A stretch of 64,000 bases of DNA from the IMG/VR virus record IMGVR_UViG_3300043446_002688, one strand, 5' to 3'. How positions within the stretch are numbered: position 1 is the stretch's first letter; the number at the start of each line of letters is the position of its first letter. A program made the position numbers and the translations under genes. This DNA is from a virus. Of this stretch, positions 1-64,000 are shown one piece after another. The notes beneath the pieces are model-generated. The model worked only from the letters and a program-made list of their open reading frames with translations, did no database searches and was not told the origin of the DNA.

Positions 1-192
1 TATCATGTTGAAGTTCATTTGGACTTAAATAAAGATGATATGCACGGCAGTTCATGTGTGGTACAGCAAGCGATTGGTTATATCAAAGGTACATGTAACA
101 TGACACCTATGGTTAAACCAGATGCGCCTGCTGCAAGTTTCTGTGCTGACAGATTGAAAAGAATCTTGGCAGAACAGGAAGCATTACAATAA
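1..192 (+). CDS. 3' end of RNase H-like (YkuK/DUF458-type) protein, truncated by window start
   Basis: Frame 1 open to TAA at 190-192; HVEVHLDLN...GSSCVVQQAIGYIKG...AASFCADR resembles the YkuK-type C-terminus. Confidence 0.6.
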   Translation, partial: YHVEVHLDLNKDDMHGSSCVVQQAIGYIKGTCNMTPMVKPDAPAASFCADRLKRILAEQEALQ

Positions 193-195
193 TAT

Positions 196-270
196 GGAGA
201 TATTAGTTTAGTGGTAAAACCACGGGTTGTGATTCCGTTATCAAGAGTTCGATTCTCTTATATCTCCCCA
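196..270 (+). tRNA. tRNA-His(GUG)
   Basis: Cloverleaf, encoded G-1, C73, GTG anticodon, TTCGATT loop, encoded CCA. Confidence 0.95.
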
Positions 271-275
271 AATAT

Positions 276-350
276 GCATCGTTAGCTCAGCGGTAGAGCT
301 GCGCCCTTACAAGGCGAAGGTCGGGAGTTCAATCCTCTCACGATGCACCA
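276..350 (+). tRNA. tRNA-Val(UAC)
   Basis: GCATCGT/ACGATGC acceptor stem, TAC anticodon, CCA. Confidence 0.95.
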
Positions 351-354
351 ATAT

Positions 355-430
355 GCAACTTTAGCTGATGTGGTCATAGCGGTGGTCTGAAGAACCATTG
401 AAAGAGGTTCGATTCCTCTAGGTTGCACCA
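355..430 (+). tRNA. tRNA-Phe(GAA)
   Basis: GCAACTT/AGGTTGC stem, CT-GAA-GA loop, CCA. Confidence 0.93.
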
Positions 431-433
431 AAT

Positions 434-510
434 GCCCAAGTGACGAAATAGGTAAACGTGCATGTCTCAAACACATGTTTTTGTGGGCTCGAATCCCACC
501 TTGGGTACCA
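434..510 (+). tRNA. tRNA-Leu(CAA), short variable loop
   Basis: GCCCAAG/CTTGGGT stem, CAA anticodon, 5-nt variable region, CTCGAAT T-loop, CCA. Confidence 0.88.
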
Positions 511-511
511 T

Positions 512-585
512 GCTCCTATAGTTTAATGGCAAAACAAATCCATGGTAAGGATTAAATGAAAGTTCGATTCTTTCTTGGAGCACCA
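512..585 (+). tRNA. tRNA-Thr(GGU)
   Basis: GCTCCTA/TTGGAGC stem, AT-GGT-AA loop, CCA. Confidence 0.88.
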
Positions 586-754
586 AGTTGTTTTATTTCA
601 GTTCGTTCAAATGGAACATTTTCTTTTTTAGGAAAAGATGGCGCAAAAGTTTTCTCACATACATATGATTTTCTATCAATGTATGGTTGAGTTGCGGCAT
701 ATCGCCAAAGATTAGGTTCTGCTGATTTGAATTCTGACATAAGATTATTTATTT

Positions 755-831
755 GCCCCGATGACGGAATTGGTATACGTGTTGGTCTTAGAAACCAAAT
801 TTTGCGAGTTCGACTCTCGCTTGGGGCACCA
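755..831 (+). tRNA. tRNA-Leu(UAG), short variable loop
   Basis: GCCCCGA/TTGGGGC stem, TAG anticodon, 5-nt variable region, CCA. Confidence 0.9.
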
Positions 832-836
832 AACAA

Positions 837-911
837 CTGGCGTTAGTATAATGGATAATACAGAAGGCTTCTACCCTTTTAATGTGGGTTCGATTCCTGC
901 ACGCCGGACCA
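837..911 (+). tRNA. tRNA-Arg(UCU)
   Basis: CTGGCGT/ACGCCGG stem, TCT anticodon, CCA. Confidence 0.9.
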
Positions 912-915
912 GTTT

Positions 916-1005
916 GCGACTGTGGTGAAATAGGTAGACGCATCGGACTTAAAATCCGAAGATTCCGAAAGGGTCGTGCCGGTTCGATTCCGGCCAGTCG
1001 CACCA
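916..1005 (+). tRNA. tRNA-Leu(UAA), long variable arm
   Basis: GCGACTG/CAGTCGC stem, TAA anticodon, class II variable arm, CCA. Confidence 0.95.
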
Positions 1006-1013
1006 AATAATGC

Positions 1014-1042
1014 TTGACAAATGATTGTGGAGCATATATAAT
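1014..1042 (+). promoter_or_regulatory. sigma70-type promoter inside tRNA array
   Basis: TTGACA-17nt-TATAAT, perfect consensus. Confidence 0.9.
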
Positions 1043-1051
1043 AACTCTTTT

Positions 1052-1125
1052 GCGGGTATGATGTAAAGGTAACCTGAAACCTTGCCAAGGTTTATTTGCG
1101 AGTTCGATTCTCGCTACCCGCTCCA
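1052..1125 (+). tRNA. tRNA-Gly(GCC)
   Basis: GCGGGTA/TACCCGC stem, GCC anticodon, U73, CCA. Confidence 0.93.
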
Positions 1126-1130
1126 AATTT

Positions 1131-1204
1131 GCCCTGTTAGTTAAGTGGTATAACATCTGTTTTGTAATCAGAGGTTGGCAGTTCGATTCTGTCACGGGGC
1201 ACCA
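1131..1204 (+). tRNA. tRNA-Thr(UGU)
   Basis: GCCCTGT/ACGGGGC stem, TGT anticodon, CCA. Confidence 0.93.
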
Positions 1205-1228
1205 AACGGTATATTTTAAAAAAAACTA

Positions 1229-1257
1229 TTGACTCTACAAATTTTTTGATATATAAT
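1229..1257 (+). promoter_or_regulatory. sigma70-type promoter
   Basis: TTGACT-17nt-TATAAT. Confidence 0.85.
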
Positions 1258-1265
1258 ACATACAT

Positions 1266-1339
1266 GCGGAATTAGTTTAGTGGCAAAACGCTATCCTTCC
1301 AAGTTAGAGTTATCAGTTCGATTCTGATATTCCGCTCCA
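1266..1339 (+). tRNA. tRNA-Gly(UCC)
   Basis: GCGGAAT/ATTCCGC stem, TCC anticodon, U73, CCA. Confidence 0.93.
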
Positions 1340-1347
1340 AGTTTTAT

Positions 1348-1412
1348 GCGGGAGTTTTTAACAATGTTGGGGTCCACCCAATATACAAGTGAGAATCTTG
1401 TTTCCCGCTCCA
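1348..1412 (+). ncRNA. D-arm-less tRNA-Gly-like RNA (65 nt)
   Basis: GCGGGAG/TTCCCGC acceptor, U73+CCA, ATGTTGG/CCAATAT stem with GGTCCAC loop (TCC central), ACAAG-TGAGAAT-CTTGT T-arm, 9-nt linker replacing the D-arm. Confidence 0.75.
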
Positions 1413-1417
1413 TTTGT

Positions 1418-1494
1418 AGCAGTGTAGAGAAGAAGCCATCTCACCAGGTTCATACCCTCGGAGGTCGTTGGTGCGAGTCCAACCACTGCAACCA
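1418..1494 (+). tRNA. tRNA-Met(CAU), initiator-like
   Basis: AGCAGTG/CACTGCA with 1:72 mismatch, CAT anticodon, TGCGAGT T-loop, CCA. Confidence 0.8.
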
Positions 1495-1511
1495 TTTTTA
1501 TTAAGGACATT

Positions 1512-1751
1512 ATGCGACCATTACATGACAAGATTATTGTGGAACGAATTGCAGCAGAAACAACAACTGCTTCTGGAATTGTCCTAAAAAGTTCTGAAGA
1601 ACCAGACCGTGCAAAAGTTATTGCAATTGGTCCTGATGTTGATGAAGTTTCTGTTGGTGATATTGTTTTACTAAATTGGAATGGCGCAATCAAGTCAGGT
1701 GAACATTATGTCCTTAGAATTGAACATGTTGTTTTAATTTACGGAGAGTAA
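1512..1751 (+). CDS. groES: Co-chaperonin GroES
   Basis: MRPLHDKIIVER...TTASGIVL...VIAIGP...VSVGDIV cpn10 signature. Confidence 0.92.
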   Translation: MRPLHDKIIVERIAAETTTASGIVLKSSEEPDRAKVIAIGPDVDEVSVGDIVLLNWNGAIKSGEHYVLRIEHVVLIYGE

Positions 1752-1752
1752 T

Positions 1753-1950
1753 ATGTCGGATGGTGGTAAAGGTTCTAGTCCAAGGCCATTTAGTGTAGAC
1801 CAAAAAACTTTTGGTGATAACTATGATGCCATATTTCGTAAGAAAACACCACAAGAAAAAGATGATGCTCGTGCTGAAGATGATGAGTTTGAAAGAATCA
1901 AAAGAGAATTTGACGAGAAGGTTATTATGAAACCTGATTTCTCAGAATAA
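1753..1950 (+). CDS. Conserved phage hypothetical protein
   Basis: GGAG RBS; MSDGGKGSSPRP N-terminus. Confidence 0.75.
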   Translation: MSDGGKGSSPRPFSVDQKTFGDNYDAIFRKKTPQEKDDARAEDDEFERIKREFDEKVIMKPDFSE

Positions 1951-2595
1951 TTATATCTTCAATAACTTTTCTAGTTCAGGTATTCTAGTGTGAGTGTTTT
2001 TACTTCCTAGAATCACCACAATTTTCTGGTCGGTCATTGCAACAATACAACCACCAGCAGCATTTATAAATCCAGTTTTACTTACTTTGAAGTGGTGTTT
2101 ACCAACCAACGGGTTGGTGTTTCTATTTTTTGTGTTGGATGCTTTCACAATTTCAGGATATTTACTGGCAGCCTCCACAATCTTAACTAACTCTTCCGCA
2201 TTACTGATATTAAACACAGATAATCCGGTTGGGTCCACAAACTTGGTCTGGGTCAAACCTAGTTCCCTTGCCTTCAAATTCATCATAAAAATACAATCAC
2301 TCCGACCGCCTGGGTAGTCATTACACAAACGATTCGCTGCATGGTTGTCAGATGATACCAGAGTTCGTTGGATGAGTTCCTGGTACTTTTTGGATGTAAC
2401 ACTTTTGTATGCATCCACATAGACCATAACGGTCACCAGTTTTGTAATACTTGCGATTGACCGAACTTCCGTAGTATTTTCTCCACGCAAGGTTTGTCCC
2501 TGTGAGGACACAATCCAACTTTTGGCAGTAATTTCATTACCAGCAAAACAATTCAACGATGATAATAAAGCAATTAATGTAATAAATTTCTTCAT
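1951..2595 (-). CDS. Serine D-Ala-D-Ala peptidase, S11 family (PBP7/PbpG-like), secreted
   Basis: Signal peptide; SITK (SxxK), SDN (SxN) and KTG motifs; DPTGL. Confidence 0.88.
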   Translation of the reverse strand: MKKFITLIALLSSLNCFAGNEITAKSWIVSSQGQTLRGENTTEVRSIASITKLVTVMVYVDAYKSVTSKKYQELIQRTLVSSDNHAANRLCNDYPGGRSDCIFMMNLKARELGLTQTKFVDPTGLSVFNISNAEELVKIVEAASKYPEIVKASNTKNRNTNPLVGKHHFKVSKTGFINAAGGCIVAMTDQKIVVILGSKNTHTRIPELEKLLKI

Positions 2596-2735
2596 GTATT
2601 TTTATCCCACCACGCAACACAATATGCAATCAACAAATAAACCAAAACTGTGATGCCTGCGGATAATAAGTTAATTAAAAGTGTTGCGAAAAGTATACCT
2701 TGTTTTAATAACCAACCTGTTATGTCTTTTAACAT
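2592..2735 (-). CDS. Small membrane protein (47 aa; not in ORF track)
   Basis: MLKDITGWLLKQGILFATLLINLLSAGITVLVYLLIAYCVAWWDKNT; TAATG and ATGA overlaps couple it to both neighbours. Confidence 0.7.
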   Translation of the reverse strand: MLKDITGWLLKQGILFATLLINLLSAGITVLVYLLIAYCVAWWDKNT

Positions 2736-3502
2736 TATCTTCCTATGTATCGTTTAGGTAAAGCTTCTATTCTACGCTGTTCTTCTGTTTTTGGTATCCA
2801 TCCATCACCCAAATGCGGATATTTTTGTATACGGTCTTCAATCAACATTGCAAAAGAAAAACTAATCGTAGCTACCATAACAATAACACTTATACCCCAC
2901 GCAATTTCTATTCTTAATCTTTGTAATCTTTTTTTTCTTCTTTCAGCATCAACCTGTTCCTGTTTCATTTTCTTAGCGATTGCTACTGTTTGTTCCTTGG
3001 TGATTTTTTCCATCATTTCAGAAACATCAGTATACAATGCACCAAGTTCAGGTGGCGATTGATACACTAACAATTCACGAAGTTCAACACCCATGTGTTC
3101 CAACTTCTTACGCATAACAACACGTTGTAACGCACGCTTGCCAACTGATGCTTCACCAGCATAAACTTCTTGCGCTCTTGCTTCTTCTTGTTCAAATATA
3201 GCAATACACTTAGCATAATTTTCAAAATAAACAGAAAGTTGTTCAGCAATCTGGTCGTAGGCATCCCCAGGATCCGATTGATTCAATTTCTTGATTCGTT
3301 CCTTTTCTTCAATAAACTGTTTCTTTTGTTCAACAGTTGCAGGTTTATCCGGCGGATGGAGTTTTTTGAACTGTTCATCAAGGTCTTTGAGAACGTCTTT
3401 GACCTCACCGGCCGCACCTTTAATGTCTTTGTATAACTTGCAACCGGCTTTTACAGCGGAAACCGCACCGTTTGCAAGCGCAAATAATGTTAGTGGATCC
3501 AT
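2735..3502 (-). CDS. Coiled-coil protein with C-terminal TM helix
   Basis: 255 aa ORF; charged helical body and hydrophobic IAWGISVIVMVATISFSFAML. Confidence 0.85.
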   Translation of the reverse strand: MDPLTLFALANGAVSAVKAGCKLYKDIKGAAGEVKDVLKDLDEQFKKLHPPDKPATVEQKKQFIEEKERIKKLNQSDPGDAYDQIAEQLSVYFENYAKCIAIFEQEEARAQEVYAGEASVGKRALQRVVMRKKLEHMGVELRELLVYQSPPELGALYTDVSEMMEKITKEQTVAIAKKMKQEQVDAERRKKRLQRLRIEIAWGISVIVMVATISFSFAMLIEDRIQKYPHLGDGWIPKTEEQRRIEALPKRYIGR

Positions 3503-3551
3503 TTATTCAGGGAAAATGATGTTGTCAGATGGTAAACAACGCACGGACATC

Positions 3552-3580
3552 TTGCATGTCCAGACAAAATCATATATAAT
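3552..3580 (+). promoter_or_regulatory. sigma70-type promoter for the replication operon, overlapped by a palindrome
   Basis: TTGCAT-17-TATAAT; GGACAT-CTTGC-ATGTCC at 3545-3561. Confidence 0.7.
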
Positions 3581-3586
3581 TACATG

Positions 3587-3594
3587 TATTTATG
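3587..3594 (-). promoter_or_regulatory. T4-type late promoter (CATAAATA) for the minus-strand operon
   Basis: NATAAATA 85 nt upstream of the 3502 start. Confidence 0.55.
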
Positions 3595-3614
3595 AATTTT
3601 TGACAAGGATCAAT

Positions 3615-3920
3615 ATGAAAGTCATGGCACTTAAACTCGTTACCGGCGAAGAAATCATCGGTCAACACACCACCACTCCAGAAGGTCGTATTCAGATGAC
3701 CGGAGCAGTCACACTAAGAATGTTTCCCTCACAAATTGCCGGCGGCCAACCGTCCATGGGGTTTCAACCTTTCCCGTCATTGGCAAGCATGGATAAGGTA
3801 TCGACAGTATTTTTGGAACCTTTACATGTGGTTTATGCGTATGAACCAGATGAACCATTGGTTGAAGAATACAAACGCATGTTTTCTGGTGAAGGTTCTC
3901 AACAAATCATCACAGGTTAA
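3615..3920 (+). CDS. Sm/Lsm-like domain protein
   Basis: AAGGA RBS; LKLVTGEEIIG beta-rich Sm1-like start. Confidence 0.6.
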   Translation: MKVMALKLVTGEEIIGQHTTTPEGRIQMTGAVTLRMFPSQIAGGQPSMGFQPFPSLASMDKVSTVFLEPLHVVYAYEPDEPLVEEYKRMFSGEGSQQIITG

Positions 3921-3923
3921 TTA

Positions 3924-6458
3924 ATGGATTTTTATACTAATGTCCAAAACTTTGGCAATGGTATTCTTTACCGTGGTTTTATGGATGGTAAACGTGTCAA
4001 ACAACGAATTGACTATTCACCATCTTTATACTTACCAACAAAGAAACCTAGTCAATACAAAACTTTGGATGGCACACCGTTAGAACGCAAAAAGTTTGAC
4101 GATATCAACGAAGCAAAAGACTTCTTCAAAAAGTATGATGGTATTCCTGGTATGCCTAAGATTTACGGCAACACCAGATATGCGTATGCATTTATTGCAG
4201 ACCAACATCCAGATATGATTGAATGGGAGATGGAAAAAATCTCTATCGGCATTGTCGATATTGAGGTTGGTTCAGAAAATGGTTTCCCTGATCCATATCA
4301 AGCCAACGAACCAATTACAGCCATTGCAATTACCTATCTGAACGGTGCAACATATGTGTTTGGTTGTGGTGATTATGTTACTCAAGGTGATGAGATTTAT
4401 GTCAAGTGTAAAGATGAATATTCACTTTGCAAACAATTCTTGGAACTATGGATTCAAAAATGTCCCGATGTTATCACCGGCTGGAACACCAAGTTCTTTG
4501 ATATTCCCTATCTTGTAAATCGTTTTCGTAAAATTCTTGGTGAAGATTTGGTCAAGAAGTTGTCGCCATGGAATTATATTTCTGAACGCAAGACTGTAAT
4601 TAATGGTCGACAAATGATTGCGTATGGATTTGTTGGTGTCGAATCACTTGATTATATTGAACTCTACAAATGGTATGCGCCAGGTGGTAAGTCACAAGAA
4701 TCTTATCGTTTGGATAACATTGCACAAGTAGAACTTGGTGAAGGTAAGATTTCATACGATGAGTATGATAACCTACACCAACTGTATCGTTTGAACTATC
4801 AGAAATTTATTGAATACAACATCAAAGACGTTAAGTTGATTTTGAAGTTGGAAGATAAGTTGAAGTTGTTAGAACTGGCACTCACTTTGGCCTATGACAC
4901 CAAGTGTAACTATGAAGATGTGTTTGCACAGACCCGTATGTGGGATTCGATGACTTATTCCTATTTGTTCAACAAAGGCATTATTGTACCACCCCGTGAA
5001 GTGCAGGATAAAGATTCGGCATTTGAAGGTGCATATGTGAAAGAACCACAAGTTGGTGCTCACAAATGGGTTGCATCGTTTGACTTGAACAGTTTGTATC
5101 CTCACTTGATGATGCAATACAACATCAGTCCAGAAACATTGATTGAACCAGAAAATTACACACAAGAAATGCGTGATATTCTTTCACAGGGTGTAAGTGT
5201 TGATAAATTGTTGTCTAAGACCGTTGATTTATCAAATCTGGATGGTGTGACCATTACACCAAATGGTCAATTCTTCCGTACAGACATGCAAGGTTTCTTG
5301 CCTAAGATGATGGAAGAAATGTACGAAGACCGTAAGAAGTTTAAGAAGTTAATGCTTCAGGCAAAACAGGAGTATGAAAATGAAAAAGACGCAAGCAAAA
5401 AATACGACATTGAAAAACGAATCGCAAGATACGACAACCTACAACTCGCAAAGAAGGTATCACTTAATTCCGCCTACGGTGCTTTGGGAAGCCAGTATTT
5501 TAGGTTTTATGACCTACGCATGGCTCTGGGAGTCACTACAGCAGGCCAGCTCTCGATTCGTTGGATTGAAGGCAAAATAAATGAATACATGAACAAATTG
5601 GTTGGTACAAAAGGAGTTGATTATGTTATTGCGTCCGATACTGACTCAATCTATCTTAAGCTTGGTCCTCTTATGGACAAGTTTGTTCAAAACCAATCTG
5701 ATACTCCTCGGATCATCACCATCATGGATAAAATCTGCGAGGATAAACTTCAACCTTTTATTGATAAAGCTTACACTGAACTTGCTCAATACGTTAACGC
5801 TTATGCTCAAAAGATGCAAATGAAACGTGAAGGTTTGTCTGACAAAGGTGTATGGACTGCCAAGAAGCGTTATATTCTAAATGTGTATAACAACGAAGGT
5901 GTGCAATATGCCGAACCTAAGATTAAAGTCATGGGTTTGGAAATGATTAAGTCATCAACACCATCGGCCATCCGTGAAAAGATGTGGAAATCTGTTAAGT
6001 TGATGATGACTGGTACCGAATCTGATGTGCAAGACTTTATTGCCGAATTTAGAAAAGAATTTAAAACATTACCACCAGAAGAAATATCTTTTCCTCGTGG
6101 ACTGAATGGCTTAAATAATTATTCCGATTCGGTAACATTGTACAAAAAAGGCACACCAATCCATGTGCGTGGTGCCATCATGTATAACCACCATCTAAAA
6201 CTGATGGGTTTGGAAAAGAAATACCCAAAAATACAAGAAGGTGAAAAGATTAAATTCACCTATTTGAAACTACCAAATCATTTCAAAGAAGATGTGGTAT
6301 CTTTCCCGTCCAGAATTCCTAAAGAATTTGGGCTTGACGAGGTTATTGATTATGATGTACAATTCGATAAAGCGTTTCTGGAACCAATTAAGGTTATTCT
6401 AAACTGTATGGGTTGGAAAACAGAAAAAACTAATTCTTTGGAAGACTTTTTCGGATGA
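3924..6458 (+). CDS. 43: DNA polymerase, family B (gp43)
   Basis: DIE exonuclease motif, FDLNSLYP, KxxxNSxYG, YxDTDS-like ASDTDS, KKRY. Confidence 0.98.
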   Translation: MDFYTNVQNFGNGILYRGFMDGKRVKQRIDYSPSLYLPTKKPSQYKTLDGTPLERKKFDDINEAKDFFKKYDGIPGMPKIYGNTRYAYAFIADQHPDMIEWEMEKISIGIVDIEVGSENGFPDPYQANEPITAIAITYLNGATYVFGCGDYVTQGDEIYVKCKDEYSLCKQFLELWIQKCPDVITGWNTKFFDIPYLVNRFRKILGEDLVKKLSPWNYISERKTVINGRQMIAYGFVGVESLDYIELYKWYAPGGKSQESYRLDNIAQVELGEGKISYDEYDNLHQLYRLNYQKFIEYNIKDVKLILKLEDKLKLLELALTLAYDTKCNYEDVFAQTRMWDSMTYSYLFNKGIIVPPREVQDKDSAFEGAYVKEPQVGAHKWVASFDLNSLYPHLMMQYNISPETLIEPENYTQEMRDILSQGVSVDKLLSKTVDLSNLDGVTITPNGQFFRTDMQGFLPKMMEEMYEDRKKFKKLMLQAKQEYENEKDASKKYDIEKRIARYDNLQLAKKVSLNSAYGALGSQYFRFYDLRMALGVTTAGQLSIRWIEGKINEYMNKLVGTKGVDYVIASDTDSIYLKLGPLMDKFVQNQSDTPRIITIMDKICEDKLQPFIDKAYTELAQYVNAYAQKMQMKREGLSDKGVWTAKKRYILNVYNNEGVQYAEPKIKVMGLEMIKSSTPSAIREKMWKSVKLMMTGTESDVQDFIAEFRKEFKTLPPEEISFPRGLNGLNNYSDSVTLYKKGTPIHVRGAIMYNHHLKLMGLEKKYPKIQEGEKIKFTYLKLPNHFKEDVVSFPSRIPKEFGLDEVIDYDVQFDKAFLEPIKVILNCMGWKTEKTNSLEDFFG

Positions 6459-7666
6459 CACTATTAACATTTCTGACAGCACTGGCTTTATCTGGTGTTG
6501 CAGCTTACTATTCAGTTATTGGACTGGCAGCAATCTTTCCAGGTTCATTCTGGCCAATTATCATTATGGGTTCGGTACTTGAAGGTGCCAAACTTGTAAC
6601 GGTATCTTGGTTGTATAGAAACTGGAAAGAAACACATATCGGTATGAGAGTATACCTAACGGCAGCATCAGTCATTCTGATGTTGATTACCAGTATGGGT
6701 ATCTTTGGTTATTTGTCCAAGGCACACTTGGAACATTCTTCTGACACAGCACCATTGGCAGCCAAGGTGCAATTACTTGACGAAAAGATTAGAGTTGCAA
6801 AAGGAAATTTAGATGATAACCGCAAGATTATTAAACAGATGGATGATATGGTCGACCAAACTATGGGCCGCAGCAGCGATGAAAAAGGTGTCGCTAACTC
6901 CGTGGTCATACGAAGGTCGCAACAAAAGGAACGCAGTCGAATACAGGCTGAGAACGAAGCCTACCAGAAAACAATTTCTCAACTCACTGAAGAAAAGTTC
7001 CCGTTACAAAATGAGTTACAGAAAGTGGAAAGCGATTTCGGCCCAATTAAATACGTGGCCGAATTAATCTACGGTTCTGGTGAAGCAGACATTATTGATA
7101 AGGCTGTTCGCCTTGTCATTATGTTGATTATGGTTGTATTTGATCCGTTGGCAGTATTGTTATTGATTGCAGCCAATATGTCAATGGCAGAGAAAAAACC
7201 CGTACGAAACAAAGTATGGGACGATTTTATGAAAGGTCAACCAACAGAACTAGTTAGAGAACCTGAACATGTTGGTATTATTGCACAAGAGGTTGCAAAT
7301 GTAGTACCAGAGATTGTCGTAACAGACGAAGAAACTGGTAATGTTAGCATCAGCCATGCGGAAATGTTTGATTTGATTATGCAGGCTAACAAAGAGTTGC
7401 AAGAAAAAATCAGCCGTAAGTATTTACATGAACCCTTCATACACTTTAAAAACCTAAAACCAATGCCTCACATACCTGAAAGTGTAGAAGAGGTAACATT
7501 AACCGAAGAAGAAACAAAACACAATACCATTGAAATTGAAAAAGAAAATGTAATTGTGCTTGATGAAATAACTGGCGAAACTATGCCAGCAATAACAAGT
7601 AAGAGACTTGAACCTAAGTATGACTATGATGAACCATATTCGTTTCGTGAAAAGGAAAATAAATGA
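6455..7666 (+). CDS. Multi-TM, coiled-coil membrane protein
   Basis: Three N-terminal hydrophobic helices, coiled coil, further TM, acidic tail; ATGA overlap with gp43. Confidence 0.85.
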   Translation: MTLLTFLTALALSGVAAYYSVIGLAAIFPGSFWPIIIMGSVLEGAKLVTVSWLYRNWKETHIGMRVYLTAASVILMLITSMGIFGYLSKAHLEHSSDTAPLAAKVQLLDEKIRVAKGNLDDNRKIIKQMDDMVDQTMGRSSDEKGVANSVVIRRSQQKERSRIQAENEAYQKTISQLTEEKFPLQNELQKVESDFGPIKYVAELIYGSGEADIIDKAVRLVIMLIMVVFDPLAVLLLIAANMSMAEKKPVRNKVWDDFMKGQPTELVREPEHVGIIAQEVANVVPEIVVTDEETGNVSISHAEMFDLIMQANKELQEKISRKYLHEPFIHFKNLKPMPHIPESVEEVTLTEEETKHNTIEIEKENVIVLDEITGETMPAITSKRLEPKYDYDEPYSFREKENK

Positions 7667-8733
7667 GCATTCTTGACAAAATTAAAAAGAATAGTAGCAT
7701 CAAAGAATCTGCTATTCTATCCAAATCAAAGTTCTTTACAGATAAGGACATGATTCCAACGGCAGTACCAGCAGTTAACATTGCACTGTCAGGTAAACTA
7801 GATGGTGGTCTAACACCAGGTCTTACGATGTGGGCAGGACCATCCAAACACTTTAAGACAGCATTCTCTTTATTGATGGCCAAATCATACATGGACAAAT
7901 ATGAAGATGCTGCGCTTTTATTCTACGATTCTGAGTTTGGTACTCCTCAGTCCTATTTTGACTCATTCGGTATTGATACAAATCGTGTTTTGCATACTCC
8001 TCTTACAGATATTGAGCAGTTGAAGTTTGATGTGATGGCACAGTTGACCAATCTTGAACGTGGTGACAGATTGATTATTGTTATTGATTCTATTGGTAAC
8101 TTGGCATCAAAGAAAGAAGTTGATGATGCATTGGATGGCAAATCAGTTGCTGATATGTCTCGTGCTAAACAAGTGAAGTCTTTGTTCCGTATGGTAACAC
8201 CACACTTGTCTTTGAAAGACATTCCAATGATTGTTGTCAATCACACATACAAAGAAATCGGTATGTTCCCCAAAGATATCGTTGGTGGTGGTACTGGTTC
8301 ATATTACTCTGCTGATAATATTTTCATTATCGGTCGTCAACAAGAAAAAGAAGGTACTGAAATCGTTGGTTACAACTTTGTCATAAACGTAGAAAAATCT
8401 AGATATGTCCGTGAAAAATCTAAAATCCCTGTTACTGTATTGCATGACGGTGGCATTAGCAAGTGGTCTGGCTTACTTGACCTTGCACTTGAATCTAAAC
8501 ATGTAATCAAACCATCTAATGGTTGGTATCAACGTGTTGATGAAGATGGTGTTGTAGAAGAAAAGAAATACCGTGAAAAAGAAACCAATACATCAGCATT
8601 CTGGTTGCCAATACTAAAGAACAAAGCATTTCAACAATTTGTTGAGAGCAAGTATCGTGTAGCATCAACAGAAATTCTTGCAGGTGATATTGAAGAAACA
8701 TTTGATGTGGAGACAACAAATGGAGTTGATTGA
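7663..8733 (+). CDS. uvsX: UvsX RecA-like recombinase
   Basis: GPSKHFKT Walker A, YDSEFG, IDSIGNL, GGTG. Confidence 0.97.
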   Translation: MSILDKIKKNSSIKESAILSKSKFFTDKDMIPTAVPAVNIALSGKLDGGLTPGLTMWAGPSKHFKTAFSLLMAKSYMDKYEDAALLFYDSEFGTPQSYFDSFGIDTNRVLHTPLTDIEQLKFDVMAQLTNLERGDRLIIVIDSIGNLASKKEVDDALDGKSVADMSRAKQVKSLFRMVTPHLSLKDIPMIVVNHTYKEIGMFPKDIVGGGTGSYYSADNIFIIGRQQEKEGTEIVGYNFVINVEKSRYVREKSKIPVTVLHDGGISKWSGLLDLALESKHVIKPSNGWYQRVDEDGVVEEKKYREKETNTSAFWLPILKNKAFQQFVESKYRVASTEILAGDIEETFDVETTNGVD

Positions 8734-9049
8734 AGGTATTGATTATTGCTTCATTTATCCGAAAGATTCTAATGAAGGTGTACATATCAGGTTTTTAACC
8801 GGTACATATAAAGATACCGTTTACAAATATGGTAAAGTTAAATTTAAAGAAGAAGGTGAACAGGTCTATTTACTTTTTGCTTATGATGTGATAGAATCAC
8901 CAGTTATGAAGCCAAACAAGTTAGAGAAAGATGCCGACTTTAAGAACTACATTGGTGACCTGTTGGTACAATTAATGTCCAACAATATTGAACAGGAAAT
9001 TATTGATGAAACTGGAACAGACGATTCTAAAGAATCTGATTTACAATGA
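8720..9049 (+). CDS. 40: gp40-like head vertex assembly chaperone
   Basis: Synteny between uvsX and 41; YKYGKV...KNYIGDLLVQL. Confidence 0.7.
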   Translation: MELIEGIDYCFIYPKDSNEGVHIRFLTGTYKDTVYKYGKVKFKEEGEQVYLLFAYDVIESPVMKPNKLEKDADFKNYIGDLLVQLMSNNIEQEIIDETGTDDSKESDLQ

Positions 9050-10397
9050 AGAATACCTACGCAAAGTCCTACCCTTTCTTAAAGGTGAATATTTCACGGA
9101 CAGAGTTGACCGCACTATCTTTACAGAGGTGTCCAAGTTCGTTGAGGAATACAATAGCCCGCCGACTATTGAAGCAATTGGATTGGCCATCAAAGAGAAA
9201 CGAAATCTCACAGATGAAGAAGTGGAACAGTGTGAATCTAATCTCAAAGAAATTGTTTCAGCTAAATCAGAGGAATCTAAACTTGACTGGCTCACTGATA
9301 AAACCGAAAAATTCTGCCAAGAAAAAGCAATATACAATGCGGTTCTTGGCTCAATTTCTATCCTTGACGGCAAAGACAAGACTAACGACAAAGGTGCAAT
9401 ACCAAAATTATTATCAGATGCGTTAGCCATATCTTTTGATAATTCTGTTGGTCACGACTATTTGGAGAATTCAGATGACCGATTCGACTTCTATCACAGA
9501 CATGAAGAAAGAATCCCATTCGACCTTGAGTTCTTTAATAAAATCACCAAAGGCGGACTTCCAGCTAAAACACTCAATATCGCCTTGGCTGGTACGGGTG
9601 TCGGCAAGTCTCTTTTTATGTGTCATGTTGCTGCTGGTTGTATGTCTCAAGGCAAAAATGTTTTGTATATCACAATGGAAATGTCAGAAGAAAGAATTGC
9701 CGAACGCATAGATGCAAACTTGTTGAATGTGACTATGGACGAACTAACAAATTTGTCCAAGGAATTATATGATAAACGAATTCAAAAACTCCGTGAAAAG
9801 ACTGTGGGAAAACTTATCATCAAAGAGTATCCAACTGCATCTGCCTCGGCTACGCACTTTAGGACTTTACTTAACGAACTTAACCTTAAAAAGTCTTTTG
9901 TACCTGATATTATTTTCATTGATTACCTTAATATTTGTTGTAGTTCTAGGATCAAAGCAGGAGCCAACATTAATAGTTATACCTATGTCAAAGCAATCGC
10001 AGAGGAATTGCGAGGTCTTGCCGTTGAGTTCGGAGTACCAGTCGTTTCTGCTACACAAACTACACGAAGCGGATATAGTTCATCCGATCCAGGGTTGGAG
10101 GACACAAGTGAATCTTTTGGTTTGCCAGCTACCGCAGACTTGATGTTTGCTCTTATTTCATCTGAAGAACTAGAAGAAATGGGACAGATTATGGTCAAAC
10201 AGTTGAAGAATCGTTATAATGATCCAGGTTATTACAAACGATTCACACTAGGTATTGACAGAGCAAAGATGAGATTGTATGATATTGAACAATCTGGTCA
10301 AGATGGTTTGACTGATGCTGGTCAGGACAAGCCATTAAATACATTTGGTAACAGAGAAAAACCACAAAAGAAATCGTTTGATGGATTTAAAGTATGA
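9006..10397 (+). CDS. 41: Replicative helicase gp41 (DnaB-like)
   Basis: AGTGVGKS, IFIDYLNI, SATQTTR, QLKNRY. Confidence 0.97.
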   Translation: MKLEQTILKNLIYNEEYLRKVLPFLKGEYFTDRVDRTIFTEVSKFVEEYNSPPTIEAIGLAIKEKRNLTDEEVEQCESNLKEIVSAKSEESKLDWLTDKTEKFCQEKAIYNAVLGSISILDGKDKTNDKGAIPKLLSDALAISFDNSVGHDYLENSDDRFDFYHRHEERIPFDLEFFNKITKGGLPAKTLNIALAGTGVGKSLFMCHVAAGCMSQGKNVLYITMEMSEERIAERIDANLLNVTMDELTNLSKELYDKRIQKLREKTVGKLIIKEYPTASASATHFRTLLNELNLKKSFVPDIIFIDYLNICCSSRIKAGANINSYTYVKAIAEELRGLAVEFGVPVVSATQTTRSGYSSSDPGLEDTSESFGLPATADLMFALISSEELEEMGQIMVKQLKNRYNDPGYYKRFTLGIDRAKMRLYDIEQSGQDGLTDAGQDKPLNTFGNREKPQKKSFDGFKV

Positions 10398-11503
10398 AAT
10401 TGAGTTTTGATGAAGCCTTGCATTGTGCCAAGGCATTTGAAGATTATTTTAGTAACTTTGACCGTATTGATGAATACATGCGTGACCAGAAGTTGAATGA
10501 CTTGGAAAATATGCCAACTTCAATTCCTGGTTTTGGACCAGAAGAAGATTTGTTTCAAGATTTCACCATGCATCCGAAAGATATGAATTTTGAAGTGTGT
10601 GAAATACCCACATCAACATGGGAAACACTACTCAATATTACATCATCACATATCAATATTGCACCTGTTGGTCGTAATGTTAAATTAGCAGTAAAAGAAA
10701 CAAACACAGGAAAATTCGTTGGTTTCATTCGCCTTGGTTCACCAGTGATTAATTGTAAACCTAGAAATGATATGTTAGGACAGGTCTTCACACAACAACC
10801 TGAGTGGGGTAAACGATTCAATAACTCTGCAATGATGGGTTTTGTTATTGTTCCTGCACAACCATTCGGTTACAATTACCTTGGTGGTAAACTGTTGGCT
10901 GCAATCTGTACTTCACATGAAGTCCGTGAGATTGTGAACAAGAAGTATGATATGAATCTGTGTTTGTTTGAAACTACCAGTTTATACGGAAGTTCTAAGA
11001 CAGTATCTCAGTATGATGGTATGAAACCATTTATTAGATACAAGGGCTTGACAGACTCAGACTTTTTGCCTATGATGCACGGTAAACCTTATACAGAACT
11101 GCGTGATTATGTTGAAAAGATTACAGGTCCATTGGTTGATAAAGATGCCTCTAGTAAGAAACTCAAAATTTCCATGAAAATCATTTCTTTGACCAAAGCA
11201 GCACTCAAAGGCACCAAAGAAGGTGAAGCATTCAATAAGACTATTGAAAAGGCCAAAGGTCTAACTGAACAGAAACGGTATTACATCAGTGACTATGGGT
11301 TTAAGAATATGGTCGATTATGTGAACTGTAAGACTGATGTTCTTATTCCTGGTGAAAACTATGAAAAACACAAACTGGCAAACCTCGTTGAATGGTGGAG
11401 AAACAAGGCCGTCAATCGGTATGCAACACTTCACAATGAAGGTCGTTTGAGAACTGAACTTGAGATTTGGACTTCTGGAAAAGAGATTCAAATTATCAGA
11501 TAA
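10394..11503 (+). CDS. DUF4338/Mom-like (GNAT-related) protein
   Basis: VPAQPFGYNYLGGKLLAA...FETTSLYG...SQYDG motifs; family recalled from memory, not searched. Confidence 0.55.
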   Translation: MKLSFDEALHCAKAFEDYFSNFDRIDEYMRDQKLNDLENMPTSIPGFGPEEDLFQDFTMHPKDMNFEVCEIPTSTWETLLNITSSHINIAPVGRNVKLAVKETNTGKFVGFIRLGSPVINCKPRNDMLGQVFTQQPEWGKRFNNSAMMGFVIVPAQPFGYNYLGGKLLAAICTSHEVREIVNKKYDMNLCLFETTSLYGSSKTVSQYDGMKPFIRYKGLTDSDFLPMMHGKPYTELRDYVEKITGPLVDKDASSKKLKISMKIISLTKAALKGTKEGEAFNKTIEKAKGLTEQKRYYISDYGFKNMVDYVNCKTDVLIPGENYEKHKLANLVEWWRNKAVNRYATLHNEGRLRTELEIWTSGKEIQIIR

Positions 11504-11506
11504 ATA
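11499..11506 (+). promoter_or_regulatory. T4-type late promoter (GATAAATA)
   Basis: NATAAATA immediately upstream of the nuclease and glycosylation cluster. Confidence 0.6.
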
Positions 11507-11530
11507 TGTGTATCTTTATTGGAGAGCAAA

Positions 11531-12610
11531 TTGGCTTATACATTTTTCCCAACAACTGCAACAGAAATTAAACAAACCTTGAAAGGTGACAAGGCTAAGA
11601 TTGATGAAATAATCAATGTCTTTGCATATCTAAAAAGTAAGTTCAGTAAGGTGCCAACTCCAATCAACATTGATCCGAAAGCAATCAGCAAGATTAATGT
11701 CACCAGAGATTTACAAACTGATATCGACTTGGCAAAAATTAAAAGGGAAGCCAAGGTCACCAAAATAACAATGAAGTTTGGTTCGGGTTCTGCTGGTGGT
11801 CGTGGTGTACAAAACAAAGGTAATCTTTACGAAGGACAACTTGCTGAGGCAATTCAAACTTGGTGGGCCGGTGGAAAAATCACCGACACAAAACTGGCCG
11901 ATGCTGTTGCAGATATTGTTAAGTTACATAAATTGGACAAGTGCAAATCGTTGGAAGTTAAAATGGTTGGTGAACTAAACAATAAACGACCATTCATATT
12001 CTCACCAAAAGTTTTAATATCATCCAAAATTCCAGTAATGAATAACAATTTAGGTCCAGTTGTTACAGATATTACTTTGATTTGTGATAAAAAGAAAGAG
12101 ATTTATTTGAGTTTGAAAACTGGTGGTACAGTTACATTCTTCAACTCTGGTGTTCGTACAGTTCTTTCTCCAGCAGAAATCAAAACTGGTAGAATTAAAA
12201 ATAAAGATGGATTAAAAATTTTAGATATGTTCAACATTAATGATGCACTATTCTGTGACATTTATAATGGCAAACTCAAAAAGGGTTATGTTGAGGATAT
12301 TTGGAAAACAATGTCAGGCAAACAAAAGAAAGACTTGAAAGACTTTCTGAAATCTGGTGTTGGCCATGGATACACCATCGTACACAAATTAACTGGCAAG
12401 ACAGAAGTTTATGAAGTTGATGAAAAGTATATGGAAGAAGCAGCAACACCAAAATCTTGTACCGTTTACTATGGTGGTAAATCAGGAACAGGCAAGCGTA
12501 TTGATATGGAAATTGAAACAGGTCATTACATTCTTAAACTAAACATACGTGATACGCAAGGTGGTGACGGTTACCCAACCCGTATGATGTGTGATTACTC
12601 TTACCTATAA
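11531..12610 (+). CDS. Putative PD-(D/E)xK endonuclease
   Basis: GNLYE...VTDITL...IYLSLK catalytic pattern; TTG start after GGAG (track start 11519). Confidence 0.6.
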   Translation: MAYTFFPTTATEIKQTLKGDKAKIDEIINVFAYLKSKFSKVPTPINIDPKAISKINVTRDLQTDIDLAKIKREAKVTKITMKFGSGSAGGRGVQNKGNLYEGQLAEAIQTWWAGGKITDTKLADAVADIVKLHKLDKCKSLEVKMVGELNNKRPFIFSPKVLISSKIPVMNNNLGPVVTDITLICDKKKEIYLSLKTGGTVTFFNSGVRTVLSPAEIKTGRIKNKDGLKILDMFNINDALFCDIYNGKLKKGYVEDIWKTMSGKQKKDLKDFLKSGVGHGYTIVHKLTGKTEVYEVDEKYMEEAATPKSCTVYYGGKSGTGKRIDMEIETGHYILKLNIRDTQGGDGYPTRMMCDYSYL

Positions 12611-12612
12611 TT

Positions 12613-12882
12613 ATGAAACATACGATTGATAGTGATGATGATTTTGGTTTCTCTGCCATATCAGCAGCAGAATATGAAGAAAAAATCAAACGCCATGCTG
12701 AAATTGCCAAAGATGAAACTTCAACTGAATATGAAAAGAGACTTGAAGATTTAGAAAAAATAATCATTCCATTCCTGGAAAAACTCCGTGACACTGGAGA
12801 TAAAGAATACATATATTGGCCTAATCGCAAACCTGCATTGGAAAAACAAATAGAAAAGATTAAAAAACTGACTAGAGGATGA
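12613..12882 (+). CDS. Conserved phage hypothetical protein
   Basis: 89 aa; DDDFGFSA...YIYWPNR. Confidence 0.8.
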   Translation: MKHTIDSDDDFGFSAISAAEYEEKIKRHAEIAKDETSTEYEKRLEDLEKIIIPFLEKLRDTGDKEYIYWPNRKPALEKQIEKIKKLTRG

Positions 12883-12885
12883 TTT

Positions 12886-13605
12886 ATGACTGCGACTGTG
12901 ATTATTCCGACTACTGGTGCACCAGAGTTAAGGAAAGCTATTGAAAGTGTATTGAATCAAAGTTATCTTACCGATTGTTATGTTGTATGTGATGGTCAAC
13001 AACATTATGGTAAAGTAAAAGTGATTTGTGATGAATATGCTGGTAATCCAAGAATGAAATTTGGTTACTTGCCAGTTAATGTGGGTGCTAACGGTTTCTA
13101 TGGACACCGAATCTACGCAGCATTCACACACCTAATCAACACCGAGTATGTACTATATCTCGACCAGGACTGTTGGTTGGACCCCAATCATGTTCAGTTG
13201 TGTATAGACAATATCAAAGTTTTGGGACTTGATTGGACTTATTCCTTACGCAAGATATGTGATAAAGAAGGTAAGTTTCTGGTCAATGATAACTGTGAAT
13301 CATTAGGCAAATGGCCAGTCTTTAGTGGTGATTATAATCACATAGATACTAATTGTTATTGCCTTAAAACTCAAATTGCGATAAAATTGGCACAAGTATG
13401 GCACGGCGGTTGGGGCCAAGATAGAGTTTGGTTGAATATATTATCTCAACACTTTAAGAACTACGATTGCACATGTGAATATAGTGTGAATTACAGACTT
13501 GCTGGAAATGAAGGTTCTGTTAAACCAGAATTCTTCTTCTACGGCAATGATATTATGAACAAAAAATATAATGGAGTTTTACCATGGCAAAAAAGAACCT
13601 CATAA
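12886..13605 (+). CDS. Glycosyltransferase family 2 (GT-A)
   Basis: VIIPT...AIESVLNQ...VVCDG; YLDQD DxD motif. Confidence 0.88.
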   Translation: MTATVIIPTTGAPELRKAIESVLNQSYLTDCYVVCDGQQHYGKVKVICDEYAGNPRMKFGYLPVNVGANGFYGHRIYAAFTHLINTEYVLYLDQDCWLDPNHVQLCIDNIKVLGLDWTYSLRKICDKEGKFLVNDNCESLGKWPVFSGDYNHIDTNCYCLKTQIAIKLAQVWHGGWGQDRVWLNILSQHFKNYDCTCEYSVNYRLAGNEGSVKPEFFFYGNDIMNKKYNGVLPWQKRTS

Positions 13606-14450
13606 TTGGCGGTTGTACCAATTATGGAATAAATGAATTGAAACCTTGGGTGTTGTCTATCAATGAACAAATGCCTGACGCTGACAAGGTAATGTGTGTT
13701 GGTAATGCATCAGTTGAAACTAGACAATGGCTCCTGAACAACAATTTTCACATTGTTGAAATGCCACAGGCAAACATTCCAGTACACGTATTACGATTCT
13801 TATCAATCTACGATTTCTTAGAAAAGAACTGGCAAGATTATGAATATGTCATCACAACTGATGTGAAAGATGTTTATTTTCAGAAAAATCCATTTGAGTT
13901 TTTGGACTACCACAACATCGGTGTCAGAGACATGAATCAACTCGTTGCTGGTTCAGAATGTTTGAAATATAAAGATGAATCTTGGGGCAACGAAAACTTA
14001 TTGCAGGCTTATGGACCATATGTACACAATCTATTCAAAGACAACACAATTTATAATGTTGGCGTCTTAGGTGGTTCAGCAGAATACATGAAAGATTTGG
14101 TATTCAATATCTTTACCAATGGTACCAATCGTCCAATCCCAATTGTTGACCAAGCAGTTTTCAATGTGTTAATTAATACACAACCATATAAAAATGTGGT
14201 GATGAAGGCAGATATGAATACCGGTTGGGCATGTCAAGCAGGCACAGTTGTTGATCCATCAAAGATTGATTCATTCAGACCAAATCTATTAGAAGAAGAA
14301 CCAATCATGGAAGATGGAGTGGTTAAAACTGCCAACGGCAAAACATTCTACATAGTACATCAATATGACCGTGTACCAGAATGGAAAAAATTCATTCAAT
14401 TGAAATACAAACAAAAAGATCCTGAAAACTATTTTACATATAAGGTTTAA
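13584..14450 (+). CDS. Putative GT-A glycosyltransferase
   Basis: ITTDVKDVYFQKNP, NVGVLGG, DQAVFN, HQYDR. Confidence 0.7.
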   Translation: MAKKNLIIGGCTNYGINELKPWVLSINEQMPDADKVMCVGNASVETRQWLLNNNFHIVEMPQANIPVHVLRFLSIYDFLEKNWQDYEYVITTDVKDVYFQKNPFEFLDYHNIGVRDMNQLVAGSECLKYKDESWGNENLLQAYGPYVHNLFKDNTIYNVGVLGGSAEYMKDLVFNIFTNGTNRPIPIVDQAVFNVLINTQPYKNVVMKADMNTGWACQAGTVVDPSKIDSFRPNLLEEEPIMEDGVVKTANGKTFYIVHQYDRVPEWKKFIQLKYKQKDPENYFTYKV

Positions 14451-14452
14451 CT

Positions 14453-15016
14453 ATGAGTGATATTATTACATTTAACACCGAGACACAGGCTTTCGGTCAA
14501 CCAATATTCAAGTGTTCTGGTTATGGCCTAGGTGCCATGGTTGCAAAGATGCAAAATCCAAAAGTGCTCGAGATTGGTTGTGATATTGGTGACACTACAC
14601 AATTTTTGTTGGACAGCAATCCACACCTTACTTTAACTGGTATTGATCCTTATGTCAACTATATTGATTGGAATGGCAATAACTTGAATGAACGTGAAGT
14701 TGTTTATGAACGATTTATGAATAGATTGTCTGGTTACAAGAACCGTTTTGCTTTGTTGCGTGAATATTCTGATGATGCTGCAGAGCGTGTTTTCGATAAT
14801 TTCTTTGATTTAATCTTTATTGATGGTCTACATGAATATGACCAGTTGACCAAAGATTGTGCAAACTACTATCCAAAATTAAAAGAAGGTGGCATCTTTG
14901 CAGGTCACGATTACAATGCCATTCCTGGTGTTCGTCAAGCAGCTGATGAGTTTGCCGCAAAAGTTGGTAAAACAATTCAAATCACAGAATCTGATGTTTG
15001 GTACTGGATCAAATGA
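14453..15016 (+). CDS. Class I SAM-dependent methyltransferase (Methyltransf_24-like)
   Basis: LEIGCDIG, IFIDGLH, LKEGGIFAGHDY. Confidence 0.9.
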   Translation: MSDIITFNTETQAFGQPIFKCSGYGLGAMVAKMQNPKVLEIGCDIGDTTQFLLDSNPHLTLTGIDPYVNYIDWNGNNLNEREVVYERFMNRLSGYKNRFALLREYSDDAAERVFDNFFDLIFIDGLHEYDQLTKDCANYYPKLKEGGIFAGHDYNAIPGVRQAADEFAAKVGKTIQITESDVWYWIK

Positions 15017-15717
15017 AAAAGTGCATGGTGATATCAGGCCAGTATCGTACATTCGATAATACTTGGCCTAGACTAAAAGAGTTCATTGATACGAATGAGT
15101 TGGATGTGTATGCACATCTGTGGGGAGTTGAGGATGAACAGGAAAATCTAAGACAGTTCCATGAGGTGAAAGATAGACTACAACCAAAACGAATCTTTCA
15201 ACAACCAATAACTGATAGTCTTATGGATGAATTCAAACATATTGAAGAACGCATCTTGTCTGCCAATCCAAAAGGACCTAACGAAGATAAACTTGCAGGC
15301 AATGCTTCTATGAATTACAGTAGAGATGCGGCACTTCAAATGGTCAACCAAGATTATGATGTGGTTGTTTACTGTCGTTATGATATTGGTTTCAAACAAA
15401 TGTTTATGTTTCATTCTGTTGATAGAATCATAACACCAGAAGAAGAATCATACAATCTAATCTCTGATATTTTTGCTATTATGCCAATGTCAATGACCAA
15501 AAGTTACTTCTTATATAAAGATTATGAGAGATTACATTCAACACCGTGGGAACCAGAGTTCTTGGATTGGTTGAGGAATGTTAAGAAATATCCTGAACAA
15601 GATATACAAACACACATTAAAACCAGATATTGTCCGCATCTGATGTTGATGAGAAACATCATTATGAACGGTCATACATATCATACAACAAATTTACCTG
15701 TATATTTACAAAGATGA
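15013..15717 (+). CDS. Putative glycosyltransferase (SGQxR family)
   Basis: ISGQYRTF...VYAHLW...YCRYD; paralogue of the next gene. Confidence 0.6.
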   Translation: MKKCMVISGQYRTFDNTWPRLKEFIDTNELDVYAHLWGVEDEQENLRQFHEVKDRLQPKRIFQQPITDSLMDEFKHIEERILSANPKGPNEDKLAGNASMNYSRDAALQMVNQDYDVVVYCRYDIGFKQMFMFHSVDRIITPEEESYNLISDIFAIMPMSMTKSYFLYKDYERLHSTPWEPEFLDWLRNVKKYPEQDIQTHIKTRYCPHLMLMRNIIMNGHTYHTTNLPVYLQR

Positions 15718-16391
15718 AAATTGCATTATGTTTCTCTGGTCAAGCCAGAAGTTTTGAAAAAGGTTACGAATACTACAAGCGTAACCTTTTAGACCATTAT
15801 GATGTGGATGTTTACATTCATACTTGGCACATGGATGAAGGAAATGAATTACTTCATACCTATAAACCACTCGATTATGTTTTTGAAGAACCACCTGTTG
15901 GTGACTTTGATTCAAAATATACAAATACACCTAACGCAGAGAGACATCCACCACGATTCACATACAGAATGTTATACTCAATGTATATGTGCAGTACTTT
16001 GATTCATGGTGATTATGATTGGGTTATTAAGGCTCGTACAGACTATGCTTTGAATGTAAAGATTCCTTTTGAAGAACTTGACAATACCAAGTTGTATATT
16101 CCAAATTGTCGTATGGTACCAGAAAGAGATTTTGGTAATGACCAGTTTGCATTTGGTTCAAAACAAACCATGATGAAGTATATGTCAACTTTTCTAAACC
16201 TTGACAAGTATTATAATGCAGGCAATCAATTTATTGGTGAAGATATGATGAGAGCCAACTTACATGAACATGGACTCCACGGAGAGAACCTTGTGTATGT
16301 TAATATGAACAATCCATTCCCACCAGGAAACTACAACGGCACATGGCATTCTTTGATTAGGGACGATATTGAAGAATGGCGAAAATCTTAA
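15714..16391 (+). CDS. Putative glycosyltransferase (SGQxR family)
   Basis: KIALCFSGQARS...VYIHTW...IKARTD...NDQFAFG. Confidence 0.65.
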   Translation: MKIALCFSGQARSFEKGYEYYKRNLLDHYDVDVYIHTWHMDEGNELLHTYKPLDYVFEEPPVGDFDSKYTNTPNAERHPPRFTYRMLYSMYMCSTLIHGDYDWVIKARTDYALNVKIPFEELDNTKLYIPNCRMVPERDFGNDQFAFGSKQTMMKYMSTFLNLDKYYNAGNQFIGEDMMRANLHEHGLHGENLVYVNMNNPFPPGNYNGTWHSLIRDDIEEWRKS

Positions 16392-17119
16392 AAGAGTTGA
16401 AAGGTCATTCTGGTAGTGAAGTGACTTTGATGGAAAATGATTCTGGATTATGGGTACGCAAATTCAAAAATGTTGATAGAAATTATGAACGATTGAGTGC
16501 CTTATACAAGTCTGGTTATCCTGTTCCTGAAATATACACATACCTGAACCAAACCTTAGAGATGGAATACATTCATGGTTTAGATATGAAAAACTATCTA
16601 CTACATAATACTTCCACAAAGTTGCAAGAGTTCTTACTGGTTACACTTGACTGTTTCTCTGAAAATAGTATAATCAAAGACTACACGAAAACATACTATC
16701 AAAAATTGGCATGGTTGGATTCACATGAAGGTTTACCATTCACCAAAGAACAACTGATTGCAAAGTTGCCGAAAAATATACCACAATCAATGTATCATGG
16801 TGACCTGACCTTAGAGAATATCATTTATACCGATCCAGGTTTCCATATGATAGATGCGGTGACAGTTGAGTATGATTCGTGGGTGTTTGATGTGGCCAAA
16901 CTTCGCCAGGACTTGGAATGTAAATGGTTTCTCCGTCATAGTGATGCGAAACTAGACTTCAAGTTACAGAACATCCAGGATACATTGCGAGAGTGTTATC
17001 CAGATGCCTTCAATGATAATGTTTTGATTCTGATGTTGTTGAGAGTGTATCTACATACCAAAGAAGGTGATTTTGAGCGTGAATTTATTTTGAGAGAGAT
17101 TAATAGACTATGGAAATAA
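16376..17119 (+). CDS. APH/choline-kinase-fold small-molecule kinase
   Basis: GHSG loop, VRK, LEMEYI, HGDLTLENI, IDA. Confidence 0.8.
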   Translation: MAKILKELKGHSGSEVTLMENDSGLWVRKFKNVDRNYERLSALYKSGYPVPEIYTYLNQTLEMEYIHGLDMKNYLLHNTSTKLQEFLLVTLDCFSENSIIKDYTKTYYQKLAWLDSHEGLPFTKEQLIAKLPKNIPQSMYHGDLTLENIIYTDPGFHMIDAVTVEYDSWVFDVAKLRQDLECKWFLRHSDAKLDFKLQNIQDTLRECYPDAFNDNVLILMLLRVYLHTKEGDFEREFILREINRLWK

Positions 17120-18135
17120 TTGTACCAGCAGCTGGTCTGTCTACCAGATTCCCAGACATGAAACCAAAATATCTCTTGTATGATTACAAGGGTGATATGA
17201 TGTTGATGAATGCCTTGCGTTCCTACAGGCAGCGTGGTTATCGTATACACATTGGTATTCTAAAAGAACACCAAGACAAGTATGATGTGATTAAACAAAT
17301 CCAACACGAATGGATGGATAATATCAATTTTGTGATTATTGATAAACCAACCCGTGGTCCAGCAGACACAGTATACCAAATCATTCAGCAAGCTGGTTTA
17401 CACACATCTGAAATCTTTATCAAAGACTGTGACAGTTATTTTGAACATGACTTTACAGAAGGCAATTATGTTTGTGTGTCTAATGTATCACAACATGAGG
17501 TGTTGAAGAAACTTTCATCTAAGTCTTTTACGATTGCAAATAATGATGGTATCATTTACGATATCGTAGAGAAAGAAGTTGTGTCTAATACATTCTGTGT
17601 TGGTGGTTATAAGTTCTCATCAGCAATGATGTACAAACAAGCCTTTGAATCTCTTACTACCGAAAGAGAAGTGTTTGTTTCTGATGTGATTGGTCGTTGC
17701 ATACACAATATGCAAATCTTCACCGAAAAACATGTGACCAACTATGTTGATGTTGGCACCGCACAAGATTGGTTTGAACATAATGATAAACCTGTTATCT
17801 TCTGTGATATTGACGGTACAATCATTCAAGCACAATCCAGACTGGACTTGGAAGCCAAGAAACCTGTTGTTCCATTACAAAACAATATCAAACGATTGTT
17901 GGAGTGGCAGGCCAAAGGTGCTCAGTTCATCTTTACTACAGCAAGAGAACCACAGTACAGAGCAGAAACTCGTCAAATGCTATATGACTTAGGTTTTATG
18001 AGTTTCACCTTGATTGAAGGTTTGCAGAACTCAAGACGCATACTAATCAATGATTACAACAACGCAAATCCATATCCACGAGCTGAGGCAATCAACATCA
18101 AACGGGATTCGGATAACCTAAGTGATTTCTTATGA
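17110..18135 (+). CDS. Nucleotidyltransferase fused to HAD phosphatase
   Basis: IVPAAGLSTRF...KPKY, KDCD, DVGT, then CDIDGT HAD motif I, TTAR. Confidence 0.85.
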   Translation: MEIIVPAAGLSTRFPDMKPKYLLYDYKGDMMLMNALRSYRQRGYRIHIGILKEHQDKYDVIKQIQHEWMDNINFVIIDKPTRGPADTVYQIIQQAGLHTSEIFIKDCDSYFEHDFTEGNYVCVSNVSQHEVLKKLSSKSFTIANNDGIIYDIVEKEVVSNTFCVGGYKFSSAMMYKQAFESLTTEREVFVSDVIGRCIHNMQIFTEKHVTNYVDVGTAQDWFEHNDKPVIFCDIDGTIIQAQSRLDLEAKKPVVPLQNNIKRLLEWQAKGAQFIFTTAREPQYRAETRQMLYDLGFMSFTLIEGLQNSRRILINDYNNANPYPRAEAINIKRDSDNLSDFL

Positions 18136-18812
18136 TACCAGATAAAAACCTATTCATCGTAACTTCCGCACTCAAACCAACAATGGGTGCATTTAGTGAT
18201 GACCAAAGGTTTTCGCAAACTATTGCCACATTAAAATCGTTAAGAGAAAAAGTACCAGAAGCAATTATCGCTTTTTCAGATGTGTCCGTTAGGCCTGTCA
18301 CAGACCTAGAGAAAGAGGCTATTGCTTCATTATGCAACTACTATATTGACATGTCGGAAGAACCAAATGTCAGGTTCTGTGCAGTAAATGGATTGAAAAG
18401 TCATGGCGAAAACTGTTTGATGTTTTCTACACTTCAAGTATTAAAACAAAACAACTTGTTAAAAGATGTTAAAAGAATCTTCAAATTCTCGGCTAGGTCT
18501 GAACTTGAAGATGGTTTCGATATTTCACATTATGATAATTTGTTTGGTAAATTTGTGTTTAAGAAACGCATCGTATCTTGGCATAATCCAAATACACACC
18601 TCTTTATAACCAGAATGTTCTCCTTTTGCACTTCATTACTAGACGCATACCTTATGGTTATGCAAGAAATCCTAAAAGATTTGTCAAATAATGTTGTGCC
18701 GGATACCGAACATGGACATTTCCTAAACATTCCGGAGAAATACCTGGTCGAGTTTGACAGGTTATATTGTTGGGGTTGGCTGGCCGGAAATGGTCAAATC
18801 GAACATTATTGA
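18132..18812 (+). CDS. Hypothetical protein, possible GT-A-fold transferase
   Basis: FIVTSA...RFSQT..TLKSLR...FKFSAR; last gene of the cluster. Confidence 0.55.
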   Translation: MIPDKNLFIVTSALKPTMGAFSDDQRFSQTIATLKSLREKVPEAIIAFSDVSVRPVTDLEKEAIASLCNYYIDMSEEPNVRFCAVNGLKSHGENCLMFSTLQVLKQNNLLKDVKRIFKFSARSELEDGFDISHYDNLFGKFVFKKRIVSWHNPNTHLFITRMFSFCTSLLDAYLMVMQEILKDLSNNVVPDTEHGHFLNIPEKYLVEFDRLYCWGWLAGNGQIEHY

Positions 18813-18868
18813 AGCGTATATATCGAATCCAACATTTGCCAGATTAGACCGGTTGTGTTATAATCTGT

Positions 18869-18876
18869 TATAAATA
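18869..18876 (+). promoter_or_regulatory. T4 late promoter TATAAATA
   Basis: Exact gp55 consensus upstream of the head-protein block. Confidence 0.85.
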
Positions 18877-18924
18877 ACCTTACGGCAACCAAAGTGTGTT
18901 GCATATCTAAAGGTAAATTCATTA

Positions 18925-20118
18925 ATGTTAACTTTCAAGACTTTCTTAAAAGAGCAAGCTGAGGACGAAGGTGCGAGCCGTCAGATTAAACATTTGACGC
19001 ATGTGGAAGACCGTCCCTTGCAAAATGGTGAAAAGGGTGCAAAGCACGCAATCAAGTCACTAAAGGCCGCAGCCGAACACATCAAGGCAGGTAAAAAGAC
19101 TTCTGAACTAACGACTAAGTATGACGGTTCTCCAGCAATCGTTTATGGCCATCACCCAGAAAATGGCAAGTTCTTTGTTGCTTCAAAATCAGCATTCAAC
19201 AAGACACCTAAGATAAACTACACACCAAAAGACATTGAGAAGAACCATGGTCACGCACCGGGTCTTGTCAAAAAATTAAAAGACGCATTACAACACCTAC
19301 CAAAGGTTGCACCAAAACAAGGTGTTTACCAAGGTGATATGATGTTCTCAAAAGAGGACAAACAAAAGTCAAAAGATGGTGGAACTTCTTTCCATCCTAA
19401 TCCGTCAGGTCTAACATACACCGCACACGGAACACACAAGGCCGCAGTTGACAAGGCCAAGATTGGTGTTGTTACACACCTTTCATATCAAGGAAAGAAT
19501 GCTGCAAGTCTAAATGCAAACCATGAGGTAGACCACGAAAACTTTGGTAAACATCCAGACGTATTCTCGGTTGATCCTAGAATGGACACATCTAAAGTTC
19601 ATTTCAGTCCAGAAGAACAAAAGGCATTCGACAAACATATCAAAATGGCACAGTCTGTGCATGATACACATGAAAATGATATGTACGCAGGTACTTCCAC
19701 ACACCATGGTGTTGGTGGTGCCTTAGAAACTTATATGAACCACACAGTTAGAACTGGTGAAGAAGCCAATCACACAAACTTCAAAAACTGGTTGGAAACA
19801 AAGAAAAACAAAGAAATTGATAAACTCAAAGTTGAAAAGAACCGTAAGGCCAAGCAAACAGAGTTAAAAGGTGAACTAGATAAGATTGAACGCAATAAGA
19901 AACATTACAACAATCTATTTAAGATGCATGGTCACCTACAAAAAGCAAAAGACACATTGATTCATGTTATGAACCAACACCAAGAATTTCAACATGAACA
20001 TGGTGGTGAGGCTGCAAATCCAGAAGGATATGTATTTCACCACGGTAAAGAATCTGACAAGTTTGTTAACCGTCAAGAATTCTCACGCAGAAACTTTGCT
20101 GGAATCAGGAATATATGA
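18925..20118 (+). CDS. Ligase-fold (KxDG) nucleotidyltransferase-like protein with capsid-targeting N-terminus
   Basis: TKYDG motif I, VASKS, YQGD, EGYV motif IV; MLTFKTFLKE. Confidence 0.6.
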   Translation: MLTFKTFLKEQAEDEGASRQIKHLTHVEDRPLQNGEKGAKHAIKSLKAAAEHIKAGKKTSELTTKYDGSPAIVYGHHPENGKFFVASKSAFNKTPKINYTPKDIEKNHGHAPGLVKKLKDALQHLPKVAPKQGVYQGDMMFSKEDKQKSKDGGTSFHPNPSGLTYTAHGTHKAAVDKAKIGVVTHLSYQGKNAASLNANHEVDHENFGKHPDVFSVDPRMDTSKVHFSPEEQKAFDKHIKMAQSVHDTHENDMYAGTSTHHGVGGALETYMNHTVRTGEEANHTNFKNWLETKKNKEIDKLKVEKNRKAKQTELKGELDKIERNKKHYNNLFKMHGHLQKAKDTLIHVMNQHQEFQHEHGGEAANPEGYVFHHGKESDKFVNRQEFSRRNFAGIRNI

Positions 20119-21896
20119 AGAAGTTTTTAGAAAAAATCAACGAAGATTCGGCAACCCATAAACCGGTTGTCATGGCTTTTGGCCGAATGAATCCTCCAAC
20201 CATCGGTCACGAAAAGTTGGTCGACAAAGTTAAACAAGTTGCTAAAGATTATAACGCAACACACCATGTGATTATATCACACTCTGTTGATGCCAAAAAG
20301 AATCCACTAGAGGCCGCTACCAAACTCAAACACGCAAAACGCTTCTTTCCTAATACAAACATATCCACATCTTCTAAAGAAAAACCAACTTTTCTACAAC
20401 ATGCAGCTGCATTAAATCAAGCAGGCCACGACCATCTAATTATGGTTGCAGGTTCAGACCGTATTCCAGAATATGAAAAGAAACTGAATCAATACAACGG
20501 TGTAGGTCCGGGAAAACTATACAATTTCAAAAAAATTGATGTCAAGTCTGCCGGTCACCGTGATCCTGATGCTGAAGGTGCAGAGGGCATGTCTGCTTCT
20601 AAAATGCGTGAACATGCAACCAATAATAACTTTGGTGAATTCAAAAAGGGTATTCCATCGCATGTACCAGAGAAACAAGCTCGTGAATTGTTCCGTGATG
20701 TGCGTAAAGGCATGGGATTGAACGAAAACTACAATCGTGGTTTGTTCCGTGCAATCTTTGTCACAGGTGGTCCAGGTTCTGGTAAAGATGTTATCATCCG
20801 TGAAGCCATCAATGAACAGAAAGCAGTAGAATTGAATTCTGTACAGGCATATCAGTATCTGATGGACAAAAAACAACTGTCCGAAAAATCAAATGACTTC
20901 CGTAGAGAAGCGATTCGCAACCGTGGTCCGTTGATTATTAATGGTCCTGCGGATGACCACACTCGTTTGATTACAATTAAAGAAGAACTGGAAGAACTTG
21001 GTTATAGTACAGCGATGGTGTTTGTTGACACCACAAACGAAGCAAGTCAGTCCAGAAATGAAAAATTGACAAAGATGATTGCCGAAACTGTAAGACAAGA
21101 GAAGTGGGAACTTGCACAGTCCTGCAAGGAAGCATATCGTCAAAACTTCAACAAATTCATCACCTTCAACAATAGTTCTTCTTATGAAGATATTAAGGAA
21201 GACATTACCGAAACATACCAAAAGTTGAGTTGGTTCATGGATGAAAAGGTGTATGACGAAACGGCATACATATGGTTAGAAAGTCACGGTAAGCTAAATA
21301 CCAATGATTCGATTACAGTTCTTTATGAGGAAGATAAACATGTTAAAAAAGATTCTAGATTTATTCAAAGGCTCAAAGAAGGAAAGTCTGCCGGCCGATT
21401 TAGTAAAACTGGACCAAGAGCAGAAGGTCCAGGAGATATCCCAGCCGACAATCGTGCAGGAGACTCCAACGCCGACAACATCAAGTGGGACGGAAATAAA
21501 AAGCGAGGAAGTTACATCTTCAAAACCTACACCGAAGAAAAAGAGAAAAACTTCAACAAAGACAAAGAAAGTGTAAAGAAGAAAAGATTTTCGGATGCAC
21601 CAACAGTTAACCAGAGATTGAGAAATGTCTCTGGTGTTGGACAAGAGTTTGATACACGCCAACAGGGAACAGTATACCCAATGTCAGGATTAGGCGATGT
21701 AACATACAGAGAAGAATTTAGATTCAGTTCGTTTAGAAATAAATTAAAAGAATCTCATAATGATCCATCAGATTCAGAAATGGGTGTTGGTGGTGTCTTG
21801 AATGGGTCTACAAATAAAGAACCGATGGAAAACCCAAAAGACAAAATAGGTTATACCAACATCAAAAATAAGAAGAAAAACGGAGATACCAAATGA
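20115..21896 (+). CDS. HxGH nucleotidyltransferase fused to P-loop kinase
   Basis: FGRMNPPTIGH, AGSDR, SASKMR; then GGPGSGKD. Confidence 0.8.
   Translation: MKKFLEKINEDSATHKPVVMAFGRMNPPTIGHEKLVDKVKQVAKDYNATHHVIISHSVDAKKNPLEAATKLKHAKRFFPNTNISTSSKEKPTFLQHAAALNQAGHDHLIMVAGSDRIPEYEKKLNQYNGVGPGKLYNFKKIDVKSAGHRDPDAEGAEGMSASKMREHATNNNFGEFKKGIPSHVPEKQARELFRDVRKGMGLNENYNRGLFRAIFVTGGPGSGKDVIIREAINEQKAVELNSVQAYQYLMDKKQLSEKSNDFRREAIRNRGPLIINGPADDHTRLITIKEELEELGYSTAMVFVDTTNEASQSRNEKLTKMIAETVRQEKWELAQSCKEAYRQNFNKFITFNNSSSYEDIKEDITETYQKLSWFMDEKVYDETAYIWLESHGKLNTNDSITVLYEEDKHVKKDSRFIQRLKEGKSAGRFSKTGPRAEGPGDIPADNRAGDSNADNIKWDGNKKRGSYIFKTYTEEKEKNFNKDKESVKKKRFSDAPTVNQRLRNVSGVGQEFDTRQQGTVYPMSGLGDVTYREEFRFSSFRNKLKESHNDPSDSEMGVGGVLNGSTNKEPMENPKDKIGYTNIKNKKKNGDTK
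21340..21576 (+). CDS. Possible nested overlapping gene (78 aa)
   Basis: GAGGA RBS, ATG at 21340, MLKKILDLFKG..., upstream CTAAATA. Confidence 0.35.
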   Translation: MLKKILDLFKGSKKESLPADLVKLDQEQKVQEISQPTIVQETPTPTTSSGTEIKSEEVTSSKPTPKKKRKTSTKTKKV

Positions 21897-23344
21897 TTAA
21901 TTTCAATAAAAAAGATTCTGTAGCCAGCACAGTTGATTCCATTCTGAAAAAAGAAGAAGTAGAACAACTTGACGAATTGAAGAAGTCAACTCTAGGATCT
22001 TATGTTAAAAGTGCAGCAAGAGATGCTAGTGCTTCTCGTAAACTTGGTGCCGACTTCCAAACTGCTGCGACTAAGGCTAAGACAGACAGAACAAAAGCAT
22101 CAAATACTCGTCTTGCCGATAAATTCAATAGCATAGCTCAAAAGCGTCACGCAGGTATCGGCAAAGCGGTTGAACGTTTAACCAAAGAAGATACTGAACA
22201 AGTTGACGAAGCACTAAAAGGCAATCAACACAAGATTGACAAAAACCACAACAATAAGATTGATGCACAAGACTTCAAAATCTTGCGTGGAAAAAAGTCA
22301 CTGAAAAAATTCAAAGAAGAACATGATGAAAATTCTATCATCGACCAGATGATTAATGAAGTGTTGTCTAAGGATGCTTCTGCTGGTAAATGGATTCACG
22401 ATTTCGTTCATTCAGACAATCCTAAGTTTGCAGGCAAATCTAAAGCCAAACGCAAAGAAATGGCATTGGGTGCTTACTATGCAAAACAACGCAACGAAGA
22501 AGTTGAACAGATTGATGAATTGAAAAAGTCAACACTAGGTTCATACATTAAGAAAGCATCTAAAGATACAGCAGTACATGGTTTCGCCATTGGTGATTCT
22601 ATTGCAAACAAGAAGTGGTCAACAGGTGCAAAGGCTGGTGATATGGCTGCTAAACGCATCAGTGGTATCTCTAAGGCAACTGACAAGTTGACGAAAGAAG
22701 ATACTGTCGAAGAAGTTGAAATTTTAGACGAAGGTAAAATGGACAAAATGACTTTATCTGGTCTATGGCATAAACACGCTCAACATTCATATTGGGCAGA
22801 CCAAGGTTATGGTTCTGGCAGTGATAGCGTCAAACATGCTCAACATGCCGCAACAGCTATTGAAAACCATGTCCGTAAACATCACGGCAATAAAGTTGCT
22901 GATGATATGGTAAGTCATTCTGACCATCACGTAGCACATAGTGAATATGCTGGTCCAGAAGATGCACCACACCACAAAACCGAAATGGCCAAGTTGAAAA
23001 AGAAACATGGAATTCGTGACGAAAACTTGAATGAAGGTTGGGACGATATGGTTAAGACTGCACAAGAAAAAGTGAAGTCTGGTCCTAAACCATCAGGTGG
23101 TTCTGGTGTTAAACTAGGCACTCGTTACGGTGGTGGTAAACAAAAAGAAGAACCAAAAGAAAAGGAAGAAGTCAAAGAAGGTAAACAACCTTTGGACAAT
23201 GTTCCTTTTGATCCTCCATACAACACAACATCTTCACCAGATGTAAAAGATAAGTCTGGTGCAGTTCACACACCTATGTCTAGAGTTAAACACATAGCTC
23301 GCACAGCTATGAAAAAAGTTAAAAAAGAATTAGGTAACAAGTAA
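21893..23344 (+). CDS. Head-internal (poly)protein with repeated modules
   Basis: EEVEQ(L/I)DELKKSTLGSY repeated; Glu-rich linkers between basic blocks. Confidence 0.75.
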   Translation: MINFNKKDSVASTVDSILKKEEVEQLDELKKSTLGSYVKSAARDASASRKLGADFQTAATKAKTDRTKASNTRLADKFNSIAQKRHAGIGKAVERLTKEDTEQVDEALKGNQHKIDKNHNNKIDAQDFKILRGKKSLKKFKEEHDENSIIDQMINEVLSKDASAGKWIHDFVHSDNPKFAGKSKAKRKEMALGAYYAKQRNEEVEQIDELKKSTLGSYIKKASKDTAVHGFAIGDSIANKKWSTGAKAGDMAAKRISGISKATDKLTKEDTVEEVEILDEGKMDKMTLSGLWHKHAQHSYWADQGYGSGSDSVKHAQHAATAIENHVRKHHGNKVADDMVSHSDHHVAHSEYAGPEDAPHHKTEMAKLKKKHGIRDENLNEGWDDMVKTAQEKVKSGPKPSGGSGVKLGTRYGGGKQKEEPKEKEEVKEGKQPLDNVPFDPPYNTTSSPDVKDKSGAVHTPMSRVKHIARTAMKKVKKELGNK

Positions 23345-23345
23345 T

Positions 23346-24524
23346 ATGTCTAAGTCTCAAACAATTAAAAATATTGTTAAGAAGAATGTGGGTCAACCAT
23401 CCACATTCGGAACGGATCCTCGTGATCCATGGTCTGCGAAGGCTAATATTGCCGAATCAAAAGGTAATCCTTCTGGTTTGTTGGCCAAATACCTAAAGTC
23501 TAGAGGTATCAATCCACAGTATGTGACAAAAGACCAAAAAGTTGCTCATTCCAAAACAGGTCAATTTAATAAGTGGAAAATGGACCACATGTCTGAAGCA
23601 GTTGACAAAAAAGACACGGTCACATTTGACATTCCGTTGTTGATTCGTGTGTTGGAATTTGCTCGTGAAGAATTGAAGTCTGATGTTAATCTACACAACA
23701 TGGTTGAAAGACTTATCAGTATGCGTGGCAAAGGTACACTAACAATGAACCAATATGGTGTTATTGTTAAAGAAGAAATTGAGTCTGAACGCTTAGATGA
23801 AATTTCTGTTGAATTACAACACCGTTATTTCAAAGCAGCACACGCACAGAAATATGATAAGACTGGAACCGTACCAAAAGCTATCAAACAAAAACGCAAC
23901 AAAGGTATGGAAAAAGTTGTTAGTAGAACATTGAAAAGAAATGTGATTGGATTGCCTAAAGGTGTTGATCCTTCCGAAGGTGGAAAATATACAGCCGATT
24001 CTGTTGAAGTTGAAGGTACACCATTACAAGAAGGTTCTGCTGCACTACGCATGGCCAAGGCTCTACAAAAAGCAAAACAAGAACGTGAGTTGAAAGACCA
24101 GTCTCGTGCAGCTCGTGAGAAACAACAACAAACACCACCAGTAAAAGAAAACATGGAACCTATGGCTGCATGTGCTCAACCTGGTGATGGTGCAAACACA
24201 CCTGATGATGTTGCACCAAAAGACAAGAACAAAAAATTGATTCAAATGTCTAAGTCTGCTCGTATCATTAAATCTATTTACAAGAAAAAAGGTATGAGTG
24301 AAGAACTTTATGACCACGAAAAAGAAGGTAAATCTACTGCACCTTTGGGTAAAAAACCAAAAGTTCAGAAATTGGATGCTGATTCCTTAACAAAAGAAGC
24401 ACCACAAGCCGCAGCGGTTTTGACAGGCGGTAAGACTATGACGGGAGAACCTCGTGATACCATCGAAATCGACCCAATGATGAAGATGCGTAAACAGTCT
24501 GGAAATTCACAGAAAAGTGTTTAA
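23346..24524 (+). CDS. Probable head-internal protein
   Basis: 392 aa; basic blocks with xxE linkers; late block. Confidence 0.7.
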   Translation: MSKSQTIKNIVKKNVGQPSTFGTDPRDPWSAKANIAESKGNPSGLLAKYLKSRGINPQYVTKDQKVAHSKTGQFNKWKMDHMSEAVDKKDTVTFDIPLLIRVLEFAREELKSDVNLHNMVERLISMRGKGTLTMNQYGVIVKEEIESERLDEISVELQHRYFKAAHAQKYDKTGTVPKAIKQKRNKGMEKVVSRTLKRNVIGLPKGVDPSEGGKYTADSVEVEGTPLQEGSAALRMAKALQKAKQERELKDQSRAAREKQQQTPPVKENMEPMAACAQPGDGANTPDDVAPKDKNKKLIQMSKSARIIKSIYKKKGMSEELYDHEKEGKSTAPLGKKPKVQKLDADSLTKEAPQAAAVLTGGKTMTGEPRDTIEIDPMMKMRKQSGNSQKSV

Positions 24525-24531
24525 ATAAATA
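24524..24531 (+). promoter_or_regulatory. T4-type late promoter (AATAAATA)
   Basis: NATAAATA before a strong AAAGGAG RBS. Confidence 0.65.
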
Positions 24532-24565
24532 GTAACATAACCCTCGGTTAAAAGGAGAAATATAA

Positions 24566-25432
24566 ATGTCATCTTGGGGAAACAACGACAACGCAGCTAA
24601 CGCTCCATATTGGGCCGTTAACACAATTATTAACCACAACATTCCGTCAGCATCAGGCCCAACTGCTGCCAACGTTGCACTGTTGTATGGAAATACACAA
24701 TTTGAAGCATATACACAAGACACAACAGTTGGTTTGTTCATGGTAGATGCTACAGAAACAACTTCTGGTGGCGATAATGTCACTGATGTATCTTTGTCTA
24801 ATCAAGGACGTGGATATGTTGAAGCACCTTCAGTTACATTCTCTGGTGGCGGTGGTTCTTCTGCTGCAGCTACCGCAACTGTTGCTGGTGGCGAAGTTAC
24901 AAACATCACTATCACTAACGTAGGTTCTGGTTACACATCTGATCCAACAGTTGTACTTCAAGTACCTGTTTTGACAGTTCCAACAGGACAAGTTGTTGCT
25001 GCTAACGATACAATCATGTACACAGGCCACGGCCAAGCAAACGGCGCTGCTCTAATATTCAACTGGAACGGTTCTGCTAACATTGGTGGTTTGTTGAACG
25101 GAACAACATACTATGTTGCACCACAAACAGCCAACAAGTTCTCATTGTCTACAACTGCTGCTAATGCTGCAAACAACATTGTTATCGACTTGACTACAAC
25201 TGGTGGTACAGGTCAATATTTCACAATCGTTGACGCAACTCGTGCAACAGGTATTGCTAGTCGTGGTTTAAGTCAATCACAAGGTGGTGCAGAACACGCA
25301 ACACACATTGGTTGGAACTTAAAAACTGTTGGTGCTGGTGGTCGTGCTGGTCGTGTTCAATATGAAACTCTTGTAGCTATCTCCGAAGTTAAAGGTGATG
25401 GTTCAGACGATATTACATTACCTGACGCCTAA
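24566..25432 (+). CDS. Virion structural protein (Thr/Gly/Ala-rich beta repeats)
   Basis: [15 protein letters not shown] / [13 protein letters not shown] repeats typical of myovirus tail and fibre proteins. Confidence 0.75.
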
Positions 25433-25437
25433 TTAAT

Positions 25438-25456
25438 AGGGGCTTCGGCCCCTTTA
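25438..25456 (+). terminator. Rho-independent terminator with UUCG tetraloop
   Basis: AGGGGC-TTCG-GCCCCT followed by an AT-rich tail. Confidence 0.8.
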
Positions 25457-25460
25457 TAAT

Positions 25461-25847
25461 ATGTTTGACGAATTGAATGAAGATAATTTTGTGATGTATG
25501 CGATGAAGTGTTATAGTTCACCACATTGTATTATGTCAGAATTTGAGGGAGATATTAAACGAACCAAGTATCTAAAGAGATTATTCAGAAGATATAAAGT
25601 GACCAAGTCACTTAAGGAACGTTTAATATTGAACCACATCATATTATTGAACAACGTTTTTGGAACAGAAGCAACTGCAAGAATTTTGTTCTATAAGATT
25701 GATGAAAGAGATTATGATATACTGAAATCTTTCCTGTCGTATCTGAATATTATGCCAGATATGATTTATGGTATTAAAGGGAAGAATATCCACACAAGTG
25801 ATATACCATTAAATGATGACATATTAGAAATACTAAAAAAGATATGA
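25461..25847 (+). CDS. Conserved T4-like phage protein
   Basis: ELNEDNF..YAMK.Y...LKRLFRRY...ERLILNHII. Confidence 0.85.
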   Translation: MFDELNEDNFVMYAMKCYSSPHCIMSEFEGDIKRTKYLKRLFRRYKVTKSLKERLILNHIILLNNVFGTEATARILFYKIDERDYDILKSFLSYLNIMPDMIYGIKGKNIHTSDIPLNDDILEILKKI

Positions 25848-26242
25848 AAACCTTTAAACAATACTTGGATGAAAAAGGCCGCTGCTGGACCGGTTACAAA
25901 CCTGTCAAAGGTAAGAAACCATACTCACCTGGTTCATGTGAGGAAATAAAAGAAGATTCTGTCGATGAATCTGCTGCATGGCAACGCAAAGAAGGTAAAA
26001 ACCCAGAAGGTGGTTTGAACCAAAAAGGTGTAGAATCATATCGTAGAGAAAACCCAGGTTCTAAACTAAAGACTGCTGTTACAACAAAACCATCTAAGTT
26101 GAAACCAGGTTCTAAAGCAGCAAATCGCCGCAAATCATTCTGTGCTAGAATGTCAGGTATGAAGAAGCGTTTGACTTCAGCAAAGACAGCAAATGATCCA
26201 GATTCACGCATTAATAAATCTCTGAGAAAGTGGAATTGCTGA
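25844..26242 (+). CDS. Basic head-internal protein (DUF6321-like)
   Basis: MKTFKQYLDE; SAAWQRKEGKNPEGGLN...RRKSFCARM. Confidence 0.75.
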   Translation: MKTFKQYLDEKGRCWTGYKPVKGKKPYSPGSCEEIKEDSVDESAAWQRKEGKNPEGGLNQKGVESYRRENPGSKLKTAVTTKPSKLKPGSKAANRRKSFCARMSGMKKRLTSAKTANDPDSRINKSLRKWNC

Positions 26243-26592
26243 TGAAAACTTTTAAACAATACTTGGGTCCAGAAGCAACAAAAGCAAATGATTCTGCGGA
26301 AATTTCTAGACAAAAAGAACACTTAACACACAAAGCCAAATCAAACTACGAACAGTCTGCTCGTGAAAAAATGTTTGGTCATGGTGGTGCTGCCGAAGCA
26401 AAGGCAAAGAGTTATGAAAATGCTAGAGATAATATTGGTGAAGAATTTGCAGCTGCACCAACAAACTCTGTTGCAGGTGTTGCAGGAACAGGTGATGCTC
26501 GTTTACCATCAGCACAAAGAGAACCAGGTGTTTCAAAGAAACGCAATCCTCTATTAAAAGGCATGTTCACTAGAAAACAACCAAAGGTGTAA
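26242..26592 (+). CDS. Probable head-internal protein
   Basis: MKTFKQYL N-terminus; TGATG coupling. Confidence 0.7.
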   Translation: MKTFKQYLGPEATKANDSAEISRQKEHLTHKAKSNYEQSAREKMFGHGGAAEAKAKSYENARDNIGEEFAAAPTNSVAGVAGTGDARLPSAQREPGVSKKRNPLLKGMFTRKQPKV

Positions 26593-26593
26593 A

Positions 26594-27028
26594 ATGTGGA
26601 TTTTGAAATGGTTACCTGATTGGATTTTTTATGGCATTCTACTTGCAGGCGTAATTGGTTACCTTGCAACGTATCTAATTAAATATATTCCCGTTCCTTT
26701 TGTATACATGTACAAGACTCCAATTCAATTGGGGTCTATTGCTGCAATTGTTATTGGCACATTCATGTCTGGTGCAATCTATGATAATAATGCATGGTTA
26801 GACCGTGTACATGAAATGGAAGCCAAGGTTGCAAAGGCTGAACAGGAATCAAAAGAAGCAAACAACAAGATAGACAACAAAACACAAGAATCAAAAACAA
26901 AGATTGTTGAAAAACAAGTTCTTGTGAAACAATACATTGACCGTGAAGTGACTAAGTATGATAACCAATGTATTATACCAAAAGAGTTTATCAAAGCATT
27001 GAATGATGCTGCGGAGGCACCAAAATGA
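26594..27028 (+). CDS. i-spanin (Rz-like)
   Basis: N-terminal TMs, periplasmic coiled coil, C-terminal Cys; overlaps a lipoprotein gene. Confidence 0.75.
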   Translation: MWILKWLPDWIFYGILLAGVIGYLATYLIKYIPVPFVYMYKTPIQLGSIAAIVIGTFMSGAIYDNNAWLDRVHEMEAKVAKAEQESKEANNKIDNKTQESKTKIVEKQVLVKQYIDREVTKYDNQCIIPKEFIKALNDAAEAPK

Positions 27029-27309
27029 ACATAACAAGATCCTATATGGTATTGGCTCTTATTTTGGTATTCTTCATACTAACTGGTTGTTCTACTACTG
27101 TTCCGGTGACTGCCAAGTTCCCAGAACCACCTAAATATTCTATGCAACCCTGTCCACAATTATTAAAACTAAAAGAAGATGCCAAACTGAGTGATGTGGC
27201 CGGCAATGTGATTCTTAATTATTCATCATACTACGAATGTGCTGTGAAAAATGATGCTTGGATTGAATGGTATCAAGTTCAGAAACGCATATTTGAAAGT
27301 GTGAAATAA
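27025..27309 (+). CDS. o-spanin lipoprotein (Rz1-like)
   Basis: Lipobox LTGC, Pro-rich segment, two further Cys. Confidence 0.8.
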   Translation: MNITRSYMVLALILVFFILTGCSTTVPVTAKFPEPPKYSMQPCPQLLKLKEDAKLSDVAGNVILNYSSYYECAVKNDAWIEWYQVQKRIFESVK

Positions 27310-27923
27310 TGGAATTAACAAAAGAACAACTAAAAGAATTACTTCCCAAAAATCCATACATCAACCAATGGCACAATGCCTTGAGTCAGTTGTTACCGGA
27401 TTACGAAATCAACACACCAAAACGCATGGCTTCATTCTTAGCACAATGTGCTCACGAATCAGGCAATTTCGTTTGGTTGGCTGAGAACTTAAATTACAAA
27501 GCAGCAAGTCTACGCAAAGTATTTCCAAAGTACTTTCCAACAGATGAGTTGGCTGCACAGTACGCAAACAAGCCAGAAAAGATTGCTAACCGTGTTTATG
27601 CTTCACGCATGGGTAACGGACCAGAAGAATCTGGTGATGGATGGAAATACTGTGGTCGTGGATTGATCCAAGTTACAGGTAAAGAAAACTATACTTGGTT
27701 TGCCGCATCACTTGGTATTACACCAGAAGAAGCATCAGAATATATGCAGACATTTGAAGGTGCTGCACAATCTGCTTGCTGGTTCTGGGAAACAAATAAG
27801 TTAAATCAATATGCCGATTCCGGTGATATTGTTACCATGACAAAACGCATAAATGGTGGTACAATAGGACTAGATGACCGTATCAAACACTACGAACACG
27901 CATTACACGTATTTGGAGGTTGA
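27309..27923 (+). CDS. Endolysin, glycoside hydrolase family 19
   Basis: FLAQCAHES, ENLNY, GRGLIQVTG, TKRINGG. Confidence 0.92.
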   Translation: MELTKEQLKELLPKNPYINQWHNALSQLLPDYEINTPKRMASFLAQCAHESGNFVWLAENLNYKAASLRKVFPKYFPTDELAAQYANKPEKIANRVYASRMGNGPEESGDGWKYCGRGLIQVTGKENYTWFAASLGITPEEASEYMQTFEGAAQSACWFWETNKLNQYADSGDIVTMTKRINGGTIGLDDRIKHYEHALHVFGG

Positions 27924-27924
27924 T

Positions 27925-28209
27925 ATGTCTGGACATAATGACTTAAAATTAGTAAGATGGTTATTTCTGTTGTTGCTGTTGCCAATAGGTTTGGCAGTTT
28001 TCAGTGGTGATAGATTTAGATATCCTTGTCAAGACCCAACAAACTGGGACAAGGATTTTTGTAAAATGCCTTTGTGTGATGTGACTAGAACATGCCCTGA
28101 ACACATCTTCAAAGGTCAACGTGACCCAAGACAAGGACCACCAAAAGATGGACAAACTCAAACAACTACTCCAGCGCCTGCTGCACAAGGAGCAACCTGT
28201 GGAAAATAA
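27925..28209 (+). CDS. Membrane-anchored Cys-rich periplasmic protein
   Basis: TM followed by RFRYPCQDP..W...C...C.....C. Confidence 0.75.
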   Translation: MSGHNDLKLVRWLFLLLLLPIGLAVFSGDRFRYPCQDPTNWDKDFCKMPLCDVTRTCPEHIFKGQRDPRQGPPKDGQTQTTTPAPAAQGATCGK

Positions 28210-28663
28210 TAACGACTTCTTATACACAGAAGAGCAATTAATGGCTCGTCTGAAATTCTTTATTGGTATCTGTTTATCATTGACATTGACTGGTATCGTA
28301 TTCGTGGTATTGTACTCACTTATCTTTGTGACACAACCATTGAACGCTATTTCACCAATCGACCAGAAGTTCTTTGAACTGATTGTACCTATCGCAACAT
28401 TCTTAACTGGTACATTATCAGGTATCATGTTGGCTGGTGGTGATAAAGATGCACAGAAAGCTGCATTACAAGCTGCAAACAAAGGATGGGAAAGACCTCC
28501 TACTCCAGTAGTGGTGTCAAATCCTGCGCCAACACAAGCTGCAGTTCCAACTGCAACCTTTGGCCAAATGACTACACAACCTCCAGTTACTGTATCAACA
28601 CAAGTTGTTGCGGGTTTTGGTGGCAAAGAAGCACCTGTTCAACCACCACATCCTGAACGATGA
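28199..28663 (+). CDS. Two-TM membrane protein (holin-like candidate)
   Basis: GTG start after GGAG; two hydrophobic helices; Pro/Thr tail. Confidence 0.65.
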   Translation: MENNNDFLYTEEQLMARLKFFIGICLSLTLTGIVFVVLYSLIFVTQPLNAISPIDQKFFELIVPIATFLTGTLSGIMLAGGDKDAQKAALQAANKGWERPPTPVVVSNPAPTQAAVPTATFGQMTTQPPVTVSTQVVAGFGGKEAPVQPPHPER

Positions 28664-28878
28664 ACTGGTTAAATAGTTTATTAGGTGATGGCACTAACGG
28701 AAGTGTGAGCAGCAAGAGAGTTGTCACACTTCTTGCATTTCTATTGTGTGCTGTCGCTTTTTTGACTGAACTATATACAGAATATTCTGTAAGTGTTCAT
28801 ACATTAGATTCCATGATGTACATTGTGATTGCGGGGCTAGGTTTTACCGCCTCTGAAAAATTTACAAAGAAGGATTAA
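28660..28878 (+). CDS. Small two-TM holin candidate
   Basis: SSKRVV, two TMs, basic C-terminal tail. Confidence 0.6.
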   Translation: MNWLNSLLGDGTNGSVSSKRVVTLLAFLLCAVAFLTELYTEYSVSVHTLDSMMYIVIAGLGFTASEKFTKKD

Positions 28879-28880
28879 AA

Positions 28881-29078
28881 ATGAAAAAGATTATTGCGTT
28901 GATAGCATTGTTGGTTGCAACATCCGTTTTTGCAGCTGAAGAAAAACAAGTCTGTGTCGATAAAACTGGTAAAGACGGTAAAGTTCTTGTCGGCAAAGAC
29001 GGTAAGCCACAACAAACATGCAAAACAATAAAAGTCCACAAAAAACTAGAAGGTACAAAAATACCGGACAAGAAATAA
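28881..29078 (+). CDS. Small secreted basic protein
   Basis: Signal peptide ending VFA-A; two Cys; KDGK repeats. Confidence 0.75.
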   Translation: MKKIIALIALLVATSVFAAEEKQVCVDKTGKDGKVLVGKDGKPQQTCKTIKVHKKLEGTKIPDKK

Positions 29079-29086
29079 TAATAACC

Positions 29087-29521
29087 ATGGTTGACCAAGA
29101 ATACACACAATTAAAAGTAGATGTTGGTGTCCTGAAAACTCAGGTCGCCACGATTACTTCTTTGTGTGATAAAATGGACAAGGTTATTGAAAAACTAATG
29201 GATAATCAAGACCGTATGGTCAACCAAATCTACGATGACATGGACGAAAGAAAAAAAGATACTGTGGGTGACATCAAAGAGTTACATTCCAGAATAACAA
29301 CGGTGGACAGAAACTTTACCGATAAACTGGAATTAACCGAACGCAGAATTATGGAACAAATAGAAAACCTGCGTAGAGATATTGCTGAACACAATAAGAA
29401 AGAAGATTCCGAATTGAAAAAGATTTTGGAATGGAAATGGATGGCTGCCGGCGGTATATTAGTCCTAGCATGGTTGTTTTCTCACATAAAATTTGATATA
29501 ATAACGAAATTGTTAAACTAA
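29087..29521 (+). CDS. Conserved coiled-coil protein with C-terminal TM
   Basis: Upstream of primase, as in many T4-like phages. Confidence 0.8.
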   Translation: MVDQEYTQLKVDVGVLKTQVATITSLCDKMDKVIEKLMDNQDRMVNQIYDDMDERKKDTVGDIKELHSRITTVDRNFTDKLELTERRIMEQIENLRRDIAEHNKKEDSELKKILEWKWMAAGGILVLAWLFSHIKFDIITKLLN

Positions 29522-29536
29522 TTTGTTATTTTTGTT

Positions 29537-30556
29537 ATGTCTGTTTTTATTGACCGTACCTTCTTACTGAGGGTATCCCCTAAACTTCAAAAATTCACAC
29601 AGAAGAAGACCGACCTGTATAATTTCAGGTGTCCTCTTTGTGGCGACTCTAGCAAAAATAAAACCAAAGCTCGTGGTTATGTTTTTGCCAAAAAGAACAA
29701 TTACTTTTATATGTGCCATAATTGTGGCGCATCCACAAACTTTTATAATTTTCTGGAAAGAGTGGATGAAACTCTATGTAAAGAGTATGCATTGGAAAGG
29801 TATAAGAATGCCGACAATGCAACATCCAATCGAGAAAAACCAAACTTTGAGGAATTCAAAGAGAAACCTGTGTTCAAAGAGAAGATTGGTTTACCATCTA
29901 TTGCAAGTTTAGATGAGGAACACTACGCAAAACAGTATGTGTTAAAACGCCAAATTCCCGAAACTTTCCACGCAAGTCTTTTCTATGCGGAAGACTTTAA
30001 GAAATTTGTGGAAGACATGAAGATTGAAAAAGATGGCCTCAAAGAAGATGATCCACGATTGGTGATACCATTCTATGATGAAGATAAAAATCTCGTAGCA
30101 TTCCAAGGTCGTGCGCTGGGTGAATCTAAACTCCGTTACATTACAGTAAAGATTGACAAAGACAATTACAAACTCTTTGGAATGGACAGAGTTGTTTTGG
30201 ATGACGAAGATAAAAAAGTGTATGTCACCGAAGGACCTATTGATTCTATGTTCTTGGAGAATGCCGTTGCAACTGCGGACTCCAACCTACAAGCAGCATC
30301 AAGATTGATTGATAAGTCTAAGTTGGTATTGGTATATGACAATGAACCTCGCAATAAAGATATTTGTAAACAGCTTGAAAAAGCCATCGAGGAACATTAT
30401 AATGTGGTTATTTGGCCTGAAATGATTGAAGAAAAAGATATCAATGAAATGATTTTGAATGGTTTCTCACCAGACGAAATCCAAGATTTTATAAGTAAAA
30501 ATACATTCGTAAATCTGAGAGCCAAGATGGAATTTGTTAACTGGAAGAAAGTATAA
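29537..30556 (+). CDS. 61: DNA primase gp61
   Basis: CPLCGDS...CHNC zinc finger, VTEGPIDS TOPRIM, YDNE. Confidence 0.96.
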   Translation: MSVFIDRTFLLRVSPKLQKFTQKKTDLYNFRCPLCGDSSKNKTKARGYVFAKKNNYFYMCHNCGASTNFYNFLERVDETLCKEYALERYKNADNATSNREKPNFEEFKEKPVFKEKIGLPSIASLDEEHYAKQYVLKRQIPETFHASLFYAEDFKKFVEDMKIEKDGLKEDDPRLVIPFYDEDKNLVAFQGRALGESKLRYITVKIDKDNYKLFGMDRVVLDDEDKKVYVTEGPIDSMFLENAVATADSNLQAASRLIDKSKLVLVYDNEPRNKDICKQLEKAIEEHYNVVIWPEMIEEKDINEMILNGFSPDEIQDFISKNTFVNLRAKMEFVNWKKV

Positions 30557-30557
30557 T

Positions 30558-31205
30558 ATGAAAGTGAAATTAATTAATTATTCGCAAGACCCTGAAGGTC
30601 GCAACCTCTTGGAACAAATAGCGTACTGTGCAAGGGTGTCAAATCCAAGTAACCAGGATAACACCGATACAGCGGAAAAGTTGGTTAGATATCTGATTAA
30701 GAATCAACACTGGAGTCCATTGGAGATGGTTTCCGTGTGTTTGGAAATTGATACGACCCGTGATATCGCAAGACAAATCCTAAGACACCGTTCGTTCTCT
30801 TTCCAAGAATTCAGCCAACGATATGCAGATGCATCACAACTCGGTTTTGAAACCCGTGAAGCTAGATTACAAGATAATAAGAACCGTCAAAATTCTATTA
30901 AGAATGAAAATCAGGCTCTGGAAGCATGGTGGGAAAACTATCAACTGATTGTACAACGCACCGCACAGGATGCATATCAATTTGCATTGGACAAAGGAAT
31001 TGCCAAAGAACAAGCACGCTCGGTGTTGCCTGAAGGCATGACTAAATCACGCATGTACATGAATGGAACGCTTCGTTCTTGGGTTCACTATATACAACTC
31101 CGTTCAGCTAACGGAACACAAAAAGAACACCAAGAAATTGCAATAGCTTGTGCTAATGTAATTGAACCAATATTTCCTATGATTAAGGAGTTTGTAAATG
31201 AATAG
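30558..31205 (+). CDS. thyX: Flavin-dependent thymidylate synthase
   Basis: RHRSFSFQEFSQRY signature. Confidence 0.97.
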   Translation: MKVKLINYSQDPEGRNLLEQIAYCARVSNPSNQDNTDTAEKLVRYLIKNQHWSPLEMVSVCLEIDTTRDIARQILRHRSFSFQEFSQRYADASQLGFETREARLQDNKNRQNSIKNENQALEAWWENYQLIVQRTAQDAYQFALDKGIAKEQARSVLPEGMTKSRMYMNGTLRSWVHYIQLRSANGTQKEHQEIAIACANVIEPIFPMIKEFVNE

Positions 31206-31557
31206 TAGGGACGATGTAGCGAAATTCATGTATGCGTGTGACCAAAACGCTTCTGATTTTGGTGCTCAAGCAAATCTTTATATGGGTTTAATTATTGAAG
31301 AATATAAAGAGTTGATGGTTGCTTTTGGTAATCGTGATATGGTTGAAATTGCTGATGCATGTGCTGATTTGAAATGGGTGATTGAAGGACTAGAACACAC
31401 ATTAAAAATTCCACAACAAGCAGTTTGGGACGAAGTTGCTCGTAGTAACTTGGCTAAAATTAGTGCAAGTGGCAAAGTAGAAAAAAGAGAAGATGGTAAA
31501 GTACTCAAACCAGAAGGGTGGACGCCACCAGACATTAAGAGTATTCTGAAAAAATAA
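31198..31557 (+). CDS. All-alpha NTP pyrophosphohydrolase (MazG/PRA-PH-like)
   Basis: EEYKEL...EIADACADL...SNLAK...REDGKVLKP. Confidence 0.85.
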   Translation: MNSRDDVAKFMYACDQNASDFGAQANLYMGLIIEEYKELMVAFGNRDMVEIADACADLKWVIEGLEHTLKIPQQAVWDEVARSNLAKISASGKVEKREDGKVLKPEGWTPPDIKSILKK

Positions 31558-31568
31558 TAAGGAAAAAT

Positions 31569-33359
31569 ATGGAATATATGGGAATTAAAATAGATTTGGA
31601 GAGAGACAAACTATTTGATGAGTTGGGCATCAAACGATTAAAAGAATCGTATATGCGTGAGGATGAAACATCACCACAACAAAGATTTGCGTATGTATCA
31701 TCAGCATTCGGTACAGATGCTGCTCATGCTCAGCGTTTATATGATTATTCTTCTAAACATTGGCTCAGTTATTCTACACCAATTCTTTCTTATGGTCGTA
31801 GTAAACGTGGCATGCCTATTTCATGCTTCTTAAATTTTATTGAAGATACAGCGGAGGGTTTAGTTGATAATCTTAGTGAAACTAATTGGCTTAGTATGCT
31901 TGGCGGCGGGGTTGGGATTGGCTTCGGTATTCGTTCCTCGGATGATAAGAGCACTGGTGTTATGCCGCACCTCAAAATTTACGATGCATCTAGTCTCGCA
32001 TACCGTCAAGGCCGTACTCGCCGTGGAAGCTACGCTGCTTATCTTGATATCAGCCATCCTGATATTATTCCCTTCCTTGAGATGAGAAAACCAACTGGTG
32101 ATCCAAATGTTCGTTGTTTGAATCTCCACCATGGTGTAAACATTCCTGATGCGTTCATGGAAATCATTGAACGCTGTATGTTGGATCCACAAGCCAATGA
32201 TGATTGGCAACTAATTGATCCAAATAGTGGTGAAGTGCGTGAAACTGTATCAGCAAAGATGTTGTGGGAAAAACTAATTGATTTGCGTATGCATACGGGT
32301 GAACCATACTTACACTTTATTGATACAAGTAATCGTATGTTACCACAATGGTTGAAAGATAAAGGATTGAAAGTACATCAATCCAATCTATGTTCAGAAA
32401 TTATTTTACCAACAAACGAAAAGAGAACAGCTGTTTGTTGTTTATCGTCATTAAACTTGGAGACCTATGATGAGTGGAAGAATGATGCACTTTTTCTACG
32501 GGACGTGGCAGAAATGCTTGATAACGTCTTACAGTATTTTATTGATAATGCTCCTGACAGTATCGCTCGTGCCAAGTATTCTGCTAGCCGTGAACGTTCT
32601 ATTGGCATTGGCGCTTTGGGTTTCCATGCTTATTTGCAGCGAAAGAATGTGGCCTTTGAATCAGCCATTGCAAAATCAGTCAACAACAACATCTTCAAAA
32701 CAATCAGAAAAGGATTAGACGATGCGAATGTTCAACTCGGTTTGGAACGTGGTGAAGCACCCGATGCTGTGGGCACTGGCTTCCGTTTCAGTCATCTTAT
32801 GGCTATTGCTCCAAATGCTTCTTCGTCTATCATTTTGGGAAATACTAGCCCTAGTGTCGAGCCTTGGCGTGCTAATGCTTACCGTCAGGATACTCTATCT
32901 GGAGCATTTCTAAACAAGAACAGATACTTGGATAAAATTATTCAAAAAGAATCTGAGAAACACTCTGAAGGTTGGGCTGATGAAGTTTGGTCTTCTATCA
33001 TTGCTAATGATGGTTCAGTTCAACACTTGACATGGATGGACGATGATACTAAGGATGTATTCAAAACATCCATGGAAATTGACCAACGATGGGTGATTGA
33101 ACACGCAGCTGACCGTCAACAATACATCGACCAAGCACAATCACTAAATGTGTTCTTCCGTCCAGATAGTCATTTGAAGTATATTCATGCCGTACATTTC
33201 TTGGCATGGAAACAAGGATTGAAAACATTATATTATTGCCGTAGTGAGAAACTTGCTAAGGCAGATAAAGTATCTAAGCGTATTGAACGTGAGGTTATTA
33301 AAGAACTTGATATGACACAAATTGCACAAGGTAATGATTGTATTGCTTGTGAGGGTTAA
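31569..33359 (+). CDS. nrdA: Class Ia ribonucleotide reductase, alpha subunit
   Basis: QSNLCSEI, TLYYCR, C-terminal CIAC. Confidence 0.97.
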   Translation: MEYMGIKIDLERDKLFDELGIKRLKESYMREDETSPQQRFAYVSSAFGTDAAHAQRLYDYSSKHWLSYSTPILSYGRSKRGMPISCFLNFIEDTAEGLVDNLSETNWLSMLGGGVGIGFGIRSSDDKSTGVMPHLKIYDASSLAYRQGRTRRGSYAAYLDISHPDIIPFLEMRKPTGDPNVRCLNLHHGVNIPDAFMEIIERCMLDPQANDDWQLIDPNSGEVRETVSAKMLWEKLIDLRMHTGEPYLHFIDTSNRMLPQWLKDKGLKVHQSNLCSEIILPTNEKRTAVCCLSSLNLETYDEWKNDALFLRDVAEMLDNVLQYFIDNAPDSIARAKYSASRERSIGIGALGFHAYLQRKNVAFESAIAKSVNNNIFKTIRKGLDDANVQLGLERGEAPDAVGTGFRFSHLMAIAPNASSSIILGNTSPSVEPWRANAYRQDTLSGAFLNKNRYLDKIIQKESEKHSEGWADEVWSSIIANDGSVQHLTWMDDDTKDVFKTSMEIDQRWVIEHAADRQQYIDQAQSLNVFFRPDSHLKYIHAVHFLAWKQGLKTLYYCRSEKLAKADKVSKRIEREVIKELDMTQIAQGNDCIACEG

Positions 33360-33997
33360 TGAAACCAACTATAGCATTGTTCCTGCACCAGCCGAAATGC
33401 TCGGTGCAATCAGGTAACGGCATTATCAAAGCACTTGGTGAACATTACAACTTTAAGATTTTCACTAAACACGAACTAGAAGATGATTTCTTTGATAATG
33501 TCGATATTGTTGCTTTCCCTGGTGGTCTGGGTGACAGCGACAGCTTTGACTCTTTGCTTAAAAATAATCGGAACCGCATTTATGATTTTATTCGTAATGG
33601 CGGCCGTTATTTGGGAATTTGCATGGGTGCTTATTGGGCTGGCCGTGATTATTTTAATATTTTACATAATGTTGACGTAGAGCAATACATTACTAGGCCA
33701 AATACCGATACAAGAAGACCACATGCTAAGAATCTAAAGGTAGAATGGTTGGGTGAAGAAAAACATATGTTCTTCTATGACGGTTGTGCATTTGGTCCTG
33801 GTTATTATGATACTATTGCCAAATATATGAATGGTGATGCAATGGCAATAATACAAGGTCGTGTTGGCTTAATTGGATGTCATCCAGAAAGTCAACCACA
33901 TTGGTATGAAGAATATAGTTGGATGAAGAATAAGTATCATAATGGAGAACAACATCAGTTGTTATTGGATTTTGTTAATAGATTAATGGAGGCTTGA
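33359..33997 (+). CDS. Class I glutamine-amidotransferase-like (BPL_N) protein
   Basis: FPGG, YLGICMGAY nucleophile elbow, HPE. Confidence 0.82.
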   Translation: MKPTIALFLHQPKCSVQSGNGIIKALGEHYNFKIFTKHELEDDFFDNVDIVAFPGGLGDSDSFDSLLKNNRNRIYDFIRNGGRYLGICMGAYWAGRDYFNILHNVDVEQYITRPNTDTRRPHAKNLKVEWLGEEKHMFFYDGCAFGPGYYDTIAKYMNGDAMAIIQGRVGLIGCHPESQPHWYEEYSWMKNKYHNGEQHQLLLDFVNRLMEA

Positions 33998-34119
33998 TGT
34001 TAGTAGCAGAATATATTATAATTGGTTTTTTATCAGCATTAGGATGGTGGAGTGCAAATCATTATGTGATTGAACCATATGCACCACCACCAATTGAAAA
34101 GAAAAAGGAAGAAAAATGA
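33997..34119 (+). CDS. Small membrane protein (40 aa)
   Basis: TGATG and ATGA overlaps; hydrophobic N-terminus. Confidence 0.6.
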   Translation: MLVAEYIIIGFLSALGWWSANHYVIEPYAPPPIEKKKEEK

Positions 34120-34367
34120 ACGACAAAAGAGTATTGAGATTTACAGCATCTTGGTGTGGTCCATGCAAGATGTTGGCAAAAAATTTAGAAAGTATAAACA
34201 CAAATATACCAATCGAAGTTGTAGATATTGATGTACACACAGAGGTTGCAATGGATTATGGTGTTCGTGGTGTACCAACACTTGTTATGTTGAATGGTAA
34301 CACAGAAATGAAAAGATTGGTCGGTATGCAATCACTAAAACAACTAGAGGACTGGCTGAATGATTAA
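34116..34367 (+). CDS. Thioredoxin
   Basis: WCGPC; GVPT. Confidence 0.95.
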   Translation: MNDKRVLRFTASWCGPCKMLAKNLESINTNIPIEVVDIDVHTEVAMDYGVRGVPTLVMLNGNTEMKRLVGMQSLKQLEDWLND

Positions 34368-35346
34368 AAAAGTAAATTCAAGAGTTACAGACGAAAGAAG
34401 TAATTTCAAACCTTTCAACTATGCATGGGCATACGATGCGTGGTTAAAGCATGAACAATCACATTGGCTCCACACAGAAGTTCCAATGTTGGAAGATGAA
34501 AAAGATTGGAAAAGAAAGTTAACTAAAGATGAGAAACTTTTTCTTACGCATATATTCAGGTTCTTCACACAGGGTGATATTGACGTGGCTGGTGGTTATG
34601 TACGGAATTATCTTCCTTATTTTCCTCAGCCTGAAATTAGGATGATGTTGATGGGTTTTGCTGCTCGTGAAGCCTTACACATTGCTGCATACAGTCACTT
34701 GATTGAAACTCTTGGTTTACCAGAAACAACATATAGTGAATTCTTGGAATACCAAGAAATGAAAGACAAACACGATTATGTGTTAGACTTATCATCTAAG
34801 AATGGTACAAAAGAAAACACAGCTCGTCACATTGCTGTATTCTCCGCATTTACTGAAGGTATGCAGTTGTTCTCCTCATTCATTATGTTGTTGAATTTCC
34901 CACGGCATGGCAAGATGAAGGGTATGGGTCAAATCGTTACTTGGTCCATCGTTGACGAAACGATGCACGCTGAGAATATGATGAAATTGTTTAAAACATA
35001 TATAAACGAGAACCCCGAAATCTGGAACGATGAATTGAAGAGCAGCATCTACACTATTGCAGAGAAGATGGTTGAACTTGAAGATAAGTTTATTGATTTG
35101 GCTTTTGGTGTAAATCAAATGGAAGACTTAACAAGTGAAGATGTTAAGAAATACATTCGTTACATCGCTGACCGCCGATTGATTGGTCTTGGTATGAAGG
35201 GTATCTTTAAAGTAAAAAGAAATCCTCTTCCATGGGTTGAGGAAATGATTAATGCTCCAACTCATACCAACTTCTTTGAGAATCGTGCAACAGATTATGC
35301 AAAAGGTGCTCAACAAGGAACATGGGGTGATGTTTGGGCTCATTAA
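34360..35346 (+). CDS. nrdB: Class Ia ribonucleotide reductase, beta subunit
   Basis: EALH and DETMH di-iron motifs. Confidence 0.96.
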   Translation: MIKKVNSRVTDERSNFKPFNYAWAYDAWLKHEQSHWLHTEVPMLEDEKDWKRKLTKDEKLFLTHIFRFFTQGDIDVAGGYVRNYLPYFPQPEIRMMLMGFAAREALHIAAYSHLIETLGLPETTYSEFLEYQEMKDKHDYVLDLSSKNGTKENTARHIAVFSAFTEGMQLFSSFIMLLNFPRHGKMKGMGQIVTWSIVDETMHAENMMKLFKTYINENPEIWNDELKSSIYTIAEKMVELEDKFIDLAFGVNQMEDLTSEDVKKYIRYIADRRLIGLGMKGIFKVKRNPLPWVEEMINAPTHTNFFENRATDYAKGAQQGTWGDVWAH

Positions 35347-35355
35347 GGAGACCTT

Positions 35356-35541
35356 ATGTCAAAGTTAATTACAGGCGAATGCCTAAATTGTGAATCAAGT
35401 TATGAAGTTGCTTATGTTGAGCAACTTGTATCATCTGAATTACCAGAACATTGTCCTTTCTGCGGTGAAAAGATTGAAGAAATCACCGAAGACTATATAG
35501 AGGACGATGATTTGGATGACGATGATTTAAAATGGGAATAA
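35356..35541 (+). CDS. Zinc-ribbon protein with acidic tail
   Basis: CLNC...CPFC. Confidence 0.8.
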   Translation: MSKLITGECLNCESSYEVAYVEQLVSSELPEHCPFCGEKIEEITEDYIEDDDLDDDDLKWE

Positions 35542-35945
35542 ACTGGATACACGATAATAAAGACTTCACAGAAGAACAGATTGGTGAGAATTATGGTTTT
35601 GTTTACCTAATCACCAATCTGACCAATAACAAAAAATACATTGGTAAGAAATTTTTCTACAGCTCTAAGACAAAAGTAGTAAAAGGCAAGAAAAAGAAAC
35701 ACAAGGTTTCCTCGGATTGGCAAACTTACTACGGATCCAACGAGGAACTGAAAAAAGATGTTATAATGCACGGTCGTGAACAGTTCAAGCGAGAGATTAT
35801 ACACTTGTGCAAATCCAAAGGTGAGTGTGGTTATCTTGAAGCAAAAGAGCAGTTCGTTAATGGTGCGTTAGAGAGTGATGAGTATTACAATACCTGGATT
35901 ATGGTAAGAGTGAGAAAATCACACATTAAAGGATTACAATGTTAG
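35532..35945 (+). CDS. GIY-YIG endonuclease (EndoII/Seg-like)
   Basis: GFVYLIT...KYIG...YYGS...LEAKE...YN. Confidence 0.9.
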   Translation: MGINWIHDNKDFTEEQIGENYGFVYLITNLTNNKKYIGKKFFYSSKTKVVKGKKKKHKVSSDWQTYYGSNEELKKDVIMHGREQFKREIIHLCKSKGECGYLEAKEQFVNGALESDEYYNTWIMVRVRKSHIKGLQC

Positions 35946-36283
35946 ACGTTTTGCGTGAGATTGAAGATTATGATACCATCTTTTTTGTACCACATCCTGA
36001 AGATGACAATCAGGTAAAATTAGAAGTGGCAAAGTACAAAGAAATGGGAGAAAAGTTGGATGTCGGTTTGGCCGGAGATTCCTATGAAATTATCCTTTTC
36101 AGATTGAACGAAGAAGATGAAATGACAGACCTGGATAAATTCCAAGGCGTTTTGTCTGAACCCCGTGAATATATCAGCAGAATGATTAAAGATGATTGGT
36201 ATGGTATGGTTACCAGGAAAACCACCACATCACACCGACTGGTGGATGATGTATTTGCCAAATGGAACAGTTTTGCAGTATAA
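35939..36283 (+). CDS. Hypothetical acidic protein
   Basis: 114 aa ORF, AAAGGA RBS. Confidence 0.75.
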   Translation: MLDVLREIEDYDTIFFVPHPEDDNQVKLEVAKYKEMGEKLDVGLAGDSYEIILFRLNEEDEMTDLDKFQGVLSEPREYISRMIKDDWYGMVTRKTTTSHRLVDDVFAKWNSFAV

Positions 36284-36307
36284 TATGTAAAACTACTGAA
36301 AGTTATT

Positions 36308-37171
36308 ATGATTCTTGTTGATTTAAACCAAGTCTTATTGGCAGGCCTCATGGCTCAAATTGCCAACGCAAAACCAAAAGTGAAATTAGAGGAAGACCTA
36401 ATTCGCCACATGGTTTTGAATATTATCCGAACACACCTAAAGAACTTCCGTAAAGAATATGGTGAAGTTGTACTCTGTGCTGACAATCGTAAATATTGGC
36501 GCAAGGATTTCTTTCCACATTACAAGGCAGGTCGTAAAAAGACACGTGCTAAATCAGATTTAGATTGGCATCTAATCTTTGATATGTTGTCTAAGTTCAA
36601 ACAAGAACTCAAAGACAATTTCCCATACAAAGTGATTGATGTTGAAGGTGCCGAAGCGGATGACATTATTGGTACACTTGTGCCTCGTCACATTATGCAT
36701 GAGGATATTCTAATCATCTCCAGTGATGGTGACTTCTTGCAATTACAGATGTACAATGGTAGAACACCATTTACAGTCAAACAATACAATCCAACACAAA
36801 AGAAATTTGTTGTGTCGGACAATCCACTACATGAATTGAAAATTAAAATCATTGGTGGCGATGCAGGTGATGGTATTCCAAACATCATGTCACCTGGAGA
36901 TACATTCGTGCGTGACATTAGACAGAAACGCATGACAGAAGGTAGATTAGAAAAATACCTGAATGAAGATATTACACAATATGATGAGGAAGCCAAGATT
37001 GGTTATTCTCGTAATAGTACCTTGATTGACCTACGAAACATTCCAAGTGATATTCAAAGTAAAATCATAAATACTTATGATGAAACCAAACCTGCACCTA
37101 AAGGTAAGATTTTGGACTATTTCATTGCTAATAAACTGAAAAATCTTATGGATGTGATTGGAGAATTTTGA
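36308..37171 (+). CDS. rnh: T4-type RNase H / 5'-3' flap exonuclease
   Basis: LVD, YKAGRKK, EADD, SSDGD, GDAGDGIPN. Confidence 0.95.
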   Translation: MILVDLNQVLLAGLMAQIANAKPKVKLEEDLIRHMVLNIIRTHLKNFRKEYGEVVLCADNRKYWRKDFFPHYKAGRKKTRAKSDLDWHLIFDMLSKFKQELKDNFPYKVIDVEGAEADDIIGTLVPRHIMHEDILIISSDGDFLQLQMYNGRTPFTVKQYNPTQKKFVVSDNPLHELKIKIIGGDAGDGIPNIMSPGDTFVRDIRQKRMTEGRLEKYLNEDITQYDEEAKIGYSRNSTLIDLRNIPSDIQSKIINTYDETKPAPKGKILDYFIANKLKNLMDVIGEF

Positions 37172-37596
37172 TGAAGGCTTTGTATGAAATTTTTGATGAG
37201 TTTGAGGAAGCAAAAACCAAAGAAGCAAGAATGGGTGTTATTGAACGCAACCTTTCAAAAGTTTTGGTAGATGTTTTGCAGTTAACATATCATCCAGATT
37301 TCCAATGGAAGGTAAAAGAACTTCCAGAAAATTATAAAATTCCAACGGACATGCTTCCAGGAATCACACATGATAGTTTGAACTCACAACTGCGTAGGTT
37401 GTATATGTTTAGAGTTGGTGATCCTACGGCAGAATCGTTGACTGAAAAAAGAAGAAATGAATTGTTGATTCAGATTTTAGAATCAATTGAACCAAGAGAA
37501 GCAGAAGTAGTTTTGGGTATTTTCCAAAAAGACCTGCATGTAAAAGGTCTAACATATAAATTTGTTAAAGAGGCATTTCCAAATCTATTACCATGA
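37168..37596 (+). CDS. Conserved T4-like phage protein
   Basis: W...LP...RRLYMF...QILESI..REAE; CATAAATA at 37066 upstream. Confidence 0.8.
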   Translation: MMKALYEIFDEFEEAKTKEARMGVIERNLSKVLVDVLQLTYHPDFQWKVKELPENYKIPTDMLPGITHDSLNSQLRRLYMFRVGDPTAESLTEKRRNELLIQILESIEPREAEVVLGIFQKDLHVKGLTYKFVKEAFPNLLP

Positions 37597-37964
37597 TACC
37601 AAAAGATAGAATAATCGTTACATCAGGTGATTATGATATTTTGAGAGTTGAAGATTTGAGATTCTTACAGAAATGTAGAGCTCAAGGTGATTGGTTAATT
37701 GTTGGTTTGAATTCTGATATAGCAACACATATGAAAACAGGCACACTTTATAATCGTTATGACGATAGACAAGAATTGTTACAAGGATTAAAGTGTGTTG
37801 ATGAGATAGTTCGTTACAATGATGCTGATGGCACAGATTGTAACTTATTAAAGGCCGTTAAACTGTTTTATCCTCAGGCAGTTATAACATATGTTTCTAA
37901 GCATGATATGCATAATATGCCAGAAACAAAAATTAGAGGAATTACATTTCAAGTTATTGATTAA
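37593..37964 (+). CDS. RfaE-domain-II/TagD-like cytidylyltransferase homologue lacking HxGH
   Basis: VTSGDYD-ILRVED...GDWLIVGLNSD...R..LL..LKCVDEIV. Confidence 0.75.
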   Translation: MIPKDRIIVTSGDYDILRVEDLRFLQKCRAQGDWLIVGLNSDIATHMKTGTLYNRYDDRQELLQGLKCVDEIVRYNDADGTDCNLLKAVKLFYPQAVITYVSKHDMHNMPETKIRGITFQVID

Positions 37965-37973
37965 GGAGTAGTA

Positions 37974-38168
37974 GTGTCGAAGTTTGTGGCTAAGTTCCGT
38001 AAAAATGCGGATTATAATGATGATTATGAATATTCACAAAAACGCAAGCGTAGTGGTAAACATGATCCATCAAAAAAGTTAACCAATTACGATTATGATA
38101 GAATGATGCAGGATGAGGAGTTATACTACCAAAAACCTGCTCGCCGAAAAGTAAGAGAAATGTATTAA
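37974..38168 (+). CDS. Hypothetical protein
   Basis: AAGGAG RBS, GTG start, SKFVAKFRKN. Confidence 0.7.
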   Translation: MSKFVAKFRKNADYNDDYEYSQKRKRSGKHDPSKKLTNYDYDRMMQDEELYYQKPARRKVREMY

Positions 38169-38199
38169 TTCCTAGTGTTGTAGGTAAACAACACAATAA

Positions 38200-38227
38200 T
38201 TGACAAATCTCCTGATTATGTTATAAT
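38200..38227 (+). promoter_or_regulatory. sigma70-type promoter
   Basis: TTGACA-16-TATAAT with extended TG. Confidence 0.8.
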
Positions 38228-38249
38228 ATACGCATACAGGAGATTTGTT

Positions 38250-38579
38250 ATGATGATTTATACTCGCACACCTAAATCAAAGCGCAAGCTTGCACCAAAA
38301 GCCGAGCGTGAGCAATATCAAAAATGGTTGGATTCACACAAACCAACCAAAGTCATACAATCCACTCCACAAAAATTCACTTATAAACTGTCGGCACCTG
38401 CCGGCCGTGAAACTAAGCACTTTCCATCATTAAATACCGGTAATGTTGCTGCCACTAAAGCAGAACCGAAAGTATACACTGGTGATAAAGTGCTCGGTAT
38501 TGCAACTTTGCACAAATCAAACGCTGTTCCTGTGTTTAAGAAAGAGGAAGCAGTGGAAATCTCAAGCATGAGGCGTTAA
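38250..38579 (+). CDS. Conserved T4-like basic protein
   Basis: GIATLHKSNAVPVF motif. Confidence 0.8.
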   Translation: MMIYTRTPKSKRKLAPKAEREQYQKWLDSHKPTKVIQSTPQKFTYKLSAPAGRETKHFPSLNTGNVAATKAEPKVYTGDKVLGIATLHKSNAVPVFKKEEAVEISSMRR

Positions 38580-38580
38580 A

Positions 38581-38718
38581 ATGAAAAGGAAAATTAATTT
38601 TGTTGTAGAATTGAAACGACCTGTGTGTCGGACACCAATCAAGCCTGTACAGGCTCATAAAAATGAGGTAAAATATGAACGAAAACCAAAACACAGAGCA
38701 AAAATCTACGAAAATTGA
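38581..38718 (+). CDS. ArfA-like small basic protein (45 aa; not in ORF track)
   Basis: MKRKINFVVELKRPVCRTPIKPVQAHKNEVKYERKPKHRAKIYEN; YxRKxKH motif. Confidence 0.55.
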   Translation: MKRKINFVVELKRPVCRTPIKPVQAHKNEVKYERKPKHRAKIYEN

Positions 38719-38965
38719 TTGGGAGCCTGTTTCGCAAGCAACCAAACGCTGGGCAATCATGTCACAATGGGAAAATGACTTAGAAAATTACGGAAAAACT
38801 TGGTCAACTAGCATTGAAGAAGCGAATGATGGCACAGGCGATGCAATTTTGACTTTTCCTGATGAATTGCTCATGTTAAAAGGTTGGAGTGAAGGCACGG
38901 TGTTGAATATGGAAGTAGAACAAACGCCTACAGGCAATGTCCTTGTAATTACTGAGAAAAAATAA
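38675..38965 (+). CDS. AbrB/MazE-like swapped-hairpin protein
   Basis: GDAILTFPDELL...GWSEGTVL.MEV. Confidence 0.6.
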   Translation: MNENQNTEQKSTKIDWEPVSQATKRWAIMSQWENDLENYGKTWSTSIEEANDGTGDAILTFPDELLMLKGWSEGTVLNMEVEQTPTGNVLVITEKK

Positions 38966-41100
38966 TGAGTTTACTTGAAACAAAATCACTATTGGCCAAG
39001 TTGATGGCTACGGAAGACTTGCGTATTCAGCAAGACAGAGTACAAACAGCAAGTTTTAACATTGAAACTCGTGTGTTGACTGTGCCAATCTTGGACAATA
39101 AGATTTCCAAAGATGTTTATGATTTGTTTATGGGTCACGAAGTTGGCCATGCACTATACACACCATATGATGGCATGAAAAAAGCCATTGCTGATAAAAT
39201 TAATATGAATGTGGTGAACATTGTTGAAGATTCACGCATTGAACGCAAGATTAAAAACAAATATCCTGGTATCAAAGCACCTTTCTTTCGTGCTTATGAT
39301 GAACTGTATGAGAAAAACTTCTTTGGTACAGAAGGTAAAGACCTAAACGCATACAATTTTGTTGATAGAATCAACTTGCATTGTAAAATTGGTGCAGGAT
39401 TGACTATTAAATTCTCCGATAAAGAGCGTGAACTGCTTTCCGAAGTAGAATCAACTGAAACTTATGATGATGTGATTGAAGTTACAAAGAAAATTTGTGA
39501 TTTTATGAACATGGAAGATGAAGAGGAAGTAAAAACATTAACAGTTGCTGTCTTAACTGATGATGATGGTGATGGAACCAATGAAAATGAAAGTGAAGGT
39601 GAACAACCAGCAGACATTACCGTTGATGCTCGTCAAGGAGAAGGTGGAGATTCTTCAGGTGATAGTGAAGAAAACGAAGGCGAAGAAGAAAAACAGACCA
39701 AAGATGAAGTTGGTGGCAGTGTAGGCACACAAGGAGCTGGTCGTAATGAAAATCGTAAGACACCTCCACAAGAAATTCGTTCATTTACTGATGAAGCATA
39801 CAAGGAAAATGAACATCAACTGTTTGACAAAGGTCAATCCAAGTATGTTTATGTAAATGTGCCTGAATATGACATCAAAAAAGGCGTTGTTGACTACAAA
39901 ACACTTTATTTGAAGTGTGAGACTGAAGGTTTTACAATCAATCGGCAAGATTTTATCAATTACCGCCGTGAATCCGCAAAGGTTGTGTCGTACCTTGTGA
40001 AAGAATTTGAACTCCGCAAGAATGCCGACCAAATGAAGCGTGCTTCAACTGCAAAAACTGGTGATTTAGACCTGAGTAAAATCTATTCATTCAATTTTAA
40101 CGAAGATTTGTTTAAGAAAATCACTGTTGTGCCTCACGGTCAATCACACGGACTTGTTATGTTCTTGGATTGGTCAGGTTCTATGTCACGACACATTGGT
40201 AATACAGTGAAACAACTGTTGAACCTGGTGATGTTCTGTAAGAAGGTTAACATTCCATACGAAGTTTATTGTTTCATTGAATCTAGTGACAGAGAATTTC
40301 TCTACAAACCAGCAGCAAAACTTGGTGATGTGTATTGTGGTGAATTTGGTATGGTTAATTTGTTGTCAAGTAGAATGACAGCCAATGAATTTATCACTGG
40401 TGCAGCTGCAATGATGAAGTTTGGTGGTATTGCAAAAGAATGTTTGAACCGTTCTTTGACACCATGGTTCTTGCGTATGAGTGGTACACCATTGAATGAG
40501 TGTGTTATCGCTGCCATGGAAATTGTACCTGACTTCCAGAAGAAAAATCGTTTACAAATTGTGAACACTGTTTTTCTAACTGATGGTGAAGGTAGTTGTT
40601 TGTTTGATATGTATGATGGTCCATATTATCCAACAAAGGCTGCATTTACACATATGGTCATCCGTGATCCTAAAACTAGAAACGAAGAAGTGTTTGAAAG
40701 AAACGGTAGAGCAGGCCTTTACTATTCTAGTATGTTGATGGCACAGACTGATTGTTTCATTCGTTTGTTGAAGAAACGCACCAACTCACATGTGATTGGT
40801 TTCTTTGTGTGTGAATCAAAAGACATTTCAAATCGTTTCAGTTACTTCTATCCTGGTCAAACAGATGATACCGTTGTGAAAGAGAAGTTTAGAAAAGAAA
40901 ACTATGCCGTTGTGACAAGTACCGGTTTTGATGACTATTATCTGTTACGGTCAAATGGCCTAGATACTGATGATGAAGAAGAACTTGAGTTCAAGGAAAA
41001 TGCAACCACTCGTGGTATGGTTTCAGCATTCAGTAAGTATACTGGAAACAAAATCACAAGTCGTGTTGTATTGAATCGTTTTATTGGATTGATTTCGTAA
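38965..41100 (+). CDS. CobT-like metallopeptidase / acidic linker / VWA protein
   Basis: HEVGH, EDSRIE, Asp/Glu-rich linker, DWSGS MIDAS, GTPL, LTDGE. Confidence 0.85.
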   Translation: MSLLETKSLLAKLMATEDLRIQQDRVQTASFNIETRVLTVPILDNKISKDVYDLFMGHEVGHALYTPYDGMKKAIADKINMNVVNIVEDSRIERKIKNKYPGIKAPFFRAYDELYEKNFFGTEGKDLNAYNFVDRINLHCKIGAGLTIKFSDKERELLSEVESTETYDDVIEVTKKICDFMNMEDEEEVKTLTVAVLTDDDGDGTNENESEGEQPADITVDARQGEGGDSSGDSEENEGEEEKQTKDEVGGSVGTQGAGRNENRKTPPQEIRSFTDEAYKENEHQLFDKGQSKYVYVNVPEYDIKKGVVDYKTLYLKCETEGFTINRQDFINYRRESAKVVSYLVKEFELRKNADQMKRASTAKTGDLDLSKIYSFNFNEDLFKKITVVPHGQSHGLVMFLDWSGSMSRHIGNTVKQLLNLVMFCKKVNIPYEVYCFIESSDREFLYKPAAKLGDVYCGEFGMVNLLSSRMTANEFITGAAAMMKFGGIAKECLNRSLTPWFLRMSGTPLNECVIAAMEIVPDFQKKNRLQIVNTVFLTDGEGSCLFDMYDGPYYPTKAAFTHMVIRDPKTRNEEVFERNGRAGLYYSSMLMAQTDCFIRLLKKRTNSHVIGFFVCESKDISNRFSYFYPGQTDDTVVKEKFRKENYAVVTSTGFDDYYLLRSNGLDTDDEEELEFKENATTRGMVSAFSKYTGNKITSRVVLNRFIGLIS

Positions 41101-41110
41101 GGAGTAAAAA

Positions 41111-41350
41111 ATGGAAATTTATTCAGAATACTATGAAGGTGACCGTAGAGCCACCGTCACAAGGTTGCGTAGAAGTGAGTGGGCATCAGAACTTGATGTT
41201 TGGGAAGTTGCCATGTATATCAACGGCAAACCAATTCAAAGAACCACATTGAAGAATGAATCTGCTGCCGAAGATTTGGCAGAAGATTTTGTCCGAGGTG
41301 GTGATACCTCAGCACCCACATTATTGAATGAGCACATCAGCAATGGATAA
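41111..41350 (+). CDS. Hypothetical protein
   Basis: AAGGAG RBS. Confidence 0.75.
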   Translation: MEIYSEYYEGDRRATVTRLRRSEWASELDVWEVAMYINGKPIQRTTLKNESAAEDLAEDFVRGGDTSAPTLLNEHISNG

Positions 41351-41618
41351 TCAAATCAAGGAAGTCTTTTGCATCGCACAGGAAGAGTGTGCAGAAGTTA
41401 CCCAAGCAATTTCTAAAATCTTCCGTTTCGGTTTTGAATCACAACATCCTGTTAGTCTAAAGACCAACAAGGAAAGCCTAGAGGAAGAAGTGGGAGACCT
41501 CCTTGCCATGGTTGACATTATGGTGGAAAAGTGTATAATATCAGATGAACAAGTGAACCTTGCTCGGAAGAAGAAACGAGAGAAACTGAAAACTTGGTCA
41601 ACTATTGAAGGACTGTAA
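41343..41618 (+). CDS. MazG-like pyrophosphohydrolase
   Basis: QEECAEV.QAISK..RFG...EEEVGDL. Confidence 0.85.
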   Translation: MDNQIKEVFCIAQEECAEVTQAISKIFRFGFESQHPVSLKTNKESLEEEVGDLLAMVDIMVEKCIISDEQVNLARKKKREKLKTWSTIEGL

Positions 41619-41619
41619 A

Positions 41620-42114
41620 ATGGATTATGATTATGACCGTTACTGTGAAATCGTGCAAGCCTTTATGGAGGCTGCCTGGATTGACCGTGACGAACTTGTG
41701 AGAGGCGAAGATATCTCAGACATGCCTGAAGTGAAGATTATGTTTGAGAGTTATGCAGACCTTGAGGACGAAGATGAAAATGGTGAATACCGTTACACCG
41801 AAAACGGTAACAAAAACATGGAGTGTTATGCCGTCTTTATCCACAAGGATGCTTTGACCGAAGATTTTGTATTCCCTGAACATGAAGTGTACCAGTTCAC
41901 CTTTGGTGGTATGATTGCACACCGACCAAAAGAAGAAGTTTGCCTCTATGTTTGGTATGATGTGGTTGACGATTCGTGGGAAGTCTTGCAACTGGAAGAC
42001 CGTATTGATTCCGATAACGCCATGAATGAAGAAGATGTGATGACCATCCTAGAAGGTCTATACAAAAGATACTTCACACCATTGGTTGACCTAAAACCAG
42101 GAACACCAATATGA
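41620..42114 (+). CDS. Hypothetical acidic protein
   Basis: Long ORF, AAGGA RBS. Confidence 0.75.
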   Translation: MDYDYDRYCEIVQAFMEAAWIDRDELVRGEDISDMPEVKIMFESYADLEDEDENGEYRYTENGNKNMECYAVFIHKDALTEDFVFPEHEVYQFTFGGMIAHRPKEEVCLYVWYDVVDDSWEVLQLEDRIDSDNAMNEEDVMTILEGLYKRYFTPLVDLKPGTPI

Positions 42115-42251
42115 CAGACCAAGAAGCCCTACAACATTATGAGAAAATGGTAGAAATCTATGGTGACCTTGTTCCACATCCGGAACACGAACCAGTCAGA
42201 TTTGCCTACTATGTGAAACTATACAGGACTTATCATGTTCAAACTAATTGA
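42111..42251 (+). CDS. Small conserved phage protein (46 aa)
   Basis: MTDQEALQHYEKMVEIYGDLVPHPEHEPVRFAYYVKLY; ATGA overlap. Confidence 0.65.
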   Translation: MTDQEALQHYEKMVEIYGDLVPHPEHEPVRFAYYVKLYRTYHVQTN

Positions 42252-42402
42252 CTTTATCGTTTATGGCTGCTGGCACCGCTGGAAGATTCTACACCAAGTT
42301 AACGTAAGAGATACAGATAACCAACAAGGTTTACCAATTGGTTACGCATATATTTGCCAATGTGAAAGATGCGGCCAACCAAAAAGATTCAACATGTATT
42401 AA
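42235..42402 (+). CDS. Small His/Cys zinc-binding protein (55 aa)
   Basis: CWHRW...CQCERCG; AGGA RBS. Confidence 0.6.
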   Translation: MFKLIDFIVYGCWHRWKILHQVNVRDTDNQQGLPIGYAYICQCERCGQPKRFNMY

Positions 42403-42439
42403 CTCAAGCGCCTCCGGCGGTTTTCCAAGGATACCAAAA

Positions 42440-42649
42440 ATGGACCAATTAACCCAAGAAATTTATACCCAACTTTTAGAACTACACGCAAATGACCTAG
42501 AGGTCGAGAACACCGGCCTACAACTTCAAGTGACCGCTCTACAAATCACAGTCGGTAAATACCCAGTGGTTCAACCACAACCCCTAACTTGGCCGCACCA
42601 GTACCCTGTCTGGACCGTAACTTCTACCGAAACAACGACCGTATCATAA
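42440..42649 (+). CDS. Hypothetical protein
   Basis: AAGGA RBS. Confidence 0.55.
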   Translation: MDQLTQEIYTQLLELHANDLEVENTGLQLQVTALQITVGKYPVVQPQPLTWPHQYPVWTVTSTETTTVS

Positions 42650-42802
42650 ATGGGTGCGTTTAATTTTGTGTGGGACTTGCACCAGTCCGGTCAGATATCT
42701 GACATGGAAGACCGAGTGGAAGACTTAGAGAAAAAGGTAGAGATCCTCAAGGAATGGGTAGACTACTTACAGAAACAATTGGAAGAAAAGAATGAACATT
42801 AA
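42650..42802 (+). CDS. Small coiled-coil protein (50 aa)
   Basis: MGAFNFVWDLHQ...EDRVEDLEKKVE. Confidence 0.55.
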   Translation: MGAFNFVWDLHQSGQISDMEDRVEDLEKKVEILKEWVDYLQKQLEEKNEH

Positions 42803-43367
42803 AGACTTTAGGATGAACCCATATGAACCAGACCACTGGAGAAATATTTGCATCCAAGTATCCACTATTGCAAGTAATGTTCTTCCACATTTAAACCGTA
42901 AGAAGATAAAATCTGAAGTTATTTCAAACCTCTTTGAATCCGTTTCTGCAAATTATTTTAACTCCATCGGAATAGAAACTGTATTGGCCAAGACCGACAG
43001 AGACCCAGATTTACTGTTTACCTCAGGTCCATGCGAAATCAAAGTTACAGGTGTAGATTCTACCTCTGTAAAATCTTGCAAGTGGATGGGCGGTAAATAC
43101 AGTAAACGAACCTCTGAGTATGTCTTTGTCATGTGGTACCATCAAGAACCAATAGAAACTCTTTTTGGTCCAGTTGGTGATTCTCTGCATTTCTCTGTGT
43201 ATAACTGTCATGTGGATGAAAATGAGTGGTCTACCGTAGATAACGGAAATGAAAACTATTATGCCACAGTATTTGAAAGTGGTAACCTATTAGAGAAACC
43301 ACATAAATGTCTGGTTGGCTCGAGGGCTGGAGAAAAATTCCTCCTAGAAAAAATTTTTGAATATTGA
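42792..43367 (+). CDS. Restriction-endonuclease-fold (PD-(D/E)xK) nuclease
   Basis: FE...DPDLLF..GPCEIK. Confidence 0.65.
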   Translation: MNIKDFRMNPYEPDHWRNICIQVSTIASNVLPHLNRKKIKSEVISNLFESVSANYFNSIGIETVLAKTDRDPDLLFTSGPCEIKVTGVDSTSVKSCKWMGGKYSKRTSEYVFVMWYHQEPIETLFGPVGDSLHFSVYNCHVDENEWSTVDNGNENYYATVFESGNLLEKPHKCLVGSRAGEKFLLEKIFEY

Positions 43368-43496
43368 AGGGGAGCCCCGAAAAATAAAAAATGGGAAAAA
43401 AGAGTTTGACCTGGAGGCACGTTTTTTATTATCGTTAACGCCCCCACCCCATCGGCCCGCCATCGGCCCCATACTGCTCACCGCACTGCTACCAGC

Positions 43497-43528
43497 AAAA
43501 AAAGGGGACCAGCACCAGACTGGTCCCC
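43497..43528 (-). terminator. Rho-independent terminator for the minus-strand island
   Basis: GGGGACCAG/CTGGTCCCC 9-bp stem followed by T7 on the minus strand. Confidence 0.88.
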
Positions 43529-43553
43529 AAAGCGACAGCCATCCAGCCGTGCC

Positions 43554-44213
43554 TCAAGCTGTCGCTGCAGCAATACGAATAACCTTGGCCATTTTCTTAC
43601 CGTGGGCCTGATAACCGATAACCGCCACGGTTTTGTCATAGCAAGCACGGCAGTCCAAGCATTTTCCATCCTGCTCTGGGGCGGCGCACAATGTAACACC
43701 TGCTGGCACTGGTGCACCTGCTGGCACAATGGTACTACCATGGCCTGCACCAAAGGTACCATCCACAGCGTCACTGCTATAGCGGACCATTACATTAGGC
43801 AGTGCTTGCATGGCATTGAGCACGTTATGGAATTTAGGGAATTTATACATGCGGGTGGGTAACCAGTGCTTTACATGGGGAGTAGCTGCCATGATGGCGA
43901 GCATTTTCTCTGCCAATGCGAGGCTATACACGTCGCCAGAATCAAACCAACGGAAGTGGGTTTGCTTTTGTAAAGCTTTGACCATCACCTGGATCCAGTC
44001 AGCTTCTTGCCATGCCTTTTTATTGTCAGCACGGACCTTTTTTGTATCGGGGAAATTGTAGCAACCAGTGGTAGCGTAGCAACCAGAGCAAGCAGCGACC
44101 AGCTCACCATTTTCACCAACCGAACCGGGACAGGTTTCAATAGCTTGGAGGGACCATGAAAGGGTACCAAGCTTGCTGGTTTTGGAAATTTTGTTTATTG
44201 TCGCTGCTGTCAT
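43554..44213 (-). CDS. Gp88-like Cys-rich phage protein
   Basis: SWSL..CPGS...CSGCYA...FRWFDSGD...HWLPTR...CLDCRAC. Confidence 0.75.
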   Translation of the reverse strand: MTAATINKISKTSKLGTLSWSLQAIETCPGSVGENGELVAACSGCYATTGCYNFPDTKKVRADNKKAWQEADWIQVMVKALQKQTHFRWFDSGDVYSLALAEKMLAIMAATPHVKHWLPTRMYKFPKFHNVLNAMQALPNVMVRYSSDAVDGTFGAGHGSTIVPAGAPVPAGVTLCAAPEQDGKCLDCRACYDKTVAVIGYQAHGKKMAKVIRIAAATA

Positions 44214-44244
44214 TGCTATTCCTTTTTGATTTACTATGGAATGA

Positions 44245-44272
44245 ATTATACCAGAATTCCTGAAAATGGCAA
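44245..44272 (-). promoter_or_regulatory. Early promoter
   Basis: TTGCCA-16-TATAAT preceded by AAAGTATTAGG. Confidence 0.8.
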
Positions 44273-44305
44273 CCTAATACTTTTTTATTCCATCCGACCG
44301 GTGGG

Positions 44306-44401
44306 TTACATTGCTCTCCACACGGTTACATCCAACACCAACACCACCACAGCGGCAACCATCACCACCGAGAAAACCACGGATTCTAATTTTGCGAGCA
44401 T
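44306..44401 (-). CDS. Small single-TM peptide (31 aa)
   Basis: AAAGGA RBS, MLAKLESVVFSVVMVAAVVVLVLDVTVWRAM. Confidence 0.6.
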   Translation of the reverse strand: MLAKLESVVFSVVMVAAVVVLVLDVTVWRAM

Positions 44402-44417
44402 TTTACTTCCTTTCGGA

Positions 44418-44639
44418 TCAATAGGACTGGTGGGAATGGCCGATAGCATATGCAACGGCATCGGCGGCAGCACAATCCTCGCCAGAAGCGTCCACTGGAC
44501 GAGGGGTGAAAATTGCAGCAAAGTCATCATAGCAATAATAACCAGAATGGGTTACCACCAAGCGAGCATCAGCAGGCAGGCGGGACAATGCGGCAATCAT
44601 ATCAGCCACGGAAATAGAGTCATCGGATGGTGAAAACAT
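44418..44639 (-). CDS. Hypothetical protein
   Basis: AAAAGGA RBS, own promoter. Confidence 0.75.
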   Translation of the reverse strand: MFSPSDDSISVADMIAALSRLPADARLVVTHSGYYCYDDFAAIFTPRPVDASGEDCAAADAVAYAIGHSHQSY

Positions 44640-44672
44640 TTTGCTGTCCTTTTGTTTGTTTGTATGGAATGA

Positions 44673-44700
44673 ATTATACCAGAACCAGAAGGAATGGCAA
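44673..44700 (-). promoter_or_regulatory. Early promoter
   Basis: TTGCCA-16-TATAAT; leader nearly identical to that of the 44245 promoter. Confidence 0.8.
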
Positions 44701-44724
44701 CCTATTGTCCATCCATCCGGTGGG

Positions 44725-45063
44725 TTATTTTACAGCGCTTGCCTTTTTTGCCATAATAGCAGAGGCTATGGCGTTATCTTCGGCGCCGTACACCACAGCT
44801 TTGCTTGGCTTACGGTTTGCTTTCAGAGCTTTCACACCTACAGGCGCTGCTTGCTTTGCGAGCAGTTTATCCAATCGGGCTTGTGCCTTAGCGATAGCAG
44901 CAGCCTGCTTACTGGCCTTGGCTTCTGCTTTCGCAGCCTTGGCGTTTTCACGTTCTTGCTTTACACCAGCAGCAAGGCGTTGAACCTCGAGCTTTGCATT
45001 GGCAAGATTAATACGGGCTTGCTTGAGAGCAGTAACCAACATGGAGGGAGCTTTTGCTGACAT
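44725..45063 (-). CDS. Ala/Lys-rich basic (histone-like) protein
   Basis: AKAAKAEAKASKQAAAIAK; AAAGGA RBS. Confidence 0.8.
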   Translation of the reverse strand: MSAKAPSMLVTALKQARINLANAKLEVQRLAAGVKQERENAKAAKAEAKASKQAAAIAKAQARLDKLLAKQAAPVGVKALKANRKPSKAVVYGAEDNAIASAIMAKKASAVK

Positions 45064-45094
45064 TTTTTGTCCTTTCAAATTCAACATGGGATGG

Positions 45095-45123
45095 ATTCTA
45101 ACCTAAAATTGCCGTTTTGGCAA
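45095..45123 (-). promoter_or_regulatory. Early promoter
   Basis: TTGCCA-17-TAGAAT. Confidence 0.75.
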
Positions 45124-45139
45124 CTGTAAACTTTTTTCT

Positions 45140-45418
45140 TCAAGCAGTCCGGTCGTGTATTTTGTGCACCTTACTAGCATTTTCAGCCAGCAGCCTATCA
45201 TCCATGAGCTTGCTCAGGATATATTTTGCAATATTAATATGCTGGCGTGCTTGGTTCTGGGTTTGCGCTGTGTTGCAGCTCATCAGCTCTTGAGCATCCG
45301 ACAGCACGCTCATAGCGACCATTTCCAGACCGGACAAGCGAGCGGTCAAGCTCTGGCAATATTCCTGCTCGATTGTCGCTTGGCTGATACCGTAGCACTG
45401 CTTTTCAAATTCCGTCAT
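45140..45418 (-). CDS. Conserved early phage protein
   Basis: MTEFEKQCYG...SDAQEL...ARQHINIAKYIL; AAAAGGA RBS. Confidence 0.78.
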   Translation of the reverse strand: MTEFEKQCYGISQATIEQEYCQSLTARLSGLEMVAMSVLSDAQELMSCNTAQTQNQARQHINIAKYILSKLMDDRLLAENASKVHKIHDRTA

Positions 45419-45448
45419 TTTGCTGTCCTTTTCAAATTTCATGGATGA

Positions 45449-45477
45449 ATTATAGGCGATTTTGCAGGTTTTGGCAA
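45449..45477 (-). promoter_or_regulatory. Early promoter
   Basis: TTGCCA-17-TATAAT. Confidence 0.8.
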
Positions 45478-45526
45478 GTGTAAACTTTTTTCTTCCAGCG
45501 GACAATATGAGAACCATTGCGCTATA

Positions 45527-45554
45527 TTGCCAAGGGTTCTGGTTTGTGTATAAT
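45527..45554 (+). promoter_or_regulatory. Divergent promoter reading into a non-coding region
   Basis: TTGCCA-16-TATAAT. Confidence 0.7.
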
Positions 45555-45811
45555 CCAACCCATAGCAATCGGTAGCCGGAGCTCTAATCCGACCCTGCCT
45601 GATGGTTATCGGTCGCCGCCGGATTAATACTTTTGTTTGCAGGATCACACTGGGGCTGCATACTTTTGTTTCTCGGCTGGACCATCGAGCGTCATTTTGT
45701 TTTCAACCTGCGTGGTTTTTGTATACTTTGGCATTAATCCGGCATCTGACCCAGAGACTAAGTTGGACTAATACCAAAGCATTAGCGATAGTTTGCGACT
45801 ATTGGTGCGAC

Positions 45812-45890
45812 TTATCCACAGCATACCCACAAGGGTCAAAAGTTATTCACATTTTATCTACAAAGTAAAGTTATCCACAGCATATCCACA
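45812..45890 (+). promoter_or_regulatory. Array of six co-oriented DnaA boxes
   Basis: TTATCCACA 45812, ATACCCACA 45823, TTATTCACA 45843, TTATCTACA 45854, TTATCCACA 45871, ATATCCACA 45882. Confidence 0.8.
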
Positions 45891-45931
45891 GCGAATAGTT
45901 GACCAAAATGCTTGAATACTATGGTACTAGG

Positions 45932-45960
45932 TTGCCAAAATGCGTTTTTCCCAGTATAAT
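45932..45960 (+). promoter_or_regulatory. Early promoter
   Basis: TTGCCA-17-TATAAT preceded by a motif copy. Confidence 0.8.
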
Positions 45961-46062
45961 TCCACGCATGATGAGCACAAAAGCACGAAGTGCAAAAACA
46001 ATGAATATTGGAAATGAATACTTTTTTATTCCATTACAATGATGGATTACTTTTGTATTATA

Positions 46063-46090
46063 TTGCCATTTTTCGGTTTTTGTGTATAAT
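46063..46090 (+). promoter_or_regulatory. Early promoter
   Basis: TTGCCA-16-TATAAT preceded by a motif copy. Confidence 0.8.
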
Positions 46091-46113
46091 GTAATTTTTT
46101 AACGCAGCAGATT

Positions 46114-46281
46114 ATGACACAGCAGAAAATGTATACTTTGGTATTCACTGAGGCAGAATTAGAATTAATTTATGACCAGCTGAATATTGTAGAACTTTAT
46201 GATGATTCTGATGAAAACTTAGAACTTTGTATTTCAATTAATGAAAAAGTATTCAAGGCGAAAGAAAATGAAACAATTTGA
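46114..46281 (+). CDS. Small acidic early protein (55 aa)
   Basis: MTQQKMYTLVFTEAELELIYDQL...; directly after a promoter. Confidence 0.55.
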   Translation: MTQQKMYTLVFTEAELELIYDQLNIVELYDDSDENLELCISINEKVFKAKENETI

Positions 46282-46462
46282 ATTAATTTTTGACGGTGTA
46301 AGTATTGAGTATACAGGATATTTCAAAAGTGAGAAGGATTGTATTACATACACACGAAAGCGTTACAAAACCCATGCGGATGTAATGAAAATTCGTGCAG
46401 TTTACCCAAAACTGGAAAATGTATACTATTCGGTTAAAACAGGAAAGGTTGTGGCAGAATGA
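46268..46462 (+). CDS. Hypothetical protein
   Basis: AAGG RBS, ATG at 46268. Confidence 0.6.
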   Translation: MKQFELIFDGVSIEYTGYFKSEKDCITYTRKRYKTHADVMKIRAVYPKLENVYYSVKTGKVVAE

Positions 46463-46587
46463 TAACTTTGGTATTACATTGTGATGGATATGATGAAAAA
46501 GTAGTATTCCGAGAGGATCAAATGGATCAATTCGTATACACTTTATTGGTTTGTAATAAAAATGGTAACACTTTTGAATTGGAGTAA
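46459..46587 (+). CDS. Small hypothetical protein (42 aa)
   Basis: ATGA overlap. Confidence 0.5.
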   Translation: MITLVLHCDGYDEKVVFREDQMDQFVYTLLVCNKNGNTFELE

Positions 46588-46592
46588 GTAAA

Positions 46593-46793
46593 ATGTCTAA
46601 AATGTCAGAAATTAGTATGATTCTGGGTGAATATGAGGAAAACCTGCACGCCTACGGGCACGCCGATCCGATTGTCGTTGCAATGAAACGAGAACTTTTG
46701 TCTTACGGCATTCAGGATGTGAATGATTTGGTTCGTGGTATTGATGACGAATTTGATACTTTGGTTTTCAACGGTCAGATGGATTTATTCTGA
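46593..46793 (+). CDS. Hypothetical protein
   Basis: GGAG RBS. Confidence 0.7.
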   Translation: MSKMSEISMILGEYEENLHAYGHADPIVVAMKRELLSYGIQDVNDLVRGIDDEFDTLVFNGQMDLF

Positions 46794-46867
46794 GGTAATA
46801 AGATAGTATACACTAACCTGTATACTTTAGTATTCTAGCGAGGTACTGGAGTATTAAAGTATTCAGG

Positions 46868-46895
46868 TTGACAATGAGGTGAAAACCTGTATAAT
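46868..46895 (+). promoter_or_regulatory. Early promoter
   Basis: TTGACA-16-TATAAT with two motif copies upstream. Confidence 0.82.
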
Positions 46896-46922
46896 TGGCA
46901 ACATATTTTGATGAGGTAAAAA

Positions 46923-47183
46923 ATGCGAAATTCAGACATTATGGAAATGGTTGATGAGTTGTTGGATATGGAAGGTGATGTGGTTATCGGTAACCTGACA
47001 TTTTCACGCTCTTACATTGTCAAGAGGTTAGATCCTATCGCTTATCGTGAGATTTGCAACGATGTGGTTTCTTCTCAAATTGAGGACTTGCAGTATGACT
47101 TAGACCGTTTGGATCCTGAGGTAGATGCGGATGAAATTGCAGATATCAAGGAACGCATTGAAGATTTGGAAGGTGCATTTTAA
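46923..47183 (+). CDS. Hypothetical acidic protein
   Basis: GAGG RBS; LDPIAYR. Confidence 0.78.
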   Translation: MRNSDIMEMVDELLDMEGDVVIGNLTFSRSYIVKRLDPIAYREICNDVVSSQIEDLQYDLDRLDPEVDADEIADIKERIEDLEGAF

Positions 47184-47365
47184 TGGATAAGATTACCAAA
47201 GATAAATTGGTGCAAAAGTTGGAATATGCTCAGATGATATTGGCTGAGGTATACGATTATGCCTGCCAAAATGATTTGGATGAGGTAGAGCGTTTGATGT
47301 CATTCGCCGATACCTGCATTTATGACGCTTTGGATGAAATTGAGGTAAAAAATGGGTTGGAATAA
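47183..47365 (+). CDS. Hypothetical protein
   Basis: TAATG overlap. Confidence 0.7.
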   Translation: MDKITKDKLVQKLEYAQMILAEVYDYACQNDLDEVERLMSFADTCIYDALDEIEVKNGLE

Positions 47366-47576
47366 AGATGGACACACGGTCAAGGGTTTATATTTGAAAG
47401 AATATCCCGTGGTTGGTGTTGTGAAAGAATCCCGAGTGAGGTACGGTGGCGAGGTATCTTATTGGTTACAATTGGATGAACCATTGTATTTGTTCAATAC
47501 ATTCCGTGATACGGTGTCATTGAGCGAAGATGAATTGACCCACGATTTTGGAGTATGTGATGCAGAATTATCTTGA
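47352..47576 (+). CDS. Hypothetical SH3-like beta protein
   Basis: GAGG RBS; G.V.ESRV.YGG. Confidence 0.72.
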   Translation: MGWNKDGHTVKGLYLKEYPVVGVVKESRVRYGGEVSYWLQLDEPLYLFNTFRDTVSLSEDELTHDFGVCDAELS

Positions 47577-47880
47577 TAAAATTGTGACCAGTGGCATGGG
47601 TCTTTGGTCGGATAAAATCAAAGAGGTAAAAACTATTGGTTATTCCGTTCCATATACCAATCAGCACAATGATTTTGGTGAGTTGCGGGTTTATTTTGAC
47701 ACAGTGACATGGAATGTGGAATCTGATGGCTTGATTTACACCGACCCAGCATTCTTGGAATCTGTCCGTGTTGCATTTGGTGCCAGTGACATTCATTATT
47801 CTGAGCAAGGTATGCAAGGTGATGATTTTGTGTCGTTTGATGTTGGTCCTGGTTTTTTGAATATGTATGAAGGCGCATAA
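47560..47880 (+). CDS. Conserved phage protein
   Basis: G.GLWS...W....GLIYTD...YSEQGMQG. Confidence 0.78.
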   Translation: MQNYLDKIVTSGMGLWSDKIKEVKTIGYSVPYTNQHNDFGELRVYFDTVTWNVESDGLIYTDPAFLESVRVAFGASDIHYSEQGMQGDDFVSFDVGPGFLNMYEGA

Positions 47881-47883
47881 TAA

Positions 47884-48075
47884 ATGAAGCGAGGTAAGTT
47901 TTCCGTTGATACCATTGAGGTAGAAGTCCAGCATTTTCTTGAGGTAACAAAATCCTCTGATGATGCAGGTGAGTACCTACTATCACAATTGGTGTATATT
48001 GTAGGTGAACTGCCAAAAAAGAAGCAGGTAGAATTTTTGAATGGTTTAATTAATGCAAAACAGGAGTTAATATAA
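47884..48075 (+). CDS. Hypothetical protein
   Basis: ORF in operon. Confidence 0.68.
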   Translation: MKRGKFSVDTIEVEVQHFLEVTKSSDDAGEYLLSQLVYIVGELPKKKQVEFLNGLINAKQELI

Positions 48076-48263
48076 TGGAAAATGTGAATACAACTTTTTG
48101 GGATATGATGCTGTTTGAATTGTCAGGCAATAAATTCAATAATTATGGTTTGAATGTATTGGCTCAAACCCAGTGCGGTAAGGTATTGAGTGCAACCGAG
48201 CACACCTTGCTTACCAATCGTTTGTATACCCCGACCGTGATGGAGCGATTTGCGGCAAAATAA
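48075..48263 (+). CDS. Hypothetical protein
   Basis: AGGAG RBS. Confidence 0.68.
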   Translation: MENVNTTFWDMMLFELSGNKFNNYGLNVLAQTQCGKVLSATEHTLLTNRLYTPTVMERFAAK

Positions 48264-48300
48264 TACTTGACCGGATTGGTTGTAATACTTTGGTATTAGG

Positions 48301-48328
48301 TTGCCAAAACCTAGGAATCGTGTATAAT
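48301..48328 (+). promoter_or_regulatory. Early promoter
   Basis: TAATACTTTGGTATTA-GG-TTGCCA-16-TATAAT. Confidence 0.85.
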
Positions 48329-48350
48329 AGATGTTTTGATTGGAGATATT

Positions 48351-48866
48351 ATGGAATTTGTGACTTCTGGTAACCCTACGGCATCGGCATTGTATTTGGT
48401 CGACCGTGACAAGCAAGGCAAGGCATATCGTTGGTACAATGCAGAAACCGACCAATGGGGTATGTGTGGTATTGATATGAATGATGCCTTAGACAATAAA
48501 GACAAAACCGCCGTTGGTTTCTTCCCATGGTGCGGTCCATTGACTGGTCCTAAGTTTAACGCTAAATCACCTGTGTTTGTGGTGAGTGATGAGGTGCCAG
48601 TTAAGGCAAAGGCTGCGAGCAAGAAAATGGCAAAACAGCGAGGTGCTGCTAAGTTAGTTGTCACACAGGTTGGCAACACCAAGGTTGGTTCTATTGTCAG
48701 AGGTGACAAAACCGTGCATCCTGATGGCACCGTGTTCTATCGTGCCGACCGTAATAAGTGGATTGCTATGTGGAATGGCAAGCAAGAAGCTGCCCGTCCT
48801 ACACCTGAAGCCTGCTTGGCATTCTTGAAGAAGAAATACAACCACGATGGGATTGTTTTGAAATGA
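48351..48866 (+). CDS. Hypothetical protein
   Basis: GGAG RBS. Confidence 0.8.
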   Translation: MEFVTSGNPTASALYLVDRDKQGKAYRWYNAETDQWGMCGIDMNDALDNKDKTAVGFFPWCGPLTGPKFNAKSPVFVVSDEVPVKAKAASKKMAKQRGAAKLVVTQVGNTKVGSIVRGDKTVHPDGTVFYRADRNKWIAMWNGKQEAARPTPEACLAFLKKKYNHDGIVLK

Positions 48867-49054
48867 AAATACACACCGTTGGATTATGTGATGATGATGC
48901 CGATGGTGTCATTAACTTTTCTTGGACAAAAAAACAAACTGGTATTAGTGTTCAATTAGAGGATATCTTTGGTAATGTGGTTGACGCCTCATTCTACAAA
49001 AAAGATTTGGTTAAAACCTTGAAACAATTATTGAACAAGTTGGAACAGGAGTAA
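48863..49054 (+). CDS. Hypothetical protein
   Basis: ATGA overlap. Confidence 0.65.
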   Translation: MKIHTVGLCDDDADGVINFSWTKKQTGISVQLEDIFGNVVDASFYKKDLVKTLKQLLNKLEQE

Positions 49055-49056
49055 AG

Positions 49057-49449
49057 ATGGGTTTAGATATGTTTGTTTGGCGGGTTGCTGCCAATGATGT
49101 GATTGATGACCTTACCATCCGTGGTGATGAAGATGGCCGTGAGCGTGATATTGAAGAATTGTGGTATTGGCGTAAGCACCATGACCTGCATGGTTGGATG
49201 GAGAAATTGTACCGCAACAAAGGCGGTACAGCACAAACATTTAATTGTGAAAAGGTTCGGTTGTATCCACATGATTTGGATGCCTTACAGTTTGACCTAT
49301 TGAATAATATGTTGCCCCAAACCACTGGTTTCTTCTTTGGTGATAATCCACCAGATAATGAATCGCTGAGCAATGATTTGAAATTCATTCAGGCGGCTCG
49401 TGATGCCATTGCTGCAGGCGATGCCGTTTATTATGATTCGTGGTGGTAA
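49057..49449 (+). CDS. Widespread phage protein (GLD...YWRK family)
   Basis: MGLDM...WYWRKHHDLHGWM...YYDSWW. Confidence 0.85.
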   Translation: MGLDMFVWRVAANDVIDDLTIRGDEDGRERDIEELWYWRKHHDLHGWMEKLYRNKGGTAQTFNCEKVRLYPHDLDALQFDLLNNMLPQTTGFFFGDNPPDNESLSNDLKFIQAARDAIAAGDAVYYDSWW

Positions 49450-49626
49450 ATGCAAGGACACAATTTCAATCGTACCATGCAAGCCAAGGGTATGTTTGTA
49501 TATTGTGGCCGATGTGGGTTGATTAGACTAGGCAATCGTGCAACACAAAAGGCCATTAACAAACCATGCAATGGCCTCCGTGATTTAGATGATGATGAAT
49601 ATTTGAAATTGAAAGGCAAGAAATGA
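49450..49626 (+). CDS. Small His/Cys protein (58 aa)
   Basis: GH...CGRCG...KPC; coupled to both neighbours. Confidence 0.6.
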   Translation: MQGHNFNRTMQAKGMFVYCGRCGLIRLGNRATQKAINKPCNGLRDLDDDEYLKLKGKK

Positions 49627-49847
49627 CCAAACGCAAATTACCGTTTGATTGTATGATTCTGGATACCGAACCAGTTGAAGTGAAAAACCCATTTTCAGGC
49701 CAGTCCTGTATGTTGGAACCTGATGCCGTGGCCGTGTATGATTGTATCAGCGGTGCCAATATGATTGGTGATTATAAAACCGTCCGTAAGGGTTTGGATT
49801 GGTTTCGTAAGTATTTCCCTGAGGAATACATGGTGTTGTTGGATTAA
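49623..49847 (+). CDS. Conserved phage protein
   Basis: V.NPFSG....L...AVAVYD.I.G...GLDWF. Confidence 0.78.
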   Translation: MTKRKLPFDCMILDTEPVEVKNPFSGQSCMLEPDAVAVYDCISGANMIGDYKTVRKGLDWFRKYFPEEYMVLLD

Positions 49848-49858
49848 TGGAGATTTTT

Positions 49859-50074
49859 ATGAATGAATTGTTGACCAAAGAATATGACCAAGGTTATGAG
49901 GACGGTTACACCGCTGGTGAGAACATGAACCCATACGATTTTGATTCGGTTGAGTTTGCTCAGTATGAGGAAGGTTACACCGATGGCATGGACCAATACA
50001 TTCGTGAAAACGATTTGTATGATGGTCAACCAACAGAGCAAATGGAATGGCATGATTTTGATCCAGATTGTTAA
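49859..50074 (+). CDS. Small acidic protein
   Basis: GGAG RBS; EQ.EWHDFDPDC. Confidence 0.72.
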   Translation: MNELLTKEYDQGYEDGYTAGENMNPYDFDSVEFAQYEEGYTDGMDQYIRENDLYDGQPTEQMEWHDFDPDC

Positions 50075-50142
50075 TCATGGCCGTCCTAATCATTTTATTA
50101 ATTGAGTTTGGTATCCGAATGTAAGTTTACCACAATTGGGGC

Positions 50143-50170
50143 TTGCCATGGTTTACCATCGGCATATAAT
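50143..50170 (+). promoter_or_regulatory. Early promoter
   Basis: TTGCCA-16-TATAAT. Confidence 0.75.
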
Positions 50171-50202
50171 CCACGGTGTAGCCCCTTTGATGAGGATTAA
50201 TT

Positions 50203-50409
50203 ATGGAAGTTTTGGATATCTTATGGTTTACCAATATGTTTGGATGTGTTGGTATTGCAAGGACTGATGATGAATATAATGGCATCCGCTATTATATCAG
50301 TTATGTACCAGGTTTGAATGTTGATGAAGATACTGAGCGTGTTGCACAGTATGGTTCCACATTCCCTAAGGATGCTGGTGATGCTTTGTTTGGTATAAAA
50401 GGTGAATGA
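50203..50409 (+). CDS. Hypothetical protein
   Basis: GAGGA RBS. Confidence 0.72.
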   Translation: MEVLDILWFTNMFGCVGIARTDDEYNGIRYYISYVPGLNVDEDTERVAQYGSTFPKDAGDALFGIKGE

Positions 50410-50824
50410 TATGTTTGATGATTTTGATGCTCAGGGTTACACAATCAATTATGAAAAGGTATTGGAATCGGATGATATGTCATCCGTTACCAAGTTATTG
50501 GCACTTAAACTAATGAAAACACCATATATGTCAGTTGGTGATTTTCTACAATCATTGAGTGATAGTGATGTTGAATCAATGGTGCAAATGCTTGAATCCA
50601 AAGAAAAACGGCTCGATGATATTCTTATTATCTCTGAAATGTTGGCAACAGCAGAAGGTTTGGATGGTGCTGCCGATTTGGATGTGTTTATTGACCGAAG
50701 TAATCAACTTACAGGTTTCATTATCATTGAATCATTGAAACGCAAAGGTTTGGTAAAAGTGTATTATGAGAATATGTCCTTTGGTGAGGAACTTGGTGAT
50801 AAAGTTGTTGTGGAGAGAATCTAA
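50402..50824 (+). CDS. Hypothetical acidic protein
   Basis: 140 aa ORF. Confidence 0.78.
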   Translation: MNDMFDDFDAQGYTINYEKVLESDDMSSVTKLLALKLMKTPYMSVGDFLQSLSDSDVESMVQMLESKEKRLDDILIISEMLATAEGLDGAADLDVFIDRSNQLTGFIIIESLKRKGLVKVYYENMSFGEELGDKVVVERI

Positions 50825-51114
50825 TGTGGCGTAAGAAACAAATTGCCGATAAAGTGGCAGAAGATATTGATGGCGATACAATACCAGAGATTGTATTTGC
50901 ACCTGGTTGTTTTGACCATTTTGAAGGCACACAGGAAGAATTGGATGCCTTGAAGGCGGAGATTATGGAAATGTTTGCAGGCAAAACATCCAAACAACTT
51001 ATGTCAGAAACACGATTGTTGAGTGCTGAAGATATTATGGATATGCCTGAAGAAGTGCAACAACAAATTGTTGATGCTTTGAATGGTGTTGACACCACAC
51101 GGAAATTACATTGA
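50824..51114 (+). CDS. Hypothetical protein
   Basis: FAPGCFDHFEGTQEELD. Confidence 0.78.
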   Translation: MWRKKQIADKVAEDIDGDTIPEIVFAPGCFDHFEGTQEELDALKAEIMEMFAGKTSKQLMSETRLLSAEDIMDMPEEVQQQIVDALNGVDTTRKLH

Positions 51115-51249
51115 AAAAGATTTTTGATTTTTTGGATAAATGGCTCAGTCCATCCAAACAGGTCACCGATGGTGAAGATGTTGCCGATACATTGGTGTTA
51201 TTCGCCATTATTGTGCTTTTGTTAGTTGTTGCATTAAAGTGAGAATATT

Positions 51250-51447
51250 ATGGATTTAGAATTATCATATGCGGAAGACTTCACCTTGGATTCGGCACTC
51301 CGTTTCCTGCTAGGTCAACCATGGAATATTGACGATGATATATGTCACCTAGACCGTCAGGGGTTAGACGGAGACCTCATTTGGTTGACTACCAGAGTCC
51401 TATTTGGTCCCGCCACCGTCCACCTTGCTACGGGTGTTGCAGTATAA
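51250..51447 (+). CDS. Hypothetical protein
   Basis: 65 aa ORF. Confidence 0.6.
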   Translation: MDLELSYAEDFTLDSALRFLLGQPWNIDDDICHLDRQGLDGDLIWLTTRVLFGPATVHLATGVAV

Positions 51448-51483
51448 TAGTTGACCTCCATAATGGAGAACTAAAGTATTAGG

Positions 51484-51511
51484 TTGCCATTTTGCGTGGT
51501 TGTGTTAGAAT
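51484..51511 (+). promoter_or_regulatory. Early promoter
   Basis: AAAGTATT-AGG-TTGCCA-16-TAGAAT. Confidence 0.78.
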
Positions 51512-51539
51512 ACTTGTATTGATTGATTAGGACACACAC

Positions 51540-52424
51540 ATGACACAAGTTACATTCGTAAACGGCAAATATCAGGCAATTATCAACGGCAAAACTGTTA
51601 AACGCACCAAAAAAGAGCACATGGATTATGTGTTGCGTAAAGCAGGTGTGCAAGGTAGTGCCGCTGAAGCGTCCACACCACAAGAATCCCGTTTCTCTAT
51701 CAATGAGCGTTTTGGTTTCGTTGGTGACATGGTAACCATGTTGTGCAAAGGTGCTCAACCCTCTGTTATTATCACTGGTCCTGGTGGTCTTGGTAAGTCC
51801 TATACCGTGACCAAAACACTAGAAGCCAATGGTTTCAAAGATATGTCCATTCTGGATGATTCGTTTGAAGTTGGCACCAAGACTGCCAAAAACAAATTCG
51901 TTGTTGTCAAAGGTTATTCTACACCTAAAGGTTTGTACCGTTTGTTGTATGAAAACAAAGATGGCGTGATTGTGTTTGATGATTGTGATTCCGTATTGAA
52001 AGATCCAGTATCTTTGAACCTGTTAAAAGGTGCATTGGATTCTTATTCACGCCGTATCATTTCATGGCGTGCCGATATCAAAGACGAAGATTTGCCTACA
52101 ACCTTTGAATTCAAAGGCCGTGTGGTGTTTATCTCCAATTTGGCGTCAACACAAATTGACCAAGCAATTATCACCCGTTCTATGGCCGTGGACCTGTCCA
52201 TGACCACACAACAAAAGGTAGAGCGTATGCGCTTTATTCTCCAATCTGGTGAATTCATGCCTACAACCAACAAACAATTCAAAGATGATGCCATTGCATT
52301 GATTGAAGAATTGCAAGACAAAGTGAAAGAGTTGTCGCTGCGTACCTTGATTCAGGTAACAAAAATCCGTGCCAATGCAGGTGCCAATTGGCGTAACCTT
52401 GCTGAGTATACAATCTGTGGTTAA
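51540..52424 (+). CDS. P-loop AAA-type NTPase
   Basis: GPGGLGKS, VFDDCD, FISN. Confidence 0.85.
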   Translation: MTQVTFVNGKYQAIINGKTVKRTKKEHMDYVLRKAGVQGSAAEASTPQESRFSINERFGFVGDMVTMLCKGAQPSVIITGPGGLGKSYTVTKTLEANGFKDMSILDDSFEVGTKTAKNKFVVVKGYSTPKGLYRLLYENKDGVIVFDDCDSVLKDPVSLNLLKGALDSYSRRIISWRADIKDEDLPTTFEFKGRVVFISNLASTQIDQAIITRSMAVDLSMTTQQKVERMRFILQSGEFMPTTNKQFKDDAIALIEELQDKVKELSLRTLIQVTKIRANAGANWRNLAEYTICG

Positions 52425-52520
52425 TCAGGTAACACAATTCATAGGCATCACATTCGGCATCATATTAATGGTTGCTGGTGTGGTGTTTTGGTTAAGTTTG
52501 GTTAATTTTTGGAGTAAGTA

Positions 52521-52802
52521 ATGAAAGTTGTAATTAATAAATGCTATGGTGGTTTTGGCATTTCTGAAATGGGTCAAGACCTTTACAAAGAACGCAAAGG
52601 CATCACCGATCCAGATTGGTACTATCGTGATGTTGAACGAAATGATCCTGTTTTGATTGAATTGATTGAACAGTATGGTGATGCCATTAATGGAAGGTAT
52701 GCCGATTTGAGAATTGTGGAAATTCCAGATGGCGTTGAATGGCAAATTGAAGAATATGATGGCAATGAATGGATTGCTGAGAAACATAGGACATGGACAT
52801 GA
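52521..52802 (+). CDS. Conserved phage protein
   Basis: VVINKCYGGF.S...R.DP.L...W.IEEYDG.E. Confidence 0.82.
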   Translation: MKVVINKCYGGFGISEMGQDLYKERKGITDPDWYYRDVERNDPVLIELIEQYGDAINGRYADLRIVEIPDGVEWQIEEYDGNEWIAEKHRTWT

Positions 52803-53203
52803 CAAGTTTAGTATTGATTCGTGGTTTGCCTGGTTCAGGTAAATCCACCATTGCTAAGAACCTGATTGGTTGGTATTGGCACGTTGAGACTGACCAGTTT
52901 TGGATGGTTGATGGTGAATACAAATTTGATATGTCTCGTATCAAAGAAGCACACCAATGGTGCCAAGATAAAACTAAATCAATGTTGAATATGGGACAAT
53001 CTGTTGTGGTGTCCAATACATTCACCACAGCTTTTGAGTTGTTGCCTTACTTTGACATTGCAAAAGAGTTTGGTATTAAACCACAGGTTCTATTGGCACA
53101 AGGACAGTTTGGAAATATCCATAATGTACCTGAAGAAGTGTTGACTAAAATGGCCGCACGGTTTGAATATAACATTGACCACTTATTTGCGAGGTTGTTA
53201 TGA
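52793..53203 (+). CDS. P-loop kinase (AAA_33/polynucleotide kinase-like)
   Basis: IRGLPGSGKST, VVSNT, HNVP. Confidence 0.85.
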   Translation: MDMTSLVLIRGLPGSGKSTIAKNLIGWYWHVETDQFWMVDGEYKFDMSRIKEAHQWCQDKTKSMLNMGQSVVVSNTFTTAFELLPYFDIAKEFGIKPQVLLAQGQFGNIHNVPEEVLTKMAARFEYNIDHLFARLL

Positions 53204-53397
53204 CAGTTATTAAATCAGATATTGATACATGGTTGTTATCATTGCTTGGTCGCCAAGAATTGGTTGAGCAATGGTGGACAGGTTCAAACTTCCATTTTGG
53301 AATGAAAACACCACTTGAAGTTTATCAAGGCACGGATGAACAGCGTGAAAGTGTTATTCGTTATGTGCGTTCGTTTGTGCAAGGAGATTATAGTTAA
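53200..53397 (+). CDS. Xre/MbcA/ParS antitoxin C-terminal-domain-like protein
   Basis: LLG...V.QWW...N..F...TP.E...V..Y pattern. Confidence 0.55.
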   Translation: MTVIKSDIDTWLLSLLGRQELVEQWWTGSNFHFGMKTPLEVYQGTDEQRESVIRYVRSFVQGDYS

Positions 53398-53972
53398 TGT
53401 TTGTCTTTGATGTTGAAACACTTGGTAAGAAATCCGATTCGGTCATTCTATCAATGGCCGCTATCTATTTCAATCCTGATGAAAAGCCATCACCACAACA
53501 AATGCGTGATGATGCTTTCTATGCCAAGTTTGATGTTAAAGACCAACATACACGATTGAACCGGCACATGGGCAAGTCCACTATGGAATGGTGGAAGAAA
53601 CAATGCGACAATGTGAAAAAGGTTTCATTTGTGCCTAATGAGATTGATTGTGTGTTTGAGGATGGTTATGAAGCCATGCGTAAATGGGCAGAATCAAAGA
53701 ATGATCCAAAATGTTGGGTGTGGGCTCGTGGTAACTTAGACCAATTGGTGTTGGATGATATTGAAGAGCAATGTGGTTTGACACCAATATGGTATTTCAA
53801 TCGTTGGCGTGATGTAAGAACTGCTGTTGATTTTCTATACAACACACAAGATGGTTATACTGATGTGGATTATCCAGGTTGGAATTCAAAGATGGAAATT
53901 ACCAAACATAATCCAATTGATGATTGTTTGTTGGACGCCATGATGTTGGTGTATGGAGTGAAACATGAATGA
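53397..53972 (+). CDS. DEDDh 3'-5' exonuclease (Rv2179c/ExoVIII-N-like)
   Basis: FDVET, W.RG..D, RDVRT, HNPIDD. Confidence 0.85.
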   Translation: MFVFDVETLGKKSDSVILSMAAIYFNPDEKPSPQQMRDDAFYAKFDVKDQHTRLNRHMGKSTMEWWKKQCDNVKKVSFVPNEIDCVFEDGYEAMRKWAESKNDPKCWVWARGNLDQLVLDDIEEQCGLTPIWYFNRWRDVRTAVDFLYNTQDGYTDVDYPGWNSKMEITKHNPIDDCLLDAMMLVYGVKHE

Positions 53973-54171
53973 ACGAATTAAACAACTTGCTGAACAGGCT
54001 CAACAATATGCTGAGTATATAACTCCACAAGGGTGTGAATGGTTTGACACATTCAAGGAAAAGTTCGCCGAGTTGATTGTTCGGGAATGTGCCGATGTTG
54101 CTACTGTTAATCAATATCAAGCCTTCTCAGCCGGTCACTATGTTAAGAAACATTTTGGAGTTGAAGAATGA
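53965..54171 (+). CDS. Hypothetical protein (MNERIKQLA family)
   Basis: KFAELIVREC. Confidence 0.75.
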   Translation: MNERIKQLAEQAQQYAEYITPQGCEWFDTFKEKFAELIVRECADVATVNQYQAFSAGHYVKKHFGVEE

Positions 54172-54395
54172 ACCAACTAATTAAAGAATTGGCCTTAGAG
54201 GCAGGCGGTAGTCACTACCCTGATGTAAACACAAAGCAATTAATTTATTTTGCTGAGTTGATTATCAAAGAGTGCAACAAGGCCGTATTGGAAGTTCCAT
54301 GTTATTACAAAGACTATCGTAGTCAAATTGAAGAAGCTGTGATTAAAGATTGTGCTCGTGCTATATTAGAACGATTTGAGATGGACGATGTTTGA
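54168..54395 (+). CDS. Hypothetical protein, paralogue of the previous gene
   Basis: MNQLIKELA...FAELIIKEC. Confidence 0.75.
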   Translation: MNQLIKELALEAGGSHYPDVNTKQLIYFAELIIKECNKAVLEVPCYYKDYRSQIEEAVIKDCARAILERFEMDDV

Positions 54396-54510
54396 TGTAA
54401 TCTCAACTATATTGAAATACATTGCCTATTTCTTGGTTACATTTCTTTGGATTTTGTTTTTGATACCTCTTGTGTATCATATTGTAAATTGGATAGGTAA
54501 ATTGTTATGA
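54388..54510 (+). CDS. Small membrane peptide (40 aa)
   Basis: Hydrophobic; overlaps both neighbours. Confidence 0.5.
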   Translation: MFDVISTILKYIAYFLVTFLWILFLIPLVYHIVNWIGKLL

Positions 54511-54788
54511 AAAAACTTTTAATTGTAATGTTTGTATTGGCCTTAACTGCTTGCGGTAAACATTCAAGTGATACAACCGCATTTGCATCCGATACTGATG
54601 ATGTGATTGTTTTGAATGCCTGTTTACAACGTGAATTGTTCAATGAGTGTATGAAGGCATTACCAGCAGGACCACAAGCAACCAAATACAATGATTGGGA
54701 CGAAGTTGTTTCTGAATGCCGCCAAGGCGCAAGATATATGGCCAAGCGTGCTCGCAGGTTTGTACCACCAGAGTGTGAAGGACAATAA
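54507..54788 (+). CDS. Lipoprotein
   Basis: Lipobox LTAC; four further Cys. Confidence 0.8.
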   Translation: MKKLLIVMFVLALTACGKHSSDTTAFASDTDDVIVLNACLQRELFNECMKALPAGPQATKYNDWDEVVSECRQGARYMAKRARRFVPPECEGQ

Positions 54789-54986
54789 ATGCGGTGGAAA
54801 GATAAGACAGTCTACCAGATTGGTGACCATAGGGAACGCTTTCCATTCGCATGGACACCCACCAGAGCAGGTGATTATACAGTATGGTTGGAACGATACT
54901 GGATCAAAGAGAAACTCATAGGAATCGCCTATGTGAAAGAGATGTGGGCGGAGGTTGACAGGTCGACCGCCTGTTATTACTACTAA
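54789..54986 (+). CDS. Hypothetical protein
   Basis: RFPFAWTP...VWLERY. Confidence 0.68.
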   Translation: MRWKDKTVYQIGDHRERFPFAWTPTRAGDYTVWLERYWIKEKLIGIAYVKEMWAEVDRSTACYYY

Positions 54987-55018
54987 AGTATTACTGTTGT
55001 AAACCTACAACAAAACAC

Positions 55019-55046
55019 TTGCCATTTGGCATGGTTCCGTTATAAT
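55019..55046 (+). promoter_or_regulatory. Promoter for rIIA
   Basis: TTGCCA-16-TATAAT. Confidence 0.78.
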
Positions 55047-55080
55047 TGATGTTTTGATTGATTGATATAAGGCATTTGTA

Positions 55081-57258
55081 ATGATTCTAAACAACGCACC
55101 ACAGGCAGAAGCTGTATTGTCAAATGTTGGCGAAATCGGTGAATTCCGCATCCGCAATTCTGCCAAGGCATTTAACATTCTATCTTCTGGTTTGTATGCC
55201 AACAAGATTAAAGCCATCATTCGTGAATTGTCATGCAATGCTGTGGACTCCCATGTTGCTGCAGGTAACACCGAACCTTTTGAAGTTCACCTGCCTACTG
55301 CAATAGAACCATTTTTCTCTATTCGTGATTTTGGCACAGGACTTAACCATGAGCAAGTCACCAATATCTACACCACCTATTTTGAGTCCACTAAGACTAA
55401 TAGCAATGCTTTCATTGGCGCCCTTGGTCTTGGTTCTAAGTCTCCATTTAGTTATACGGATAATTTCACCGTAACTGCTATCAAAGATGGCCACAAAGGC
55501 ATTTATTCTGCTTTCATTAATGGTGATGGTGTGCCTTCTATTGCTCTGATGGGTGAAGAAGATACAACCGAACCTGCTGGCGTAGAGATTAAATTCTCCG
55601 TGAATGAACGCAACGATTTTTACAAGTTTGAAGATGAGGCCAAAAAGGTTTATCGTTGGTTCAAACAACAACCAAAATTTACTGGTCGTGAATTGACCAT
55701 TGTTCCAATTGATTATGAAACCGAGGACATTATTCCTGGTGTTCATTCCATTTCTATGTCATCACGCTCTGTGGCTGTGATGGGTAATATTGCATATCCG
55801 ATTGAAGTGCCTAACGCTGACAAGAACCTTGAAGGTTTGAGTAAATTGTTGGAATGTGGCCTTGTCATGGAATTTGGCATCGGTGAGTTGGACTTCCAAG
55901 CAAGTCGTGAAGGTTTGTCCTACATTCCACAAACTGTTGATGCCATTAAAAACAAGTTGCAACAAGTTAATGATGCGTTGACTGATGTATTGGCCAAAGA
56001 AGCTGATGTGATTGACAACGCATGGACTCGTTCACAATTCCTGTATGGCAAGAAACGCAATGCGTTGTGGTCTGCTGCTGTGAATGATTATGCTTCCAAG
56101 AACAACACACCATTGTTTGAACCTAAGACACAATGGTCTAGTGATTATTCTATTGATATGCGTTTGTCTGATGCAGCCAAATTTAATATTGCATTGAGTG
56201 GTTTTCACATTTATCGTGGCGAAAAACTTGCCAAGAACATGAAGATTGCTTCAAAAAACTTTGGTAACAAATATGATGACGGCACTACAAAAATAGAGGA
56301 ATACATTTCCTTTTCGGTAATACCAAATGTTTTCTTCATTGCAAACGACACAAAGGTTGGTTCATTAGAGCGTGCTAAACAACACTTCCGTGCTAACCCA
56401 GACAAAAATTCTAGTTTCCGTTATGCTGTCTTGTTGAATAAAATTGACAAGAACAAAGAAATGGATTTGAAAGGTTTTTATGACCTCATTCAAAATCCAC
56501 CAGATGCACAACGCATGGTCGTATCACAATTAGATGAACGCCAACGCAAATCAGGCGGTAATGGTTTCGGTAAAAATGTGAACATTATGAAAGTTGAAGA
56601 GCGTGGCGGCAGTGCATGGCATAGTTCTTCAAAAGATTATGTGTGGCGGGCAGCTGATACATTGGACAAATTTGATGACAACACCACATATTACTATATG
56701 CCGTTGAAAGGTTTTCAACCATTGTGGAATTCCATGAAGTATTATTATTCTGTACAAGATTTTGTTGCCTGTTTGAAGAATACCAGACTGCCTGAATTCC
56801 AGGTTCAAGTGTATGGTGTCCGTAAAGGTGACCTGCCTGCCATCCAATCCAAGAAGAATTGGGTGAATGTGGAATCCTTTGTCAAGGGTAATATTGAAAA
56901 GATTGCCGACAAAGTGGTATTAACCGAAGTTGTTTCATCGCTTGACAGACATGTACTTTTTGAGTATAATTACCAAAAACTGCATGATGTTGTTGTTAAC
57001 GATAAAAGTCCTGCAAAGATTTTGCTTGCTGACATGGCTGGTCTACCTGAAATGAGTGGACATCGTTCATTGAAAAATCTGATGCAACTTTTTGGTATTG
57101 AATCAAAGCTCGTTGCTACTGATTTGATTAGTAAGTATAAAACAATTCTGAAAGAATTTAGTGACCGTTACCCTCTGGTCAATAAATTCTCCACTTCAGC
57201 AAAAGAGGGTGATGTTGGTGAGTATATTAATTTAATTGACACAGTGAAAGGTGTTTGA
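55081..57258 (+). CDS. rIIA: rIIA protein (GHKL N-terminus)
   Basis: LYANKIKAIIRELSCNAVDSH, RDFGTG, GLGSKSPF. Confidence 0.95.
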   Translation: MILNNAPQAEAVLSNVGEIGEFRIRNSAKAFNILSSGLYANKIKAIIRELSCNAVDSHVAAGNTEPFEVHLPTAIEPFFSIRDFGTGLNHEQVTNIYTTYFESTKTNSNAFIGALGLGSKSPFSYTDNFTVTAIKDGHKGIYSAFINGDGVPSIALMGEEDTTEPAGVEIKFSVNERNDFYKFEDEAKKVYRWFKQQPKFTGRELTIVPIDYETEDIIPGVHSISMSSRSVAVMGNIAYPIEVPNADKNLEGLSKLLECGLVMEFGIGELDFQASREGLSYIPQTVDAIKNKLQQVNDALTDVLAKEADVIDNAWTRSQFLYGKKRNALWSAAVNDYASKNNTPLFEPKTQWSSDYSIDMRLSDAAKFNIALSGFHIYRGEKLAKNMKIASKNFGNKYDDGTTKIEEYISFSVIPNVFFIANDTKVGSLERAKQHFRANPDKNSSFRYAVLLNKIDKNKEMDLKGFYDLIQNPPDAQRMVVSQLDERQRKSGGNGFGKNVNIMKVEERGGSAWHSSSKDYVWRAADTLDKFDDNTTYYYMPLKGFQPLWNSMKYYYSVQDFVACLKNTRLPEFQVQVYGVRKGDLPAIQSKKNWVNVESFVKGNIEKIADKVVLTEVVSSLDRHVLFEYNYQKLHDVVVNDKSPAKILLADMAGLPEMSGHRSLKNLMQLFGIESKLVATDLISKYKTILKEFSDRYPLVNKFSTSAKEGDVGEYINLIDTVKGV

Positions 57259-57259
57259 A

Positions 57260-58042
57260 ATGTTTCCGTATCTGATTCAAGGTAATAACGTTGTGGTCGT
57301 TATCAAAAATAAACCACATACAATTAGCAAAACCCACATCACTTATCAAAAAGTGGTTGATGCTATCAAGGCTGCCGATTGGCAGACTGTCGAGAACATT
57401 ATTGATCCTAAGAAGGTCGTGTTGAACTATGGCAATGGCAATGTGGCAATCCAAGGCGATAAGTTGTTTTGGAAAGGTACTGAAATGCACGGTGCCATTG
57501 TTAAACGCATGGTGCAAATGTTGCAAGAAGGTTTCCCAGTTGAACCATTGGTTAACTTCATGGACAACATGATGCAAAACCCATCGTACCGTTCAGTAAA
57601 TGAATTGTATGGTTTCTTGGAAAAGAATAACCTGCCAATTACACCTGATGGTCATTTCTTGGCATACAAAAAAGTCCGTGATGACTACAAGGATGTTTAC
57701 TCTGGTAAGTTTGACAACTCTGTTGGTCAAATCGTGGAGATGGAACGCAACCAAGTTAATGATGATGCACGACAAACCTGCTCGGCTGGTTTGCACTTCT
57801 GCTCAGAAGGTTATCTTGGCCACTTTGGTGGTGCTCGTGTGATGATTCTTAAAATCAATCCTCGTGATGTTGTATCCATTCCAACCGATTACGACAACAG
57901 CAAGGGTCGTGCCTGCCGTTATGAGGTTGTTGGTGAAGTTGGTGTAAATCCTGATGATGAGGTAGAATTTACCGCTCCTGTGCAGGACAATGCCAATTCT
58001 TGGAACCAAGAACAAGACACCATTGTTACCAATTTTGGTTAA
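57260..58042 (+). CDS. rIIB: rIIB protein
   Basis: ITPDG..LAYK, CSAGLH, KGRACRYEV; follows rIIA. Confidence 0.93.
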   Translation: MFPYLIQGNNVVVVIKNKPHTISKTHITYQKVVDAIKAADWQTVENIIDPKKVVLNYGNGNVAIQGDKLFWKGTEMHGAIVKRMVQMLQEGFPVEPLVNFMDNMMQNPSYRSVNELYGFLEKNNLPITPDGHFLAYKKVRDDYKDVYSGKFDNSVGQIVEMERNQVNDDARQTCSAGLHFCSEGYLGHFGGARVMILKINPRDVVSIPTDYDNSKGRACRYEVVGEVGVNPDDEVEFTAPVQDNANSWNQEQDTIVTNFG

Positions 58043-58050
58043 AAAGTAAC

Positions 58051-58079
58051 TTGCCAACCTAGTGTTGGCATGTTACAAT
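58051..58079 (+). promoter_or_regulatory. Early promoter
   Basis: TTGCCA-17-TACAAT. Confidence 0.72.
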
Positions 58080-58106
58080 ACATTTTTTGTTTGAGAGAGT
58101 TTTGTT

Positions 58107-59234
58107 ATGACATATTTTTTGAAGAATGGTAATACTTACCGTGTGGCAACCAAAGAAGCAATGGACTTGCATGAGACATTGCCTGCTGGTAACTATGTGG
58201 TCAAGCAGATGCCTATGGAAGGTCCATTGTACCTTGAACAAATTGATTCGTTTGATTCACCAAAGAAAATGTATGGTGATGTTCAAACAAGAACCGACCG
58301 TATCATTGGTACATTCTTGAACCGTGATAAATCCACTGGTGTATTGCTGACTGGCGAAAAAGGTTCTGGTAAAACCATGTTGAGCAAGAATATCTGTATT
58401 CAATTGGCTGCACAACATGCCGTGCCAACTATTGTTATCAACGCACCATGGCATGGTGATTCTTTCAATACATTCATTCAATCTATTGAACAACCATGTG
58501 TTGTGTTGTTTGATGAGTTTGAAAAAGTGTATGACCGTGAACAACAAGAATCTATGTTGACCTTGTTGGATGGTATCTACTCTAGCAAGAAATTGTTCCT
58601 GTTGACCTGTAACGACAAATGGCGTGTTGATAGTCATATGCGTAACCGTCCAGGTCGTATCTTCTATTACTTGAACTTCACTGGTTTGGATTCAGAATTC
58701 ATCCGTGAATACTGTGAAGATAACCTAAAGAATAAATCACACATTGATAAACTGGTGAGCATTACTTCCGTATTCTCAGCATTCAACTTTGATATGTTGA
58801 AGGCTACTGTTGAAGAAATGAACCGTTACGATGAAACACCAAACCAAGCATTGACCATTCTTAATGTGAAGGCAGAGTTTGATAGTGGTACATCATATGA
58901 GGTTGAGGCATACCGTGGTGAACACAAAGCGGAACGCCTGAGTCCATCCATTTGGACTGGTACACCATTGGCAAATGATGATATCAGCTTGAATATGTTT
59001 TTCAAGGCACCAAAAGGTTACGATGAAGATGGAACAGCGCCTTCTCTTGCTGATATGAGAGCAATGACAGGAACTGAAACTGGTCTTGAATATGGTTGGA
59101 TTGATGAAGAATTCGCCGCAGGTGACTTGATTAAGTTTGATTCTAAGTCAGGCAAATTCATCTTTGAGAAGAATGGTTTGACCGTAATTCTTTCTCGTAT
59201 GAAAACCCGTTCTTACAACTTTGATGCGTTCTGA
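58107..59234 (+). CDS. AAA+ ATPase
   Basis: GEKGSGKT, LFDEFEK, NRPGRI. Confidence 0.9.
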   Translation: MTYFLKNGNTYRVATKEAMDLHETLPAGNYVVKQMPMEGPLYLEQIDSFDSPKKMYGDVQTRTDRIIGTFLNRDKSTGVLLTGEKGSGKTMLSKNICIQLAAQHAVPTIVINAPWHGDSFNTFIQSIEQPCVVLFDEFEKVYDREQQESMLTLLDGIYSSKKLFLLTCNDKWRVDSHMRNRPGRIFYYLNFTGLDSEFIREYCEDNLKNKSHIDKLVSITSVFSAFNFDMLKATVEEMNRYDETPNQALTILNVKAEFDSGTSYEVEAYRGEHKAERLSPSIWTGTPLANDDISLNMFFKAPKGYDEDGTAPSLADMRAMTGTETGLEYGWIDEEFAAGDLIKFDSKSGKFIFEKNGLTVILSRMKTRSYNFDAF

Positions 59235-59479
59235 TGTTTAATTTCTTCAAAAAAAAGGATATAGAAAATGTGGTTGGTAAACAACCACCTTATCCTATAC
59301 TTGACAATTATGCAAAAGAGGCAGGTGCCGTTAGAGACCCTAACGGTTACTATATGTTCACACCATATGAACTGTGGGAATTTACTCTATATATTTTAAG
59401 TGATACTTATGTCATGTGTAAACAAAACCCTGATATCACAAGCAAGGAAGTTATGGATGAATTCAAGGAGCCAATATGA
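59234..59479 (+). CDS. Hypothetical protein
   Basis: TGATG overlap. Confidence 0.7.
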   Translation: MFNFFKKKDIENVVGKQPPYPILDNYAKEAGAVRDPNGYYMFTPYELWEFTLYILSDTYVMCKQNPDITSKEVMDEFKEPI

Positions 59480-59745
59480 GTGACCAAGAACAAAAAGATA
59501 AAAGAAGTAAACGCCTGCATAGTGAAGAAGCAGCAATCAAGAAACAACAAAAGATTGCTCTTCAACACGGCATGGACCGTAAAGAAGTTGAGCGTTCACC
59601 TCATAAATTTGCAAAGCACCATGCAATGGATTGTGGAAACCCCGAATGTGGAATGTGCGGCAATCCACGCAAGACACAAAAAGATAAATTAACTGTGCAA
59701 GAAAAATCGTTCAAACAAACTGAAGGTTGGAATAATGTTGAATAG
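59476..59745 (+). CDS. Basic zinc-binding protein
   Basis: KHH..CGNPECGMC.NPR. Confidence 0.75.
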   Translation: MSDQEQKDKRSKRLHSEEAAIKKQQKIALQHGMDRKEVERSPHKFAKHHAMDCGNPECGMCGNPRKTQKDKLTVQEKSFKQTEGWNNVE

Positions 59746-60880
59746 AAACCAAATGGCCTTTGTTAAGGCTGCTGAAGATATGTTTGGTGTTGGTGCGGTG
59801 ATTACCCGTGAAAACATTGAACAAGTTGTTACTAAAAACAAGTTGTCATTCCCTTATTGGATTACAACCAAATCGGAGTTCCGTGTCGGCCGTGGCCAAT
59901 ACAAACTGCCTGTTGTTGGTGCCAAAGTTGTTGAACAAGAACCTGAAATGGAAGTTGCACTATCGGCACAAGTGTTGGAGTTTCGTCAACCAAAATTGAT
60001 TGATGATTCTGATGTATCAATTCCCACAAAATATCCTGATTATGTTCCATTTGGATTTTACAAAGACCTCTCTAATATTATTAACTCTGGTACATTCTAC
60101 CCTGTGTTTATTACTGGCTTGTCAGGTAACGGGAAAACCCTTATGGTTGAGCAAGTATGTGCAACCCTCGGCCGTGAATGTATCCGTGTCAACATCTCAA
60201 TTGAAACTGATGAAACTGACCTATTGGGTGGTCCTACTCTTGTTAATGGCAACGTCGTTAACCGTGATGGTCCTGTTATCACTGCTATGAAGCGTGGTGC
60301 CGTTCTATTGATTGATGAAGTTGACCGTGGTTCTAATAAGTTGATGTGTTTGCAAGGTATCTTAGAAGGCAAACCACACTTCAATAAAAAGTCTGGTGAG
60401 TTGGTTAAACCTGCACCTGGTTTCACTGTGATTGCTACTGCAAACACCAAAGGTCGTGGTAGTGAAGAAGGTAAATACTTGTCACAGATTTTGGATGATG
60501 CGTTCTTGGAACGATTCCCAATTACTGTTGAACAGGAATATCCTGATGCCAAGACAGAGAAAAAGATTCTAACACCTTTGATTAAAGATGCGGAGTTTGT
60601 TGAATGCCTAACACAATGGGCAGATATTGTACGACAAACATTCCAACAAGGTGCTGTTGATGAAATTATCTCCACCCGCCGTTTGGTCCACATTGCCAAG
60701 GCATATTCTATTTTCAAAGATAGAATGAAGGCAATCAAATTGTGTGTGGCTCGTTTTGATGATGAGACTAAAGAAGCATTCATGGACTTGTATTCAAAGG
60801 TTGATGCTAAGGTGAATCCCCCGCCAAAGCCAGCAGAACCTGAAATCCGAGTTACACCAAGCGAAGAAATCCCATTCTAA
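59735..60880 (+). CDS. CobS/MoxR-family AAA+ ATPase
   Basis: GLSGNGKT, LLIDE, ATANTKG, AFLERF, STRRL. Confidence 0.9.
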   Translation: MLNRNQMAFVKAAEDMFGVGAVITRENIEQVVTKNKLSFPYWITTKSEFRVGRGQYKLPVVGAKVVEQEPEMEVALSAQVLEFRQPKLIDDSDVSIPTKYPDYVPFGFYKDLSNIINSGTFYPVFITGLSGNGKTLMVEQVCATLGRECIRVNISIETDETDLLGGPTLVNGNVVNRDGPVITAMKRGAVLLIDEVDRGSNKLMCLQGILEGKPHFNKKSGELVKPAPGFTVIATANTKGRGSEEGKYLSQILDDAFLERFPITVEQEYPDAKTEKKILTPLIKDAEFVECLTQWADIVRQTFQQGAVDEIISTRRLVHIAKAYSIFKDRMKAIKLCVARFDDETKEAFMDLYSKVDAKVNPPPKPAEPEIRVTPSEEIPF

Positions 60881-60894
60881 CCTCGCATGGATGG

Positions 60895-60923
60895 TTGCCA
60901 ACATGCCATCCTTGTGATATAAT
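60895..60923 (+). promoter_or_regulatory. Early promoter
   Basis: TTGCCA-17-TATAAT. Confidence 0.78.
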
Positions 60924-60965
60924 CCATGTTGGAAATTTTATTATTTGATTTTTGGAGGACATAAA

Positions 60966-61280
60966 ATGTCAAAACACACTGGTAAACCTAACCGTCACGA
61001 AAAAGTTGCAGTCACCTTGCTGTCTGGCAAACCTGTTACACCTGATGAAATTCAGGCAGTATTCAAAGGCACAGACCAAGAGAAGGTAATGTATCGTCTA
61101 AGCACCAACATTTACAACATTCGCAAGGATGGCGGCATTGTTAAAGTGATTAAAGATGGTCGTAAGGTTCAGGCATATCAATTGGTGAATTACACCGAGT
61201 TTGATGCAAATGGTCGTTATGTTGGCAAACAAACACCTGCGCCAGTTGCACAAGAAACCAAAGAGACTGAAACAGCATGA
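60966..61280 (+). CDS. Winged helix-turn-helix-like protein
   Basis: GGAGG RBS; VTPDEI...RLSTNIYNIRKDG...YQL. Confidence 0.6.
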   Translation: MSKHTGKPNRHEKVAVTLLSGKPVTPDEIQAVFKGTDQEKVMYRLSTNIYNIRKDGGIVKVIKDGRKVQAYQLVNYTEFDANGRYVGKQTPAPVAQETKETETA

Positions 61281-61480
61281 GCGAAATGATTGGTAAAATC
61301 GTAATGGCGGTCGGCCTTGTTGCCGGCCTTTCGTTTCTACTTTCGTGGCCAGTTTATATGTTGTGGAACGGGTGCCTTGTTGATGCAGTTGAAGGTGTGA
61401 AAGAAGTCACCTGGTTGCAGGCATGGGGTATCAATCTACTATTCGGTTTCCTGTTCAAAACAAGTGTATCAAACAAATGA
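61277..61480 (+). CDS. Small membrane protein
   Basis: WLQAWGI..LF. Confidence 0.72.
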   Translation: MSEMIGKIVMAVGLVAGLSFLLSWPVYMLWNGCLVDAVEGVKEVTWLQAWGINLLFGFLFKTSVSNK

Positions 61481-61710
61481 ACCAACACGACCGTGACAAT
61501 TTAAATTTTCTGATGAATTGTTCACAGGACAAATTTGATGAGTGGATGGATAATGCAACACCAGATGATGTTGATTATGCATTGGAGTTGTTTCAAAAGG
61601 CCAAATCTGAAACCATATTGATGCAACATGAATTGTTGGATTTTGTGGAATTGGATTTGACCGAAGCCAATAAATTAATTGATAGGATTAAAAATGTGGG
61701 AAAACTTTAA
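61477..61710 (+). CDS. Conserved phage protein
   Basis: DRDNLNFL...DD.DYALEL. Confidence 0.75.
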   Translation: MNQHDRDNLNFLMNCSQDKFDEWMDNATPDDVDYALELFQKAKSETILMQHELLDFVELDLTEANKLIDRIKNVGKL

Positions 61711-61861
61711 GGAGTGGTTACAAACCACAGACAGTTGCTGGTTCTTCATAGGATACTTCCTATGCGATTTCCTAGACCAGTTGATAAAAGGGAACAACCT
61801 ATCGGCAACCGCCGCATTGGCAATCGTCCTAGGTAACGCCTGGTTAATAAGACAAAAGTAG
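61694..61861 (+). CDS. Small membrane protein
   Basis: AGGA RBS; hydrophobic. Confidence 0.62.
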   Translation: MWENFKEWLQTTDSCWFFIGYFLCDFLDQLIKGNNLSATAALAIVLGNAWLIRQK

Positions 61862-61864
61862 TAC

Positions 61865-61892
61865 TTGCCAAACCTACCAGATTTGATATAAT
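61865..61892 (+). promoter_or_regulatory. Early promoter
   Basis: TTGCCA-16-TATAAT. Confidence 0.75.
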
Positions 61893-61919
61893 CCTTTCAT
61901 GTTTGTGAAGGACTTTGTT

Positions 61920-62165
61920 ATGAAATATCTTGCCCTATTAACCTTGCTCGGCCTCACGGCCTGTGGCACTTCTAAAATCCCTGGTTACGATGGACCAAAA
62001 GCAATGGATCGTCCTGCCGTAATTGCAGGCGCTCGTGATTGTATCAATGGTCGTATGAAACCAACGGTACAATATCTATCACAAAAAACAGAACATGGTG
62101 TTGTCCTTGTTCCTGTACAGGTACATTGCGACCCATATTACCAACACAACCAAAAAGGAGAATAA
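61920..62165 (+). CDS. Lipoprotein
   Basis: Lipobox LTAC; two further Cys. Confidence 0.78.
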   Translation: MKYLALLTLLGLTACGTSKIPGYDGPKAMDRPAVIAGARDCINGRMKPTVQYLSQKTEHGVVLVPVQVHCDPYYQHNQKGE

Positions 62166-62166
62166 T

Positions 62167-62655
62167 ATGTCTCCAGCAATGAACGCTCTTGCTAGTGTTG
62201 GCATCACACATTCAATGATGATTCTTGCCGTACTATTTTTAGTTGCGGCTGTTTGTATTGGAATGTATTGGCATATCATTTTGCCAGGTGCCATTATGAT
62301 TGGTGTTGCTGCTCTGTTTATTTCACCAATGGATTCGACCACACAGGCGAAACCAGAGGTGAAAGAAGAGGTGATGACCGAAGACCAAACAGCATTCATG
62401 GAAGATTGTACCGGTCTTGCGGATTATCCAAAAGACAAGTGTGCCAAGTTATGGCAAGAACGGGTGATTGAAGAAAAGGCATTGGAGAAAATGCAACCAT
62501 TATCTGTTCCTGAAAAAATTACCGAAAATAATGTTGACTTCAAGCCAGTATCTCATGTAGAATTGCTGAATGTTGATAATGTTGAATACAAAGCTCGCCG
62601 TGCAGAAGCATTGAAGAAACCCAATGCTGTTGTATTGCAGGCAACCTATCGTTAA
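62167..62655 (+). CDS. Membrane-anchored periplasmic protein
   Basis: AAAGGAG RBS; two TMs; C-x10-C. Confidence 0.78.
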   Translation: MSPAMNALASVGITHSMMILAVLFLVAAVCIGMYWHIILPGAIMIGVAALFISPMDSTTQAKPEVKEEVMTEDQTAFMEDCTGLADYPKDKCAKLWQERVIEEKALEKMQPLSVPEKITENNVDFKPVSHVELLNVDNVEYKARRAEALKKPNAVVLQATYR

Positions 62656-62664
62656 GGAGTTATT

Positions 62665-62940
62665 ATGGTTCAAGTTGTAAAGAGTGAGTGGCATCAGGTC
62701 GAAAAGCGATATGATTATGAGCTCGATGAAATATTGTTGAGTGAAATTTATCCCGATTTATCAGAGGATGAAATTGCACAATTACTTCAAAACCTAGAAT
62801 CAGGTGATGCCAGTATTGAAGATATCATTGAAGATGCTTGGGAGAATGATGTGGATATCGAATGGAATTACATGGATGAAGATGATTGGTGGACTGACCG
62901 CAAAGGTGGTTACGAAGTAACTTATGAGGTACAGAAATAA
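62665..62940 (+). CDS. Acidic hypothetical protein
   Basis: K.EWHQV...DDWWTDRKGGY. Confidence 0.78.
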   Translation: MVQVVKSEWHQVEKRYDYELDEILLSEIYPDLSEDEIAQLLQNLESGDASIEDIIEDAWENDVDIEWNYMDEDDWWTDRKGGYEVTYEVQK

Positions 62941-63275
62941 TGTTAAAACTTTATCGTGGTATTGTGGATATTCTTACTGAAAGATCCGAAGGTTTGACCT
63001 TGGCATTCAGAAACCATATTCGTGAATTTAATGATGGTGCAACAAACGACAATAATTTTGGTGTGAAAGGTTTTTGGAATCTTTTGCTTGAAATTACATA
63101 TGTGATGTATGTGAAATTGTTTGTTGCTGTTGGTGTCGTATTAACTGTAACTCTTGCTATACTATTCTTTCCTTTGTATGCAATGAGCATGGCTATTAAT
63201 AATATTATGTCGCATCGTGCGCCACCATTTGAACCTGAATATGTTGAACCAACTGTGGAGAAAAAGAATGGCTGA
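62940..63275 (+). CDS. Membrane protein
   Basis: TAATG overlap; one long TM. Confidence 0.72.
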   Translation: MLKLYRGIVDILTERSEGLTLAFRNHIREFNDGATNDNNFGVKGFWNLLLEITYVMYVKLFVAVGVVLTVTLAILFFPLYAMSMAINNIMSHRAPPFEPEYVEPTVEKKNG

Positions 63276-63648
63276 GTGGAGTGTAAAACCTATATGGAAA
63301 AAATCAATCATTGAACGCCAAGAATGGTTGAAAGGTGACAATCGTTTGATTGTTGAAACTGGTTGGCGTTGGGGTGAATTCACAGTATACACCGATGATG
63401 ACAATCCACCAGAATTGGAACCAGGTGTTGATATGTTCAACTGTGGTTATGAATCTGAAATGGTTGAAACCAGTGATGGTTGTTGGGAAGAACATGACAT
63501 GGACGAATGTGATGATGAAACCCGTGAATGGTTGGAAGAATTCTTGGAAGAAAATTCAGTATTTGACCTTGAAGAAGAAGGTTGGATTCCAGGTGATACT
63601 GAAATGATTATTGATTGTGATATGACTATTGAGCGTGTCGATGCCTGA
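63268..63648 (+). CDS. Very acidic conserved phage protein
   Basis: W.V.P..KKS...E.GWRWG. Confidence 0.78.
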   Translation: MAEWSVKPIWKKSIIERQEWLKGDNRLIVETGWRWGEFTVYTDDDNPPELEPGVDMFNCGYESEMVETSDGCWEEHDMDECDDETREWLEEFLEENSVFDLEEEGWIPGDTEMIIDCDMTIERVDA

Positions 63649-64000
63649 CAAACTACAATTTAGTGCCCTTGAAATTGAAAGAATACTTAAAGTGAAGGAT
63701 GTAATAAAATATAATTTACATGACTTCACTTTGACTATTAATAAATTGGGACCACTTTTCATAACAGATTTTTTTGTGAGTGGTGGATGCACAGCCTCAA
63801 TTCTTCAAGGTGAAAAACCAAAAGATTTTGACGTGTATTTCCGCACAAGAAATTTGTGTGACAAAGTGGTTGAATTGTATCAGACGGACTCATATAAAAA
63901 TGAGGTGGCTGTATATGATGAAAAGTATCGTGATGTACCGAATCATCCAAGTGGTTTGTTAATCACCGAGAATGCTATGACATTAAAGAATGGCATTCAG
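63641..64000 (+). CDS. Pol-beta-superfamily nucleotidyltransferase, truncated at window end
   Basis: VSGGC.AS...PKDFDVYF (GG...DxD); frame open to window end. Confidence 0.7.
   Translation, partial: MPDKLQFSALEIERILKVKDVIKYNLHDFTLTINKLGPLFITDFFVSGGCTASILQGEKPKDFDVYFRTRNLCDKVVELYQTDSYKNEVAVYDEKYRDVPNHPSGLLITENAMTLKNGIQ

Follow-up and report, generated by a model that had tools for sequence, protein, structure and literature searches.

Mimicry of the tRNA acceptor and T-arm is known from plant-virus 3' TLS and from mascRNA, which are recognized by tRNA enzymes and, in some cases, are aminoacylated without taking part in decoding. These RNAs either function in cis as part of an RNA genome or arise as by-products of a long transcript, unlike the RNA considered here, which is a stand-alone gene in the tRNA array of a DNA phage and is tied to GNAT genes. 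Dedicated tRNA donors for non-ribosomal reactions are already known from cell-wall synthesis: in Staphylococcus aureus, non-proteinogenic tRNAGly isoacceptors serve as glycine donors for pentaglycine synthesis by FemXAB (PMC7826273, PMC4574755). The tRNA-dependent modification of DNA by Mom was established only in 2026, when the GNAT Mom of phage Mu was reported to move glycine from Gly-tRNAGly to the N6 position of adenine in dsDNA, the adduct then rearranging to carbamoylmethyl-adenine (Silva et al., Nat Commun 2026; PMC13219725). Mom accepts all three E. coli tRNAGly isoacceptors and does not accept Gly-tRNAAla, and its authors infer that the acceptor end is what the enzyme recognizes (PMC13219725). 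Finally, tRNAs devoid of a D-arm are found in mitochondria, among them nematode and mite mt-tRNASer (PMC7609411, PMC6158502).

The 65-nt RNA gene described here, hereafter the mini-tRNA, shares several features with these systems. Like the staphylococcal tRNAs, which are charged by the normal GlyRS for a non-ribosomal transferase of GNAT-like fold, it is predicted to be charged with glycine, and like them it has lost the usual D-loop/T-loop elbow signature, having no D-loop and a T-loop that reads UGAGAAU. The staphylococcal species, however, are cellular RNAs that retain the whole cloverleaf, and their 7-nt anticodon loop is still able to decode, whereas the phage RNA is virus-encoded and D-armless, has a closed pentaloop, and is tied to Mom/DUF4338 genes, with no Fem gene. 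With the D-armless mitochondrial tRNAs it has in common a short connector, a retained acceptor and T-arm, and a length of ∼60-70 nt; those tRNAs, in contrast, have a 7-nt anticodon loop and decode with the help of adapted factors, while the phage RNA has a 4-5-nt loop on an 8-bp stem. The parallel with Mu Mom (PF25680, PDB 8BV8) is one of gene order, as the mini-tRNA lies behind genuine mom genes in high-GC Mu-like proviruses. Mu, however, does without a mini-tRNA and uses host isoacceptors, and the phage studied here has no Mom-family gene, only DUF4338 GNATs that resemble Mom at the level of fold. Judging from its sequence and genomic setting, the mini-tRNA probably takes no part in decoding and instead supplies glycine, as a private carrier, to GNATs of the Mom type.

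The analyzed DNA (the window, 64,000 nt) is part of a complete 176,978-bp IMG/VR virus genome from an uncultured T4-like phage. This genome encodes a family-B DNA polymerase, UvsX, a gp41-like helicase and a GroES homolog, and its DNA polymerase is ∼51% identical to the polymerases of T4-like cyanophages. ARAGORN places 12 tRNA genes at positions 197-1494, and the 78-nt gap between tRNA-Gly(UCC) and tRNA-Met holds the mini-tRNA (Table 1). It begins 8 nt after tRNA-Gly(UCC), directly behind a normal tRNA of the same identity as the preliminary description had stated, and ends 5 nt before tRNA-Met; both spacers are like the others in the array. The adjoining tRNA-Gly(UCC) is the probable evolutionary source of the mini-tRNA. 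Downstream of the sigma-70-like promoter lie, in order, tRNA-Gly(UCC), the mini-tRNA, tRNA-Met and GroES. The mini-tRNA is single-copy in the 177-kb genome. ARAGORN did not call it, and none of 4,227 Rfam models, including RF00005, matched it even at E<=10, which bears out the early expectation that standard tRNA finders would miss it.

Table 1. Features of the mini-tRNA locus and the two DUF4338 genes (window positions unless otherwise indicated)
Feature	Position	Strand	Evidence or remark
Sigma-70-like promoter, TTGACT-17-TATAAT	1229..1257	+	11/12 consensus matches; such sites are no commoner than in shuffles
Canonical tRNA-Gly(UCC)	1266..1339	+	ARAGORN; Rfam RF00005 65.8 bits
65-nt D-armless mini-tRNA-Gly	1348..1412	+	R1 covariance model 61.3 bits
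Acceptor stem, 5' strand GCGGGAG	1348..1354	+	Pairs 1-3 = Gly identity
9-nt connector TTTTTAACA (RNA letters UUUUUAACA) in place of the D-arm	1355..1363	+	Semi-conserved UAAC/UAGAAC motif
8-bp 'anticodon' stem (1364-1371/1377-1384) with pentaloop GUCCA (GTCCA, 1372-1376)	1364..1384	+	
T-arm: 5-bp stem ACAAG/CTTGT, 7-nt loop UGAGAAU	1385..1401	+	
Acceptor 3' strand UUCCCGC (1402-1408), U73 (1409), encoded CCA (1410-1412)	1402..1412	+	
tRNA-Met(CAU), next in array	1418..1494	+	ARAGORN; RF00005 40.2 bits
DUF4338/DruA-family GNAT, paralog A, 369 aa	10394..11503	+	PF14236 E=1.3e-7, 31.5 bits (cut-off 27)
DUF4338 paralog B, ∼423 aa	G000:C1:133372-134643 (outside the window)		PF14236 76.6 bits, E=2.4e-21

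Structurally, the mini-tRNA consists of three helices. The 7-bp acceptor stem (1348-1354/1402-1408) is formed by G1-C72, C2-G71, G3-C70, G4-C69, G5-C68, A6-U67 and G7-U66, and the T-stem by A49-U65, C50-G64, A51-U63, A52-U62 and G53-C61. Between them, the 'anticodon' stem-loop reads AUGUUGGG-GUCCA-CCCAAUAU, the loop following the scheme N33 N34 C35 C36 N37. The T-loop retains U54 and A58 together with the G53-C61 pair, and U55-C56 is replaced. An unconstrained MFE fold recovers the same three helices (-23.4 kcal/mol, z = -3.55, with 1 of 200 shuffles equally stable), in agreement with the original reading of the letters as a 65-nt element with Gly acceptor identity and no D-arm, which is exact in the sequence. 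Of the traits that define a canonical tRNA, the 7-bp acceptor stem, the 5-bp T-stem with a 7-nt loop, and the discriminator base followed by CCA are present; the D-arm with G18G19 and the 7-nt anticodon loop with U33 are absent.

Related contigs were first fetched through the neighboring GroES protein, a route unconstrained by the RNA sequence. About 35 loci reached in this way carry a homologous element between tRNA-Gly(UCC) and GroES, with stem sequences that are very different. A pattern scan of IMG/VR returned at least 120 matching stretches, and the scan combined with the GroES-neighbor loci yields at least 70 distinct D-armless sequences. With the covariance model R1, family members score 41-79 bits, and no canonical tRNA-Gly gene exceeds 39.5 bits. 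In a search for cultured relatives, blastn with the element and two of its variants matched none of 50,697 phage records. The covariance-model search of related phages, suggested at the outset as a check, returned many homologs in which every helix shows compensatory changes: in T4-like viral contigs, at least 73 distinct relatives preserve the three helices in this manner. For the 73 distinct members, 95.2% of pairing cells are paired in the proposed structure, compared with 38-48% when the partners are slid by 1-3 columns, and the covariation score is 0.761 (∼0.09 when slid). Both sides of the pair are altered in 15 of 20 pairs (9-11 of 20 when slid), and none of 500 shuffles matched the observed pairing. 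All eight pairs of the 'anticodon' stem covary, as do four of the five T-stem pairs, the fifth, G53-C61, being invariant.

Invariance elsewhere is concentrated in the acceptor stem, where G1-C72, C2-G71, G3-C70 and G4-C69 never vary among the 73 members. Both alignments, A4 and A6, were fitted to the model, and many of the sequences in A4 derive from a pattern that fixes GCGG, TGNNAATC and CCGCTCCA; part of the invariance in A4 is therefore imposed by the search pattern, and claims of invariance are based on the protein-found sets. In these sets, acceptor pairs 1-3 hardly vary at all, and the one departure at pair 4 is A4-U69. Throughout the family, U73, CCA and the two C residues of the loop stay constant, and acceptor pairs 5-7 and the T-stem vary freely. 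The connector is 9-15 nt long in relatives or is replaced by a vestigial 3-4-bp hairpin. Position 49:65 is CG in 33 members, GC in 20, UA in 14 and AU in 1, and position 51:63 is UA in 33, AU in 20 and CG in 19; because both covary freely, no conserved EF-Tu signature can be claimed. The A49-U65 and A51-U63 pairs to which the preliminary description drew attention are thus present in the window copy, but the argument for weak EF-Tu binding built on them is not conserved across the family.

These data also bear on whether the element is simply a decaying duplicate of tRNA-Gly. It adjoins its likely parent gene and is missed by tRNA finders, as such a remnant would be, but its compensatory change is extensive, spanning more than 90 distinct sequences and two phage groups, and covariation of this kind contradicts decay; the probability of this explanation is close to nil. 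The mini-tRNA is a conserved structured RNA, not a decaying pseudogene.

The bacterial glycine identity set comprises U73, G1-C72, C2-G71, C35 and C36, and the GNAT toxin TacT reads U73 and G71 (PMC9976931). The window copy has the complete GlyRS identity set, and across the family, protein-sampled sets included, this set varies little or not at all. The elements that the family has lost are the D-arm, the 7-nt loop and U55-C56, and in most members U33. The conserved features point to GlyRS, and the lost ones point away from the ribosome. Loop types are dominated by GUCCA (41), followed by UACCC (10), UGCCC (7), UCCCC (5) and others, and position 34 takes all four bases (U/A/G/C). The 32:38 closing pair is UA in 27, GC in 18, AU in 14, CG in 7 and UG in 1, with none unpaired among 73 sequences; since it is always Watson-Crick or G-U, the loop really is 5 nt long. 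A 63-nt subtype has a 4-nt loop. The G at position 33 that was originally singled out holds in a 7-nt frame, but the loop is in fact a pentaloop, 32:38 being a true Watson-Crick (or G-U) pair throughout the family.

This loop geometry counts against the view that the RNA is a genuine decoding tRNA-Gly of unusual shape, comparable to the D-armless mitochondrial tRNAs. Such a role would account for the loop center, which always reads NCC and so corresponds to the glycine anticodons, and for tandem copies that often differ at N34, e.g., GUCCA beside UCCCC. However, 32:38 is closed in every member, leaving loops of 4-5 nt, and position 33 is occupied mostly by G, not by U. The stem has been lengthened to 8 bp, the neighboring gene is an ordinary tRNA-Gly(UCC), and the mitochondrial D-armless tRNAs rely on specialized factors (PMC7609411). 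A function in decoding is thus very improbable.

Genomic neighborhood analysis reveals that in many relatives the mini-tRNA lies 15-31 nt upstream of GroES. This placement, and the location of other copies at the 3' end of GNAT genes, would be compatible with a role restricted to processing or stability, in which the RNA is a tRNA-shaped RNase P/3'-end module whose function does not involve glycine. It might then punctuate the transcript or shield an mRNA terminus, either the 3' one of an upstream message (mom, DUF4338-B) or the 5' one of the GroES message. An acceptor/T-arm helix is by itself a sufficient RNase P substrate. Processing, however, needs none of C35-C36, C2-G71, G3-C70 and U73, all of which are fixed while the rest of the molecule drifts, and the link to GroES is broken in the window, where tRNA-Met intervenes, and in many other loci. 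A pure processing signal is accordingly a reading to which we attach little credence.

Genuine Mom genes provide an independent setting in which the RNA occurs. A pattern scan of 185,579 prokaryotic species genomes gave 33 matches, approximately the number expected by chance (a rough estimate from pattern specificity and database size). The sole convincing match, in Sphingomonas sp. SRS2, is identical in sequence to the copy in IMG/VR provirus L105, and in SRS2 the RNA starts ∼10 nt past the Mom domain of a PF25680 protein (E=1.4e-63). Two matches in Bacillota MAGs are borderline, and neither has a Mom gene. From 80 Mom relatives that were fetched, 23 high-GC Mom loci in Mu-like proviruses carry a 69-70-nt version of the RNA 0-560 nt downstream, always on the same strand; the mini-tRNA is absent at more than 50 low-GC Mom loci and in Mu itself. 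The Mom-linked subfamily is GC-rich and is defined by a 4-bp mini D-hairpin, a 6-bp stem, an NNCCN pentaloop and the GCGG...CCGC-U-CCA acceptor. Across 20 of its members, 95.2% of pairing cells are paired (37-49% when slid), and 12 of 22 pairs are altered on both sides. A tRNA-Gly mimic that retains its acceptor end together with the determinants for charging, and that is placed directly behind mom, is what a dedicated co-substrate would be expected to look like. The link to Mom had been put forward as speculation; its glycyl-donor chemistry is no longer speculative, as Mom uses Gly-tRNAGly (PMC13219725).

In the complete 177-kb genome of the window phage, searches with PF25680 (Mom) and with PF02388 (FemAB, controls positive) gave no match, which leaves the DUF4338 pair as the only candidate partner found. 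DUF4338 proteins are also matched by the PADLOC DruA models. The start of paralog A overlaps the end of the helicase gene, so that A lies inside the replication module, as it likewise does in cyanophages and in pelagiphage HTVC008M; this position fits a DNA-directed role. Paralog A is a candidate user of the mini-tRNA.

Linkage between the RNA and DUF4338 was examined in several samples. The co-occurrence suggested in the preliminary description was found, with both paralogs present in nine of ten large RNA-bearing contigs and the RNA directly downstream of a DUF4338 gene in other lineages. This outcome and that of the covariance-model search, the two computational checks put forward there, both support the glycyl-donor reading. 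At 18 pattern-found loci, the mini-tRNA, as a single gene or a tandem pair, shares the strand of B and follows it at a distance of 28-73 nt, with no tRNA gene in the locus. An unbiased sample consisted of 80 relatives of one RNA-adjacent B protein, scanned with a generic mini-tRNA finder whose sole sequence requirement was NCCA. In this sample, 51 of the 67 loci with enough downstream DNA carry the RNA, 40 of them in one copy and 11 in two. Nearly all of these copies have the form GCGG...CCGC-U-CCA with CC in a small loop, the exceptions being one A4-U69 copy and two near-identical GGGG variants; two or three of the scanner matches are spurious. B-adjacent copies are often closest to copies from tRNA clusters (L071 and L159, 97%; L144 and L066, 91%), a similarity which implies that the gene has relocated between the two sites more than once.

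The arrangement differs from lineage to lineage. Within the window's clade, the mini-tRNA sits in the tRNA cluster, 9-12 kb from both GNAT genes, and it was found downstream of B in none of 80 close relatives of the window phage's B protein, which indicates that the physical linkage is lineage-specific. The protein encoded at 10394, paralog A, had been named as a speculative Mom-like partner: its connection to the RNA through DUF4338 linkage stands, but the gene physically linked is paralog B, and the likeness to Mom is confined to the fold. The nearest cultured relatives having B are Pelagibacter myophages. In five cultured phages with DUF4338-A (S-SCSM2R, HTVC008M, DSL-LC02, S-SSM7 and Sf-FS3), R1 detected ordinary tRNA-Gly only, and a filter-free R1 search downstream of DUF4338-B in Pelagibacter phage HTVC008M, which carries both A and B, and in pelagiphage Mosig, which carries B, returned nothing. 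An obligate co-occurrence of the RNA with DUF4338 is ruled out by these cultured phages. Together with Mu, which also does without the RNA, they mark the carrier as an optional accessory rather than a requirement.

A published domain analysis classes DUF4338 as a GNAT (PMC10853773). The AlphaFold (AF2) model of paralog A (pLDDT 90.9) gave weak Foldseek matches, mostly to GNAT acetyltransferases. VIA-align ranked Mu Mom (8bv8_A) first, with Z 10.2 and an rmsd of 4.1 Å over 185 aligned residues; SpeG-type GNATs, aligned over ∼145 residues, fall within 1 Z of this value, and the Mom alignment is the longest. As modeled, paralog A clearly has a GNAT fold. At the sequence level, hmmscan of the 10394 protein returned PF14236 alone, with no match to the Mom profile, and homology between DUF4338 and Mom was rejected (hhalign probabilities of 0.2% with Mu Mom and 0.7% with a 19-sequence Mom profile). 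Given this lack of sequence similarity and the tie in Z with generic GNATs, the term 'Mom-like' rests on fold plus context.

The pathway proposed for a glycyl carrier can be outlined as follows. The mini-tRNA, probably derived from tRNA-Gly, would be made from the tRNA-cluster transcript; RNase P would cut its 5' end, for which an acceptor/T-arm helix suffices, and the encoded CCA would form its 3' end. Host GlyRS is expected to charge it with glycine, since G1-C72, C2-G71, G3-C70, U73, C35 and C36 are all kept, although the pentaloop might impair recognition of C35 and C36. Lacking a D-arm and having a loop narrowed to five nucleotides, in most cases with no U33, the charged RNA would be excluded from decoding. 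It could then act as a private aminoacyl donor for the phage DUF4338/DruA GNATs, in parallel to Gly-tRNAGly for Mu Mom. The likeliest target would be DNA, at least for paralog A in the replication module. With a dedicated carrier of this type, modification would not draw on the Gly-tRNA pool used in translation. A wider proposal, which is tentative and which we would not call probable, is that DUF4338/DruA constitutes a second, sequence-unrelated family of aminoacyl-tRNA-dependent GNATs that modify nucleic acids, and that phages have repeatedly evolved or exchanged a minimal glycyl carrier for Mom-type enzymes.

The same linkage to Mom/DUF4338 genes would be seen if the RNA were a regulator or a substrate of the GNAT, acting as a competitive inhibitor, an antitoxin-like brake or a timing device, or having its glycyl end itself modified. 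Producing Mom is described as damaging to the cell. TacT and AtaT are examples of GNATs whose substrates are aminoacyl-tRNAs (PMC13219725). An inhibitor, however, would have no use for the loop CC, a GlyRS identity element remote from the acceptor end that GNATs read, and the fact that the identity set for charging is kept in full speaks for the importance of charging. A regulatory role therefore appears unlikely.

A further explanation, already raised in the preliminary description, is that the RNA is a decoy or sponge that mimics (Gly-)tRNAGly, absorbs a host defense factor able to recognize the acceptor end or the anticodon of tRNAGly, and thereby shields the translational pool. The targets proposed for such a decoy are TacT/AtaT2-type GNAT toxins that acetylate Gly-tRNAGly, or a tRNAGly-specific nuclease. 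To our knowledge, no tRNAGly-targeting defense is known for the hosts of these phages. The conserved U73, G71, CCA, C35 and C36 are also read by factors of this kind, TacT depending on U73 and G71 (PMC9976931), and a non-decoding shape beside a working tRNA-Gly(UCC) suits a decoy. This leaves unexplained, however, why phage groups that are unrelated repeatedly have the RNA placed directly behind their Mom and DUF4338 genes, and a decoy that works stoichiometrically would be a poor defense against a toxin that works catalytically. Nothing was found that speaks specifically for a decoy, and we assign it, with its proposed targets, a low probability.

If the glycyl-carrier reading is correct, phages insulate a DNA-modification pathway from translation by means of a private cofactor RNA. 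So compact a natural GlyRS substrate would help to define identity rules and to engineer orthogonal aminoacyl carriers. The finding would also offer a first way into the function of DUF4338/DruA, a widespread family to which a component of Druantia defense belongs. Under the wider, tentative proposal, the RNA, at 63-70 nt, would be the smallest natural GlyRS substrate and a dedicated cofactor outside translation, and the DruA of Druantia would likewise be a tRNA-dependent transferase, perhaps one that marks DNA. No prior description was found in the literature on D-armless or tRNA-like RNAs in phages, and the papers on Mom are silent about any carrier RNA encoded by a phage. Standard tRNA finders and Rfam overlook what is a common class of phage RNA gene, with at least 120 pattern matches in IMG/VR. 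DUF4338/DruA is itself a conserved gene of pelagiphages and cyanophages.

Within the mini-tRNA family, the identity of T-loop position 56 is closely associated with the composition of the connector that replaces the D-arm. In the family alignment, which was fitted to the covariance model and contains many members from a pattern search, 45 sequences have C56, and 43 of these have a connector with the G-containing motif UAG; of the 28 sequences carrying A or G at this position, 27 have a connector that lacks it. As read from these sequences, the association could reflect a retained G19:C56-like elbow pair, although it is confounded with subfamily. Mini-tRNAs also occur as tandem pairs, in which position 34 usually differs between the two copies (e.g., GUCCA beside UCCCC). 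DUF4338 paralogues likewise number two per genome, and each RNA may serve one enzyme.

Two sets of longer tRNA-Gly variants were found. The full-length GCC variants have a normal 7-nt anticodon loop but a UGCGAAU T-loop and an AGUAGUA D-loop without GG. Their D-loop/3' D-stem segment, AGUAGAGC, is similar to UAGUAGAAC, the connector in the RNAs that lack a D-arm. These variants may be evolutionary intermediates or non-proteinogenic tRNAGly of the staphylococcal style. The 73-74-nt variants retain the D-arm, and their anticodon arm is predicted to end in a 3-nt loop with CC; an orthologue of DUF4338-A is located 636-1051 nt away.

Resemblances were also found in pelagiphages and in Bacillota. 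The intergenic regions beyond DUF4338-B in HTVC008M and Mosig share the motif GUAGAACA..AGAAC..GCUGUGCGA..UGACGCA, reminiscent of the mini-tRNA connector and T-loop; in Mosig, the region follows a MazG gene that is itself next after DUF4338-B. The shared motif has no acceptor stem, and it may be a relic or a different RNA. The elements from Bacillota / Limnochordia MAGs contain a 3-bp D-like hairpin and CCCAA or ACCAA pentaloops in which the CC is displaced by one position. A search of these two MAGs for a Mom gene found none.

In Sphingomonas sp. SRS2, the mom open frame extends across the mini-tRNA gene. The frame encodes 297 residues, of which the Mom domain reaches residue 267; the mini-tRNA begins at nt 4571 of the locus. 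At other mom loci, the mini-tRNA is found as much as 490 nt farther downstream.

Coordinates of the features discussed (L plus number, fetched locus; G000, the T4-like phage containing the window)
Feature	Coordinates	Basis or score
73-74-nt tRNA-Gly variants	L111:1253-1326; L163:3515-3588; L177:5573-5646; L131:435-507; L140:5681-5753	
75-nt tRNA-Gly(GCC) variants	L065:11673-11747; L075:8703-8777; ~20 further loci	
Tandem mini-tRNA pairs	L078:287-430; L114:4377-4516; L133:12153-12292; L176:405-546; others	
Intergenic regions beyond DUF4338-B	L316:2644-2779 (HTVC008M); L317:3167-3301 (Mosig EXVC030M)	
70-nt tRNA-Gly-like elements, Bacillota / Limnochordia MAGs	L287:4116-4185; L298:1520-1589	38-40 bits, mini-tRNA covariance model R1
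mom open frame, Sphingomonas sp. SRS2	L307:3761-4654	
Peptide deformylase gene	L114:2163-2759; L317:885-1439; G000:C1:134618-135343	
169-nt spacer, tRNA-Thr(GGU) / tRNA-Leu(UAG)	window 586-754	folding

Genomic neighborhood analysis places a peptide deformylase gene immediately upstream of DUF4338-B in G000, Mosig and locus L114. Downstream are a CbbQ/NorQ-type AAA ATPase and a ~770-aa protein that has no Pfam match; the counterpart of the latter in pelagiphage records, also downstream of DUF4338-B, is annotated 'peptidase'.

Within the window's tRNA cluster, the spacer between tRNA-Thr and tRNA-Leu is predicted to fold into a single long closed stem starting at the CCA of the preceding tRNA (-46.4 kcal/mol, z = -3.57, equalled by 0 of 200 shuffles).

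What the first reader, a model, noticed from the sequence alone, without database searches (positions are those of the whole stretch)
45812..45890. oriC-like array of six DnaA boxes in a T4-like phage
Seen: three tandem pairs of co-oriented boxes, each pair 11 bp apart (strong then weak, 2-nt gap). They lie in the non-coding divergence point, followed by AT-rich DNA (about 46010-46100); I saw no comparable cluster elsewhere in the window. Known: TTATNCACA is the DnaA R-box, 2-nt-spaced boxes support DnaA filaments, T4-like phages replicate independently of DnaA, and datA titrates DnaA. Inference: either a DnaA-assisted phage origin or a DnaA sink that blocks host initiation as phage copy number rises.
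Basis: partly seen in the sequence, partly recalled or inferred. Interest (0 to 1): 0.8.

Follow-up and report, generated by a model that had tools for sequence, protein, structure and literature searches.

The report
Host DnaA-box array in T4-like phage
An uncultured T4-like phage and its relatives keep a tight row of paired binding sites for DnaA, the bacterial protein that starts chromosome copying, between two early promoters, so the phage almost certainly docks this host protein there, although what the docking achieves cannot be settled from sequence.

Summary
Six co-oriented DnaA boxes form three strong-then-weak pairs with a 2-nt gap at 45812-45890. This is the only such cluster in the 177-kb phage genome, and none of 300 Markov simulations reached its density.

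Six relatives with the homologous locus, and further T4-like relatives, keep 3-5 boxes at the same place. All seven close loci have at least one 2-nt-gap pair. The number, position and orientation of the boxes vary, which is the pattern expected of a selected binding-site cluster.

The pair is the 'double DnaA box', the unit that E. coli DnaA binds in vivo (PMC11317965). The phage encodes no DnaA DNA-binding domain, so host DnaA is the likely ligand.

It is not an oriC copy. There are no conserved DnaA-trios, no IHF core, no GATC cluster and no adjacent unwinding element. The array is inverted in some relatives, and GC skew does not switch here.

The array lies between two conserved sigma70-type early promoters, in a hub dense with a second dyad motif. 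This resembles T4 oriE (early promoter, evenly spaced repeats, transcriptional divergence).

My best reading (0.4) is a transcription-coupled origin and control hub that docks DnaA. Pure promoter regulation (0.27) and a DnaA sink (0.12) remain open.

This scan has found similar arrays on other phage DNA. Perfect double boxes occur in at least 119 IMG/VR contigs.

The parts
45812..45831 (+). Double DnaA box 1: TTATCCACA-gc-ATACCCACA (strong, then weak with 2 mismatches)
   Evidence: The pair is identical in G001, L096 and L097, and G002 has TTACCCACA-ta-TTATCAACA at the same position.
45843..45862 (+). Double DnaA box 2: TTATTCACA-tt-TTATCTACA
   Evidence: This is the part of the array that changes between relatives. 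The second box is deleted in G001 and L096, and L097 has a single inverted TGTGGATAA in its place.
45871..45890 (+). Double DnaA box 3: TTATCCACA-gc-ATATCCACA; box centres lie about -92 and -81 from the predicted P2 start
   Evidence: Both boxes are perfect in G001 and L096, where the gap is 'ag'. The same gc pair is seen in the more distant L218 and L230.
45527..45554 (+). Promoter-like site P1 (TTGCCA-N16-TATAAT), reading towards the array
   Evidence: It is conserved in all 6 relatives that have enough upstream sequence.
45449..45477 (-). Leftward promoter-like site, back to back with P1; it heads the 4-cassette leftward island
   Evidence: TTGCCA-N17-TATAAT on the - strand.
45555..45811 (+). 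Non-coding leader between P1 and the array, about 50% GC. It holds dyad-like sites (45626, 45722, 45770) and the most conserved block, 45757-45780, followed by TTTGCGAC.
   Evidence: There is no covariation support for an RNA structure (covariation term +3.76). The 5' part comes in two alternative versions among relatives.
45915..45928 (+). Dyad AATAC-N4-GTAyT, 3 nt upstream of the P2 -35 hexamer
   Evidence: It matches the search pattern AATAC-N4-GTA[TC]T in 6 of 7 loci (AATACTATGGTATT in five relatives, AATACTATGGTACT in the window).
45932..45960 (+). Promoter-like site P2 (TTGCCA-N17-TATAAT), 41 nt downstream of the last box
   Evidence: It is conserved in all 7 loci, and the distance from the conserved block to P2 is 140-141 or 151 bp.
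45980..46100 (.). AT-rich non-coding stretch with two dyads (46017, 46046) and promoter-like site P3 (46063-46090)
   Evidence: It is not kept in L097 or L218, where a gene follows P2 directly.
43554..45477 (-). Neighbouring leftward, GC-richer island of four promoter-plus-gene cassettes, ending in a GP88/DUF7227 gene (43554-44213)
   Evidence: GP88 homologues also lie 0.5-1.2 kb from DnaA arrays in 5 other contigs; the one examined in depth is podovirus-like.

Best explanation
The six boxes are three 'double DnaA boxes' that dock the host initiator DnaA, as dimers that can join into a short oligomer. They sit in a conserved, non-coding early control hub with this order: P1, a dyad-rich leader, the conserved block, the DnaA array, a dyad and then P2.

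The most likely role is a cis-acting, transcription-coupled origin and control element of the T4 oriE type (early promoter, evenly spaced direct repeats, local transcriptional divergence), with host DnaA boxes in the place of phage iterons. In this model, bound DnaA, together with whatever binds the neighbouring dyads, shapes or opens the DNA between the two early promoters. An early transcript could then be used to start the first round of replication, with the phage's own gp59 and gp41 taking over.

Shown here: the array is real, unique in the genome, non-coding and under selection; its unit is the in vivo DnaA-binding unit; and the phage has no DnaA-like DNA-binding domain.

Inferred only: that DnaA binds, that DnaA-ATP is preferred at the weak boxes, and any link to replication.
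For: - The cluster is non-random and unique in 177 kb.
- All 7 homologous loci keep 3-5 boxes with at most 1 mismatch and at least one 2-nt-gap pair between the conserved block and P2. Each has P <= 0.002 against shuffles.
- In the four closest loci, 40 of 54 box columns are identical against 53 of 97 non-box columns. By eye in the alignment, 35 of the 36 columns of pairs 1 and 3 are identical. The gap letters vary (gc, ag, gg, ta, tt) while the gap length does not.
- More distant T4-like relatives (GP88 62-75% identical) keep an array at the same place.
- E. coli DnaA binds in vivo almost only to co-oriented pairs 2-3 bp apart (PMC11317965).
- The phage genome has no Bac_DnaA_C domain.
- One site per genome, and the genes downstream of P2 differ between relatives while P1, the array and P2 stay. 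This points to a cis-acting element rather than control of one gene.
- T4 oriE depends on an early promoter, carries evenly spaced direct repeats and lies near transcriptional divergence (PMC3016281).
- In podovirus-like contigs, comparable arrays sit in the divergent gap next to the primase-helicase module.
Against: - T4 is not known to use DnaA; the T4 replication review does not mention it.
- The phage has its own helicase and loader.
- No DnaA-trio, IHF core or GATC cluster is conserved.
- The AT-rich stretch is 90-120 bp away, is not the least stable site in the genome, and is not kept in all relatives.
- Orientation and box number change between relatives, which fits any occupancy-based role equally well.
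- GC skew does not change sign here.
- Nothing here measures binding or replication.
Confidence: 0.4

Rival explanations
1. DnaA acts here purely as a transcription factor. The array couples early transcription to the host's DnaA-ATP level, either by activating or repressing P2 or by blocking read-through from P1. This would work as the boxes between dnaAp1 and dnaAp2 do in E. coli, with no role in replication.
For: - The array lies between two conserved co-directional promoters.
- The proximal pair is centred at about -81 and -92 from P2 in 5 of 7 loci, and length changes come in steps of 10-11 bp.
- Orientation is flexible.
- Nearly all in vivo DnaA sites in E. coli (15 of 16 bound regions), among them sites upstream of polA, purH and mioC, are double boxes.
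Against: - Only one of at least 8 early promoter-like sites in this region carries boxes.
- The genes downstream of P2 differ between relatives.
- Boxes at -81 to -151 are far upstream for simple repression.
Confidence: 0.27
2. The array is a DnaA sink (datA-like or a simple sponge). As phage copy number rises, the arrays soak up or inactivate DnaA and stop host initiation.
For: - High-affinity cooperative pairs, and orientation that does not matter.
- Other phage contigs carry much larger arrays of 10-15 boxes, which look more like sponges.
Against: - There are only 3-6 boxes per genome (counting the 2-mismatch partners) and no IHF core, which datA needs.
- Titration would matter only late, after replication.
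- A sink does not explain the fixed place between the conserved block and P2 or the 10-11-bp length steps.
Confidence: 0.12
3. The locus is a true oriC-type origin. A DnaA filament on the co-oriented boxes melts the AT-rich DNA at 46010-46100 and starts replication by itself.
For: - Strong-then-weak tandem pairs are the commonest box layout of bacterial origin unwinding systems (57% of origins; PMC8287927).
- As I recall the E. coli oriC sequence (not checked here), the unwinding element lies on the 3' side of box R1 read as TTATCCACA. The AT-rich DNA here lies on that same side.
Against: - No conserved DnaA-trio run on either side or strand.
- The AT-rich DNA is separated from the boxes by a dyad and a promoter.
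- The array is inverted in L220 and L267 and convergent in G002, whereas reversing the proximal boxes kills B. subtilis incC (PMC6669920).
- No IHF core or GATC cluster, and no skew switch.
Confidence: 0.08
4. The repeats are iterons for a phage-encoded protein or another host protein, and only resemble DnaA boxes.
For: - The hub contains a second, unexplained dyad motif with an unknown binder.
- Many phage proteins here have no known family.
Against: - The commonest variant in all loci is the exact consensus TTATCCACA, and the variants are the classic tolerated ones (TTATTCACA, TTATCAACA, ATATCCACA).
- The 2-nt gap is the spacing that DnaA needs.
- No DnaA domain IV is encoded.
- The same perfect pair occurs in at least 119 IMG/VR contigs; those tested share few or no genes with this phage.
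Confidence: 0.07

Closest known systems
[quoted passage not shown]
   Same: Both have two co-oriented 9-mers 2-3 bp apart, often one consensus box and one degenerate box, lying near promoters. In that study both boxes and the spacing were needed for binding in vivo.
   Different: Here three such units stand in a row in a phage genome, binding is untested, and the host is unknown.
Bacteriophage T4 oriE (Kreuzer and Brister 2010, PMC3016281)
   Same: Both occur in a T4-type phage and combine an early-mode promoter, a cluster of evenly spaced direct repeats and a region of transcriptional divergence. The role of the repeats is unproven there too.
   Different: The T4 repeats are 12-nt phage-specific iterons, not DnaA boxes, and no role for DnaA is known in T4. 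Origin activity is unmeasured here.
DnaA-box pairs in the injection-stop region of T5-like phages (bioRxiv 10.1101/866236)
   Same: Both are found in a virulent phage: conserved pairs of consensus and variant DnaA boxes (including TTATCAACA) in a large non-coding region next to strongly expressed early genes. The function there is only hypothesised.
   Different: T5 pairs have a 3-bp gap, sit inside inverted repeats and lie in the terminal repeat. This phage shows no end repeats, and its relatives' contigs break at different places.
Bacterial origin basal unwinding system (BUS; Pelliciari 2021 PMC8287927, Richardson 2019 PMC6669920)
   Same: Both have tandem co-oriented boxes at most 3 bp apart, with the upstream box closer to consensus.
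   Different: There are no DnaA-trios and no adjacent AT-rich element, and orientation is not fixed.
E. coli dnaA promoter region and datA (from my own knowledge)
   Same: In the dnaA promoter region, DnaA boxes lie between two tandem promoters. datA is a non-origin cluster of DnaA boxes.
   Different: No IHF core is found here, the boxes do not overlap the promoter hexamers, and the element is on a phage.

Membership tests
Double DnaA box (in vivo DnaA-binding unit) | Two co-oriented DnaA boxes separated by 2 or 3 bp, at least one of them close to TTATCCACA | tested here: met
   There are three such pairs at 45812, 45843 and 45871. At least one pair is present in all 7 homologous loci.
Double DnaA box (in vivo DnaA-binding unit) | DnaA occupancy in vivo or in vitro | not testable with these tools
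   This needs EMSA, footprinting or ChIP.
Bacterial oriC basal unwinding system | At least three DnaA-trios (NAN repeats, consensus 3'-GAT-5') within 0-16 bp of the boxes | tested here: not met
   The longest runs are 2-4 trinucleotides, on varying sides and strands, and are not conserved between loci.
Bacterial oriC basal unwinding system | An AT-rich unwinding element directly after the trios, and a fixed box orientation | tested here: not met
   The AT-rich DNA starts 90-120 bp away, beyond P2. The array is inverted in L220 and L267 and convergent in G002.
E. coli-type oriC / datA | An IHF site (WATCAANNNNTTR) and, for oriC, a GATC cluster | tested here: not met
   Six of 7 loci have no IHF core, and the single match in L092 overlaps a box. 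There is one conserved GATC about 138 bp before the end of the conserved block.
T4 oriE-type origin | Early-mode promoter, cluster of evenly spaced direct repeats and transcriptional divergence | tested here: met
   P1 and P2 match the sigma70 consensus and are conserved. The repeats have an 11-bp period. The back-to-back promoters lie at 45449-45554.
T4 oriE-type origin | Measured origin activity; iteron sequence homologous to T4 | not testable with these tools
   There are no replication data. The repeats are DnaA boxes, not T4's 12-nt iterons, as described.
T5-like injection-stop DnaA boxes | Pairs of boxes inside inverted repeats within the terminal repeat (first-step-transfer DNA) | tested here: not met
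   The record has no end repeats. The array is about 76 kb from the end of this record but 2 kb from the end of G001. The gap is 2 nt rather than 3.
Iteron plasmid or phage-plasmid origins (P1 oriR, F oriS, RK2 oriV) | DnaA boxes beside Rep iterons and an adjacent rep gene | tested here: inconclusive
   A second repeated dyad motif flanks the boxes. The neighbouring small genes have no recognisable family, and no initiator was found.

The most novel reading that the evidence does not exclude
A whole clade of aquatic T4-like phages fires its first replication round from an oriE-like, early-promoter origin that depends on host DnaA docked on double boxes. This would overturn the view that T4-type replication is independent of DnaA. 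More broadly, 11-bp-period DnaA-box arrays would be a common, undescribed cis element through which many unrelated virulent phages read or use the host initiator.
Probability: 0.3. Interest if true: 0.8.

Novelty: new variant of a known kind. Interest (0 to 1): 0.6.

Why it matters
T4-type phages are the textbook case of replication that does not need the host initiator, and the review of T4 origins does not mention DnaA at all. A DnaA docking site kept under selection in the early control region of a T4-like clade means these phages interact with the host's replication-initiation system. They may use it to start their own replication, to time early transcription by host state, or to disarm the host.

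The same 2-nt-gap pair occurs in at least 119 viral contigs, against about 3 expected by my own rough estimate of the collection's size, often as arrays of 5-15 boxes. The element may therefore be a general phage device that has not been studied. In the papers I could search, the only described case in a virulent phage is the T5 injection-stop region, whose function is also unknown.

It can be tested directly with DnaA footprinting, reporter fusions and run-out assays in E. coli, even without the natural host.

Tried and rejected
- **Coding explanation.** ORF 45602-45868 spans the boxes but is broken by a 10-bp and a 1-bp indel in G001, so I rejected it.
- **Structured RNA from P1.** RNAalifold on 3 and on 6 leaders gave a positive (penalising) covariation term. 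The single-sequence z-score was only -1.8, and there was no Rfam hit. Not supported.
- **Leaderless small ORF after P2.** Its length ranges from 11 to 50 aa, and the ATG that follows the -10 hexamer in the other loci is missing in L097. Probably not a gene.
- **BUS, oriC and datA features.** Trios, an IHF core and a GATC cluster were not found.
- **GC skew as an origin marker.** There is no sign change at the locus. Skew is positive on both sides, and nearly all genes are on one strand. Uninformative or negative.
- **Phage-encoded DnaA-like binder.** No PF08299 domain.
- **MotA.** Not found, but the control search was silent, so this is inconclusive.
- **Cultured relatives.** There was no DNA match to 45300-46600 in GenBank phages. 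A 32-nt query of pair 3 found scattered double boxes in Lactococcus, Microbacterium, Streptomyces and Pseudomonas phages. In KVP40-like Vibrio phages it found only a single box plus a weak partner inside a CDS, which is likely chance.
- **GP88/DUF7227 function.** No PDB or NCBIfam hit, a low-confidence AlphaFold model (pLDDT 55), and the Atlas returned only the same family. Dropped.
- **Host identity.** Not established.
- **One literature search** was badly framed and returned nothing useful.

Full report
**What the sequence is.** The window is bases 58263-122262 (minus strand) of a 176,978-bp IMG/VR virus record that CheckV rates complete. It is T4-like in the broad sense:
- a family B DNA polymerase, 52% identical at best to those of Synechococcus myophages;
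- rIIA, gp59 and a gp41-type helicase, and ribonucleotide reductase;
- a 12-gene tRNA array.

There is no close cultured relative, and the host is unknown.

**The observation.** One search shows six boxes on the + strand:

| Start | Sequence | Mismatches to TTATCCACA |
|---|---|---|
| 45812 | TTATCCACA | 0 |
| 45823 | ATACCCACA | 2 |
| 45843 | TTATTCACA | 1 (none to TTATNCACA) |
| 45854 | TTATCTACA | 1 |
| 45871 | TTATCCACA | 0 |
| 45882 | ATATCCACA | 1 |

Single boxes are not enriched in the window, but the cluster is. It is the densest in the genome, with five boxes of at most 1 mismatch in 80 bp. In 300 Markov-2 simulated genomes the maximum never exceeded four. No other strong pair exists anywhere in the 177 kb.

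**Surroundings.** The array is non-coding, because the only ORF across it is broken by indels in the nearest relative. It lies between two co-directional sigma70-type promoter-like sites:
- P1 (45527-45554), about 260 bp upstream;
- P2 (45932-45960), 41 bp downstream.

P1 stands back to back with a leftward promoter (45449-45477). That promoter heads a GC-richer island of four promoter-plus-gene cassettes ending in a GP88/DUF7227 gene.

The region 44.2-46.9 kb is also dense in a second motif, the dyad AATAC-N4-GTATT. There are 68 matches in the window against 46 expected, with about a quarter of them in this 2.7 kb.

Downstream of P2 is an AT-rich stretch (70-80% AT) that carries two dyads and a third promoter-like site. 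It falls in the top 0.2% of 100-bp windows for instability but is not the least stable site in the genome.

**Conservation.** I anchored on the most conserved non-coding block (45757-45780). That recovered the homologous locus in two IMG/VR genomes and four metagenome contigs. All seven loci carry 3-5 boxes with at most 1 mismatch between the block and P2. Each has at least one pair with the 2-nt gap, and each is significant against shuffles (P <= 0.002). The layout differs between loci:

| Locus | Layout of the array |
|---|---|
| Window | three direct pairs |
| G001, L096 | pair, single box, perfect pair |
| L097 | pair, inverted single box, pair |
| L095, L098 | a palindrome, then two pairs |
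| G002 | two convergent pairs |

The letters in the gap vary (gc, ag, gg, ta, tt) but its length does not. In the four closest loci, 40 of 54 box columns are identical against 53 of 97 non-box columns. By eye in that alignment, pairs 1 and 3 are identical at 35 of 36 columns.

More distant T4-like relatives, found through the GP88 gene (62-75% identity), keep an array at the same place. It has the same orientation in L218 and L230 and is inverted as a whole in L220 and L267. This is turnover of binding sites under selection for occupancy and pair geometry.

**Who binds.** ChIP-seq in E. coli showed that DnaA binds in vivo almost only to co-oriented 'double DnaA boxes' 2-3 bp apart, at 15 of 16 bound regions. 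Both boxes and the spacing were required (PMC11317965; I took this lead from an earlier scan note and read the paper myself). The phage pairs are exactly that unit. The phage genome encodes no DnaA domain IV. Host DnaA is therefore by far the most likely ligand, and I put this at about 0.85.

**Is it an oriC-like origin?** The defining features beyond the tandem boxes are not met:
- no conserved DnaA-trio run on either side or strand (definition in PMC8287927);
- no IHF core and no GATC cluster;
- the AT-rich DNA starts 90-120 bp from the boxes, beyond a dyad and a promoter, and is replaced by a gene in L097 and L218;
- orientation is not fixed, whereas reversing the proximal boxes inactivates B. 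subtilis incC (PMC6669920);
- GC skew is positive on both sides with no switch, and nearly all genes lie on one strand;
- the phage has its own helicase and loader.

[quoted passage not shown] The T4 replication review never mentions DnaA (PMC3016281). The present hub has all three architectural features, with DnaA boxes as the repeats.

Two further points favour a cis-acting role over control of a particular gene. There is only one site per genome. The genes behind P2 differ between relatives while P1, the leader block, the array and P2 are kept.

On the other side, several points fit DnaA acting as a transcription factor on P2 or on read-through from P1:
- the proximal pair is centred near -81 and -92 from P2 in most loci;
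- the distance from the conserved block to P2 takes only the values 140-141 or 151 bp;
- orientation is flexible.

In T4-type origins the two roles are not exclusive, because there the promoter is part of the origin.

A sink is possible but weak. The array has only 3-6 boxes counting the 2-mismatch partners, it lacks an IHF site, it could act only late, and a sink does not explain the fixed position.

**Wider context.**
By my own rough estimate of the collection's size, about 3 would be expected by chance.
- Many of these are co-oriented 11-bp-period arrays of 5-15 boxes with no long open frame across them.
- In podovirus-like contigs the array sits in the divergent gap between a primase-helicase module and the terminase-portal module.
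- In five such contigs a GP88 homologue lies 0.5-1.2 kb away, as it does here.
- T5-like phages carry conserved DnaA-box pairs with a 3-bp gap in the injection-stop region, with no proven function (bioRxiv 10.1101/866236). That is the only described case in a virulent phage that I found.
- This scan has noted similar arrays in over 100 other genomes, including two other T4-like phages with the same verdict. I count those notes as leads, not evidence.

**Verdict.** The element is a selected dock for host DnaA. The oriC analogy fails on architecture, and the function is unresolved. My estimates are:

| Reading | Probability |
|---|---|
| oriE-like, transcription-coupled origin and control hub | 0.40 |
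| Pure early-promoter regulation | 0.27 |
| DnaA sink | 0.12 |
| Autonomous oriC-type unwinding | 0.08 |
| Non-DnaA binder | 0.07 |

I class it as a new variant of a known kind (DnaA-box clusters), with interest 0.6.

Noticed in passing
window 43554-44213 (-); L193, L136, L103, L105, L154: A GP88/DUF7227 gene (219 aa) has a CX13CX2C motif near the N-terminus and four C-terminal cysteines, three of them as CX2CX2C. It lies 1.6 kb from the array here. Homologues 50-57% identical lie 0.5-1.2 kb from DnaA-box arrays in five other contigs that share few or no other genes with this phage. In all cases the gene is transcribed away from the array. The function is unknown: there was no PDB or NCBIfam hit, and the AlphaFold model had pLDDT 55.
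   Followed up: partly
window 44276-46863: The dyad motif AATAC-N4-GTATT is enriched (68 matches against 46 expected in the window). It is concentrated in this 2.7-kb hub and often sits 3 nt upstream of -35 hexamers. The binder is unknown.
   Followed up: partly
L099-L216 (IMG/VR contigs): Perfect 2-nt-gap DnaA-box pairs occur in at least 119 viral contigs. Many are dense 11-bp-period arrays of up to 15 boxes, for example L147, L109, L174 and L206. A notable share lie within about 100 bp of a contig end, which could reflect either assembly breaks at repeats or genome termini.
   Followed up: partly
window 45555-45700 and homologous loci: The 5' part of the P1 leader exists in two unrelated versions among close relatives (window, L097 and L098 against G001, L096 and G002). 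This indicates recombination inside the non-coding hub.
   Followed up: no
whole genome (G000): Nearly all long ORFs lie on one strand. GC skew is negative in the first 12 kb (window coordinates about -55 to -43 kb), mostly positive from there to about +80 kb, and near zero or negative from about +81 to +117 kb, except one bin near +85 kb. It therefore changes sign far from the DnaA array.
   Followed up: partly
window 45968-46042 and homologues: An ATG lies 7-8 nt after the P2 -10 hexamer in 6 of 7 loci, which would give a leaderless start. The ORF length varies from 11 to 50 aa, and the ATG that follows the -10 hexamer in the other loci is missing in L097. It is probably not a gene.
   Followed up: yes
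window 46114-46500 and homologues: The first genes behind P2 differ between close relatives. They start MTQQKMYTLVF, MKQFELIFDG or MQNLSKNDY, in different orders. This is a mosaic of small early-gene cassettes, each with its own promoter.
   Followed up: no
L275 and L248: L275 has TTGTCCACA-type boxes next to a long (CTGC)n-like tract. L248 has an array of about 18-bp repeats containing TGTGCATTA. These may be variant arrays for other box consensus sequences.
   Followed up: no
   Followed up: yes
window 197-1494: An array of 12 tRNA genes on the + strand.
   Followed up: no
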